Positions 1-41,826 of a stretch of DNA of 41,826 nucleotides are shown piece after piece. Location of the stretch: NCBI GenBank assembly GCA_964588985.1, contig CAZPQW010000027.1, positions 1 to 41,826 of the forward strand, read 5' to 3'. The notes beneath the pieces are model-generated. The model searched no databases. It was not told where the DNA came from and was given only the letters and a program-made list of their open reading frames with translations. How positions within the stretch are numbered: the stretch's first letter is position 1; each line of letters begins with the position of its first letter. A program made the position numbers and the translations under genes. The stretch comes from an uncultured Solirubrobacteraceae bacterium. Lineage in GTDB: Bacteria; Actinomycetota; Thermoleophilia; Solirubrobacterales; Solirubrobacteraceae.

Positions 1-118
1 CCCGTAAACCCAGGGCCCCAACAGGCCCAAAAGAAATTACATGGCCGTTTTCGTGGGCCCACGGTCATTAACAAGAGAGGCGCATATCGCGCGACCCGAT
101 CAAGACGGAGATGACCCA

Positions 119-637
119 ATGAGCCAGCGACTGAAGATCACGCTTTCCGACACAGCAATGGCCGAGCTGAAGCAACGCGCCGAGCGCGCCGGCGAACCCG
201 TCGCACGAATCGCCGCCCAGATGGTGAGCCAGCTCACCGAGCACAACCCCATCGCCGATCGTGGCGCTGCGGCCACGCCAGCGGCGATCGAGGACGACGA
301 CCTCGACTTCGACAGCCACGCGCCGTGGATCGAACCCGTCATGGGCGACTCGGAATGGCGCCAACGAATGTGGGGGTCGATCGTCGCCCTACACGGCCGC
401 TATCCGAAGGCGCTCGCGCACCTCAAGGACGGCTGGTGGGAAGACGCATCCCACGTCGAGACACTGTGCGCTTTCGTCGTCTGGCGCGACTGGATCGACG
501 TGGCCGCGGACGACCCACGCCACGAGCTGGCGTTCCACGCCCATCTCGCCGACTACGGACACGCACTCCGCCAGGAAGGCGGCAGCGTAATCGACGCTTG
601 GACGCCAGGAGTGCCGCCGGACGAGTGGGCCTCTTGA
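119..637 (+). CDS. Hypothetical protein with putative N-terminal ribbon-helix-helix DNA-binding domain
   Basis: ATG at 119 after GGAG. N-terminus RLKITLSDTAMAELKQRAERAGEPVARIAAQMV has the beta-strand/helix/helix pattern of RHH proteins. Trp-rich C-terminal domain not recognised. Confidence 0.6.
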   Translation: MSQRLKITLSDTAMAELKQRAERAGEPVARIAAQMVSQLTEHNPIADRGAAATPAAIEDDDLDFDSHAPWIEPVMGDSEWRQRMWGSIVALHGRYPKALAHLKDGWWEDASHVETLCAFVVWRDWIDVAADDPRHELAFHAHLADYGHALRQEGGSVIDAWTPGVPPDEWAS

Positions 638-736
638 TGCCTCGTGATCGAGCGGACGCTCACCGGGACAGCGGCTAGCCTCAGCTTCACGTCGCGCACA
701 CCTCTAGAAACAGGGCTCAGGTCAGTGGGCCGGTCG

Positions 737-991
737 CTAGGTGTCTCGCCGACGTCCGTCGATCTCGGAGCTGACGCTGTCACGCACCAAGCGACTTGTC
801 CGACAGGCCATCGCCAGTGCCGCGACCCAGCCGATTAGCGTCCATCCGAGGAAGAAGTTGATCACCGCCACGCTGCCCTGGTTGGTGACCTTCCGAGAGA
901 TGGCGACGATTGTCGGCAAGAAGTAGGCGCCGATTACGATGATGCCTAGGAAGACAGCGGCTCCTCCGCCGCCGCTTGAGCTGGCTAGCAC
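737..991 (-). CDS. Superinfection immunity protein (T4 Imm-like small membrane protein)
   Basis: Motif YFLPTIVAISRK...VAVINFFLGWTLIGWVAALAMAC is characteristic of the Imm_superinfect family. Probable GTG start at 991 after AAGGA. Confidence 0.85.
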   Translation of the reverse strand: MLASSSGGGGAAVFLGIIVIGAYFLPTIVAISRKVTNQGSVAVINFFLGWTLIGWVAALAMACRTSRLVRDSVSSEIDGRRRDT

Positions 992-1105
992 GTTGATCCT
1001 TTCGGTGTGGGATATCGCCCGGCTCGTTATCGGCACGCCCGACAAAGAACCCAAGACCCAGCATGATCCCATTCATTCGATCTGAGAAAGCGACTCGGCT
1101 CGCAC

Positions 1106-1321
1106 CTATGCTTCATGGCGGGGGAGCGCAGCGACTCGCGGGTCCTGAGCGATATCCGCAGCCACACGCGCACTCATTTCGTATCTGGAGCCGTCGGCGA
1201 CCTCGTGGTCTGGGACGAGTTTGTACGCCCGGAGTATCGCTCGCAAAGACCGTCCGTTCACACGGAGATCGCGGGCGAGATCCTCAGCGCTCTCGTAGCC
1301 GTCGCGTTTCAAGCGCTCCAC
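1106..1321 (-). CDS. Small hypothetical protein, possible HTH DNA-binding protein
   Basis: 71 aa; SAEDLARDLRVNGRSLRAILR resembles an HTH; lies within the island. Confidence 0.45.
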   Translation of the reverse strand: MERLKRDGYESAEDLARDLRVNGRSLRAILRAYKLVPDHEVADGSRYEMSARVAADIAQDPRVAALPRHEA

Positions 1322-1448
1322 CTACGCGAGTCTAATGGTCGGACTACGCGCGTACCAGCGGAGCCGGGCCGGCGATGAGCCAAGCCGAAGGACCACCGCG
1401 GGACCACAGATGCGTTTAGGTAGGTGTCACGTAAGATCTCCGGACGCG

Positions 1449-2069
1449 ATGGCTGACGAGGGCGATCATGTCATCTCGCCTGAGGACGACGAGCTATACC
1501 GCCGAGTCCTAGACGAGATTTACAAACGAATCGAGCACGCGCGCACTCACCTGCCAAGTGCACACATGCGACCAGAGATCGAGTCCTGCGCCCTCCAGAT
1601 CCGGATAGCCATCGAGCTGATTGTCATGGGCTCGCTCGTGACGAACCGGGACGCAATCGAAAGCATCGACCTCGCTCTGTCGAGCAAGAAGTCAGCGAGC
1701 GAAGCTGCGAAGATCGCGCGAGCCGCGAACCCGGATTACTGGCCCAAAGCGACGACGCCTTACAAAGCACCGGGACAACTGACAATAGACCTCCGCCCAG
1801 TGGAGGGCGCCCTCAGCGAGGAGAGCTGGGAGCGAGAATGGGGAAAGCTGAGCGCTTTCCTACACGCGCGTAATCCCTTCAAAGAGCACCTCTCCCTATC
1901 CGATGCGCGGGAACTCGTCGATCGGGTGACGCGCGAACTGATCCTGCTTATGAATCACCACGTCGTCCACTTGGCCGATCGAGATGGGATGCTAGTCGGC
2001 CAGATTGGTCCTGACGGCGTGAGTGTGACGCACTTCGGACTCTTGGCGCCTGCTTCCCAGGCTGGGTAG
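1449..2069 (+). CDS. Hypothetical protein, possible HEPN-like helical domain
   Basis: Protein-like ORF from ATG 1449. N-terminal ESCALQIRIAIELI and C-terminal WGKLSAFLHARNP segments are reminiscent of HEPN folds. Confidence 0.6.
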   Translation: MADEGDHVISPEDDELYRRVLDEIYKRIEHARTHLPSAHMRPEIESCALQIRIAIELIVMGSLVTNRDAIESIDLALSSKKSASEAAKIARAANPDYWPKATTPYKAPGQLTIDLRPVEGALSEESWEREWGKLSAFLHARNPFKEHLSLSDARELVDRVTRELILLMNHHVVHLADRDGMLVGQIGPDGVSVTHFGLLAPASQAG

Positions 2070-2101
2070 GCGTGTCGCGCGTAACGCTGTTGCCACCGGC
2101 T

Positions 2102-3574
2102 CTACTGCGGCGTTGTCGTCGGTACGGGAGCAGGGCTCGGCGTGCTGTCGCCGCCATGGCGTAATGACAGGACTGTGAGTGCGATCGTCAGCACAGCGGC
2201 GATAAGCAGGGCAAGCGTCAACGCACGGATCTGCCATTGCACCCGGACGTTCTGCGCGAGCCCCAACACCTCGGCACTGGTCGAGAGACGCTGGCGTTCG
2301 TCACGCTCGCTTCGAGCTACGTTCTCCGCGTTTTCTTTGAGTCTTGCTTGCCAGCTCTCGCGGAGGTCATAAGTACGATCGAACCGGTCATTGATCGTGA
2401 AGTCCAGGTTACGGAATAGCACAGCGGGGCCATAGTCGGGCGGCCATGTTTCCACGTCAACGCAGAGTGCTGATACGTCCGAGCCTCGCCTCAATACTGC
2501 CATTTCGTCGGTGGAAAGCCGGCCGGCGAACGCCCTGAGACTCTCGTTGCCGCCCCTTGCTCGGTCGCGTGTAGTCGAAAAATACGCTTGGAAGGCGTCG
2601 AGCAGCGACAATGTCGTCCACCCCGAAAGGAGTCCTAGAAGCTCCGAGCCGAAGTGCTGCATGAGCTGCCAACGGGTTTCCTCGACGCGACCGTTTATTC
2701 GCTCGACCGACTCGACGGCATCAATCGTCCGTGCCCCGAGCGACAAGACTCCGGGGCTGTCCCGGTCCGCCAGCGCGAGCGTCCACGCGGGGAATGACGG
2801 GCTAGTTCCCACCTCAAAGGGCTGCTCAATCCCGAGCACCTTTCGATAGTCCGAGATACCAGAGGCGTCTTCGGTGTAGGGACGACTGAGTGCCGCCGTG
2901 ATCACGTCGAGAATTGGCACAGGAGCGTTCAAGTCAGCAAACGCGCCCGGAACCCGTTCTCGTAGCCATGACGCCACCTCTCGATGTGTTCGTCGCCGAC
3001 AATTCTCGGCTTCGAGTTTCTTGTGGTACACGGGCGTATACATGCTGTATCCGTTGCCTGAGGGGACCGCGATTGATGGATAGTCAGATTTCGCGATCCG
3101 GTCCAAAGCCTCCCCTCGAGTCTCGTCCCATTCAACGCCCGCGACGAGCAGCGTCAACGAAGGGGTCGCCGACCACAGCCAGAGTTGAACTGCCGAGGCC
3201 CCGTCTGGCAACGTGTCAGCTTGACGATCTTGAAACACGTCAAAAGTAGGCACCACTGGCAGCAACGTCTTGAGCGTCGCCCAGCTCCCACCAAGCGTCC
3301 CCTGCCGCATCCGCAGGACGAGATCCTCGCTGCTAGCCGGCGACCATCGGCGCTGTGACCATCCGAGCTCCCTTAGCCTGCTACTCAGGTACGCAGAATG
3401 GGAAGGTAGGTATGCCTCCGCTGCGAACGTCAGATGCCATTCAATCGTCTCGGTTGAAGGCGGACGCGAGTCTCGCCGCTCTATCTCGTCCATCGGACGG
3501 TCGCGCTTCATCCAAGGGTTCGGCTCGAACCACGCAGGCCGCATCTGTTGCCAGTCCGTCACGCACGGTCCCAC
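2102..3574 (-). CDS. Hypothetical protein with C-terminal coiled-coil and single transmembrane helix
   Basis: About 490-aa ORF, start uncertain. C-terminal ALTLALLIAAVLTIALTVLSL hydrophobic helix follows a charged helical segment. Less GC-biased than core genes. Confidence 0.7.
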   Translation of the reverse strand: MGPCVTDWQQMRPAWFEPNPWMKRDRPMDEIERRDSRPPSTETIEWHLTFAAEAYLPSHSAYLSSRLRELGWSQRRWSPASSEDLVLRMRQGTLGGSWATLKTLLPVVPTFDVFQDRQADTLPDGASAVQLWLWSATPSLTLLVAGVEWDETRGEALDRIAKSDYPSIAVPSGNGYSMYTPVYHKKLEAENCRRRTHREVASWLRERVPGAFADLNAPVPILDVITAALSRPYTEDASGISDYRKVLGIEQPFEVGTSPSFPAWTLALADRDSPGVLSLGARTIDAVESVERINGRVEETRWQLMQHFGSELLGLLSGWTTLSLLDAFQAYFSTTRDRARGGNESLRAFAGRLSTDEMAVLRRGSDVSALCVDVETWPPDYGPAVLFRNLDFTINDRFDRTYDLRESWQARLKENAENVARSERDERQRLSTSAEVLGLAQNVRVQWQIRALTLALLIAAVLTIALTVLSLRHGGDSTPSPAPVPTTTPQ

Positions 3575-3741
3575 TCATGTGGCACTGGCTCGCTGTCGAG
3601 CTCGGCACGGCGCAACGCGATGGCGACCAGCTCTGCGTCACGGGCGGCCGGCGCGTAGTCGACATAGCGCTGCGTCGTCTCAATATCTCGGTGGCCTATC
3701 AGGGTCCGCATCCGGACACTCGCTGCAATCGACTGAGCCAA
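3559..3741 (-). pseudogene. C-terminal remnant of a tyrosine recombinase/integrase
   Basis: LIGHRDIETTQRYV matches the box II (L/I)GH-x-x-I-x-TT-x-x-Y motif with the catalytic Tyr. No upstream R or HxxR boxes in frame. About 280 bp from a tRNA 3' end. Confidence 0.75.
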
Positions 3742-3929
3742 GCCATGCGGGGCAGCCTACCGACCGGTCTCCTGGTCCAACAACAGGTCCCCAGGGCACA
3801 TGATTTCCACGCTGGCAGTCTGAGCCGGACAGGGTTTCAAGGAGGTCGGGCGATCGTGGACTCACACGCCAACCCCCTGCCTTACAAGCCGGAGCACGCG
3901 ACGATCCGCGACAAAGCAACCCCCGGCGT

Positions 3930-3981
3930 GGTACTCATCGGCGGTACTCTCTGCCCAAAGCCGCTCCTAACCGAGTACCGC
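3930..3981. repeat. GGTACTC direct repeats (3930-3936, 3943-3949) plus inverted copy GAGTACCGC (3973-3981)
   Basis: GCGGTACTC 3941-3949 and GAGTACCGC 3973-3981 form a perfect 9-bp inverted repeat, 40-90 bp from the tRNA 3' end. Confidence 0.6.
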
Positions 3982-4022
3982 ACCCGACTAAAAACCAGCC
4001 GATTTGCAGGACTTTCTTCCGA

Positions 4023-4095
4023 TGGAGCCAACCGGGATCGAACCGGTGACCTCCTGCTTGCAAAGCAGGCGCTCTCCCAGCTGAGCTATGGCCCC
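4023..4095 (-). tRNA. tRNA-Ala (anticodon UGC)
   Basis: Reverse complement GGGGCCATAGCTCAGCTGGGAGAGCGCCTGCTTTGCAAGCAGGAGGTCACCGGTTCGATCCCGGTTGGCTCCA. Canonical cloverleaf with the G3:U70 pair; CCA not encoded. Confidence 0.97.
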
Positions 4096-4159
4096 TGGGG
4101 CCCCAACTATACGACCTGCAAAGCCGATTTCGGTTGGGCCCCAGAGGCTCGGCGCCTGA

Positions 4160-4615
4160 TCAACCCTGCGCCGCGAACTCCTCAGCCGAGGGCACCACCA
4201 TCGGCCCGTCCGGCGGCTGGGTGAAGCGGATCGAGTTGCCGAACGGGTCGCGCAGCGCGCAGTCGGTCCCGTAGAAGCGCTCCGTCGGCTCCTGCGTGAA
4301 CTCCACGCCCGCCGCAAGCAGCCGCTCGTACGTCGCCTGGCAGTCGTCGGTCTCGAAGATCAGGCCGCCGCCCGCGGCCCCCTTCGCCACGAGCTCGCGG
4401 ATCTCCGCTGTGGTCGCGTCGTCGTATGCGGGCGGGCCGGGGAGCATCAGGCCCAGCTCGACGTCGGGCTGGTCGGGGAGGTTGACCGTCAGGAAGCGCA
4501 TCACTCCCAGGTCGGCGTCGGTGTTGACGACCATCCCGAGCTTGCCGACGTAGAAGTCGAGCGCCTCGTCCTGGTCGAGGACATGAATGAAGGTGTGGCT
4601 GATTCGTTTGAACAT
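4160..4615 (-). CDS. VOC family (glyoxalase/bleomycin resistance) protein
   Basis: HTFIHVLDQDEALDFY...FETDDCQATYERL...GVEF...RDPFGN motifs. Confidence 0.92.
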   Translation of the reverse strand: MFKRISHTFIHVLDQDEALDFYVGKLGMVVNTDADLGVMRFLTVNLPDQPDVELGLMLPGPPAYDDATTAEIRELVAKGAAGGGLIFETDDCQATYERLLAAGVEFTQEPTERFYGTDCALRDPFGNSIRFTQPPDGPMVVPSAEEFAAQG

Positions 4616-4666
4616 GGCCGCCACGTTAGACCGCGCCGCCACGGCTCGCTTCTCCAAAACTGCTCT

Positions 4667-5080
4667 CTATCCGGCCGGTCGCAGCCACGCCATCGCCCAG
4701 CACGCCGGCACCCGCAGGGCGTCCCCACCGGCGGCGAAGCGCGCGCGGTACGCCGACGGCGGCTCGCCCACGATCGCGCCGAACGTGCGCGTGAACGTGC
4801 CGAGGCTGTTGAACCCCACGTCGAGGCAGATCTCCGTCACCGAGCGGTCCGTTTCGCGCAGCAGCTCCATCGCGCGCTCCACCCGGCGACGCTGCAGGTA
4901 GCGGTGCGGCGTCTCGCTGAAGGTCGCCTGGAACTGGCGGCTGAAGTGCGCGGGCGACACGTGGGCCACACGCGCAAGCGCCGGCACGTCGAGCTTCTGC
5001 GCAAACGCCCGGTCCATCGTGTCCCGAGCCCGCAGCATTCGCCGGTTTCGGTCCTCGATTGCTCGCGACACCCGCCGCAC
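4667..5080 (-). CDS. AraC family transcriptional regulator (HTH only)
   Basis: LARVAHVSPAHFSRQF...RRVERAMELL...SVTEICLDVGFNSLGTFTRTF; commonly paired with a VOC gene. Start may be GTG 5071. Confidence 0.92.
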   Translation of the reverse strand: MRRVSRAIEDRNRRMLRARDTMDRAFAQKLDVPALARVAHVSPAHFSRQFQATFSETPHRYLQRRRVERAMELLRETDRSVTEICLDVGFNSLGTFTRTFGAIVGEPPSAYRARFAAGGDALRVPACWAMAWLRPAG

Positions 5081-5155
5081 TCTAGGACCGCAGGGGGCCG
5101 CACGTCCCGCCAGCCACTTGAGCCGACGGGGCGCGGGTCTCCCGTGTTCGAGCGG

Positions 5156-6118
5156 TCAGTGCGTCAGGAAGTCCGTTCCCACGACTCCCGCCATCACGCC
5201 GTAGCCGAGCTTCGTCGGATGGATGTCCGCGTTCGGGCTCGCCGGGTTGAACGTGCCACCCGGGCACATCGCCGTGAACGCGCAGATCGTCGGCAGGTCC
5301 GTCGCTTCCGGCGCGTGGGTCACGATCGACGTGTTGAACAGCGGCTCCGGGTTGGCGAAGCTCGCCCCGGGCACGGCCGCCGCGACTTTCGATAGCGCCG
5401 AGTTGAGCGCCGCGGTCGTCGCGTCCCCGCCCGGTGCCGGCAGCACCGTCGGATAGGGGTTGTAGAGGCCGATCAGCACGAGCTGCGCTTTCGGCGCCGC
5501 AGCGTGCAGCTGCGCCAGGATCGAGTACGCGTTCGCCGCGATGTGCCCGAACTCCGCTTCCACTTCCGCCGGCGTGCACGTGAACGTCGCCGGGAAGCCG
5601 CATTTGCTTCCCAGGAACTGGAGCACGTCGTTCGCCCCGATGTCGAGCGTGATCGGGCTCACGTTCGGGGTTGCTTTGAGCACCGCAAGCGCGTCCGCCA
5701 GCTGTGAGGAGTGAGCGCCATAGGAGTGGTGCAGGAACGCGTACGGGAACGGCGACCCGGTGGGTCCGCCGGCGCAGTATCCGGGGATGCCCGATCCGTT
5801 GATCAATGTTTCCGTCGTCTCTCCCGGGCAGCCGTCGTTGACGATCTGCAGTTTCGGGTTCGCGAGCTTCAGCGCCGCGCCGAAGTCGTCGACGTAGCCG
5901 TCGTTGAACGTCGCCGGTTCGACGAACCCTTTGCTTTCGAGCTCGCTCTTGAACTGCGCTGCGTGGTAGCCGTACGCGAGCGAGTCGCCCAGCGCCAGAT
6001 ACGTGCCGCCCACCTGAGCGGCGCCCGCGGCTGACGCGAACACGAGCGCTCCAAGCACGGCGATCGCCGCCACGCAGCAAACGAGCGCGCGTGCATGGAC
6101 ACGGTAGAGAACAGACAC
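5156..6118 (-). CDS. Secreted SGNH/GDSL family hydrolase
   Basis: Signal peptide; LGDSLAYG, GCPGETT, IGANDV and DIHP blocks; GAGGAGG RBS upstream of GTG 6118. Confidence 0.9.
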   Translation of the reverse strand: MSVLYRVHARALVCCVAAIAVLGALVFASAAGAAQVGGTYLALGDSLAYGYHAAQFKSELESKGFVEPATFNDGYVDDFGAALKLANPKLQIVNDGCPGETTETLINGSGIPGYCAGGPTGSPFPYAFLHHSYGAHSSQLADALAVLKATPNVSPITLDIGANDVLQFLGSKCGFPATFTCTPAEVEAEFGHIAANAYSILAQLHAAAPKAQLVLIGLYNPYPTVLPAPGGDATTAALNSALSKVAAAVPGASFANPEPLFNTSIVTHAPEATDLPTICAFTAMCPGGTFNPASPNADIHPTKLGYGVMAGVVGTDFLTH

Positions 6119-6319
6119 TTCACCCTCCTCGAGGTCAGGACGTTCCAGGCCGACCGCTCCCACAGCCAAAGCCTGGCTGGAGACCAAGCGTAACCCACAT
6201 ATGGAAATCCGCCAACCCGAACCGTTCGATTCATACGTCTGTCTGCGGTCGAGCGCCTGCACACCGGTTCGGTCCGCCGGGTGAGAGACAGCGCGGCTCG
6301 TCTCGCTACCGTACGCCGC

Positions 6320-7183
6320 GTGCGGATCGCCACCTGGAACGTCAACTCGGCCAAGCAGCGCGCCCCGCGTCTACTCGAGTGGCTGGAGCAGCGACAGCCG
6401 GACGTCGTGTGCCTGCAGGAGACGAAGCTCGCCGACGACGCCTTCGAGCAGCTGCTCGGCGAGGAGCTCGCCAGCCGCGGCTACGCCTTCGCCCTACACG
6501 GCGAAGCGCAGTGGAACGGGGTCGCGATCCTCTCCCGCGTCGGCCTCGACGATGTCGTCCCCGGGATCCCCGGCGCACCCGGCTTTCCGCACCAGGAGGC
6601 TCGCGCGGTGTCCGCCACGTGCGGGGGGATACGAGTGTGCTCGGTGTACGTGCCGAACGGGCGGACCCCCGACTCCGAGCACTACCAGTACAAGCTCACC
6701 TGGCTCGCCGCCCTCGAGGCGATGGTCGGCTCCGGCCCCGACGCCGCCGTCGTGTGCGGGGACGTGAACATCGCGCCCACCGACGCCGATGTGTTCGACC
6801 CCGCCGCCTACGCCGGCCACACCCACGTAACCCCACCCGAGCGCGCCGCGCTCGCCAAGCTGCAGGCGCTCGGCCTGCGCGACGTCGTGCGCGACCGCTG
6901 GCCCACCGAGCGGGTGTTCACCTACTGGGACTACCGCGCCGGGATGTTCCACCAGGACCTCGGAATGCGCATCGATCTCGTGCTCGCCAGCGCTCCCGTC
7001 GCCGCCAGGGTGCAGGCGGCGTGGGTCGACCGTCAGGCCCGCAAGGGCAAGGGCCCAAGCGACCACGCACCGGTGATCGTCGATCTCGACGAGGCGCCGG
7101 ACGGGAACATCGGACCGGTCGTCCCGCCGCCGTCGGCACCCAGCGCCAAACGGCGCTCGACAAAGCTGCCTCAGTCGACCTGA
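6320..7183 (+). CDS. xth: Exodeoxyribonuclease III (AP endonuclease)
   Basis: RIATWNVNS, CLQETK, VYVPNG, GDVNIAP, FTYWDYR, GMRIDL, PSDHAPV motifs. Confidence 0.95.
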   Translation: MRIATWNVNSAKQRAPRLLEWLEQRQPDVVCLQETKLADDAFEQLLGEELASRGYAFALHGEAQWNGVAILSRVGLDDVVPGIPGAPGFPHQEARAVSATCGGIRVCSVYVPNGRTPDSEHYQYKLTWLAALEAMVGSGPDAAVVCGDVNIAPTDADVFDPAAYAGHTHVTPPERAALAKLQALGLRDVVRDRWPTERVFTYWDYRAGMFHQDLGMRIDLVLASAPVAARVQAAWVDRQARKGKGPSDHAPVIVDLDEAPDGNIGPVVPPPSAPSAKRRSTKLPQST

Positions 7184-7225
7184 CGCGAGGCCTCGGCCTG
7201 CTGTCAAGCCTGTAGGCTCACAACC

Positions 7226-9163
7226 GTGATTTTCCGCAAACGCTGGACCGCCCTTGCGCTCGCCGGTGCAGTCGTGACGCTGCTCGCCGTCGCAGGCGCC
7301 CCCGCACTCGCCGCCGAGTTCACCGTCAACAGCACCGCCGACAGCACCAGTGGCGAATGCGCGAGCACTTGCACCCTGCGCGGCGCGATCGCAGCCGCCC
7401 GCCTCTCCGCCGACGCCAGCAACACGATCGACGTGCCCGCCGGCACCTACGAATTCGGTCCGGCCGACTCGGGACATCCGACCATCACCGGCGAGCTACG
7501 ACTCACCAACACAGCCGGCACCACGCTCACGATCAAGGGCGCGGGAGTGGGAGTCACGATCATCGACGCCGCAAGCCACGATCGCGCGATCAGCGTCACC
7601 GGCGGTGGCTCCGACGTGCTCGAAGGCCTCACCGTCGAGAAGGGCTTCCAGCACGAAGACGAAGCGTTCACCCAACTCGACGACCGCGGCGCCGGGGTCC
7701 TCCAGAGCGGGGGCGAACTGACCATCGACCACGTCCGCTTCACCGAAGACATCGACAACGGCTACGGCGGCGGGATAGACGTCGAGGGCAACGGCACGCT
7801 CAAGATCCTCGACTCCGAATTCGACCACGACATCGGCAACAACGGCGGCGGAGGTGCGGTGAGCATGCAGGCCGGGACAACGCTCGGCGTGTCCGACACC
7901 ACCTTCTACGGCGACACCTCCGGCACGGGCAGCGGCGGCGCGGTCTTCGCGATCAACGCCCACTCGTCGTTCTCCAACGTCACGTTCGCCGACGATGGCT
8001 GGGTCTCGCCGGGACTCACATACGAGGGCGGCGCCGCCTATCTCGAAGAAGGCACCGCGTCGTTCCTCAACGTCACCTTCTATGGCGACATCGCCGGCGG
8101 CAGCAAAGGCGGCGGCTCGGACATCAACGCCGGCGAAGGCGCTCAGGTGAGTCTCGCCAACGTCCTGCTCGGCCCCACCGGCGAAGGCGGTCTCGACCAG
8201 GCATGCGCCGGCTCCTCGGTCGGCGTCGCCCTCACCTGGAAGAACCTCGGCGGCAACCTCTCCACCGACGAAACCTGCGCGCTGGCCGGCGGGCAGATGG
8301 GGGTCGCGCTCGGCGTCGGGGAAATCGGCTCCAACGGCGGCCCCACGCAGACGGTGCCCCTGCTCGCGGGCAGCCCCGCGATAGACATCGGAGTGAGCGG
8401 CTGCCCCGCTACCGACCAGCGTGGCTACGGTCGCGCAGGACAGTGCGACAGCGGCGCGTTCGAGCTCGGCGGCGTCGCACCAGCTGTCGGCGGCGGCCCA
8501 CTCTCCTCGGTCCCCGTCACGCCCATCACGCCACCGGCCGCCGGCCCAACCGTCGCCTCGACCCCCAAGGCGATCGAAGCGCTCCGCCTCGGGTGCGTGC
8601 CCGCCGAACTGACCCTCAACGACGCCTACATCCGCGGCTCGCGCGTGCTGCTCAGCGGCAGCGCCGCCAAGCGCCTCGTCGGCGAGAAGGTCAGGATCCT
8701 CTTCAACAAGGTCAAGCAGGTCGCAACCGCCACCGTCAAAGCCAGCGGCCAGTTCCTCACCACCGCGCCGCTGCCGCCCGCCAGGATCCGCAACGCCCTC
8801 ACCACCCGCTACAGCGCCGCGATCGGCAAGCTCCGCTCGCTGCACCTGAAGCTCACCAGGCGCCTGCAGCTGGAACCGCCCACCGCCTCCGGCACGACCG
8901 TCACCCTCGCCGGCCACGTCGAGCTTCCGCTCACCAAGCCGATCGCTCCGATCGCAGTCGAAGAGCAGCTCGAATGCGGCAAGGTCGCGATCGTCAAGAC
9001 CTTCACACCGCCGGCCAGCGGGCGGTTCCACATCCAGGTGAGCGTCCCCGCCGACGCCAGGGCCGCGGTCTTCCAGCTCAAGAGCACGGTCGCGGCCAAC
9101 AGGCACGCCACCAAGCACGGCTTCACCACGTACAGCCTTCCGCTGCCGGTAGCGCTCGGCTGA
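7226..9163 (+). CDS. Secreted CSLREA / choice-of-anchor Q type beta-helix protein with C-terminal basic domain
   Basis: Signal peptide; FTVNSTAD...CTLRGAI; GGG/GGA repeats; NGGPTQTVPLLAGSPAID...CPATDQRG...CDSGAFE; Pro-rich linker. Confidence 0.85.
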   Translation: MIFRKRWTALALAGAVVTLLAVAGAPALAAEFTVNSTADSTSGECASTCTLRGAIAAARLSADASNTIDVPAGTYEFGPADSGHPTITGELRLTNTAGTTLTIKGAGVGVTIIDAASHDRAISVTGGGSDVLEGLTVEKGFQHEDEAFTQLDDRGAGVLQSGGELTIDHVRFTEDIDNGYGGGIDVEGNGTLKILDSEFDHDIGNNGGGGAVSMQAGTTLGVSDTTFYGDTSGTGSGGAVFAINAHSSFSNVTFADDGWVSPGLTYEGGAAYLEEGTASFLNVTFYGDIAGGSKGGGSDINAGEGAQVSLANVLLGPTGEGGLDQACAGSSVGVALTWKNLGGNLSTDETCALAGGQMGVALGVGEIGSNGGPTQTVPLLAGSPAIDIGVSGCPATDQRGYGRAGQCDSGAFELGGVAPAVGGGPLSSVPVTPITPPAAGPTVASTPKAIEALRLGCVPAELTLNDAYIRGSRVLLSGSAAKRLVGEKVRILFNKVKQVATATVKASGQFLTTAPLPPARIRNALTTRYSAAIGKLRSLHLKLTRRLQLEPPTASGTTVTLAGHVELPLTKPIAPIAVEEQLECGKVAIVKTFTPPASGRFHIQVSVPADARAAVFQLKSTVAANRHATKHGFTTYSLPLPVALG

Positions 9164-9253
9164 CACGCCGCAACCTGCCACGCGAAACTCCCGGCCGCGG
9201 ACGCGCCCTGGGCTCAAGCGCCAGCGCTCCTATTCCGAAGAATAGGCAAACCG

Positions 9254-10342
9254 ATGTACTCCGAATCATCTCAGTCCCTTTGGCAGGCGCTAGGCGCCAC
9301 CGGTGAGGGGCTCGCCGTGGATGGGCCGCCGCGGACAGCAGCCGCGCCCACGCCACTGCGCGCGCTCGCACTGAGACTCGCCGACGGGCGCCCGCCGATC
9401 GCGTGGTCGCTCGCGCTGCTCTTCTTCTTCAAGGGCCTCATCTGCCTCGCCACCGTCGCCTTCCCGATCAGCGCCACCGAGCCCACCGGCCTCGTCGCGG
9501 CCATCGGCACGATGGGCGTACTCGTCGCATGCTGCGTCTGGCTGCTCGCCAACCGCATATCGCTCTTCGGCTTCGAGCTGCTCGCGGCGGGCGGATCGAT
9601 CGTCACCAGCAGCCTGATCGCAAACGCCTCCACCCACGGCGGGATGATGATCGCCGCGTTCGCCTACCCCTGGATCGTGATCTACGCCGCGCACTTCTTC
9701 CCCCGCCGCGCCGTCAACCTGCAGGGGCTGTTGATCTCGGTCGGCTTCGGTGTAGCGCTGCTGATCGGGAGGCTCCCACACGTGGCGATCTACTGGGTCG
9801 TCGTCACCATCACCATCTGGTCCATCTGCATCCTGCTCGGCAACCTCAGCGAGAGCCTGCGGCGCCAGGCGGGCACCGACCATCTGACGGGTCTGCTCAA
9901 CCGCAGCGGCTTCCTGACCGCGGCGCTGCGCGAGCGCGCGCTCGCGACCCGCACCAGATCTCCACTCACTCTCGCGGTGATCGACCTCGACGACTTCAAG
10001 CAGATCAACGATCGCGCCGGACACGCCGCTGGCGATCGGCTGCTCGCGGCGCTCGGCCGCCGCTGGCGCGAGTGCGTCCGCCCCAGCGACATCCTCGCCC
10101 GCTACGGCGGCGACGAGTTCGTGCTGCTGCTCCCCTGCACCACGCCCACCGGGGCGCAGGCCGCGCTCGGACGCCTGCGCGGCGGCGAGGATCCCATCGG
10201 TTGGTCGACCGGCGTAAGCGAGTGGCTGCCCGGGGAGGATCTCGACACCACGTTCGCGCGCGCCGACCGCAACCTCTACGAGTCCAAGCTGTCGAGGGGC
10301 CAAAGCCCAGGGCCCGCGACTCTGAGCGAGCCGCGGGCCTGA
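9254..10342 (+). CDS. Membrane-bound diguanylate cyclase (GGDEF)
   Basis: Several N-terminal TM helices; TDHLTGLLNR, DLDDFKQIND, GHAAGD, RPSD I-site and RYGGDEF. Confidence 0.93.
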   Translation: MYSESSQSLWQALGATGEGLAVDGPPRTAAAPTPLRALALRLADGRPPIAWSLALLFFFKGLICLATVAFPISATEPTGLVAAIGTMGVLVACCVWLLANRISLFGFELLAAGGSIVTSSLIANASTHGGMMIAAFAYPWIVIYAAHFFPRRAVNLQGLLISVGFGVALLIGRLPHVAIYWVVVTITIWSICILLGNLSESLRRQAGTDHLTGLLNRSGFLTAALRERALATRTRSPLTLAVIDLDDFKQINDRAGHAAGDRLLAALGRRWRECVRPSDILARYGGDEFVLLLPCTTPTGAQAALGRLRGGEDPIGWSTGVSEWLPGEDLDTTFARADRNLYESKLSRGQSPGPATLSEPRA

Positions 10343-10384
10343 GCCTCGCCATTCACCGACGCGCGCGACGAAGCGCGCCGTCGC

Positions 10385-12358
10385 TCACTTCTCCTTCTGC
10401 CCCGTCGTCGGGTTCAGGTACAGCCTTCCGTTGCGCTTACCGGCGAATTCGAACATCCCCGCGAGGTCGAACGGAACGCCCTCGCTCGCGTTCGTACCAG
10501 CCAGCAGCTGATCGGCCGAGCCGGCGATGCCGGGAACGCCCCAGTTGTACTCGATGAAGTTGATCATCGAGGACTGATCGCTGAGGTTGTGGTCGACCGC
10601 GTTCTTCTTGGCGAACGGGGAGATCACCATCATCGGCAGACGCGGGCCGAAGCCGCAGCGGCCCTGTTCGCCCGACAGCGGCGTCGGGGTTTCGAGCGTC
10701 CCCTGCGGGTTGCCGCCGCACTGACCCGACGTGCCGAGCGTCGGCACGCTGAGCGACGTGTTCGTCAGGTTGTCCGCCGGCGACAGCGACGCGTTGGTCA
10801 CACCGCTGTACACGTGGTCGTACCAGCCGTCGGAGTCGTCGTAGTTGACGATCACCGCCGTGCTCTTCCAGTCCGGCGAGCGCATCAGCTCGTTGATCGT
10901 GGTCGCGATGAACTGCTGCTCGTCCTCCGGCTCGGAGTACGCCGCGTGGCCGTCCTCGTACCCGGGGGCCTTGAGGAAGCTCACCGCCGGCAGCGCCGAC
11001 GCCGGCAGTTCGTGCCTGCTCACCGCTTCCACGAGCTGGTTGAAGTCGCTCGTGTCGTACTGGTGGTTAGGCGTGTTGAACTGCGGCACGCCGTTCGCGT
11101 AGGACTGCGTGTCGTGGCCGATCGCCTGAAGCCCCGCCAGGGTGTCCTGCCCGGTCGAGCTCGTGGGGATCGTCAGGTGGTGCGGGTTGGCGGTCGAAGC
11201 GTAGTACTGGAACGGCTCGTGGTGCGGGATGTAGTCGTCCTTGTAGCCCCACTGGCCCGTGCCGCCGAGCGCCACGCCCACCGGGTGAACCGTCGAGCAC
11301 AGGTTCTGGTTGCTCGAGTGCGCCGGCCGGTTCGCCGCGTTCCCGAAGTAGGAGGAGAACTCGTCCGGGATGAACGTGCTCGTCGGCTGACCCGTTTTGG
11401 CGTTCGCCGCGAGCGCTTCCTGGTAGCTGGCGCTCGGGCGCATGCCGCCCTCGAACCAGCCCCACGACACGCCTGCGGCGTTCAGCTCGTCGCCGATGTT
11501 CGTGCCCGACAGCGCCACCGCGTCGCGCGTCGAGCAGTCGTCCCAGTAGGGCTGCGCGTCGCTCGTCAGCGAGTAGCCGCCGAGGCCGTTCGCCGTGAGG
11601 TCCGCGTTGGGCGAGGTCGACGTCGCGATCGACGGGTTGTTCGCCTCGTGCGAGGTGTCCACGTTGCCGGTGTTGCCCGACACGAGGCTGATCGCGCCCG
11701 GCGCCGACGGTCCGAACGTGGTGTTGTAGGAGTTGTCGCTCATCGCGTAGTGCTGCGCGTAGTTCCACAGCGCGGGGAGCGTGTTGCCGTCGTAGTAGTC
11801 CATCACCGTCGCCGGCGTGCACGGCGTGCCGAACGGCGAGTTGCCGTTGCCCTGGCCGACGCTCTGGACGAAGTGGTCCATGTTCGCGCTGTCGAACGAC
11901 TGCTGCTCGTCGCTGTAGTTGTGGTCCTGGTCGCACGTCAGCTGGCCGCCCGCGCTGCCGGGCAGCCCCGTCGGGCTGCTGTCCAGCCGCTGCGGCTGCG
12001 CCGTGTTGGGGTTGCTGTAGAGGAGGTTCGCGATGTGCCGCAGGCTCGGCGGAAGAGATTCGCTCGTCGCGGGGAGCAGGCCGTCGACGGCCGGCGTGTT
12101 CTTCGCCGCCTTGAACGACTGCCCGTCGGAGTTGGCCGAGTGCGGATAGGTCCCGAAGTAGTGGTCGAACGACACGTTCTCCTGGAAGATCACCACCACG
12201 TGCTTGATCGGAGTCATGCTCGACGGTTCACCGCTTTTCGCTTGAACACGGGAAGCGCGGGCCGGTGTCCCCGCGGTAGCCGACTGGGCAGCGACCACGC
12301 TCCCCCCTGAAATCGCCAGCGCAGCCAACAGCGCTGGAACAGCGCGCTTGTGTCGCAT
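10385..12358 (-). CDS. Secreted phosphoesterase (phospholipase C / acid phosphatase family)
   Basis: PIKHVVVIFQENVSFDHYFGTY, HYAMSDN, YDDSDGWYDH, GPRLPMMVISPFAK; signal peptide; AGGAG RBS. Confidence 0.92.
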   Translation of the reverse strand: MRHKRAVPALLAALAISGGSVVAAQSATAGTPARASRVQAKSGEPSSMTPIKHVVVIFQENVSFDHYFGTYPHSANSDGQSFKAAKNTPAVDGLLPATSESLPPSLRHIANLLYSNPNTAQPQRLDSSPTGLPGSAGGQLTCDQDHNYSDEQQSFDSANMDHFVQSVGQGNGNSPFGTPCTPATVMDYYDGNTLPALWNYAQHYAMSDNSYNTTFGPSAPGAISLVSGNTGNVDTSHEANNPSIATSTSPNADLTANGLGGYSLTSDAQPYWDDCSTRDAVALSGTNIGDELNAAGVSWGWFEGGMRPSASYQEALAANAKTGQPTSTFIPDEFSSYFGNAANRPAHSSNQNLCSTVHPVGVALGGTGQWGYKDDYIPHHEPFQYYASTANPHHLTIPTSSTGQDTLAGLQAIGHDTQSYANGVPQFNTPNHQYDTSDFNQLVEAVSRHELPASALPAVSFLKAPGYEDGHAAYSEPEDEQQFIATTINELMRSPDWKSTAVIVNYDDSDGWYDHVYSGVTNASLSPADNLTNTSLSVPTLGTSGQCGGNPQGTLETPTPLSGEQGRCGFGPRLPMMVISPFAKKNAVDHNLSDQSSMINFIEYNWGVPGIAGSADQLLAGTNASEGVPFDLAGMFEFAGKRNGRLYLNPTTGQKEK

Positions 12359-12521
12359 GCGTGCTCTCCTTGATTGGGTTTTGTCACAGGCAGCCGCCTC
12401 CGGCGCCGTGTGGACTCACCCTTTCTCGGGTCTAACGCTCGCGGGTTGCGCGGATGTGACGCAGGTGTGTCAGATTCGTGACCAGAACGCGGGTCGCGTG
12501 CACGTTCCCGTCACGACGCTT

Positions 12522-13433
12522 TCACAACAATTCCACACCCCAGCGCGTCGTGAGTGAATCGCCCGGCTCGAGCCTGATCAACCCGTCACCGCTCTGAAAC
12601 GCGTTCGCCGCGCACGTCATCGGCTCCACCGCGAGGCCCGTGCGCCTGCGCGACGGGGCGAGGGAGTCCCCCGTGAAGAGCTGCAGGAAGCCGTGGCTCT
12701 CATCCACCCACAGCGCCACGCAGCCGCCGTCCGTGCCGGTCAGGCGCGTCACCGCCCTGCCCGAGTCCTCGCGCTCCAGATCGGTGAACGCCGCGTCCAC
12801 GCTCGCGGCGCCGATCGTGCGTGCACGACGGAAGTCGAACTGAGTTCCCTCGACCGGCTCGCTGCCCGAGCGGGTCGCGCTCGCCTCGTCGGTGAGGATG
12901 CGCGTGCGGGCGGGCAGCTCCAGCACGCACCCGTCCACCGTTCCCTCGCCGGGGGAGAGGTAGGGGTGCTGGCCGGCCCCGTACGGGCACGCCGCATCCC
13001 CCACGTTCGTCGCCGTCGTGGACACCGTCAACCCTGCCTCGCCCAGCTCATAGGCCACGCTCAGCTCGAGCGCGAACGGGTATCCGGGCATCGGGTGGAG
13101 CGTCGCGGCCATCGACACCCGCTCGGGCGTGTGCTCCGCCGCGCTCCACGAGCGCCAGCGCATGAAGCCGTGGATCGCGTTGCCCCGCGCCGGCTCGCTC
13201 AACTCCACCCGGTAGTCGACACCGTCGAAGCTGTAGCGCCCGCCCCGCAGCCGGTTTGGCCACGGCAGCAGCGGCGCCCCGTGCCCGCCGTCGCACATCC
13301 GCTCCAGCGGGTAGGGCTCGAGCACCTGCCGATCGCCGACCGCGTACTCGCGGATCCCGCCGCCGACCTCGACGATCGTCGCGCGCTGATCCCCGCTCGT
13401 GATCTCGAACTGCCTGCCCGAGGGGGCGATCAT
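12522..13433 (-). CDS. Aldose 1-epimerase family protein
   Basis: LLPWPNRL, NAIHG, GQHPY, QLFTG, AVEPMTC motifs. Confidence 0.92.
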   Translation of the reverse strand: MIAPSGRQFEITSGDQRATIVEVGGGIREYAVGDRQVLEPYPLERMCDGGHGAPLLPWPNRLRGGRYSFDGVDYRVELSEPARGNAIHGFMRWRSWSAAEHTPERVSMAATLHPMPGYPFALELSVAYELGEAGLTVSTTATNVGDAACPYGAGQHPYLSPGEGTVDGCVLELPARTRILTDEASATRSGSEPVEGTQFDFRRARTIGAASVDAAFTDLEREDSGRAVTRLTGTDGGCVALWVDESHGFLQLFTGDSLAPSRRRTGLAVEPMTCAANAFQSGDGLIRLEPGDSLTTRWGVELL

Positions 13434-13487
13434 CGTGCGCTCACCATATACCTCGGGCAAGCGATCCCGCGGTGTATGTTCTCCGCG

Positions 13488-14054
13488 ATGGCACGCCTGC
13501 CCGTCCTCGACCCAGCCGACGCCGATCCGGCCGTGCGCGCCGCGCTCGAGCGCCTCCCGCCGCTCGCCATCTTCGCGACCGTCGCCAACGCGCAGGGGAC
13601 GTTCGTCAACTGGCTGCGCTTCGGCGGCGACTGCCTCGACGCGCGCTGGTTCGACCCCGTGCTGCGCGAGCTCGCGATCCTCCGTGTCGCACGCCTCACA
13701 CCCGGAGCCGAATACGAGTGGGTGCAGCACGTGCCGATCCTCCTCGCCGTCGGCGGCTCACAGGAGCAGGCCGACGCCCTCGCCGCCGACGACGTCGATG
13801 CCGATGTGCTGGGGGAGGACGGCCGGCTCGTCGTGCGCTTCACCACCCAGGTTGTGCGGGACGCCACGCCCGACGAGCCCACGTTCGCCGCCATGAGCGC
13901 GCGTTTCACACCCGCCGAGATCGTGCAGCTGCTGCTCGTCATCGGCCAGTACATGACCGTCGCGCGCGTCATGGCCACCGCGCAGCTGGAGGTCGACGCG
14001 GTGCTCGGCGCGGACGTGATCGCCGGCGTCCAGCGCGGCGAGACGCGAAGCTAG
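13488..14054 (+). CDS. Carboxymuconolactone decarboxylase/AhpD-like family protein
   Basis: MARLPVLDP; LRELAILRVA...YEWVQH; EIVQLLLVIGQY. Confidence 0.88.
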   Translation: MARLPVLDPADADPAVRAALERLPPLAIFATVANAQGTFVNWLRFGGDCLDARWFDPVLRELAILRVARLTPGAEYEWVQHVPILLAVGGSQEQADALAADDVDADVLGEDGRLVVRFTTQVVRDATPDEPTFAAMSARFTPAEIVQLLLVIGQYMTVARVMATAQLEVDAVLGADVIAGVQRGETRS

Positions 14055-15028
14055 TTCGCCACCACCGCGAGGAAATCGCGGCTGTACGGTTCGAGCAGGT
14101 GCCCCGCGATTCCCAGCTGGCCCGGAACGAGCGGCACCGGCACCGGGCCGGTCGGATGATGCGGGTAGAGGTAGCCGGCCACCCAGTCGGGGTTGATGTC
14201 GAGCTCGATCGCCCGGAGCGCCCCGGCCGCGATCAGTGAGCTCGCCAGTTCGGCCGGCAGCAGGTTCTCGCCGGCGGCCCACACGAGCTGCCCGCTCGCC
14301 GTGATGCCCAGGCCCGAACGCGCCACCTGCGTGCGCGGGCCCACCGTCGCGCCCCAGCAGCTGGTGACGCAGCTGGAGACGTTCGCGGCCGCCACGCCGC
14401 GGTCGACCAGCAGCTGCTGGTTCTGCAGTACCGAGAAGACCTTCTCTCGCGCGCTCGGCACGCCCGCATCCCATGCTCCGATGTTGGTCTGCCCGTCGGT
14501 GTAGGTCACGATCGACGCCAGCCCGGGCTTCAGCGCAACCGCCACATGGCCCGCCGACACAAATCCCACATTGGAGTAGGTGAGCTTGAAGCCGCCGTTG
14601 AACGCCGCCACGAGCAGGTGAACCTCTCGCGGCGTGACGCGGTCGCCGTAGACCCATCCGACGGTGCCGCCGTCGCTCGAGCCGGCATGCAGCGTGAGAT
14701 GCACGAGGCGCTGATCGAGGCGCATCAGCGTCACGCCCGAGCGCTGTGCGACCCACACCGCCGGCTGTCCATGGACGAGCGCCGCCGTCGTCCACGCGCT
14801 CGTCGCCCTCGTCGGCGGCGTCACCTGCAGATGTGGCACGACGTGGCCGGCTGTACGGGCTGCCGCAACGCGCTGTCGCGTGTGCGCTCGTCGGGTGTGC
14901 CCGCTCAGGCCCGCGTCGGCGATCGCGTGCCGCTCGTCGGAGCGGCCGACCGCCACGCTCATGTAGGCGCCGCTGGCCACCGCCAACACCACCAGAGCCA
15001 GGAGCGTGAAGCGACGGCGTGCGTACAT
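14051..15028 (-). CDS. Exported phosphodiester glycosidase (NAGPA-like) family protein
   Basis: N-terminal hydrophobic anchor; AAFNGGF, ARSGLG, AIELDIN and C-terminal RDF motifs. Confidence 0.7.
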   Translation of the reverse strand: MYARRRFTLLALVVLAVASGAYMSVAVGRSDERHAIADAGLSGHTRRAHTRQRVAAARTAGHVVPHLQVTPPTRATSAWTTAALVHGQPAVWVAQRSGVTLMRLDQRLVHLTLHAGSSDGGTVGWVYGDRVTPREVHLLVAAFNGGFKLTYSNVGFVSAGHVAVALKPGLASIVTYTDGQTNIGAWDAGVPSAREKVFSVLQNQQLLVDRGVAAANVSSCVTSCWGATVGPRTQVARSGLGITASGQLVWAAGENLLPAELASSLIAAGALRAIELDINPDWVAGYLYPHHPTGPVPVPLVPGQLGIAGHLLEPYSRDFLAVVAN

Positions 15029-15143
15029 CAGAACGCTGATGCTAGACCCATGGCGCCATGGCGTAGCTAAGCGTGAGAGCCATCTCACGGTCCTGTATCG
15101 TGGCCTCGAGGAGGGTGAACCGCGAGAGAGGGAGCGGGAGTCC

Positions 15144-16748
15144 ATGTTCGACTACGTGATCGTGGGTGCCGGGTCAGCGGGGTGCGTGCTCGCGAGCCGT
15201 CTAAGCGAGGACCCGGACGCGCGGGTGCTTTTGCTCGAGGCCGGCCCGCCGGACGTCAACCAGAACATCCACGTTCCGCTCGGCTATCTCAAACTGGGCG
15301 CCACCGAGGTCGACTGGGATTACCACTCGGCGCCCGAGCAGGAGTGCAACGGCAGACGGATCACGCTCCCGCGCGGCAAGGTGCTCGGCGGGTCCTCCTC
15401 GATCAACGCGATGGTCTACATCCGCGGCAACCGCCGCGACTACGACGACTGGGGCGTCCCCGGCTGGTCGTGGGCCGACGTGCTGCCGTACTTCATCAAG
15501 GCCGAGGACAACGAGCGCGGCGCCTCCGAGTACCACGGCGTCGGCGGACCGCTGCCGGTCAGCGACGAGCGCTCCCACAACCGCATCTCGCACGCGTTCG
15601 CCGACGCGGGCGAGCAGTGCGGCCTCGGGCGCAACGAGGACTTCAACGGCGCCGAGCAGGACGGCCTCGGCCTCTACCAGGTGACCCAGCGCGCCGGGAT
15701 GCGCGCGAGCACAGCCGTCGCCTATCTGCACCCCGCGATGCAGCGGCCCAACCTCACCGTGATGCCGTACATGCGGGTCGAGCGCGTGCTGTTCGAGGGC
15801 ACGCGCGCTGTCGGCGTCCAGGCGAGCCGGCTCGGCGAGGTCCAGGAGCTGCGCGCCGAGCGCGAGGTGATCCTCTGCGGCGGCTCCTACAACACCCCGC
15901 AGCTGCTCATGCTCTCGGGCGTCGGCCCCGCCGAACACCTCACCATGCGCGAGGTCGAGGTGCTGCTCGACCGCCCCACCGTCGGGGAAAACCTCTCCGA
16001 CCACGCCGCAACGCAGCTCGTGTGGACCACCCCCGAGCCCGAGAGCCTGCTGCTCGCGCTCGAGCCCGACGCGCTCGCGGAGTACGAAGCCACGCAGACC
16101 GGGCCGTTCGCGTCCAACCTCGCCGAGGCCGGCGGCTTCGCGCGCGTCGCCCCCGACGCGCCGGCGCCCGACGTGCAGTTTCATCTCGCGCCGGTGCACA
16201 TCGTCGAAGAGGGGCTCGGCGACCCCCAGGCCCACGGCGTGTGGGTCTCGCCGTGCCTGCTCACGCCGCACAGCCGCGGCACCGTGCGGCTCGCGTCCAA
16301 CGACCCCACCGCCAAGCCGATCGTGCACAACGCGTTCTACACCGCCGGTGACGACATGCAGCGGATGATCGCCGGGCTGCGCCTCACGCTCGACATCTGC
16401 GGCCAGCCCGCCATGAGGCCGTACTGCGCCGAGCCGTTCAACACCCCCGACGGCGACAGCGACGAGGCGCTCAGGGCGCACGCCGCGCGAACCACCTTCG
16501 CCGTCTACCACCCCGTCGGCACGTGCAGGATGGGCACCGACCCCGACGCGGTCGTCGACGAGCAGTTGCGCGTCAACGGCCTCGAGGGGCTGCGCGTCGT
16601 CGACGCGTCGGTGATGCCGACGGTCCCGCGCGGGAACACCAACGCGCCCGTCATCGCCGTCGCCGAGCGCGCCGCCGACCTGATCCGCCACGGCCGCGCG
16701 CTGGCCGTGCCGAGCGCCCCCACGGCCCACGAGCAGACCACCGCGTGA
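15144..16748 (+). CDS. GMC family FAD oxidoreductase (choline dehydrogenase-like)
   Basis: DYVIVGAGSAG, RGKVLGGSSSINAMVY, PQLLMLSGVG, YHPVGTCRMG, VVDASVMP, GNTNAP. Confidence 0.95.
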   Translation: MFDYVIVGAGSAGCVLASRLSEDPDARVLLLEAGPPDVNQNIHVPLGYLKLGATEVDWDYHSAPEQECNGRRITLPRGKVLGGSSSINAMVYIRGNRRDYDDWGVPGWSWADVLPYFIKAEDNERGASEYHGVGGPLPVSDERSHNRISHAFADAGEQCGLGRNEDFNGAEQDGLGLYQVTQRAGMRASTAVAYLHPAMQRPNLTVMPYMRVERVLFEGTRAVGVQASRLGEVQELRAEREVILCGGSYNTPQLLMLSGVGPAEHLTMREVEVLLDRPTVGENLSDHAATQLVWTTPEPESLLLALEPDALAEYEATQTGPFASNLAEAGGFARVAPDAPAPDVQFHLAPVHIVEEGLGDPQAHGVWVSPCLLTPHSRGTVRLASNDPTAKPIVHNAFYTAGDDMQRMIAGLRLTLDICGQPAMRPYCAEPFNTPDGDSDEALRAHAARTTFAVYHPVGTCRMGTDPDAVVDEQLRVNGLEGLRVVDASVMPTVPRGNTNAPVIAVAERAADLIRHGRALAVPSAPTAHEQTTA

Positions 16749-17581
16749 ACGTCTCACCGAGCGCCATCCACCACCTCAACTGCGGCACCTTGTGCCCGCA
16801 CGGCGCACGGCTGCTCACGGGCGAAGGCGGCCTGTTCGAGAACGCGCGGCTCGTCTGCCACTGCCTGCTGATCGAGGGCGCCGACGGCCTCGTGCTCGTC
16901 GATACGGGCTTCGGCCTCGACGACACGCGCCGGCCGCGCCAGCTCGGACGTCCGTTCACAACGCTCATCCGCCCCCGGCTGGACGCCTCGGAGACCGCCA
17001 TCGCGCAGATCCGCGAGCTCGGCTTCGACCCGCACGACGTACGCCACATCATCACAACTCATCTCGACCTCGATCACGCCGGCGGCCTGCCGGACTTTCC
17101 CGAAGCCGAGGTTCACCTCATGGGACGCGAGCTCGACGCCGCGCTGCGCCCCCGCTGGAACGAAAAGCTCCGCTACGTCGCGGCGCACTGGGCGCACGGC
17201 CCGCGCTGGGTCCAGCACGAGGTCGAAGGCGATCGCTGGCTCGGCTTCGACAGCGTGCGCATCCTCCCCGGCAGCGACGCGGAGATCCTCCTGATCCCCC
17301 TGCACGGGCACACCTTCGGCCACACCGGCATCGCGATCAAGCGCGCGGACGACTGGCTGCTGCACTGCGGCGACGCGTACTTCCACCACCGCGAGGTGCA
17401 GACGCCCTCGCACACCCCCAGGGCGCTCGAGGCCTTCCAGCTGTTCGACGACGCCGATCGCTCCGCGCGTAGGGAGAACCGCGAGCGCCTGCGCGAGCTC
17501 GCCCAACGCCACTCCGGCGAGGTCGAGCTGATCTGCTCACACGACGCTACGACGCTCGATCGCTGCTCAGGCGTCGCCTGA
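16745..17581 (+). CDS. MBL-fold metallo-hydrolase
   Basis: LVDTGFG, THLDLDHAGG, GHTFGH, CGDAY, CSHD; GTG overlaps the upstream TGA. Confidence 0.92.
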   Translation: MNVSPSAIHHLNCGTLCPHGARLLTGEGGLFENARLVCHCLLIEGADGLVLVDTGFGLDDTRRPRQLGRPFTTLIRPRLDASETAIAQIRELGFDPHDVRHIITTHLDLDHAGGLPDFPEAEVHLMGRELDAALRPRWNEKLRYVAAHWAHGPRWVQHEVEGDRWLGFDSVRILPGSDAEILLIPLHGHTFGHTGIAIKRADDWLLHCGDAYFHHREVQTPSHTPRALEAFQLFDDADRSARRENRERLRELAQRHSGEVELICSHDATTLDRCSGVA

Positions 17582-18367
17582 GGCGCCCGCACGGGCGTCG
17601 CGCACGATCCGGCGCATGCCCTTCAGCCAGCGCTCCGGGTCCGAGCCCTTCAGCGCGAGGAAGCCCGCCACGTTCTCGTGCGGCAGGATCAGCAGCCGCT
17701 CCACGCGGATCCCCTCCACCACCGCGTCCGCCACGTCCTCCGGTTCGATCAGCCCGCCCGCCGTCAGCGCCGCCGCGCCCGCCGGCTCGTGCATCGCCAG
17801 TTCGAGCATCGGCGTGCGCACGCCCTGCGGGCAGATGCACGACACGCGCACGCCCTGTTCGGCGTATTCGATCGACATCCACTCCGCCAGCGACACCGCC
17901 GCGTGCTTCGTCACGCTGTACACCAGCGACGACACCTGCGTCAGCAGGCCCGCCGCCGAGGCTGTGTTGATCAGGTAGCCCTCGCCGCGCTCGAGCATCT
18001 CCGGCAGCAGCGCCCGCGACGCCCACACGTGCGCCATCACGTTCACCCGCCACGCCTCGTCCCACGCCTCGTCCGGCGCCTCCGGGCCGCCCATGCCGCC
18101 GGGCACGCCCGCGTTGGAGATGAAGACGTCGATCTGCCCGTTCGCCTCCGTGGCCTTCGCGATCAGCGCGCGCACGCTGTCCTCCTCGCCCGCGTCCAGC
18201 TCCACCGCCAGGCCGCCCACCTCCTCGGCGATCCGCTGCGCGCCCTCCAGCTCGCGGTCGGCCACCACCAGCGCTCGCGGGCGCTCCTCGGCGAACCTGC
18301 GGATCAGCGCCCGGCCGATGCCACCGGCCCCGCCGGTGACCACGATGTGCTTGTCGGCAAGCTCCAC
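17567..18367 (-). CDS. Short-chain dehydrogenase/reductase
   Basis: TGGAGGIG, SNAG, TASAAG, YSVTKHA. Confidence 0.93.
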   Translation of the reverse strand: MELADKHIVVTGGAGGIGRALIRRFAEERPRALVVADRELEGAQRIAEEVGGLAVELDAGEEDSVRALIAKATEANGQIDVFISNAGVPGGMGGPEAPDEAWDEAWRVNVMAHVWASRALLPEMLERGEGYLINTASAAGLLTQVSSLVYSVTKHAAVSLAEWMSIEYAEQGVRVSCICPQGVRTPMLELAMHEPAGAAALTAGGLIEPEDVADAVVEGIRVERLLILPHENVAGFLALKGSDPERWLKGMRRIVRDARAGASGDA

Positions 18368-18438
18368 CCGGCGTACTCTATGTCAATGGCGCTCGCCGAG
18401 ACCACGCTCCGGCGCAGCGCATAGCATCACCCTCCAAG

Positions 18439-18942
18439 ATGCCCCACGCCGACGAGATGCTGAAGGAGGCCGACGCGCGCGCACCGCAGCTCGCCGCACC
18501 CGGCCTCAGCCCCAGACCGCGCGAGCGCGTCGCCGTGCTCGCATGCATGGACACGCGCATCGACCTCTTCCCGATGCTCGGCCTGCAGCGGGGAGACGCG
18601 CACATCATCCGCAACGCCGGCGGCCTCGCGACCGACGACGCGATCCGCTCGCTCAGCATCTCCCAGCGCCTGCTCGGCACCGAGGAGATCATCGTCGTGA
18701 TGCACGACGGCTGCGGCCTGCACGGCGCCTCCGAGGACGAGTTCACGCAGGCCTTGGCTGCCGACGGCGCCCTGCCCAACTGGCGCCTCGGCGCGTTCGA
18801 GGATGTCGAGGCGACCCTCCGCCACAGCCTCGCGCGCCTGCGCTCCAGCCGCGAGCTGATCGCCCACGACCACATCAGGGGCTTCGTCTTCAACCCCGAG
18901 ACGGGGGAGCTGCGCGAGGTTCAGCCGGCCGCGAGCGAGTAG
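18439..18942 (+). CDS. Beta-class carbonic anhydrase (small, clade D-like)
   Basis: CMDTR, RNAGG, DDAIRSL, HDGCG zinc ligands. Confidence 0.92.
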   Translation: MPHADEMLKEADARAPQLAAPGLSPRPRERVAVLACMDTRIDLFPMLGLQRGDAHIIRNAGGLATDDAIRSLSISQRLLGTEEIIVVMHDGCGLHGASEDEFTQALAADGALPNWRLGAFEDVEATLRHSLARLRSSRELIAHDHIRGFVFNPETGELREVQPAASE

Positions 18943-18952
18943 CGCGGCCGCC

Positions 18953-19540
18953 TCAGGGGTTGCCGGTTTTGACGTACTCGTGCACCGACACGAGCCGGAC
19001 CGGGCCTTTGATCACCCGGTAGCCGTGCGGGCGATCGGCGCGGAAGCTGATCAGATCGCCCTGGCTGACCACCTCCGAGAACGACTCGGTGGAGATCTCG
19101 ACGGTCCCTTCCGTGATCGCGAGGTGCTCGAACAGCCCGCTCACGTGGGCGCCCGACTGGCGCACCGCGCCGTCTTCGAGCTCCATCGTGTAGATCTCGA
19201 TCAGGTCGCCGCCGGTCCGTGTCAGCAGGTGGCGGATGACGAGGCCCTGCGTCTCCAACCCGGCCTGATCGACAGCCACCACCGGGGCTTCGTGCTGGCG
19301 CACGACCAGCACGTCGTCCGCCGCCGGCTCGTCGTGGAAGAGACTCGCGAACGGAACTCTCAGGGCCGTCGCGAGCGCCCAGACGGTGTCGATGGACGGG
19401 TTACCCTGCCCGCGTTCGATCAACGAAACGGTCGACTTGGCGATCCCGGCCTGTTCCGCGAGGGCCGTGAGCGTCAGTTCGCGCGTCATCCTCCAACGCC
19501 TCAGGTTGCGCGCGATCGGGGTCAGTGCTCCCTCGTCCAC
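18953..19540 (-). CDS. XRE family HTH + cupin transcriptional regulator
   Basis: LTALAEQAGIAKSTVSLIERGQGNPSIDTVWALA; cupin H...E...FRADRPHGY. Start chosen at GTG 19540 (ORF track gives 19567). Confidence 0.9.
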   Translation of the reverse strand: MDEGALTPIARNLRRWRMTRELTLTALAEQAGIAKSTVSLIERGQGNPSIDTVWALATALRVPFASLFHDEPAADDVLVVRQHEAPVVAVDQAGLETQGLVIRHLLTRTGGDLIEIYTMELEDGAVRQSGAHVSGLFEHLAITEGTVEISTESFSEVVSQGDLISFRADRPHGYRVIKGPVRLVSVHEYVKTGNP

Positions 19541-19545
19541 GGAGC

Positions 19546-19584
19546 AAGTTCTATCGCACCGACGCATGTGTGTATCTAGAACTT
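19546..19584. promoter_or_regulatory. Inverted repeat AAGTTCTA-N23-TAGAACTT, candidate operator of the XRE-cupin regulator
   Basis: Perfect 8-bp AT-rich inverted repeat immediately upstream of the regulator start. Confidence 0.4.
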
Positions 19585-19631
19585 TGTCAGGAGCGCCCCA
19601 CTCGATCTCCGCGAGTCAGCCGTCGGCCCCG

Positions 19632-21407
19632 CTATGACCGCTGTCTGAGCAGCATCTCGCGCCGGGCGAGCGTGCCCTGGACATCGACAGACAGCTGACT
19701 GCGCGACGCGTCCTGCGTGAGCACCACGCCGTAGACGTCGTGGGCGGCCTCCCTGCTGACCCAGCGATCGAGCACGTCCTCGAGGACCGCCCGCGGGTCG
19801 CGCTCCAGCGGGTCGCCATAGCCCCCGCCGCCCGCTTCGACCCCGCGAATCCACTCGCCCGGCCGCAGGTGGGAGTCGCCCACCGGCTCGACGCTCCGCT
19901 CGCCGCCATCGCCGTCGATCACCCTCACTGACGCCGCCACGCCGGCCGCGCCGCCGTCGACGCCCTGCGCCGGGTGGCGCGCGAAGTCTGCGAGGTAGAA
20001 CACGCGCATCGGCGTCGCCCTCGGCCCGAAGACCAGTTCCGATGCCGGGCCGCCGCGCTGACGGCCCGCGCCGCCGGAGTCCGTCAGCAGCCGCAGCGCG
20101 CGGAACCGCAGCGGGTAGGTCCGCTCGAGCATCTCCACGCTGTCGATGTACACCGTCTTCGAGCAGTCCGGCATTGCATACGTCACCCACCCGTCGCAGT
20201 GCGTAGACGCCGGCCCGCCGTTGTTGCCGATCCCCAGCTCGCTCACATAAGGCTCGCCGCTGCCGGGATGGGTGCCCGAGAAGACCGCGAAGCCGACCCC
20301 GAGCGTCCCGCCGCCCTCCGCCAGGCCCTCGCCGTCGCCGAGCTCGCAGAACGCGCTCTGCGCGGAGTTGATGATCCGCTCGAGCACGTTGGTGGTCGCC
20401 GCCGAGGCCGAGTACGGCGCCACGAGGCCGCCCGCGATCGAGCCCTCGCGGATCAGCATCTCGACGCGGCGCATCGCGCCCGCGTTGCGCGGCACGTCGT
20501 CTTCGAGGCAGTTGAGCAGCGCGATCACGCAGCCGCTGCGCGCGCAGCTCTCCGACACGTTCAGCCCGAACGGGATGCAGTCGGGGTTCTCGCGCAGGTC
20601 GAAGCTCACACGACCCTCGTCCGGGTTCACCTCGAGCGTCACGCTCACCTCCACGCCATCGGGCAGGCCGGGTATCGGGTCGTGGCGGGAGCTCGCGCCC
20701 ACGCGTCCCGCGGGTAGCCGGCCGATCGCGTGCGCCATGCGCCGCTCGGAGTAGTCCAGCCACTCCTCCACGAATGCCCCGATTGTCTCCATCCCGTAGC
20801 GCGCTATCACCTCGTGCAGGCGCCGCTCGCCCGTCCGCGCCGCGCCCACCGCGGCTAGGTAGTCGCCGTACCACACCTCCGGCACGCGGATCCGCCGGCG
20901 GCACGTGCGGATCACGTCCTCCACGTCCGCGTAGTCCTCCTGCACCTTCACGCACGGGAAGATCAGCCCGCCCTCCGCGTACACGTCCTCCACGTACGCC
21001 ATGTACGTCGACGGCTCGGAATTCCCGCAGTCGGCCTGGTGGGCTTTCGCCGACGCCGTGAACACGTGCTTCCCGTCGGCGAACACCGGCACGAGGATCG
21101 CGTGGTCGGCGGTGTGCGTGTTCCCGAGCATCGGGTCGTTGTGCAGGAACGCGTCTCCCTCGCGCAGATCGCGGTGCAGCTCGCGCATCGCGCGGGCCTG
21201 CAGCCCCGCGCCGAGCACGTGCACCTGCAGCCCCTCGGCGGCCGCGAACAGCTCGTCCTCCGCGGTGATGATCGAGCACGAGAAGTCGCGCGCCATGTTC
21301 AGGATCGAGGAGCGCGACGTGCGAAACAGCGTGTTGCTCATGTCGCGCACGATCGCCTCGAAGCGGTTGGCGAGCACCGCCATCAGCGTGGGGTCCATGC
21401 GGATCAT
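19632..21407 (-). CDS. Hydantoinase B / oxoprolinase family protein
   Basis: RTSRSSIL...RDFSC, NDPMLGNTHTADH, AHQADCG, DSGGAGRQRGG, GGGGYGDPLERD; ATGA overlap with the A subunit. Confidence 0.93.
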   Translation of the reverse strand: MIRMDPTLMAVLANRFEAIVRDMSNTLFRTSRSSILNMARDFSCSIITAEDELFAAAEGLQVHVLGAGLQARAMRELHRDLREGDAFLHNDPMLGNTHTADHAILVPVFADGKHVFTASAKAHQADCGNSEPSTYMAYVEDVYAEGGLIFPCVKVQEDYADVEDVIRTCRRRIRVPEVWYGDYLAAVGAARTGERRLHEVIARYGMETIGAFVEEWLDYSERRMAHAIGRLPAGRVGASSRHDPIPGLPDGVEVSVTLEVNPDEGRVSFDLRENPDCIPFGLNVSESCARSGCVIALLNCLEDDVPRNAGAMRRVEMLIREGSIAGGLVAPYSASAATTNVLERIINSAQSAFCELGDGEGLAEGGGTLGVGFAVFSGTHPGSGEPYVSELGIGNNGGPASTHCDGWVTYAMPDCSKTVYIDSVEMLERTYPLRFRALRLLTDSGGAGRQRGGPASELVFGPRATPMRVFYLADFARHPAQGVDGGAAGVAASVRVIDGDGGERSVEPVGDSHLRPGEWIRGVEAGGGGYGDPLERDPRAVLEDVLDRWVSREAAHDVYGVVLTQDASRSQLSVDVQGTLARREMLLRQRS

Positions 21408-23496
21408 CCCAGCGCCAGCCTGTAGTTGCCAGCCGCGGTCACGTGGGCGCTCCACCCGGGGTAGACAACGATCGTGGTCTCAGGCTCGATCACGAGCGCC
21501 GGGCCGTCTATGCGCGAGCCCGGCGCGAGCCGCTCGCCGAGGTGCACCGGGATCTCGACCTCGCCCAGCCCGGGGAAGAACGCGGTCCGCCGCGCTGCCG
21601 CCTCCTCCGTTGTCGCGCCGACCCCGTCGCGGAGGGCGTCGAGCGGCGGCTTCCGAGTGCTCACCGTCACGCGCCCCTTCCACTGGCTCAGCTCGACCCG
21701 CTGTCCCGGCTCGCGCACCGCGAAGATGCGCTCGTGGGCGTCGTGGAAGCTCGCCACCAGGAGATCGAGCGCGTGCTTGTCGACCACGCCCTCTCCGGCG
21801 AGCGGGAGCGAGATGTCCCACACCTGGTGGGCGTAGCGGGCCTCCACGAACCAGCTGCGCCGCACCTCCCCGAGGAGCGTCTCCGGCAGCTCGTCCTCGA
21901 ACGCGCGCATCTGCTCCCGCAAATCCTCGAGCGTCCGTCGGACCCCCGCGAAGTCGAACTCCCGCGAGTCGGTCACGAACGGCGCGGTGAAGTCCCGCAC
22001 GATGTCGCTGTGCTGGCCGCCGAACGCCGACAGCACGCCCGCGGCGCGCGGGATCAGCACCTCGCGACAGCCGAGCTCCTGGGCGATCGGGAGGATCGTC
22101 AGGCCGGCCGCGCCACCGCCGGCCACGAGCGTGCTCTCGCGTGGGTCGATGCCCTCGTCGACTGTCATCTCGGCGATCGCCGAGATCATCCGCTCGTTCG
22201 CGATCGCGAGCACCGCGTGCGCGGCCTCGCGGAGCGGGATCTCGAGCGTCGCGGCGAGCTCGCCCAGCGCCTGCTCCGCCGCCCCCACGTCCAGCGCCAT
22301 CGCGCCGCCGAGGAAGCGGTCGGGGTCGATGTAGCCGAGCGTCAGCGCCGCATCTGTCACCGTCGCTAGCGTCCCGCCGCGCCCGTAGCACGCGGGTCCC
22401 GGATCGGCCCCGGCGCTCTGCGGTCCCACGCGCAGCAGGCCGCCCGGGTCGATCCACGCGATCGAGCCGCCGCCCGCCCCGATGCTGCGGACGTCCACCG
22501 ACGAGAGCCCCGTCAGATGGCCGCAGAACTGCTCGCCGAGCCATGTCTCGCCGGTGAACACCAGCTCGCCGCCGCGGACGAGGCCGACGTCGAAGCTCGT
22601 GCCGCCCGTGTCGCACACGATCGCCTCGCCACTGTCGTTCTCGGCCAGTGCGAGGGCTCGTCCCGCGACGGGCGCGAGCGAGGGACCCGAGCGCACCGAC
22701 CACAGCGGCCGCTCCACGAGCTCGGACATCGGCACCACGCCGCCGGCCGCGCTCGCCGCGAGCAGCTCTCCGTCAAAGCCGCGCTCGCGCAGGCCACTCG
22801 CGATCTCCGGCAGGTGCCGCTGCATCAGCGGCTTCAGCGACGCGTCGATCGAGGTGCCCGACGCGCGGCGGTACTCGCGCACGATCGGGTTCAGCCGGTG
22901 CGAGAGCGAGTACGGAGTTCCGGGCAGCTCCCGCTCGATCAGCCTTCCGAGCGCGAGCTCGTGCTCGGGGTTGGCGATCGACCACAGCAGGCACACCGCC
23001 ACCGCCTCCACCCCCAGCTCGCGCGCCTGCCCCAGCCGCTCGCGCGCCGCCGCTTCGTCGAGCGCTGTGACGACCTGGCCGTCGGCGTCGATCCGCTCGG
23101 GGATCTCGAACGTCAGCCGCCGCGGGACGTATGGATCGGGATACGGGCGCGTGTAGTCGTAGGGGCGCAGCGATCCGCCCTCGCGGCGCACGAGGATGTC
23201 GGGAAAGCCCTCCGTGCACAGGAGCGCCGTCCGCGCCGTCGTGCCCTCGAGGATCGCGTTGGTGGCCTGGGTGGTGGAGAAGACGAACAGCGACGTGCGC
23301 CCCAGCAGCCGCTCGACCGATTCCTCCAGCTGCGCCGCCGCGCGCTCGAGCGCCGACCCCAGCCCCGCGAACAGATCCCGCGGCTGGGTCAGCGCCTTGG
23401 CCACGTCCAGGCGCCCGTCGGCGTCGCTTACGACCACGTCGGTGAACGTCCCGCCCACGTCGCACGCGATGCGAGCGGTCGCTGGGTTTGGCGCGG

Positions 23497-23500
<4 letters not shown>
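21404..23500 (-). CDS. Hydantoinase A / oxoprolinase family protein (ATP-binding)
   Basis: CDVGGTFTD, STTQATNA, DTGGTSFD, IGAGGGSIA, SAGADPGPACYGRGG, VTDA. Confidence 0.95.
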
Positions 23501-24503
<1,003 letters not shown>

Positions 24504-24507
<4 letters not shown>

Positions 24508-25523
24508 GCTCTTACCTCGGCGATTCGCTGCTCGGCGAAGTGGCACTCGACGCTCGCCTCGCCCGCCGGGCCGCTCACGCGGTGGAGCGCGGGCGCCTGC
24601 TCGTGGCAGAGCGCCAGCTCGCGACCGACCGGGCAGCGGGGGGCGAACGAGCAGCCGCCGGGGAGGCGTGCGAGATCGGGAGGCAGGCCGGCGATCGCGG
24701 GCAGCGGGCCGTCGGCGAGCCGCTCGGGGTCGGGCACGCACCTCAGCAGCGCCTCGCTGTAGGGGTGGGTGGGAGCGAGGAAGACGTGATCCACGTCCGA
24801 GCTCTCGACGAGCCGTCCCGCGTACATCACCGCTACCGAGTCGCAGAACTCGGACACCACGCCGAGGTTGTGCGTGATCAGGATCACCGCCGTGCGGTGC
24901 TCCTCGACGAGCCGGTCGAGCAGCGCGAGGATCTGCGCCTGCGTCGTCACGTCGAGCGCGGTCGTCGGCTCGTCGGCGATCAGCACGCTCGGGTCGTTCG
25001 CGATCGCGATCGCGATCGCCGCGCGCTGGCGCATCCCGCCGGAGTACTGGTGCGGGTAGTCGGCCGCGCGGCGCTCGGCGTGAGGGATCTCCACCTCGCG
25101 CAGCAGCTCCACCGCGCGCGTGCGGGCCGCCGCGCGGCTCAGGTCAGGCTGGTGGGCGGCGAGCGCCTCGACGATCTGAGCTCCGACCGTCTGGACCGGG
25201 TCGAGCGCCGTCGCGGGGTCCTGCAGCACGATCGAGATCTCCCTGCCACGGATCGCGCTCAGCTGACGGTCGGAGAGCTGCGAGATGTCGCGTCCCGCGA
25301 GCGCCACCTCGCCGCCGACGACGCGTCCGGGCGGCTCGAGCAGCCCCATGATCGCGAGCGCGAGCGCCGACTTCCCCGCCCCGGACTCGCCGACGATGCC
25401 GAGCCGCTCGGAGGGACGCAGGTCGAAGCTCACGTCGCGCACCGCCCGCACCGCTCCGTCGTCACCGTCGAACACGGCGCTGAGGCCGCGCACCGACAGC
25501 GCGAGATCCGTGGGGGAGGGCAC
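24504..25523 (-). CDS. Oligopeptide/dipeptide-type ABC transporter ATP-binding protein (OppD-like)
   Basis: GESGAGKS, YPHQYSGGMRQR, ADEPTTALD, C-terminal Cys cluster. Confidence 0.94.
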
Positions 25524-25524
25524 G

Positions 25525-26550
25525 CTAGGCGGCCACCGCTGAGGGGACGCGGATGCGCGGGTCGATCGCGGCGTAAAGCAGGTCGACGGCGAGGTTCACG
25601 AGCACGAACATCACCGCGCTCAGCAGGATGAAGGTCTGCACGATCGCGTAGTCCTGCTTGACGATCGCGTCGAACACCAGCGAGCCCACCCCGGGCCAGT
25701 TGAACACGTGTTCTACGAGCACGCTGCCGGCGAGGAATTCGCCGAGCGTCAGCCCGCCCAGGGTGAGCGTCGGCAGGAACGCGTTCGGCAGGGCGTGGCG
25801 ACGGAAGGCCGTCCAGCGGCGCAGGCCCTTTGCGCGAGCGACGGTCACGAACGGCTCGCGCGAGACCTCGAGCAGGTTCGCGCGCAGCAGGCGCACGATG
25901 AAGGAGAACGAGGACACCCCGAGCGCGACCGCGGGCAGGATCAGGTGTTCGAGCGTTTCCCAGAACGTGTCCAGGCGCCCGGCGAGCAGCGCGTCGAGCG
26001 TGTACATGCGCGTGACCGCGGGCGGCGGCGTGGCCTGCACGCCGAGGCGCCCCTCCGGGCCCGGGAGCACGTGCAGCGTGGTGAAGAACAGGATCAGCAG
26101 CAGCAGCGCGAGGAAGAACGGCGGCGTGCCGAAGCCGAGGTAGGAGACGCCCCGCACGATCCGGTCGGCGACCGGCCGGTGTCGGTAGGTGGACAGCAGC
26201 GCCAGCCCGACCGCGGCGCCCATCGTGAGCGCGAACGAGCACAGCGCCAGCTCGATCGTCGCCGGCGCGCGTTCGCCGATCAGCGTACGCACGCTCGCGT
26301 TGTCGCTGTAGGAGTAGCCCCAGTCGCCCTGGAAGAAGTCGGAGATGTAGCGCCAGTACTGCACGTAGAGCGGCCGGTCCAGACCGATCTGGTGGCTCAG
26401 CGCGCTCACCGACCCGTGCGTGGCGAACGGGCCGAGGATCAGCCTCGCGGGGTCGCCGGGCAGGGCGCGCATGATCAGGAACGCGAGCACCGTCGCGCCG
26501 AGGATCGCGCCGAGCGAGCCGAGCACCCTGAGTGCGATCACACGGCCCAT
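25525..26550 (-). CDS. ABC transporter permease (OppB/DppB-like)
   Basis: LPGDPA, GLDRPLYVQY, PATIEL, ARAKGL...RHALPNA, VEHVFNWPGVG, DPRIR. Confidence 0.93.
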   Translation of the reverse strand: MGRVIALRVLGSLGAILGATVLAFLIMRALPGDPARLILGPFATHGSVSALSHQIGLDRPLYVQYWRYISDFFQGDWGYSYSDNASVRTLIGERAPATIELALCSFALTMGAAVGLALLSTYRHRPVADRIVRGVSYLGFGTPPFFLALLLLILFFTTLHVLPGPEGRLGVQATPPPAVTRMYTLDALLAGRLDTFWETLEHLILPAVALGVSSFSFIVRLLRANLLEVSREPFVTVARAKGLRRWTAFRRHALPNAFLPTLTLGGLTLGEFLAGSVLVEHVFNWPGVGSLVFDAIVKQDYAIVQTFILLSAVMFVLVNLAVDLLYAAIDPRIRVPSAVAA

Positions 26551-26555
26551 CCGAT

Positions 26556-27386
26556 CTAAAGCCTCGCGTAGCGCCCGCGCGGGTCGAGCACGTCGCGCAT
26601 GCGGTCGGAGATCATGCTCACGGCCGTCACCGTGAGCAGCAGCGCCACGCCGGGGCAGATGGAGATCCACCACTGCCCGGTGAGCGAGTAGGTGAGCCCT
26701 TCGGTGATCATCGCGCCCCACTCCGGCGTGGGGACCTGCGCGCCGAGGCCGACGAAGCTGAGGCCCGCCAGCGCCAGCACCGCGTACCCGAACGCGGCCG
26801 CCATCTGGATGAACAGCACCGGCAGCATGTGCGGCACGACGTGGCGAGCGACGATCCGCCCACGCGTCGCTCCCAGCGCGTGCGCCGCTTCGACGAACGG
26901 CAGCGAGCTGACGCGCAGCGCCTCGCTGCGCAGCAGCCGCGCGTACCAGGGAACGGACACGAGCGCGACGCCGATCGCGGCGCTGTCGAGCCCGATGCCG
27001 AGGCCGACGGTCACCGCCATCGCGAGGATCAGCCAGGGGAACGCGAGGATCGCGTCCATCGCGCGCATCGCCACACCCCCGCCCACGCCCCCGACGGTCC
27101 CCGCGAGCAGCCCGACGAGGCCGCCCGCGAGCGCGCCCGCGAGCGTCACCAGGGTGGCCACCACGAGCGAGATGCGCGCACCGACGGCGACGCGCGCGAG
27201 CACGTCGCGACCTAGCTGGTCGGTGCCCAGCGGGTGGGGGAGCGACGGTCCCTGCAGCGACCCCAACAGGTTCTGCGCGTCGGGGCTGTAACTCTCCACG
27301 ATCGGCACGAAGATCGCGAACAGCACGAGCAGGACGAGGACCGCGAGCGGCAGCGTCAGCTTGCGATCGGCGAGCAACGTGGCCAC
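26556..27386 (-). CDS. ABC transporter permease (OppC/DppC-like)
   Basis: HPLGTDQLGRDVLAR, FVEAAHALGA, LSFVGLG...PEWGAMI, RDVLDPR. Confidence 0.93.
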   Translation of the reverse strand: MATLLADRKLTLPLAVLVLLVLFAIFVPIVESYSPDAQNLLGSLQGPSLPHPLGTDQLGRDVLARVAVGARISLVVATLVTLAGALAGGLVGLLAGTVGGVGGGVAMRAMDAILAFPWLILAMAVTVGLGIGLDSAAIGVALVSVPWYARLLRSEALRVSSLPFVEAAHALGATRGRIVARHVVPHMLPVLFIQMAAAFGYAVLALAGLSFVGLGAQVPTPEWGAMITEGLTYSLTGQWWISICPGVALLLTVTAVSMISDRMRDVLDPRGRYARL

Positions 27387-27535
27387 AGTCTCCCGATCAT
27401 CGCGGTTCCACGCGCTTGACGCCAGGCCAGTGCGAGGATAGTTTTGGATAGCGGATGAGCGGCACGGAATAGAAACTTCGTGTCTAAGCACTTTCAACCC
27501 CCGCGCAGGGTGTCCCGAGTAGAAAGTGACCCACG

Positions 27536-29254
27536 ATGAGCCGCTCGAACTCCACACAGCCGCCGAACCGATCTCGCAGCCTCCCGGCCGCGCGGGCTGC
27601 GCTCGGCGCGCTCGCGGGCGTCGTAGCGATGCTCGCTCTCCTCGCCTGCGGCGGCGGCTCCTCGAGCTCGACCTCCACCTCCGCCGCTCTCGGCAAGGCG
27701 GGCAACGCGAACGCGACGCTGATCGTCAACAACTCGGTGCCGGTCGCGACGCTCGACCCGGGCTTCACCACCAACGACCAGGACCCGGGCTTCGACGGGG
27801 CGCTGTACTCCACGCTCACCCAGGTCGAGCAGGTTCCAGGGCCGGTCGCCGGTACGACCGAGCAGAACCTCAGCATCACCGCGGTCAAGCCCTACATCGC
27901 GCAGTCCTACAGCTACAGCGACGGAAATCGCACGCTCACCTTCCACCTGCGGCCCGGCCTGAAGTTCCCGAGCGGCGACCCGCTCGACGCCCACGCCGTG
28001 GTGTGGTCGCTCGACCGCGTGATCACGGCGAAAGGCGGCGCGTACTCGAACCTCGAAGAAACCGACTACCACCCGCCGCTGGTCAAGTCGATCTCCGCGC
28101 CCGACCCGCTGACGGTGGTCATCCACTACAAGCGCCCCGCGCCCAACCAGCTGCAGGTTCTCTCCACGCCGTCCACCGGCGCGATCTACGACCCGCAGCT
28201 GGTCGAAGCGCACGGCGGGCAGAAGGGCTCCGCGCCGAACCAGTGGCTCGCCAGCCACGACGCCGGCTACGGACCGTACCTGCTGAAGAGCTACAGCCCC
28301 AACCACCAGGTCGTGCTGGAAGCGAACCCCGGCTTCTTCGAAGCGCCCAAGGCGAAGAAGATCATCCTCAACTTCATCCCCGACAACGAAACGCTGCTGC
28401 TCGACGCGCAGTCCGGCGCGGCGGATATCACGCTGGGGCTGACCAACCAGGCCGCGCACAGCCTCGTCGGCAACTCCTGCTGCACGGTCGCGTTGTTCAA
28501 GTCGCGCCAGGCGGAGACGCTGAACCTCCCGGAGAGCACGCGCAAGCCGTGGCTCACCGGCAAGAACCCGTTCTTCAACAACCAGGACTTCCGCCAGGCG
28601 CTGAGCTACGCGTTCCCCTACGAAGCCGTCCTGCAGAAGGTGGCCTACGGCTACGGCAAGCTCTACTTCGGCGAGTGGATGCCGTCCTACTCCTGGTATG
28701 ACCCGAAGGTCGGCCCGCCCCGGCCGACGGACCTGACGAAGGCCAGGGAACTGCTGGCCAAGTCGGGGATCAAGACTCCGGTGAGCTTCACCATCTACGT
28801 CGGCCAGGGCGACAACATCGGCAAGGAAATCGCGACCGCCGCGGCGGGCGCCTGGCAGCCGCTGGGCGTCGACGCGAAGGTCCAGGTCGTATCGCCGGCG
28901 GCGTTCCTCGAAGTCGTCTACACCAACCACGACGGCGCCACGGTGTTCCTCGACGGCCCCCAGGTGGTCGCGCCCGACTACCACTGGGGATACGACCTGC
29001 AGTGCCCGCCCAACAACCAGTACAACGACACCAACGTGTGCGTCCCCGCGGCGGACAAGCTGATGAAACAGGTCCCCTACACGACCCAGGAACCGCAGCG
29101 CCAGCAGCTCCTGAACAAGGCGGACGAACTGTACATCGAAGCCACTCCGCGGCTGTGGGTCTACGACAGCGAACTGGTGGCGGTGCTCGGCAAGCACGTG
29201 ACGGGCTACTACTCCAGCGACCTGCCGGACATGCGCTTCTGGGCGAAGGACTAG
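27536..29254 (+). CDS. ABC transporter substrate-binding lipoprotein, family 5
   Basis: Lipobox LLAC; TLDPG, TFHLRPGLKFPSGDPLDA, GYGPY, FRQALSYA; divergent from the permeases. Confidence 0.92.
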   Translation: MSRSNSTQPPNRSRSLPAARAALGALAGVVAMLALLACGGGSSSSTSTSAALGKAGNANATLIVNNSVPVATLDPGFTTNDQDPGFDGALYSTLTQVEQVPGPVAGTTEQNLSITAVKPYIAQSYSYSDGNRTLTFHLRPGLKFPSGDPLDAHAVVWSLDRVITAKGGAYSNLEETDYHPPLVKSISAPDPLTVVIHYKRPAPNQLQVLSTPSTGAIYDPQLVEAHGGQKGSAPNQWLASHDAGYGPYLLKSYSPNHQVVLEANPGFFEAPKAKKIILNFIPDNETLLLDAQSGAADITLGLTNQAAHSLVGNSCCTVALFKSRQAETLNLPESTRKPWLTGKNPFFNNQDFRQALSYAFPYEAVLQKVAYGYGKLYFGEWMPSYSWYDPKVGPPRPTDLTKARELLAKSGIKTPVSFTIYVGQGDNIGKEIATAAAGAWQPLGVDAKVQVVSPAAFLEVVYTNHDGATVFLDGPQVVAPDYHWGYDLQCPPNNQYNDTNVCVPAADKLMKQVPYTTQEPQRQQLLNKADELYIEATPRLWVYDSELVAVLGKHVTGYYSSDLPDMRFWAKD

Positions 29255-29294
29255 ATCGGCCGACGACGGGCGCGTAGTAGGCTGCCGGCCAGCC

Positions 29295-30329
29295 ATGAGA
29301 GCAGTCACCTTCCAAGCCCCCGGCGAGGTCAGCGTCGAGGAGCGCCCAGAGCCGGAGCTGCTCGACCCCGCCGACGCGATCGTGCGGATCGAGGCGACCG
29401 GCGTGTGCGGCTCGGACCTGCACATCTTCCACGGCCGGGTTCAGATCGAACCGGGCTTCACGATCGGCCACGAGTACGTCGGCACGGTCACCGCGGTCGG
29501 CGACGCGGTCACGCGCGTGGCGGTCGGCGACCGCGTGCTCGGCTGCTTCCAGACCGCGTGCGGCGTCTGCTGGTTCTGCCGTCGCGGCCTCTACCAGCGC
29601 TGCGAGCAGTCGCGCACATTCGGCCACGGCGCGACGCTCGGCTCGCTGCAGGGAACCCAGGCGGAGATGGCGCTCGTGCCGCACGCCGACCTCGTGCTGA
29701 GACGCGTCCCGGAGGGCATGAGCAGCGACGTCGCGCTGTTCGCGGGCGACGTGATGGGCACGGGCTTCCACGCGGTCGACGCCAGCGGCATGCGCCCCGG
29801 CGACGTGGTCGCGGTGCTCGGCCTCGGTCCTGTCGGCCTGTGCGCCGTGCAGGCCGCCCGCGCGTGCGGCGCCGCGCACGTGCTCGCGATCGACTCCGTC
29901 CCAGAGCGCCTGCAGGTCGCAGCCGCGTTCGGCGCCGAGCCCGTCCACCTCGGTGAGCAGGACGCCCGCGCGCTCGTGCGCGCCGCCACGGACGGCCGTG
30001 GCGTGGACGTGTGCATCGACGCGGTCGGCGACCCGAAGGTGCTCGAGAGCGCCATCCGCCTCACGCGCGCGTGCGGGTCGATCCAGTGCATCGGCGTGTA
30101 CGCAGAGCGGGCCGAGGTGCACATGGGCCTGCTGTGGCTGAAGGCGATCACACTGCGCGGCGGGCACGCCAACGTGCTCGGCCACGTCGACCGCGTGCTC
30201 GCGATGATGGACGCGGGCGTGCTCGACCCGACGGCGCTCGTAACGCACCACATGAAGCTCGACCAGGCGCCGGAGGCCTACGCGATCTACGATCGCCGCG
30301 AGGCGCTGAAGATCGTCCTCACGCCCTGA
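29295..30329 (+). CDS. Zinc-dependent alcohol dehydrogenase (MDR superfamily)
   Basis: CGSDLH, GHEYVG, CGVCWFC...C, GLGPVG. Confidence 0.94.
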   Translation: MRAVTFQAPGEVSVEERPEPELLDPADAIVRIEATGVCGSDLHIFHGRVQIEPGFTIGHEYVGTVTAVGDAVTRVAVGDRVLGCFQTACGVCWFCRRGLYQRCEQSRTFGHGATLGSLQGTQAEMALVPHADLVLRRVPEGMSSDVALFAGDVMGTGFHAVDASGMRPGDVVAVLGLGPVGLCAVQAARACGAAHVLAIDSVPERLQVAAAFGAEPVHLGEQDARALVRAATDGRGVDVCIDAVGDPKVLESAIRLTRACGSIQCIGVYAERAEVHMGLLWLKAITLRGGHANVLGHVDRVLAMMDAGVLDPTALVTHHMKLDQAPEAYAIYDRREALKIVLTP

Positions 30330-30398
30330 GCGCTCGACCGCGGCGACGCGCTCGCCGGGTGGCGCGGGAGGAGGGTGAGCGGCGTATGGTGAACGGTC

Positions 30399-31214
30399 GT
30401 GCGCTCCCTCTCGGCGCTGATGCTTCTGCTGCCGCTCGTGGCGCCGCTCGCGGTCGCGCCAGCGCCGCCAACGACGCGCCCCACCCAGCCGCAGCTGTAC
30501 CGGATCGTCGGCTGCCGTAGCCACGGCACGCTCGCCTACCTGCACGGGCCGAATCGTCGTGAGGTCGCGATCGGCTTCGACGACGGGCCGGCGCCCGACA
30601 CGGGCGCGTTCCTGACGATGCTCGAGCGCAGCCGCGCGCAGGCGACGTTCTTCATGATCGGCAGGCAGCTCGGCGAGAGCTACGGGCCGACGCTGCTTCG
30701 TGAGCTGCGCGACGGCGACGTGCTCGGCGATCACACGTTCAGCCATCCCGACCTCACGCGCAGCCATGAAGTCCGCTCCCAGCTGCTGCGCACGCTCGGC
30801 GCCATCCGCTCCCTGAGCGGCTACACGCCGTGCGTGTTCCGACCCCCGTATGGGACCTATGACGCCTCGGTGGTGCGGACGGCGCGCAGCCTCGGCCTGG
30901 CCACGATCCTGTGGAACGTAGATCCCGCCGACTACACGCAGCCGGGTGTCGGCGCGATCGCGCAGCGCGTGCTCGCGCAGGTGCGACCCGGCTCGATCCT
31001 GATCTCCCACGACGGCGGCGGTCCGCGTGGTCAGACGCTGGCGGCCTATCCGCGGGTCATCGCCTCGCTGCGAGCGCGCGGCTATCGGATCGTCACGATC
31101 CCCGAGATGCTCGGCTTTCACCCGGTCTACGTGCCCTGCATCCGTCTGTGCGACGGCATCGGCGTGAGGCGCTCCGCGATGCCGCGGGACGCGATCGTCG
31201 AACGGGCGCCGTAG
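30399..31214 (+). CDS. Secreted polysaccharide deacetylase (CE4/NodB)
   Basis: FDDGP, HTFSH, FRPPYG, WNVDPADY, SHDGGG; signal peptide. Confidence 0.92.
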   Translation: MRSLSALMLLLPLVAPLAVAPAPPTTRPTQPQLYRIVGCRSHGTLAYLHGPNRREVAIGFDDGPAPDTGAFLTMLERSRAQATFFMIGRQLGESYGPTLLRELRDGDVLGDHTFSHPDLTRSHEVRSQLLRTLGAIRSLSGYTPCVFRPPYGTYDASVVRTARSLGLATILWNVDPADYTQPGVGAIAQRVLAQVRPGSILISHDGGGPRGQTLAAYPRVIASLRARGYRIVTIPEMLGFHPVYVPCIRLCDGIGVRRSAMPRDAIVERAP

Positions 31215-31243
31215 CCGCTCGGACTCTCGAGAGAGGGGAGCAG

Positions 31244-31339
31244 TGCGCCCGGAGGGAATCGAACCCTCGGCCTGCGGCTTGAAAGACCGCTGCTCTTTGG
31301 CTCCCCGAAGAGAACCGTTGACCACTGAGCTACGGGCGC
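31244..31339 (-). tRNA. Atypical 96-nt tRNA, anticodon UUC (nominally Glu), with a hairpin inserted in the D-loop
   Basis: Reverse complement GCGCCCG TA GCTC AGTGGTCAAC-GGTTCTC TTCG GGGAGCC-AAA GAGC A GCGGT CTTTCAA GCCGC AGGCC GAGGG TTCGATT CCCTC CGGGCGC A; all four arms pair. Confidence 0.85.
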
Positions 31340-31495
31340 GCGTTATGGATGTCTATCGACTCTATCGGCCGAACGCGCACCTTATCTAAGCAAGGCCGTT
31401 GCTTGCACCGCGATCACCGTGTCGGCCAAGCGGCCGATCGTTTCCGACTGAGGCGCCTTCGGCGACCCAGAATCCCAGTGGGTGCGGCATGAGCG

Positions 31496-31549
31496 GAATG
31501 TCATACACGAATGTTAAGTTGACATTCTGCGTAAAACGTGATTTATATG
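31496..31549 (+). promoter_or_regulatory. Candidate sigma70-type promoter with overlapping palindromic operator
   Basis: Perfect TTGACA at 31519-31524 inside GAATGTTAA-G-TTGACATTC (31509-31527). AT-rich, imperfect -10 region (TTTATAT) starting at 31542. Confidence 0.5.
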
Positions 31550-31559
31550 TCCTCAGCGG

Positions 31560-31845
31560 GAATGGCTCCCGACCATCTGGAGCGCTTTTTCAACCGGATG
31601 GGACGACAGTGCAAAGGGGACTGGAAGGTCTGATGACGGGCTTTAGGTCAAGCAAGATGCGAGACCAGCAGCACGACACACGCGGTGCCTGTGCGATTTA
31701 TCGCACAGGATTCAGTGTCGTACCTGCGGCTGGGTCATTTGGAAAGAACTCGAGCGCTCCGGTTGTCCAGTTTGGACAACCGCCGATGCTCGGATCCATG
31801 CCTCGCGGCGGGTGCCGCGCTGGCCAAGGAATGGGGATGGAGGAC
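31560..31845 (+). ncRNA. Putative structured RNA / long 5' leader (family not recognised)
   Basis: Four successive stem-loops: 31573-31601, 31665-31733 (inner perfect 10-bp stem 31688-31709), 31751-31792 (inner perfect 10-bp stem 31760-31782) and 31804-31819. Strand inferred from the upstream promoter. Confidence 0.45.
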
Positions 31846-31847
31846 CT

Positions 31848-32045
31848 ATGGAAATGAGAGTGTTCGATTGCCACGAGCAACGGATGCTGCGTGGCCTGCA
31901 CGGCCGTTGGCCGTATCGCCGCTCACACTGCCGCCACGACCTGCACTGGCTGGTGCGGGTGCAGGCGCATCAGAGCTGGTGCGCGAGCCCACGCACGCAC
32001 TCCATGTCCGGCCTGCGCGTCCACAGCCGCCGGCCGTCTCGATAG
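31848..32045 (+). CDS. Small His/Arg/Cys-rich hypothetical protein (65 aa)
   Basis: GGAGG at 31839-31843 before ATG 31848 (alternative ATG 31854); most codons end in G/C as in host genes; stop lies 28 bp before the convergent hydrolase stop. Confidence 0.5.
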   Translation: MEMRVFDCHEQRMLRGLHGRWPYRRSHCRHDLHWLVRVQAHQSWCASPRTHSMSGLRVHSRRPSR

Positions 32046-32073
32046 CCGGCGAGTCTTCGGAGAGGGGAGAGCC

Positions 32074-33018
32074 CTACCCCTGCAGGCCCGACAGCGACGA
32101 GGGGCGCTGGGCCTGCGGGGGGAGGTGCTCGTCGTCGGGAGCGTCCGCCCGGCGCGCCTGCTCGACGATCGCGTCGATCAGGCGCGGCCAGATCGCGCGC
32201 GGGAGGTCGTGTCCCATGCCCTCGATGGTCATCAGCTGCGCGCCGGGTATCGCCTTGGCGGTCGCGCGCCCGCCCGAGGGGCTCACCAGCGGGTCGTCGG
32301 TGCCGTGGACGACGAGCGTCGGGATCGCGATCCGCCGCAGGTCGGCCGTACGGTCGCCGGACGCGATGATCGCGGCGAGCTGACGTCCCGGCCCCTGCGG
32401 ATCGCGATCGCGGTCGAAGCTGATCGCGGCCAGCTCGCGAAGGTCCTCGAGATCCTGGGGCAGGCCCCGGGAGCCGATCGCCGTGAACAGGCGCTCCATG
32501 TGCGCGATGAAGGCCTCGCGCTCATGCGGCGGACGGCGTAGGAACACCGAGTAGATGCGCAACGACGGCTGTCCGCTGAGGCGGGCGCCCGTGTTGGACA
32601 TGATCGACACCAGCGAGCGGACCAGGCTCGGGTGGTTGGCCGCGAGCGTCTGGGCGATCATCCCTCCCATCGACGCGCCGATCACGTGCGCGGGCGCGAG
32701 GTCCAGCTCACGCAGCAGCCCCGCGGCGTCGTCGGCCATGTCGGTGAGCGTGTAGCGGGCCGCGCGCTTGGAGCGCAGCAGCAGCTGCAGGATCGTCGGG
32801 GGCGAGCCGGTCATGTGCGTGGAGCGCCCGATGTCGCGGTTGTCGAAGCGCACCACGTGCAGACCGTGGCCGGCGAGCTCGCGGCAGAAGTCCTCGTGCC
32901 AAGCGACCATCTGGGTGCCGAGGCCCATCACCAGCAGGGCCGTCGGATCCGACGGCTCGCCGAAGGTCTCGTAGCAGAGCGTCACGCCCCGCCCGACGTC
33001 GCAGAACTGTTCAGACAC
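32074..33018 (-). CDS. Alpha/beta fold hydrolase
   Basis: LLVMGLG, RFDNRDIG, GASMGG nucleophile elbow, HGTDDPLV, GMGHD. Confidence 0.93.
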   Translation of the reverse strand: MSEQFCDVGRGVTLCYETFGEPSDPTALLVMGLGTQMVAWHEDFCRELAGHGLHVVRFDNRDIGRSTHMTGSPPTILQLLLRSKRAARYTLTDMADDAAGLLRELDLAPAHVIGASMGGMIAQTLAANHPSLVRSLVSIMSNTGARLSGQPSLRIYSVFLRRPPHEREAFIAHMERLFTAIGSRGLPQDLEDLRELAAISFDRDRDPQGPGRQLAAIIASGDRTADLRRIAIPTLVVHGTDDPLVSPSGGRATAKAIPGAQLMTIEGMGHDLPRAIWPRLIDAIVEQARRADAPDDEHLPPQAQRPSSLSGLQG

Positions 33019-33059
33019 GATCGTCCGATGCTAGCGGCCGGCGACTGTAGGATCGAGCG

Positions 33060-35084
33060 ATGACACCCACCGACCAAGCCGAGATCCAGAAGCTATCGAT
33101 CGACACGATCCGCGGCCTGTCGATGGACGCGGTGCAGAAGGCCAACGCGGGACACCCCGGGACAGCGATGGCGCTCGCGCCGCTGGGATACGTGCTCTTC
33201 AACCGCGTGCTGCGCGCGAACCCCGCCAGCACCGAGTGGCGCGACCGCGACCGCTTCGTGCTCAGCGCGGGCCACGCGTGCGTGCTGCAGTACTCGCTGC
33301 TGCATCTCACCGGCTACGGGGTCGGGCTCGAGGATCTCCAGCAGTTCCGCCAGTGGGGCTCGCTCACCCCGGGTCACCCCGAGCGCGGCCACACGCCCGG
33401 GGTGGAGGTGACCACGGGCCCGCTCGGGCAGGGATTCGGAAACGCGGTCGGGATGGCGATGGCCGAGCGCTTCCTCGCCGACCGCTACAACCGCCCCGGC
33501 CGCGAGATCGTCGACCACCACGTGTACGCGATCTGCTCCGACGGCGACATGATGGAGGGGATCAGCCAGGAAGCCGCCTCGATCGCGGGCCACTTCGGTC
33601 TCGGCAAGCTGGTCGTCTGCTACGACGACAACCACATCACGATCGACGGCAGCACGTCGATCTCCTTCGACGGCGAGAACCACACCGACAGGCTCGAGGC
33701 CGACGGCTGGCACGTTCAGCGCGTGTCCGACTCCGAGGACGTGGAGGCGCTGCACGCGGCGATCCTCGCGGGGCGCGAGGAAACCGAGCGCCCGTCGTTC
33801 ATCGCGATCCGCTCGCACATCGGCTACCCCGCACCGAACGCGACCGACACCTCGAAGGCGCACGGCGCGCCGCTCGGCGAGGCGGAGGTGCGCGCGACGA
33901 AGGAGGTCATGGGCTTCGGCCCCGACCGCAGCTTCTGGGTCGACGACGCCGTCTACGAGCACATGTCGCTGAAGCAGCGCGGCGCGGACGCCGAGAGCGC
34001 ATGGCGGGAGCGCTACGAGCGCTGGCGCGGGGCGTTTCCCGACATGGCCGAGGACTGGGATCGCGCGTGGGCGGGTGAGTTGCGAGCCGGCTGGCGCGAG
34101 GCGCTCGCGACGTTCGAGACGGGCGAGAAGATCGCGACACGCGCGGCCGGGCAGAAGGTGATGGCCTCCTTCTCGGAGTTCGCGCCCACGATGATGGGGG
34201 GCGCGGCGGACCTCGTCGAGTCGACCAAGACCGTGTTCGACGGCGCCGGCCAGTTCTCGAAGGTCCACGCGGGGCGCAACGTGCCGTTCGGCATCCGCGA
34301 GCACGCGATGGGAGCGATCGTCAACGGCGCGGCCGCGCACGGCGGGATCGTCAAGCCCTACGGCTCGACGTTCCTGATCTTCTCCGACTACATGCGTGGG
34401 TCCGTGCGCCTGTCGGCGCTGATGGAGCTGCCGGTGCTGTGGGTGTGGACGCACGACTCGGTGGCGGTCGGCGAGGACGGCCCGACTCACCAGCCGATCG
34501 AGCACTACGCGTCCCTGCGCGCGATCCCGCACCTGTGGGTGATCCGCCCGGGCGACGCGAACGAGACCTCGGTGGCGTGGCGCGTGGCGCTCGAACGCGC
34601 GGACGGCCCGGTCGCGCTGCTGCTCTCGCGCCAGAACATCGAGACGCTCGACCGCACGAAGTACGCGGCGGCGGACGGTCTCGAGCGTGGCGGCTACACG
34701 CTGTGGGACTCGCACGCCGACTCCGCGCCCGAGCTGATCCTGATCGCGACCGGCGCCGAGGTCGGCGAGACGCTCGCCGCGGCGGAGACGCTAGCGGCGG
34801 AGGGCACACATGTGCGCGTCGTTGCGATGCCGTGCATGGAGCTGTTCGAAGCGCAGCCGCAGGAGTACCGCGACGAGGTTCTGCCGCGCGCCGTCCGCGC
34901 GCGTCTGGCGGTCGAGCCGGGAGCGAGCATGAGCTGGTGGAAGTGGGTCGGCAGCGACGGCGACGTGCTCGGCATCGACCGCTTCGGAGCCTCTGCACCG
35001 GGTAATACCGTTCTCAAGGAACTGGGCTTCACCGCCGAGAACATCGCAACCCGCGCGCGCGCGGTGCTCGAGTCAAGACCCTAA
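33060..35084 (+). CDS. tkt: Transketolase
   Basis: [34 protein letters not shown] motif, [23 protein letters not shown]. Confidence 0.98.
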
Positions 35085-35097
35085 GGAGACCAAACAC

Positions 35098-36213
35098 ATG
35101 TCCGCCGACGCACTCCAGCCCCTGCAAAGCCTCTCGGCCCTCGGGCAGAGCGTGTGGGTCGACTACCTCTCGCGCGACTCGATCCGCGGCGGTCACCTGC
35201 AGGAGCTGATCGACGACTACGCGGTCGTCGGCGCGACGTCCAACCCCACGATCTTCCAGAAGGCGATGAGCGCCGGCAGCGCCTACGACGAGCAGGTGCA
35301 GGAGCTGGCGAGCGAAGGCAGCGACGTGGAGCAGACGTTCTGGACGCTGGCGCAGCAGGACATCGCGGAGGCGTGCGACGTGTTCCGCCCGGTGTGGGAG
35401 CGCAGCGCCAAGCGCGACGGATATGTCTCGCTCGAGGTCGACCCGCGCCTGGCATACGACACGCTCCAGACCTTCCGCGAGGCGATCCGAATCCACGAGA
35501 CGGTCGACCGCGAGAACCTGATGGTGAAGATCCCCGCCACCAAGCCCGGGCTCGCGGCGATCGAGGACGTGATCTCCAAGGGCCGCTCGATCAACGTCAC
35601 GCTGATCTTCTCCCTGCAGCGCTACCGCGAGGTGGCGGAGTCCTACGTGCGCGGCCTCGAGCGGCTGATCGCCGAGGGCGGAGACCCCAGCCGCGTGGCG
35701 TCGGTCGCGAGCTTCTTCATCTCGCGGATCGACACCGAGGGGGACAAACGCCTCGATGCGATCGGCAGTCACGACGCCCTCAAGGGCAAGCTCGCGATCG
35801 CCAACGCAAAGCTCGCCTACAGCCACTACCGCGAGGTGTTCTCCGGGCCGCGCTGGGACTACCTCGCCGGCAAGGGCGCGGTGCCGCAGCGGGTGCTGTG
35901 GGCGTCGACGTCGACCAAGAACCCCGACTACGCGGACATCCTCTACGTGGAGGAGCTGCTCGGGCCGGACACCGTCAACACGATGCCCGAGGAGACGATC
36001 CTCGCCTACCAGGACCACGGCAGCCCGCAGCTGCGTCTAGAGGAGGGCCTCGACGACGCCGAGCGACTGCTGCGGGAACTGGCGCAGGCGGGCGTGGACT
36101 ACGACGACCTCACCGACACGCTCGAGCGTGAGGGCGTCGAAAAATTCGCCGAGTCCTTCGACGAGCTGCTGGGGGCGTTGAGCGCCAAGCGCGAGTCGCT
36201 CGCGCCTGCCTGA
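35098..36213 (+). CDS. tal: Transaldolase (actinobacterial long type)
   Basis: GATSNPTIF, VSLEVDP, MVKIPAT, INVTLIFS, ASFFISRID, LWASTSTK; AAGGAG RBS. Confidence 0.97.
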   Translation: MSADALQPLQSLSALGQSVWVDYLSRDSIRGGHLQELIDDYAVVGATSNPTIFQKAMSAGSAYDEQVQELASEGSDVEQTFWTLAQQDIAEACDVFRPVWERSAKRDGYVSLEVDPRLAYDTLQTFREAIRIHETVDRENLMVKIPATKPGLAAIEDVISKGRSINVTLIFSLQRYREVAESYVRGLERLIAEGGDPSRVASVASFFISRIDTEGDKRLDAIGSHDALKGKLAIANAKLAYSHYREVFSGPRWDYLAGKGAVPQRVLWASTSTKNPDYADILYVEELLGPDTVNTMPEETILAYQDHGSPQLRLEEGLDDAERLLRELAQAGVDYDDLTDTLEREGVEKFAESFDELLGALSAKRESLAPA

Positions 36214-36230
36214 GCAAAGAGCGTATCTCG

Positions 36231-36259
36231 TTGCAATCGTGATACATAATTGATACGCT
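36231..36259 (+). promoter_or_regulatory. Sigma70-type promoter for the toxin-antitoxin operon (probably leaderless transcript)
   Basis: TTGCAA (36231-36236), 17 bp, TACGCT (36254-36259); GTG start at 36266 with no Shine-Dalgarno; GTATC/GATAC inverted half-sites flank the -35. Confidence 0.6.
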
Positions 36260-36265
36260 GACCTT

Positions 36266-36625
36266 GTGTCATCCGCTGCTGTACTAGCTTCGCACCCACT
36301 CGTCCGAGAGGCGGTCTACCTACATGAGATCGCCAAACTGACCGACGCCGACATAGCTCGTGCGACGGGTGTAGCGCGCAGCACGGCGCGGGCCTGGCTC
36401 GCACATACGCGCTCTCCCACGGGTGAGAGGGCTGAGCGGCTGATCGAGCTTTCCGCCCTGGTCGAGCGACTCGCTCGTGTGATGGAGCCCTCCTATATCG
36501 CCGTATGGCTTCGCAAGCCGGTCCCGGCGCTTGCGGAGCACAAGCCGATCGATGTCATTGCAAGCGGCGATTACATGCGGGTGGCGGGGCTGGTCTCCGC
36601 CCTCGAAGAGTCCTCGTTTTCCTAG
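36266..36625 (+). CDS. Xre/MbcA/ParS-type antitoxin
   Basis: N-terminal HTH (DIARATGVARSTARAW); C-terminal WLRKPVPALAEHKPIDVI typical of the toxin-binding domain. Confidence 0.88.
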   Translation: MSSAAVLASHPLVREAVYLHEIAKLTDADIARATGVARSTARAWLAHTRSPTGERAERLIELSALVERLARVMEPSYIAVWLRKPVPALAEHKPIDVIASGDYMRVAGLVSALEESSFS

Positions 36626-36634
36626 TCGCCAGAC

Positions 36635-37162
36635 GTGGCTCCGGCGGTTCAGCGTGTGTCGGCTGCAGGTTCGTGGTGGCGGCATACACCCCATGGCGCA
36701 GACCCCCTGTGGCTGGCGACACCACCGTCCAGCGGCCGTTGGCAGCGTGGAGAAGCACTGGCTGCGATCTACCTTGCGGAGGACGAGCCCACCGCGTGGG
36801 CTGAGTGGTATCGGCTGCTCGCCGAGATCGCGCTGCCACCCACTCATGGCATGCCGCGAGATCTGTGGCGCTGGAAGATCGCGGTGAACGACATCGCCGA
36901 CCTCTCCACGGAGGCAAAGCTCGCGCGCTTCGACCTGCCGGCGCCCAAGCCCGGCCGAAGTACCTGGCCGCAGTTCCAGGACGCCGGCGAAACCCTGCAC
37001 GACAAGGGCTATCGCGGCGTCCTCTATCCAAGTGCCGCGCGACCAGGCCACCAGGCTCTGTGCCTGTTTCGCGACAGTGTTCTCATACCTGGCGCCGATC
37101 CGGTGCGGCCGCCTACCACTCATCGGGACCCGCCGCCGCCTCCGGTCGGGCTGCGAACCTGA
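36635..37162 (+). CDS. RES domain toxin (putative NAD+-degrading enzyme)
   Basis: R (WWRH), GRW, IYLAEDEPTAWAE (E), GVLYPSAA (S); directly follows the antitoxin. Confidence 0.88.
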   Translation: MAPAVQRVSAAGSWWRHTPHGADPLWLATPPSSGRWQRGEALAAIYLAEDEPTAWAEWYRLLAEIALPPTHGMPRDLWRWKIAVNDIADLSTEAKLARFDLPAPKPGRSTWPQFQDAGETLHDKGYRGVLYPSAARPGHQALCLFRDSVLIPGADPVRPPTTHRDPPPPPVGLRT

Positions 37163-37180
37163 ACACGTGGCGCGCCGCCG

Positions 37181-38446
37181 TCAGGAGTAGGGGATCGGCA
37201 CGAGCACGCGGATCGTGAGCGGCCCCGACGGGAACGCTCGGGCGTGGACGGTGAACACGTGGAAGGTGCTGCCGCGATATTGGTAGAGGCCGTTGGCGGG
37301 CACCGCTCCCGGTTCCGGGCCGAGGCTGTTCTTGACGAGCGTGAGGTGGGCGGGGTTCATGTACATCAGCACCCGCAGGTCGGCGAGGCGGCCGGCGAGT
37401 CGCTTATAGCCCTCGTCGTCCTGGATCGAGAGCTCGACGCGCCCGATCCTGTGCCCGCCCAGGCGCAGCGGTGCGGTTACCGGGGCAAGGACGTAGGGGC
37501 CGCCGACATCCGCGAGCAGCCGCCCGCCGGCGCTGACCCGCATCCGCACGACGTGCTGATGGAGCAGGACGTGGATCGCGGCTTCGGTGGCGACTGGGTC
37601 GCGACGCGCGACCGCTTCCAGCAGAGGGCGGTTGGCCTGGACGCGCTTGATCTGTTCCTCGCGGCGCGCGCCGGACTCGGCGGCGTAGATCAGGTTCGCG
37701 ACGCGGTGCAGGGTGTTGACGAGCGTGTCTTCGCTCGTGCGCCCGCACAGCGCGGTGGTGGAGGGGATCGTCCTGAGCACGTAGACGCGAAGCGGGCCCG
37801 ATGGAAACGACTCGGCGGGAAACGAGGTGAAGCGGTAGGAGACGCGGCCGCGCACGATCGTGCCTTCGCTCGGCAGCGAACCGGCTGGGAGCCCGAGCGA
37901 TCCGCCGACGCTGCGTTCACCCGCGCGCAGCGAGACCTGGCCTTCGGTGACTCCACGAGCCTCGTCGAGAAAGCCTCGGTCGGCCCACACGCTGGTGGTG
38001 TAGGTGGCGATCGGCGCTCCGCCCGCGCCCGTGAGCGTGCCCTGCAGCGGCGCAATCGCGGCTCCACCGACATCCGCGAGCGTCCGGCCGGCGCGCACGA
38101 TGCGAAGGTTCGTCATGTGTCCGCTCTTCAGCAGCGCGTGTGCCGCAACTGCGACGGCGGGCGCGGCGCCCCGTTCCACCGCTTCACGCAGTGCCACAGA
38201 GGACTCGATCAGGTGCTTCGCCGTGCGGGTCCTTTCGCTGGAGACGCCCTCGCGGTAGACGCGTTCGAGCACATGACCGACGGTCTGCAGGACCGTGGTC
38301 GGGCAGTCGAGGTTCGCGAGCGCGGTGTCCGCGTGTGCGCTTGGTCCGCCCTTGGTGCTCGTCCCGCATCCGACGAGCGCGGCCGCGAGGAGCAGCGCTA
38401 TGCACGCGCGCGTAGCTGAGAAGTGCGCTCGCACGAGCAGAACCAT
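37181..38446 (-). CDS. Hypothetical lipoprotein with internal tandem duplication
   Basis: Lipobox LVGC; two homologous halves sharing LxEAV..., GRxLADVGG and FPSGPL motifs. Start uncertain. Confidence 0.75.
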   Translation of the reverse strand: MVLLVRAHFSATRACIALLLAAALVGCGTSTKGGPSAHADTALANLDCPTTVLQTVGHVLERVYREGVSSERTRTAKHLIESSVALREAVERGAAPAVAVAAHALLKSGHMTNLRIVRAGRTLADVGGAAIAPLQGTLTGAGGAPIATYTTSVWADRGFLDEARGVTEGQVSLRAGERSVGGSLGLPAGSLPSEGTIVRGRVSYRFTSFPAESFPSGPLRVYVLRTIPSTTALCGRTSEDTLVNTLHRVANLIYAAESGARREEQIKRVQANRPLLEAVARRDPVATEAAIHVLLHQHVVRMRVSAGGRLLADVGGPYVLAPVTAPLRLGGHRIGRVELSIQDDEGYKRLAGRLADLRVLMYMNPAHLTLVKNSLGPEPGAVPANGLYQYRGSTFHVFTVHARAFPSGPLTIRVLVPIPYS

Positions 38447-38521
38447 CCCGGCAGATCCTAAGCGGGCGCTAATTGCACCGTGAGACTCCTCATACCCGCA
38501 CGGTTTCAGTAACGTGACATC

Positions 38522-39364
38522 GTGCCCGTCGCGCTGATCACCGGCGCGTCCACCGGAATCGGACGCGCGACCACGCTGCGCCTCGCGGCCGCTGGCTGGA
38601 CGGTGTTCGCCGGGGTACGCGACCCCGCGGCGGGGGAGAGTCTCGTGAAGGACGCGGGCGGCGGGCGGGTGATCGCGTTGAGCTTGGACGTGACCGATGC
38701 GGCTCAGATCGAGCAGGCGCGCGAGCGCCTCGATCGGGAGGCGGGCGCCGCCGGGCTCGACGCGCTCGTCAACAACGCGGGCATCGGCGGCGTCGCATGG
38801 CCGTTGGAGCTCGTCTCCGAGGAGGATCTGCGCAGGCAGTTCGAGGTGAACGTGTTCGGGCAGGTCGCGATCACGCGTGCGCTGCTCCCGGCGCTGCGCA
38901 GGGCGCACGGTCGACTCGTGCTCATGTCGTCGATCGGCGGGCGAGTGGCAATGGCTTTCAGCGCTCCGTACGCGGCCTCCAAGCACGCCCTGGAGGCGGT
39001 CGGCGACACGTTGCGTGTCGAGCTGCGCACCTCGGGTGTGCAGGTCGCGCTGATCGAGCCCGGGTCCGTTGCGACTCCTATCTGGGACAAGACGCGCGCG
39101 GAGTCGGACAAGCTCTCCATACCGACCGAGCTTCAGCAGCAGTACGGACAAGTGCCTGCGGCGATGGACAGGGCGCTCCTCAAAACCGGAAAGCGCGGCG
39201 TGCCCCCCGAGCAGGTCGCCGAGACGATCCATCGCGCTCTCACGGCTCGACGGATGAGGGCCCGCTACGTGGTCGGACGCGACGCGAAAGCGATGCTCCT
39301 GGCGAAGAGCGTGCTACCGGATCACTGGTTCGACGCCATGGCGCGTCGGGCCCTCGGGGTCTGA
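38522..39364 (+). CDS. Short-chain dehydrogenase/reductase
   Basis: TGASTGIG, LDVTD, VNNAG, YAASKHA, IEPG. Confidence 0.94.
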   Translation: MPVALITGASTGIGRATTLRLAAAGWTVFAGVRDPAAGESLVKDAGGGRVIALSLDVTDAAQIEQARERLDREAGAAGLDALVNNAGIGGVAWPLELVSEEDLRRQFEVNVFGQVAITRALLPALRRAHGRLVLMSSIGGRVAMAFSAPYAASKHALEAVGDTLRVELRTSGVQVALIEPGSVATPIWDKTRAESDKLSIPTELQQQYGQVPAAMDRALLKTGKRGVPPEQVAETIHRALTARRMRARYVVGRDAKAMLLAKSVLPDHWFDAMARRALGV

Positions 39365-39378
39365 ATCGCGAACGGGTC

Positions 39379-40506
39379 TCAGCCGGCCTGCGGTGGGGGA
39401 TAAACCGCCAGCCACGCGAACACGCTCGTGGTGGCGGCCTGCGTCTGCAGCATCCCGGGCTGCGCGTTCGCACGCGACAGCGTCCCTCCGCCCCAGGAGC
39501 GCAGGTATAGACCTTCGCCGTTGAGCGCGTGTGTCTGGGCGCCGCGCGCGTTGTCCGCCGCGAGCGAGTACAGCGTGGGATCGCCGTCGAGGCCGTACAG
39601 CGCAAGCATCCACTGCAGGTAGATCGCGTCGTACTGGGGCGAGAAGTTCAGCAGGTGGCCGAAGCGGGCCAGGGCCCGCGCCTTCAGTCGCTCGGCGAGC
39701 GCACATTCGCCAGCGGCGCCGGTGAGGCGGCAGAGCGTCGCCTGTGCGTAGATGAGCGGCCCCTCGATGTAGTCGACGGGGGTCGCGTTGAGGCTGCTGC
39801 CGGCATACAGCCCGTCGGTGAGACTGAAGCCGGGGCCGTTGGCGTATTGGAGAAACCGGCGGGCCTGGGCGAGGTCGAAGCTTGACCCGGTGAGCTGGTA
39901 GAGCAGCGTCGCCAGCAGCGTGTCCGCCGCGAGAGCGGGTCCGGACTTGTAGGGGTGGTTGGTGTTCCACCAGATCCCGCCCCCGCTTTGGTCCCAGCCT
40001 GCGCGGGCGATGTAGGCGAGCGCACGCTGCGCGTCGGTGAGGTAGCGGCGGTTGCCGGTGGCGCGAAACGCGTCGACGAAGCCGAGTCCCCACCAGCCGT
40101 TGTCGTCGAACCACGTCTGCGTGTTCGCTTCGCGGTCGCCCGGGTAGGGCGAGTAGCCGGGCACGGGGCGCAGGCCGCGGTTCAGGTAGCGCTCCGCTCC
40201 GGTGGCGAAGCGCGCGACAGCGCGTCGATTGGAGGCCGTTGGAGAGGCGATCGCGATCGCGTCGAGCGACTGGAACAGCGGCGCGATGTCCCAGATCGTC
40301 GCGAGCGGATAGCGAGCGCGGTCGTTCAGCCGCGCGTCATACCAGCCGAGTCGCCGGTCGTGCCAGTGACGCTGCGCCTGCGCGACGCCCGCCTGGGCGA
40401 GTGTGAGGTAGCGCTGCTGGATGGGGCTGAGCGCGGCCACCCGTGCCGAGCCGGCGACGGACGACCCCAGTGCGAGCACCGATAGTGCCAGGGCGAGCTT
40501 GGGCAT
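39379..40506 (-). CDS. Secreted glycoside hydrolase family 76-like protein
   Basis: Signal peptide; WFDDNGWWG catalytic DD motif; GGGIWW. Confidence 0.8.
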   Translation of the reverse strand: MPKLALALSVLALGSSVAGSARVAALSPIQQRYLTLAQAGVAQAQRHWHDRRLGWYDARLNDRARYPLATIWDIAPLFQSLDAIAIASPTASNRRAVARFATGAERYLNRGLRPVPGYSPYPGDREANTQTWFDDNGWWGLGFVDAFRATGNRRYLTDAQRALAYIARAGWDQSGGGIWWNTNHPYKSGPALAADTLLATLLYQLTGSSFDLAQARRFLQYANGPGFSLTDGLYAGSSLNATPVDYIEGPLIYAQATLCRLTGAAGECALAERLKARALARFGHLLNFSPQYDAIYLQWMLALYGLDGDPTLYSLAADNARGAQTHALNGEGLYLRSWGGGTLSRANAQPGMLQTQAATTSVFAWLAVYPPPQAG

Positions 40507-40528
40507 TGGGTACGTTGTATCGGTCGCC

Positions 40529-41455
40529 ATGAGCACTACCCAAAGACACGTCCCCTTTGCGCAGCCGCCTGTTCCTCCCTCCGAACGGGGCGCGTGGCTG
40601 CTCGCGTGCTCGATCGCCGCGATCGGCGTGGCGGTGCTGGTGGCGGTTCTGAGCGGCGCCGTCGGGCAGACCCACACAACCGCCCCGCCCCAGGTGAAGA
40701 TCGTGGCCGCCACTCCGACACCCGGATCGGCACCTGCGTTACGCCGGGCGGCGAGCGCGCCCGCGCCGATCCTCGCGCAGCCGTCCGTGGCGCAGCAGAC
40801 CACCGACGCGAGGCGCTTCGTGGACGCGACCCAGACGCACATCCAGAGGCGCTGGATGGAAGGCTTCTACCCGATCTACGAAGCGGCGCAGATCACGTTC
40901 GGCGTGAACTGGCTGCTGATCGCGTCGATCCACATGCAGGAGAGCGCGTTCTCGACCGCGCCGAGCACCTACCACGGCCTGAACTTCGCGCACTGCTGCG
41001 GCGGGCCGATGCAGTTCAACGTGACGAATGGTCCGGTCACCACGTGGGCGCTCGTGGCGAACTCCTACACGTACGCGAAACGTCCCGCGTCGTATGACCA
41101 CATGACCGCGAAGCATCCGTCGATCTACGACGACTTCGACGCGATCACCGCGGCGGCGCACCTGCTCTCGGCGGACGGTGCGGGCTACGCGCTGGACGAC
41201 TCGGCGTGGATCGCCGCGTATGACTACTACGGCCACGACGCGACCGGCGTCACCTACGCCGACGAGGTGCTCGCGCGCGCGATCAGCTGGTCACAGCACG
41301 GCTTCTGCATCAACTGCGGCGTGCAGCCCGCGATGGTCGAAGCGGTCCACGCGGCATATGGCGCCCCGGTGCTGGCGGCGCTCGAAGAAGCCGAAGCTGC
41401 GCCCGCGGCCGTCCGTGCGAAGACGGCCGCGAGACGCGCTACGGGTAAACGCTAG
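40529..41455 (+). CDS. Membrane-anchored lytic transglycosylase / lysozyme-like protein
   Basis: N-terminal TM helix; YEAAQITFGVNWLLIASIHMQES (catalytic Glu), GPMQF...TW, DAITAAAHLL. Confidence 0.8.
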   Translation: MSTTQRHVPFAQPPVPPSERGAWLLACSIAAIGVAVLVAVLSGAVGQTHTTAPPQVKIVAATPTPGSAPALRRAASAPAPILAQPSVAQQTTDARRFVDATQTHIQRRWMEGFYPIYEAAQITFGVNWLLIASIHMQESAFSTAPSTYHGLNFAHCCGGPMQFNVTNGPVTTWALVANSYTYAKRPASYDHMTAKHPSIYDDFDAITAAAHLLSADGAGYALDDSAWIAAYDYYGHDATGVTYADEVLARAISWSQHGFCINCGVQPAMVEAVHAAYGAPVLAALEEAEAAPAAVRAKTAARRATGKR

Positions 41456-41826
41456 GCGGCGTCCGCCTGTGCGATCAGCTCGCCGGCCACCCGGTCGGTG
41501 GCTTTGGCGGTGCCGCCGAGCAGCCGTCGCGAGAGCTGCGCGCGACGGAAGTACAGCGGCGCGTCGTGCTCCCACGTGGCGCCGATGCCGCCGTGCACGG
41601 AGATCATCGTGCGCGCCGCGGTGTCGAGCGCACGCCCCGCGACCGAGCGCACGGCGCTCGCCGCGAGCGGGAACTCGCTCGGCGATCCTCCGCGGGCCCA
41701 GCCGGCGTAGTAGAGCAGCGAGCGGCCGTTCTCCAGCTGGCGCAGCACCTCGGTGAGAGAGTGCTTGACCGCCTGGTAGGAGCCGATCGCACGCCCGAAC
41801 GTGAAGCGCTCCTTGGCGTAGGCGAC
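41452..41826 (-). CDS. Acyl-CoA dehydrogenase family protein (C-terminal part; runs off the window)
   Basis: YAKERFTFGRAIGSYQAVKH...VHGGIGATWEHDAPLYFRRA. Confidence 0.9.
   Translation of the reverse strand, partial: VAYAKERFTFGRAIGSYQAVKHSLTEVLRQLENGRSLLYYAGWARGGSPSEFPLAASAVRSVAGRALDTAARTMISVHGGIGATWEHDAPLYFRRAQLSRRLLGGTAKATDRVAGELIAQADAA

Follow-up and report, generated by a model that had tools for sequence, protein, structure and literature searches.

A tRNA gene with a hairpin in its D-loop

The window, a 41,826-nt stretch of contig CAZPQW010000027.1 from an uncultured Solirubrobacteraceae bacterium, carries a 96-nt tRNA gene on its minus strand. The Rfam tRNA model RF00005 matches the gene with a covariance score of 66.2 bits (E 2.2e-12), above the gathering score of 29, and its alignment places a 25-nt insertion after the GGU of the D-loop. 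Read from 31339 to 31244, the gene comprises the following elements:

31244..31339, minus strand: tRNA gene, 96 nt, anticodon UUC (Glu by anticodon), from Rfam RF00005, the ARAGORN locus 31243-31339 and sequence reading
31333..31339, minus strand: 5′ strand of the acceptor stem, partner 31245-31251, perfect 7 bp, discriminator A at 31244
31327..31330, minus strand: 5′ strand of the D-stem, GCUC, partner GAGC at 31292-31295
31317..31326, minus strand: 5′ part of the D-loop, AGUGGUCAAC, with the conserved G18 and G19 followed by the linker UCAAC, invariant in alignment A1
31299..31316, minus strand: inserted hairpin (fifth arm), 7 bp and a UUCG tetraloop, at the variable D-loop nucleotides 20a/20b
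31296..31298, minus strand: 3′ linker of the D-loop, AAA, the last A replacing A21, invariant in A1
31274..31290, minus strand: anticodon arm with a 5-bp stem, loop CUUUCAA, anticodon UUC at 31281-31283, from the Rfam alignment
31252..31268, minus strand: T-arm, 5 pairs, loop UUCGAUU

The D-loop measures 31 nt (31326-31296), outside the usual tRNA range of ~7-11 nt, and the variable loop 5 nt. The gene does not encode CCA at its 3′ end, where CUG comes next, and a scan for promoters and terminators around it found nothing. The first-pass annotation had described a cloverleaf with a 7-bp acceptor stem, a GCUC/GAGC D-stem, a 5-bp anticodon stem and a TTCGATT T-loop, and every one of these sequence statements holds; the 31-nt D-loop with a 7-bp UUCG hairpin at 31299-31316 was recovered at the same coordinates. 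These data confirm that positions 31244-31339 are a genuine tRNA gene with an extra hairpin in the D-loop.

Two other folds were considered. ARAGORN locates the gene but misfolds it, reporting 'tRNA-??? (ggag)' with the inserted hairpin taken as the anticodon arm. This class-II-like fold with a four-base anticodon was rejected: among 33 distinct homologues its two special helices are 57.6% and 55.2% paired, with no compensatory change. The minimum free energy of the single sequence is -45.6 kcal/mol (z -3.49), a value equalled by 0 of 200 shuffles. The pairing that this minimum assigns to the insert differs from the hairpin and was also rejected: its three inner pairs are disrupted in 12-14 of the 33 sequences, and none is compensatory.

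The inserted stem covaries and its length is nearly fixed

Pairing in the inserted hairpin reaches 99.1% across the 33 distinct homologues, and five of its seven pairs show double-sided changes. The other stems are 100% paired in the same set; compensatory changes affect 1/7 pairs of the acceptor stem, 2/5 of the anticodon stem and 3/5 of the T-stem, and the D-stem is invariant. None of 500 shuffles reached the values observed for the whole structure, and slid controls were 37-53% paired.

The 96-nt form is present in 33 of the 36 other genomes of the genus, and the 5′ D-arm motif in 181 of 201 (80 of the 83 high-quality ones); one of the 181, G174, is an unpublished genome. The same motif also occurs in genera g68, g76 and g88 of a second family of uncultured Solirubrobacterales, f4. 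Among UUC copies of 95-97 nt, 163 of 166 are exactly 96 nt long. Approximately 22 sequence variants of the hairpin exist, all of 18 nt, and the stem is 7 bp long throughout the two families. The loops vary freely (UUCG, UACG, UUUG, UAAC, UCAC, GCAA and others), extra-stable UNCG and GNRA loops being frequent. As judged from these comparisons, the hairpin is shown to be a conserved, covarying and almost length-invariant element. The search for homologues, covariation in the inserted stem and synteny proposed in the first-pass annotation thus had a positive outcome, and homologues and covariation strongly support its view that selection rather than decay shapes the hairpin. An assembly artefact, raised there as a possible refutation, is argued against by the 33 genomes and by contigs from four metatranscriptome runs (four studies).

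The tRNA is the only GAA decoder found in the genome

ARAGORN lists 48 tRNA candidates in the source genome (G000, 95.9% complete), and the only other Glu tRNA among them is Glu-CUC. Searching G000 for a T-arm, an anticodon arm and acceptor pairing returned 0 candidates for a further UUC tRNA. The UUC tRNA completes an otherwise standard anticodon set. A sister genus has a canonical Glu-type UUC tRNA (G226); with this query none was found in G395, G398, G473 and G005, and with the G059 query none in G005, G023, G025 and G043. A canonical UUC tRNA was absent from the search results in six single-contig relatives bearing the hairpin form. Forms with a long insert are missed or broken by standard tRNA finders, and ARAGORN assigns no amino acid to the short form; because such programs mis-call the gene, genomes with the D-loop hairpin look as if they had no GAA decoder.

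GAA accounts for 8,722 of the 52,974 Glu codons of G000 (16.5%) and for ~1% of all codons. The GAA codons of window genes align in relatives to GAA 160 times, GAG 94, GAC 19, CAG 14 and AAG 11 (n = 359), and in comparison with genomes without the hairpin the top residue aligned to GAA is Glu. Reassignment of GAA to Lys or another residue, prompted by the Arg/Lys-like body of the tRNA described below, was rejected: Lys reaches only 3-5%, and GAA, GAG and Glu come first. GAA sites in signal-like ORFs are less conserved, with Glu at 27% of 136 sites in 21 HSPs; these sites may be variable surface positions, although the sample is small. The first-pass annotation had offered a tRNA mimic as one alternative; this is unlikely given that no other UUC tRNA was found in the genome, that GAA is a frequent codon and that it mostly aligns with Glu.

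An Arg/Lys-like body and a single GluRS

Bodies of the Glu type, as defined by E. coli work, have U11-A24 in the D-stem and a 4-nt variable loop without position 47. The UUC tRNA lacks these features, having C11-G24 and 5 nt in the variable loop. Its body is closest to the Arg(UCU) (77%), Lys(UUU) (76%) and Arg(ACG) (75%) tRNAs of G000 itself, and Glu(CUC) falls outside the 10 own tRNAs most similar to it. The genome has one GluRS-family gene, in the region C33:12073-12969, and no GlnRS. Comparison of GluRS from four hairpin genomes with two without the hairpin gave six columns specific to the former and no indel common to hairpin lineages, and co-evolution of GluRS with the hairpin was rejected for lack of a shared indel. 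The single GluRS, which is probably non-discriminating, would charge the UUC tRNA with glutamate, and the tRNA would serve ordinary translation.

The D-loop is read by other enzymes, and ArgRS reads A20. The function that we prefer for the hairpin, although we give it less than even odds, is that of a steric flag on the Arg/Lys-like body, which would repel D-loop-reading enzymes such as GatCAB and ArgRS. GatCAB is described in PMC2811023 as rejecting tRNA-Glu, by means of the GatB tail, through an extra D-loop base, U20B. The likeness to that anti-determinant, as presented there, lies in the extra material at the same D-loop site and in the need of the organism to keep Glu-tRNA-Glu from the amidotransferase. 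The difference is one flipped-out base there versus an 18-nt helix here, whose effect on GatCAB is only hypothetical. As an anti-determinant for the whole family the idea fails, because the same body with a UUG anticodon would not be a GatCAB substrate. The arm might also set the rate of GAA decoding.

Exported-protein genes prefer GAA

In genomes with the short hairpin, GAA use is 38-50% in exported-protein genes vs 13-14% elsewhere. For G000 the values are 0.46 in signal-like and 0.13 in other ORFs, and 59 of 86 GAA-rich ORFs are signal-like vs 71 of 1475 GAA-poor ones; both the ORF calls (GC3 filter) and the signal-like class (hydropathy window, no SignalP) are crude. Single genes for exported or surface proteins reach 80-100% GAA. 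One gene of the window with this preference is:

27536..29254, plus strand: extracellular solute-binding protein gene, 14 GAA vs 5 GAG (Pfam SBP_bac_5, E 5.4e-65), given as context and not part of the tRNA

The split is present in G000, in G395 and in loci pooled from short-hairpin genomes. Five sampled genomes that lack the short hairpin, among them a sister genus of the same family, do not have it; these are defined as negative by the missing short-hairpin motif, a canonical UUC tRNA being shown for G226 alone. G043 has the long-insert form, and the queries used did not reveal the GAA decoders of G037, G060 and G229. The codon AAA is also enriched in exported-protein genes, more weakly than GAA; since a normal tRNA-Lys decodes AAA in G000, the effect is not confined to the hairpin tRNA. 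That GAA-rich genes are a highly expressed core is unsupported, as the GAA-rich ORFs looked up are surface or exported proteins.

The codon link is a correlation across few genomes. A more far-reaching explanation, which we consider unlikely, is that the arm in the D-loop singles out a tRNA dedicated to GAA: in lineages with the arm, exported and surface-protein genes would have shifted to GAA, other, mostly cytoplasmic genes would keep GAG, and the arm would be a handle that tunes translation of the secretome. Such a handle could work through decoding speed, tRNA supply or ribosome-associated factors, and phages of these hosts would copy the same tRNA format.

Longer D-loop inserts in relatives and phages

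The same tRNA body occurs with other anticodons in relatives and phages, and the D-loop inserts of some such tRNAs reach ~150 nt. The one UUC tRNA found in genus g3 has a ~115-130-nt insert at the same site. In a phage region of 53% GC a hairpin-type tRNA with anticodon CCU adjoins a tape-measure gene, with a tail-sheath gene ~3.5 kb off. No known RNA family in Rfam matched the inserts even at E<=10, and only tRNA matches were obtained, both here and in the long-insert relatives. The hairpin is a member of a wider family of D-loop inserts. The first-pass annotation had mentioned neither this family nor the Arg/Lys-like body nor the link to codon usage.

The g3 inserts of ~115-130 nt are hard to fit on a ribosome, which suggests that the order Solirubrobacterales has some means to remove or tolerate D-loop inserts, possibly acting on the hairpin too. 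The related D-loop domains of 115-150 nt could represent a so far unknown class of tRNA introns in bacteria, or of structured tRNA expansions.

Fate of the inserted arm

The reading that fits these observations best, to which we give a probability of about 60%, is that the hairpin is kept as a fifth arm in a working tRNA-Glu, the sole GAA reader found. The gene would encode the only GAA-reading tRNA of the organism. The hairpin occupies the site of the flipped-out variable nucleotides 20a/20b just after G18-G19, and from this position it would project from the outer corner of the L and spare the D-loop/T-loop contacts. Placed at the elbow, it might collide with the L1 stalk, the A-site finger or RNase P. 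Selection maintains the pairing and length of the hairpin; covariation and fixed length would also be expected were the stem a recognition element for a processing enzyme.

Evidence at the RNA level comes from one contig per metatranscriptome run (four runs, four studies), each covering the whole tRNA including the insert. These are assembled contigs that carry neither ends nor strand and from which rare spliced forms are lost on assembly; because they extend beyond both ends of the tRNA, they may derive from DNA or precursors. Neither RtcB (PF01139) nor EndA (PF01974) has a match in G000, whereas control genomes do match (PF01974 in 4 and PF01139 in 10 of 14). Between the two other alternatives offered by the first-pass annotation, we favour a five-armed tRNA over a spliced or processed insert because of the near-fixed length, the lack of matches to RtcB and EndA and the unspliced form in RNA-library contigs.

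The arm could also be retained without having a function. Here it would be a harmless scar, left when a larger D-loop element shrank to its basal stem; selection would do no more than keep the hairpin tightly folded and short so that the tRNA stays undisturbed, and the codon pattern would be unrelated. Short and long forms have the flanking linkers and a basal G-C-rich stem in common, the free variation of the loop sequences indicates no sequence-specific contact, GluRS has no co-varying feature, and AAA, read by a normal tRNA-Lys in G000, is likewise enriched in exported-protein genes. Set against this, the 7-bp stem is fixed across two families and the hairpin is kept in phage-borne copies, and the strong GAA split of G000, G395 and the pooled short-hairpin loci is missing from the five genomes without the short hairpin. 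We view a functionless scar as possible, if rather doubtful.

It is improbable that the hairpin is an intervening sequence, either a small intron or the stub of a larger element, excised and religated by machinery so far unknown in bacteria to give a mature tRNA of normal length. Inserts of 23 to ~150 nt do lie at exactly the same site in tRNAs with the same body, and the only UUC tRNA found in G043 bears one of ~130 nt. The conserved core of the long inserts has 8/43 compensatory pairs, their bulk is easier to square with removal, and taking out ~24 nt here would leave a normal D-loop of 7 nt. However, self-splicing is impossible for a 7-bp hairpin, and the long inserts match no Rfam intron or ribozyme family even at E<=10. 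RtcB and EndA were not found in G000. The bulge-helix-bulge (BHB) pattern consists of two 3-nt bulges around a 4-bp helix; inspection of the sequence revealed no such motif but a continuous 7-bp helix between single-stranded CAAC and AAA. Intron lengths usually drift, whereas 163 of 166 UUC copies have exactly 96 nt. A joint skipping the insert was not seen in the contigs of the four RNA runs, which is weak evidence and, these being assembled contigs only, no argument by itself against splicing.

A cut without religation, giving a two-piece tRNA held together by the acceptor and D stems, is very improbable: the intervening sequences of bacterial 23S rRNA provide an analogy, and a 7-bp acceptor stem with a 4-bp D-stem could hold a 5′ piece of ~25 nt, but RNase III needs a stem longer than 7 bp, a cleavage site would call for the opposite of the extra-stable UNCG and GNRA loops that are frequent here, and no metatranscriptome contig ends inside the hairpin. 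Least probable of all is a non-translational role as a pseudogene, tRNA-like attachment site or extra-ribosomal tRNA, to which the body without the D-arm features of the Glu-CUC tRNA of G000 and the 3′-half copies 3-30 kb downstream in several relatives would lend themselves, but against which stand compensatory change or invariance in every arm, the standard anticodon set that the tRNA completes and a codon, GAA, that makes up ~1% of all codons. The 3′-half copies do indicate that the tRNA acts as an integration site; within the window no repeat of the tRNA 3′ end, and hence no integrated island of this kind, was found.

Comparison with known systems

With canonical class I bacterial tRNA-Glu(UUC) the present tRNA has in common the cloverleaf, G18-G19, the T-loop, the UUC anticodon, discriminator A and the position of sole GAA decoder; it differs in its 31-nt D-loop with a 7-bp hairpin and in its Arg/Lys-like body. 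Class II tRNAs (Leu, Ser, bacterial Tyr) have a fifth helical arm of similar size that is tolerated by the ribosome. In class II this arm follows the anticodon arm and precedes the T-arm, whereas here it lies inside the D-loop and the variable loop has 5 nt.

Non-canonical D-loop introns of the BHB type are reportedly present in tRNAs of Thermoproteales archaea and the red alga Cyanidioschyzon. They, too, add a short sequence to the D-loop of tRNA genes that are normal elsewhere, but they are archaeal or eukaryal and need a BHB motif, EndA and an RtcB-type ligase, none of which was found here. Group I and II introns in bacterial tRNAs have at least 200 nt, are self-splicing and usually interrupt the anticodon loop; the insert here has 18-25 nt and no Rfam intron match. 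Intervening sequences of the rRNA type have a long RNase III-cleavable helix and leave the mature RNA in fragments; the helix here has 7 bp.

In Streptomyces, bldA and its UUA codon exemplify control of a gene class by a rare-codon tRNA. For Magnaporthe effectors, a preprint describes a role of AA-ending codons and s2U34 tRNAs (bioRxiv 10.1101/2025.11.10.687658). Both systems resemble the present one in that a functional class of genes is enriched in a single synonymous codon with a single tRNA to read it. The differences are that GAA also makes up ~13% in other genes, that the tRNA is marked by its structure and that regulation is only hypothetical here. Allo-tRNAs and irregular tRNAs of soil metagenomes (PMC7609411, accessible part) likewise combine unusual architectures with uncultured soil bacteria and, in some cases, a link to mobile elements; the same part of this review describes no D-loop hairpin. 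A full-text literature search, which covered a minority of subscription journals, found no description of a bacterial tRNA with a D-loop hairpin, and an earlier description is possible.

Implications

The shape of tRNA is among the most conserved features of life, and in bacteria, to our knowledge, only the variable arm is expected to differ by extra length. The tRNA described here, which is apparently indispensable, has a helical arm in its D-loop; this arm is conserved and covaries in hundreds of uncultured soil species and is copied by phages. If the arm is retained, the ribosome, EF-Tu, RNase P, the CCA-adding enzyme and GluRS would all tolerate a fifth arm at the elbow. Such a tRNA would be useful for tRNA engineering and orthogonal pairs, and would offer a natural experiment on how GatCAB, ArgRS and other enzymes that read the D-loop discriminate between tRNAs. 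If the arm is removed, bacteria would possess a route of tRNA splicing that has so far gone unrecognised.

The difference in GAA use between genes for exported proteins and all others may reflect codon-based control of a bacterial secretome. If true, this would be a bacterial, tRNA-structure-based counterpart of control by bldA or by AA-ending codons.

A tRNA gene with a hairpin in its D-loop

On the minus strand, positions 31339 to 31244 of the window form a 96-nt cloverleaf with a UUC anticodon and a 31-nt D-loop. The first-pass annotation had described a 7-bp, UUCG-closed hairpin within this loop, and re-reading of the sequence placed it at the same coordinates. The elements read from the sequence are:

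31339-31244, minus strand: tRNA gene (window tRNA)
Acceptor stem, minus strand: 7 bp
D-stem, minus strand: GCUC/GAGC
31316-31299, minus strand: inserted hairpin, 7 bp with a UUCG loop
Anticodon arm, minus strand: 5-bp stem, loop CUUUCAA, anticodon UUC
3' part, minus strand: variable loop of 5 nt, T-arm loop UUCGAUU, discriminator A

The gene does not encode CCA. It scores 66.2 bits with the Rfam tRNA model (gathering score 29), which aligns it with a 25-nt insertion following GGU of the D-loop. ARAGORN, proposed earlier as a check, located the gene but assigned it no amino acid and a wrong anticodon ('tRNA-??? (ggag)'), because it read the hairpin as the anticodon arm and the real one as a variable arm. 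In the gap of ~730 nt upstream of the tRNA (31340-32073), no ORF matches Pfam, and scans for consensus promoters and terminators gave no hit.

The inserted helix is conserved and covaries

Of 36 other genomes of the genus, 33 carry the complete 96-nt form, with identities of 88-100%. Across the genus, 181 of 201 genomes (a count that takes in one unpublished genome, G174) have the 5' D-arm motif running into the insert, mostly as a single copy; among the 83 of high quality, 80 have it. A motif scan of one genome per species matched at least 120 records; the 80 matches listed are all MAGs, assigned to uncultured Solirubrobacterales, Solirubrobacteraceae, Thermoleophilia, 'Actinomycetes' or Conexibacteraceae. 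UUC tRNAs extracted by script from the retrieved loci measure exactly 96 nt in 163 cases, 95 nt in one and 97 nt in one; they comprise ~22 hairpin variants, with UUCG, UACG, UUUG, UAAC, UCAC, GCAA and other loops.

Covariation in the inserted stem, a check proposed earlier, is evident in an alignment of 33 distinct 96-mers: the helix is 99.1% paired, five of its seven pairs change on both sides, and up to six pair types occur at a position. The whole structure outperforms 500 of 500 shuffles, and slid controls are only 37-53% paired. The linkers flanking the hairpin are invariant (5' UCAAC, 3' AAA). Pair counting across homologues rejects ARAGORN's fold of the window tRNA and also the pairing that single-sequence MFE folding gives for the insert. 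Synteny, also put forward for checking, is partly kept: the neighbours include a hydrolase at 38, a transketolase at 34 and a deacetylase at 26 of 149 relatives' loci.

On five contigs (G027:C2, G034:C2, G032:C1, G031:C3 and G009:C8) the 3' 40-50 nt of a window-type tRNA are repeated at a distance of 3-30 kb downstream of the complete gene, a pattern that attachment-site use of the tRNA by integrative elements would produce; the window contains no repeat of this kind. Isolated 3' fragments of tRNA-Asp(GUC) adjoin unrelated sequence in three genomes (L302-L304 and L309 in G226, G227 and G230) and are probably what is left of attachment sites used by integrated elements.

D-loop inserts of other lengths

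Genera g68, g76 and g88 of a second family, f4, have the identical 5' motif and the 96-nt format as well. Among genomes of the order with a completeness of 90% or more, a looser D-loop pattern matched 81 of 301, in 13 of 74 genera (family f1, 27/108; f2, 0/8; f3, 19/66; f4, 34/107; f5, 0/11); 14 of 40 retrieved looser-pattern loci passed a strict cloverleaf script. In some genomes the same tRNA body recurs in additional copies that differ in anticodon and insert length (loci L035-L037 in G011, L038 on G001:C374, L063, L066 and L068):

Anticodon GCG: 23-nt insertion by Rfam (window tRNA by the same count: 25 nt)
Anticodon UUU: inserts of ~30 and ~53 nt
Anticodon UGU: insert of ~41 nt
Anticodon loop CCAGUAA: one copy

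The UUU tRNA with the ~53-nt insert is present in G011 in three identical copies (L035-L037), whose flanks are also identical, which suggests a repeated or mobile element.

Long structured inserts of ~115-150 nt occupy the same D-loop site in tRNAs of the order with anticodons UUG, UCU, UAG and UUC, 192-227 nt in total length (L049-L057, L083, L090, L091, L097, L111 and L112). In the core common to them, a helix and a UUCAA-type bulge precede a second helix, which is followed by a GCCGC hairpin; of the 43 pairs predicted, 8 show compensatory change, and even at E<=10 no Rfam family matches these inserts. Genus g3 yielded no UUC tRNA other than the long-insert form. At L051-L054 (G019, G002, G025 and G009) an ORF whose C-terminus may resemble a class I aminoacyl-tRNA synthetase lies immediately upstream of the long-insert tRNA(UUG).

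The window tRNA and the reading of GAA

The window's own genome, G000 (3.41 Mb, 95.9% complete), has 48 ARAGORN tRNA candidates, a standard set apart from two or three doubtful calls. Two 'tRNA-Arg(gcg)' calls with poor stems (G000:C4:150012-150105 and G000:C39:15065-15142; one of 94 nt and 81% GC) are probably false positives. A 73-nt tRNA with anticodon UAA and no long variable arm is called at G000:C5:104171-104243 (minus strand), besides a normal 87-nt tRNA-Leu(UAA) on G000:C1.

Among the G000 candidates, the Glu tRNAs are one CUC tRNA and the window tRNA, and no further UUC candidate emerged when T-arms, anticodon arms and acceptor pairing within 330 nt were searched for independently. 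Searches with the canonical tRNA-Glu(UUC) of G059 found no canonical UUC tRNA in the single-contig genomes G005, G023, G025 and G043, matching Asp-GUC, Glu-CUC and D-insert tRNAs only; the canonical UUC tRNA of G226, used in the same way, retrieved none from G395, G398, G473 or G005. G226 belongs to a sister genus of the same family; its UUC tRNA is of the normal Glu type, and the window tRNA has no homologue there.

Across 2,057 coding-like ORFs of G000, 8,722 of 52,974 Glu codons (16.5%) are GAA, which makes up ~1% of codons overall. GAA codons of window genes are aligned in relatives (n=359) with GAA 160, GAG 94, GAC 19, CAG 14 and AAG 11 times, the replacement profile of GAG codons. Against five non-hairpin genomes, the top residue at GAA sites is Glu (44% in ordinary ORFs; 27% in signal-like ORFs, n=136 sites), followed by Asp, with Lys at most 5%. 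Since GAA aligns chiefly with Glu codons and residues, it most likely encodes Glu in G000. This genome has one GluRS-family gene and GlnRS was not found in it, so its GluRS is probably non-discriminating. Stripped of its insert, the window tRNA matches the Arg(UCU), Lys(UUU) and Arg(ACG) tRNAs of G000 at 77%, 76% and 75%, and its acceptor stem is common to two Arg tRNAs; judged by these comparisons, its body is not Glu-like.

Fate and possible function of the arm

We favor retention of the hairpin in the mature tRNA, with a probability of about 0.6. Counted for this reading are an insert length and linkers nearly fixed across two families, the frequency of extra-stable hairpin loops, the failure to detect RtcB and EndA in G000, the absence of a visible bulge-helix-bulge motif in the window tRNA, and contigs spanning tRNA and insert, one in each of four metatranscriptome runs that come from four studies; these contigs reach into the tRNA flanks and thus may derive from DNA or precursors. 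Excision with religation of the ends is unlikely against this evidence, although the long-insert relatives suggest that members of the order can somehow remove or tolerate D-loop inserts. A split tRNA is highly improbable.

The hairpin lies exactly at the U20B site of bacterial tRNA-Glu and also at the site of A20, an identity base of tRNA-Arg. If retained, a helix at this site could serve as a strong steric flag on an Arg/Lys-like body recruited for GAA reading, an idea that leaves the UUG-anticodon paralogues unexplained. According to one study, bacterial tRNA-Glu normally has U20B as a flipped-out extra base, through which the GatB tail of GatCAB rejects it (PMC2811023). No GluRS indel matching the hairpin lineages was found. 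GluRS of this genus (L241 in G000, L413 in G005) has a ~7-residue insertion that is absent from four other GluRS compared and is not common to the f4 hairpin lineages.

Hairpin-type tRNAs on viral contigs

Five IMG/VR contigs (L400-L404) carry hairpin-type tRNAs (60-67 bits) with anticodons UUC and CCU. The same CCU tRNA occurs at two loci; at the longer (GC 53%), a tape-measure gene lies just downstream of the tRNA and a tail-sheath gene ~3.5 kb off, so this tRNA is phage-encoded. L400 contains a normal-length tRNA-Glu(UUC) and a hairpin tRNA beside an integrase, a position that suggests this copy may be host flank.

GAA use in genes for exported proteins

The median gene of G000 uses GAA for 11% of Glu codons, and 86 of 1,735 ORFs use it for at least 60%. 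A signal-peptide-like N-terminus with no other membrane segment is found in 59 of these 86 vs 71 of 1,475 GAA-poor ORFs (odds ratio 43, p = 4e-49). Nine of 18 GAA-rich ORFs scanned have Pfam matches (NHL, FN3, PKD, RCC1, DUF7507, FliD, MlaD), all large surface or exported proteins. One GAA-rich gene lies in the window:

27536-29254, plus strand: solute-binding protein gene, 14 GAA : 5 GAG by codon counts

Codon shares were compared between 253 signal-like and 1,804 other ORFs of G000, skipping the first 100 codons. Glu and Lys differ (AAA 0.27 vs 0.11), and all other amino acids agree within 0.06; AAA is read by an ordinary tRNA. The GAA split recurs in short-hairpin genomes and is absent from five sampled genomes without the short hairpin, a correlation across few, partly sampled genomes with crude ORF and signal calls.

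GAA share of Glu codons, signal-like vs other ORFs
G000: 0.46 vs 0.13
G395 (family f4, short hairpin; over 400 kb): 0.505 vs 0.143
Pooled 8-kb loci of ~120 short-hairpin genomes: 0.379 vs 0.139
G226 (family of G000, canonical UUC tRNA): 0.091 vs 0.072
G037: 0.140 vs 0.110
G043 (long insert): 0.032 vs 0.040
G060: 0.035 vs 0.028
G229: 0.038 vs 0.021

Solute-binding protein genes of hairpin genomes have GAA:GAG counts of 16:7 and 10:2 (G005) and 28:5 (G398), with GAG preferred in the flanking ORFs; those of G240, which lacks the hairpin, have 0:20, 3:16 and 3:14. G052 is intermediate, and flanking ORFs there also carry GAA. G000:C1 contains a large multi-module non-ribosomal peptide synthetase cluster at ~128-170 kb.

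A eukaryotic precedent involving AA-ending codons, s2U34 tRNAs and secreted effectors appears in a preprint (bioRxiv 10.1101/2025.11.10.687658). In the full-text literature searched, whose coverage is incomplete, we found no bacterial tRNA described as having a D-loop hairpin. The codon statistics offer a lead, not a result, that may link the short-hairpin tRNA to GAA use in genes for exported proteins.

Follow-up and report, generated by a model that had tools for sequence, protein, structure and literature searches.

The tRNA gene described here raises the question of how a bacterium reads its GAA codons when the only RNA with the matching UUC anticodon has the body of a tRNA for another amino acid and an additional hairpin in its D-loop. 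The gene lies in a window of 41,826 nucleotides, which is contig 27 of a 3.41-Mb, 48-contig MAG (G000, 95.9% complete) from one large uncultured genus of the Solirubrobacterales (g1). The initial annotation of the locus had described a Glu anticodon on an Arg/Lys-like scaffold lacking the core marks for GluRS, and had deduced from it a role other than that of a tRNA-Glu. The description was upheld, whereas the functional deduction was not: we consider it likely that this RNA (here, the hairpin tRNA) is a remoulded, five-armed and working decoder of GAA in g1, and the only one that the genus possesses. The parts of the gene and a possible upstream element are the following (positions are those of the window).

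31244..31339, minus strand: whole hairpin tRNA gene, 96 nt, anticodon UUC (Rfam, 66.2 bits; our own covariance model R1, 116.3 bits)
31333..31339, minus strand: 5' strand of the acceptor stem, GCGCCCG, the same as in tRNA-Arg(ACG) and tRNA-Arg(CCG) of the genome
31327..31330, minus strand: 5' strand of the D-stem, GCUC, with C11 and C13 (Rfam, alignment)
31317..31326, minus strand: 5' part of the D-loop, AGUGGUCAAC, with G18 G19 and then U at position 20
31299..31316, minus strand: extra arm within the D-loop, a 7-bp hairpin GGUUCUC/GGGAGCC with a UUCG loop
31296..31298, minus strand: invariant AAA linker, the last A being position 21
31292..31295, minus strand: 3' strand of the D-stem, GAGC (Rfam, alignment)
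31274..31290, minus strand: anticodon arm, GCGGU-CUUUCAA-GCCGC, with UUC at forward positions 31281-31283
31269..31273, minus strand: variable loop, AGGCC, 5 nt
31252..31268, minus strand: T arm, GAGGG-UUCGAUU-CCCUC, four of its five pairs changed on both sides in the alignment
31244..31251, minus strand: 3' strand of the acceptor stem, CGGGCGC, and discriminator A73 (31244)
31383..31388, minus strand: possible -10 element, TAGATA, 43 nt upstream of the 5' end of the tRNA

The gene, read from 31339 to 31244, was recognized by the Rfam tRNA model RF00005 (gathering score, 29), which placed an insertion of 25 nt after the GGU of the D-loop. U8 and A9 lie between the acceptor stem and the D-stem, and the D-stem GCUC/GAGC provides the pairs C11:G24 and C13:G22. 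The parts that had been read from the letters alone (the GCGCCCG acceptor, the D-stem, the 5-nt variable loop, A73, and the anticodon loop CU-UUC-AA with its anticodon at the positions listed) were all confirmed, the last by the Rfam alignment. ARAGORN, for its part, returned a "tRNA-???" with a 4-base anticodon, because the inserted hairpin was taken as the anticodon arm. That reading, in which "ggag" would be the anticodon and the real anticodon arm a long variable arm, was rejected, since the supposed loop is a tetraloop on a 7-bp stem and both Rfam and covariation back a normal cloverleaf. A single-sequence minimum free energy fold paired the D region otherwise, an alternative that the alignment did not support. 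No CCA is encoded 3' of the gene in any of 23 loci of the genus.

The hairpin tRNA was present at full length, with 88 to 100% identity, in 22 of the 24 other g1 genomes searched with BLAST; G021 (90% complete, 200 contigs) gave no match, and G010 (63% complete) gave a weak partial match and nothing more. An exact 17-base word of the D-arm, run against a collection of species-representative genomes, retrieved at least 120 stretches, and the matches listed were nearly all titled Solirubrobacterales, Solirubrobacteraceae or similar. Among these listed matches, 119 of 120 genome loci parsed as hairpin tRNAs, with the anticodon UUC in 117 copies, ACC in one and UGU in one, so that at least 117 species genomes of the Solirubrobacterales keep the UUC gene. 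Within the same listed set, the anticodon loop was exactly CUUUCAA in 115 of the 119 copies and the length exactly 96 nt in 115 of the 119, and these 115 copies of 96 nt carried 20 distinct hairpin sequences.

The 32 distinct 96-nt sequences were aligned (alignment A1). The 28 pairs of the cloverleaf plus hairpin were paired in 99.6% of cases, and 12 of them had changed on both sides, values reached by none of 500 shuffled alignments. The acceptor pairs (1-7 with 89-95) were paired in all 32 sequences, while the hairpin helix was paired in 98.7% of cells and showed changes on both sides at five of its seven pairs. RNAalifold independently predicted the same cloverleaf plus hairpin. Columns without variation comprised U8, A14, G18 G19, A21, the T-loop UUCGA, U33 and the 7-nt anticodon loop, together with the 5' part of the D-loop, both D-stem pairs C11:G24 and C13:G22, the hairpin flanks UCAAC and AAA, and the anticodon loop columns 55-59. 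The hairpin tRNA is a real, constrained tRNA gene and not a chance resemblance, and, judged by this pattern of conservation, its UUC anticodon is under selection.

The same alignment bears on the fate of the insert. Covariation supports a 7-bp stem without interruption, capped by a loop of 4 nt, and this hairpin is probably retained in the mature tRNA, where it would form a fifth arm directed away from the elbow. The long variable arm of class II tRNAs (Leu, Ser and bacterial Tyr), which serves some synthetases as an identity mark, is likewise a fifth arm kept in length and pairing and not in sequence; that of the hairpin tRNA differs in leaving from the D-loop (positions 20/21), with an ordinary variable loop of 5 nt. 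The alternative is that the insert is an intervening sequence which is excised, the halves being rejoined or left nicked, to give an Arg-derived tRNA-Glu(UUC) of ordinary size, the remainder of our reading being unaffected. A processing signal would also fit a helix kept in length and free in sequence; variants with insertions of 42 and 53 nt occur at the same site, and archaeal tRNA genes, which have introns in their D-loops, offer a parallel in the form of short structured insertions at that place.

Several observations weigh against excision. The plain stem and tetraloop contained no bulge-helix-bulge motif, either in the covariation structure or in the RNAalifold prediction, and the splicing endonuclease domain PF01974 gave no match in the 95.9%-complete genome, while the control search matched four archaeal genomes. 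An archaeal-type intron was rejected on both grounds, and the hairpin tRNA differs further from that system in being bacterial. RNase III would also seem to need a longer stem than 7 bp. UCAAC and AAA, the single-stranded and invariant flanks of the hairpin, resemble parts of a folded D-loop. Finally, contigs from RNA libraries (four metatranscriptome runs from four studies) spanned the whole 96-nt form, hairpin included, without gap or joint, and no contig of those runs skipped the insert, which would be compatible with a spliced form existing as well. The flanks of these contigs are unlike those of the window, so that they come from relatives; they may represent precursor or DNA and are silent on the mature tRNA. 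Retention would therefore be likelier than excision, and we regard the latter as unlikely.

A tRNA census of the genome was performed with ARAGORN (48 calls) and Rfam (46 calls); the two extra ARAGORN calls, on contigs C4 and C39, had no Rfam support. Every other expected anticodon was present, and no second UUC tRNA was found by either program in this 95.9%-complete assembly, so that its tRNA set is complete only when the hairpin tRNA is counted. The separate canonical tRNA-Glu(UUC) that the initial annotation had suggested looking for was thus not there, leaving the hairpin tRNA as the sole UUC tRNA of the genome. A tRNA-Glu(CUC) with a canonical body, U11:A24 and a 4-nt variable loop, lies at C10:75651-75724. 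A pattern scan in which a T-loop had to follow an anticodon loop with UUC, run on G000 and on the closed genomes G005 and G023, matched the hairpin tRNA alone in G000 and G023, and the hairpin tRNA plus two sites in G005, neither of them a tRNA. Four canonical tRNA-Glu(UUC) queries from the same family found no full-length match in G000, and matches of T-arm size were all that appeared there by way of a remnant of a lost canonical gene. A canonical query of the CUC type, for its part, found only tRNAs with the anticodon CUC (30 loci of the order). The assignment of GAA decoding to the hairpin tRNA in its genome is thus supported by elimination, no other UUC tRNA having been found. As standard finders mislabel the gene, the genomes of this abundant soil genus appear to have no tRNA-Glu(UUC).

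The distribution of the two kinds of gene in the order was in agreement with this assignment. No match to canonical tRNA-Glu(UUC) longer than 25 nt was obtained in any of 25 g1 genomes, whereas the canonical gene, of 72 to 75 nt, was present in 9 of 16 genomes from other families of the order and, within the same family, in 4 of 5 genomes belonging to genera other than g1 (g44, g45, g46 and g48). Conversely, the full-length hairpin tRNA was found in none of those 16 genomes and in none of 36 same-family genomes outside g1. The R1 model, applied to 151 genomes drawn evenly from the order, scored 116 to 119 bits over 96 nt in four g1 genomes and nowhere else; the best match in the other 147 (145 without G090 and G111, which are flagged as unpublished) reached at most 74 bits over 72 to 75 nt, corresponding to an ordinary tRNA. 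This complementary distribution indicates that, in the lineage of g1, the canonical gene gave way to the hairpin tRNA. In a closed genome of family f2 (G025), the UUC pattern scan gave one match that was not a tRNA, and BLAST with hairpin and canonical queries gave none.

The displaced gene and its successor share the inferred job, GAA to Glu. Canonical bacterial tRNA-Glu(UUC), such as that of the sister genera in the same family (e.g., L318 and L319) and of other families of the order, has the same UUC loop with A37, is likewise a single-copy gene and has a promoter-like element of its own. In the order it carries U11:A24, usually U13:G22, and a variable loop of 4 or 5 nt, and it often sits within a Val(UAC)-Glu(UUC)-Lys(UUU) cluster. 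The body of the hairpin tRNA is unrelated: C11:G24 and C13:G22 stand in place of U11:A24 and U13:G22, the variable loop has 5 nt and not 4, the D-loop contains the 25-nt hairpin insertion, and the first acceptor pair is G1:C72, compared with G1:U72 in tRNA-Glu of the order.

To what family does this body belong? With the insertion removed, the nearest tRNAs of the genome were Arg(ACG) and Arg(UCU), both at 81% identity, followed by Leu(GAG) at 79%, a value due to a shared acceptor stem, and Lys(UUU) at 78%; tRNA-Glu(CUC) was not among the twelve nearest. The initial impression of an Arg/Lys-like body was therefore borne out. The acceptor stem and D-stem are those of tRNA-Arg(ACG), (UCU) and (CCG), the first 14 to 18 bases are identical to those of Arg(ACG) and Arg(CCG), and the anticodon stem and variable loop are very similar to those of the tRNA-Arg genes of the genome; in some g1 variants, both are entirely common to Arg(ACG). 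The differences lie in the anticodon (UUC, not ACG, UCU or CCG), in position 20, which is U in the hairpin tRNA and A in all four tRNA-Arg genes of the genome, and in the extra hairpin. Our reading of these likenesses is that the hairpin tRNA descends from a gene of tRNA-Arg type by alloacceptor remoulding.

Remoulding of this kind is defined, in the available part of PMC4783518, by a tRNA being nearer to another acceptor family than to the family of its own anticodon, combined with loss of the ancestral gene, and is described there for mitochondria. The accessible portions of PMC3923123 and PMC3113583 deal with anticodon shifts in eukaryotic nuclei and with a yeast mitochondrial tRNA-Thr derived from tRNA-His, respectively. 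As in these cases, so far as those portions go, the hairpin tRNA is nearer to another acceptor family and the ancestral gene has been lost. It differs from known remoulding in residing in the chromosome of a free-living bacterium, in having a new structural arm, in departing from its nearest Arg relative at all three anticodon bases, and in concerning GluRS, which in model systems reads both the core and the anticodon. An Arg(UCU)-to-Thr(UGU) experiment in E. coli was reportedly carried out by Saks et al. in 1998. Full-text searches of the main text of articles outside the subscription journals retrieved no account of a D-loop hairpin in any bacterial tRNA, nor of this tRNA of the Solirubrobacterales, and none appeared in the available portions of a review of non-canonical tRNAs (PMC7609411), of PMC7590224 and PMC5389517, or of a 2026 preprint on reassignment in Acidimicrobiales.

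The identity elements of the hairpin tRNA were compared with the rules given in the accessible part of PMC9976931. There, the bacterial tRNA-Arg set consists of A20, C35, U/G36 and A/G73; the hairpin tRNA has A73, with U at position 20, U35 and C36, so that both major ArgRS determinants (A20 and C35) are gone. For tRNA-Glu of E. coli, the same part of the source names U11:A24, the U13:G22:A46 triple and a missing residue 47 as major GluRS determinants, names the same elements, together with the augmented D-stem, for Acidithiobacillus GluRS1, and lists U34, U35, C36 and A37 of the anticodon loop as strong determinants. The hairpin tRNA has all four anticodon-loop determinants. It has neither U11:A24 nor U13:G22:A46 nor a 4-nt variable loop, as had been noted at the outset. 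As the hairpin tRNA departs from the E. coli core rules, its charging would have to rest on the anticodon loop or on something new, e.g., the hairpin.

G000 was found to have a single gene with the GluRS/GlnRS catalytic domain (contig C33, 454 amino acids). There is thus no dedicated paralog and no GlnRS, and the lack of a detected GlnRS leads us to presume that the GluRS is non-discriminating. Of the extra synthetase paralog that had been contemplated in the initial annotation, none of GluRS type was found in this genome. Sister lineages carry an additional GluRS-type paralog of about 300 amino acids, which was not found in G000, G023 or G170; extra GluRS matches in G005, G002 and G009 were pieces of the main gene. 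Eleven GluRS sequences, six of them from g1, were aligned. A 7-amino-acid insert was present in G000, G023, G170 and G005, and low-complexity inserts of 10 to about 60 amino acids occurred near residue 346 in G023, G170, G005, G002 and G009. No insert was common to all six g1 members, nor was there a change shared by them that would explain a new substrate, and co-evolution of GluRS with the hairpin tRNA was set aside for want of a usable signal. We infer that this one GluRS charges the hairpin tRNA with Glu and that it does so mainly by way of the anticodon loop (U34 U35 C36 A37).

Taken together as a mechanism, these data would have a tRNA-Arg-type ancestor acquire the anticodon UUC and, at position 20, a 25-nt insertion with a stable 7-bp hairpin, probably kept in the mature molecule. 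The product would displace the canonical tRNA-Glu(UUC) still found in sister genera, and would act in g1 as an elongator that reads GAA, and probably GAG too, as Glu. The hairpin itself may have a role in identity: it could block ArgRS at position 20, offer GluRS a replacement for the augmented D-helix that is missing, or do both.

The scaffold is not confined to chromosomal UUC genes. The 17-base D-arm word matched eight viral contigs of IMG/VR, and the seven copies that could be parsed had the anticodons UUC (four), CCU (two) and UGC (one); one of the UUC copies lies between two tRNA-Pro genes, in a Pro-UUC-Pro array. Phage copies with UUC are expected for a tRNA that is used by the host machinery. 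A less strict pattern for viral copies, with TGGTCAAC and AAAGAGC separated by a gap, was discarded as giving chance matches, none of the seven loci with a T-loop-like motif, among the at least 120 listed, being a tRNA. In genome G011, a UUU version with a 53-nt insert occurs in three copies that are 100% identical over 224 nt, flanks included, and encode CCA, which indicates that they are part of a repeated element. A UGU version with a 42-nt insert was found in G001 and an ACC version in one MAG (L090), so that the anticodons seen on the scaffold besides UUC are UUU, UGU, ACC, CCU and UGC. Some versions, such as UGC with G3:C70, would be unchargeable by the usual rules, and the scaffold may thus serve apart from decoding. 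G009 and G011 also have, close to the full gene, copies of its 3' half that start at the anticodon loop, a trace usually left by elements integrating into tRNA genes.

From these copies a more elaborate scenario may be drawn, which we offer tentatively and consider doubtful as a whole. The five-armed scaffold would be a portable chassis of phages and mobile elements, fitted with UUC, UUU, UGU, CCU, UGC or ACC, of which the ancestor of g1 domesticated one copy, perhaps under pressure from a tRNA-targeting nuclease; the retained hairpin would have enabled the identity switch, and the canonical gene would then have been displaced.

The viral and mobile copies can also be turned against a decoding function. 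The RNA might be an uncharged or mischarged decoy for anticodon nucleases, UUN-type tRNAs being known nuclease targets, or an aminoacyl donor outside the ribosome, with GAA being read otherwise, e.g., by a modified tRNA-Glu(CUC). The missing GluRS core determinants and the occurrence of the scaffold with several anticodons, among phage contigs and in a mobile repeat of three copies, would be compatible with this. However, no other UUC tRNA is available for about 10,600 GAA codons, and we know of no bacterial tRNA-Glu in which C34 reads codons ending in A. The canonical gene is lost exactly where the hairpin tRNA is present, and all tRNA core positions are conserved. The neighbourhood, in addition, is a housekeeping one, with genes for a solute-binding protein, a zinc alcohol dehydrogenase and a polysaccharide deacetylase on one side and for an alpha/beta hydrolase, a transketolase and a transaldolase on the other, and no peptide-synthesis or defence gene beside the tRNA. 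We therefore give little credence to this explanation. The initial annotation had favoured something close to it, proposing delivery of another amino acid, a non-ribosomal pathway or a decoy; the status of the hairpin tRNA as sole UUC tRNA, a point that the initial annotation had itself named as counting against its view, and the behaviour of GAA as a Glu codon (see below) contradict these roles, as do the lack of an extra GluRS-type paralog and the coincidence between the presence of the hairpin tRNA and the absence of the canonical gene.

To establish the meaning of GAA, codons were counted in a crude set of 2,459 high-GC3 open reading frames of G000, where GAA occurs 10,621 times (11.6 per thousand codons, 18% of GAR). 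The six GAA codons of RpoB were compared with 27 outgroups from within the phylum, after omission of the two genomes flagged as unpublished: two of the columns have E in 26 and 27 of the 27 outgroups, and a third is mostly E. In 156 pairwise alignments to 400 kb of the outgroup G051, GAA codons (n = 401) faced E in 39.7% of cases, R in 10.7% and D in 8.5%, versus 51.0%, 8.3% and 7.2%, respectively, for GAG (n = 3605). In 115 pairwise alignments (66% identity) to the same-family genome G087, which has a canonical tRNA-Glu(UUC), GAA (n = 327) faced E in 44.6%, D in 15.3%, A in 10.7% and R in 3.1%, versus 60.0% E and 2.9% R for GAG (n = 2919); K was outside the seven commonest residues at GAA columns. 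A similar drop was observed in the same tables for other rarer codons (AAA versus AAG, GAT versus GAC, and TTG versus CTG). The lower share of E at GAA is thus attributable to codon bias, given that other rare codons ending in A or T drop as well, and not to another meaning. No signal of Arg or Lys was present at GAA columns in either set of alignments. By these codon comparisons GAA is Glu in G000, and its reassignment was rejected on the RpoB columns and the alignments with both genomes. Charging of the hairpin tRNA with Arg or Lys, by way of its Arg-like body, A73 or U35 (a LysRS determinant), with GAA reassigned or ambiguous in g1, is largely refuted and deserves hardly any weight, in view of the lack of an R excess at GAA over GAG, the rarity of K, the GAA codons in invariant or near-invariant E columns of RpoB, and the absence of both A20 and C35.

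If the hairpin tRNA is indeed the GAA decoder of g1, one of the essential elongator tRNAs of a bacterium functions with an extra arm in its D-loop and with the body of another amino acid family, and Glu charging proceeds without the core features required by the best-studied GluRS enzymes. The genus would then provide a natural test of how far tRNA identity rests on the anticodon alone, and of how an alloacceptor switch comes to be fixed in a bacterium when thousands of codons are concerned. A bulky insert near the elbow would have to be tolerated by the ribosome and the modification enzymes as well as by RNase P and EF-Tu, which raises the question of how they do so, and a hairpin insertion site that is naturally tolerated would be of interest for engineering tagged or orthogonal tRNAs.

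As regards transcription, a generic scan for sigma-70 promoters and terminators around the gene gave no sites. The possible -10 element listed above has counterparts elsewhere in the genus, 18 of 23 loci having TAGAWW ahead of the gene, mostly at 38 to 45 nt from it, a recurrence which suggests that the hairpin tRNA gene has a -10 element of its own.

The hairpin tRNA, the 96-nt tRNA with anticodon UUC, appears to have served as an integration site. Copies of its 3' part only, beginning at the anticodon loop and reaching the 3' end, were found in genomes G009 (loci L030, L031 and L032) and G011 (L035), at distances of 7 to 19 kb from the full hairpin tRNA gene, and resemble duplicated attachment sites that remain when elements integrate into that gene.

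G011 also carries the scaffold, the Arg-like body with an extra D-loop arm, in a 124-nt version with three copies, one on each of three contigs (L026, L027 and L028). This version has the anticodon UUU, a D-loop insert of 53 nt and an encoded CCA. Since the three copies are 100% identical over 224 nt and encode CCA, they lie within a repeated element, which is presumably mobile.

Five further loci (L036, L037 and L038 in G019, G002 and G009; L033 and L034 in G026 and G031) contain a conserved stretch of ∼150 nt whose terminal portion resembles the 3' part of a tRNA, comprising the 3' strand of the D-stem, the anticodon arm with the loop CUUUGGA or CUUUCAA, the T arm and the 3' strand of the acceptor. 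A matching 5' acceptor strand was looked for in these loci and not found, and their matches to the Rfam tRNA model were weak (30 to 43 bits). The stretches may represent the end of an element, or a D insertion of much greater length.

Elsewhere in the order, in other families and in other genera, the canonical tRNA-Glu(UUC) is flanked by tRNA-Lys(UUU) and tRNA-Val(UAC) within ∼1 kb. The corresponding pair of the source genome, G000, is as follows:

G000 contig 34, 17776-20897 (outside the window): tRNA-Lys(UUU) and tRNA-Val(UAC), 3 kb apart.

No tRNA-Glu lies between the two genes. Sister lineages possess a second GluRS-like paralog (L326 to L329, in G039, G087, G152 and G077) consisting of the catalytic domain alone, with 39 to 44% identity across ∼290 residues; no such paralog was found in the genomes G000, G023 and G170 of genus g1.

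Beside the hairpin tRNA, the following region was noted:

Window 31480-31560: AT-rich island between the hairpin tRNA and the next gene, in a window of 65% GC.

The island contains, on the plus strand, a TTGACA hexamer followed 17 nt on by TTTATA, a pair that was not accepted under the promoter criteria of the scan tool.

A second anticodon/body mismatch was observed in G000:

G000 contig 5, 104171-104243, minus strand (L022:51-123; outside the window): 73-nt tRNA with anticodon UAA and a short variable loop, Rfam 65.2 bits.

It occurs alongside a normal long-armed tRNA-Leu(UAA). The 73-nt tRNA was missing from the one sister-genus genome checked and is kept, at 89 to 95%, in three of the four other g1 genomes checked. 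UUA accounts for just 0.2 per thousand codons in G000, as counted on a crude set of 2,459 high-GC3 ORFs.
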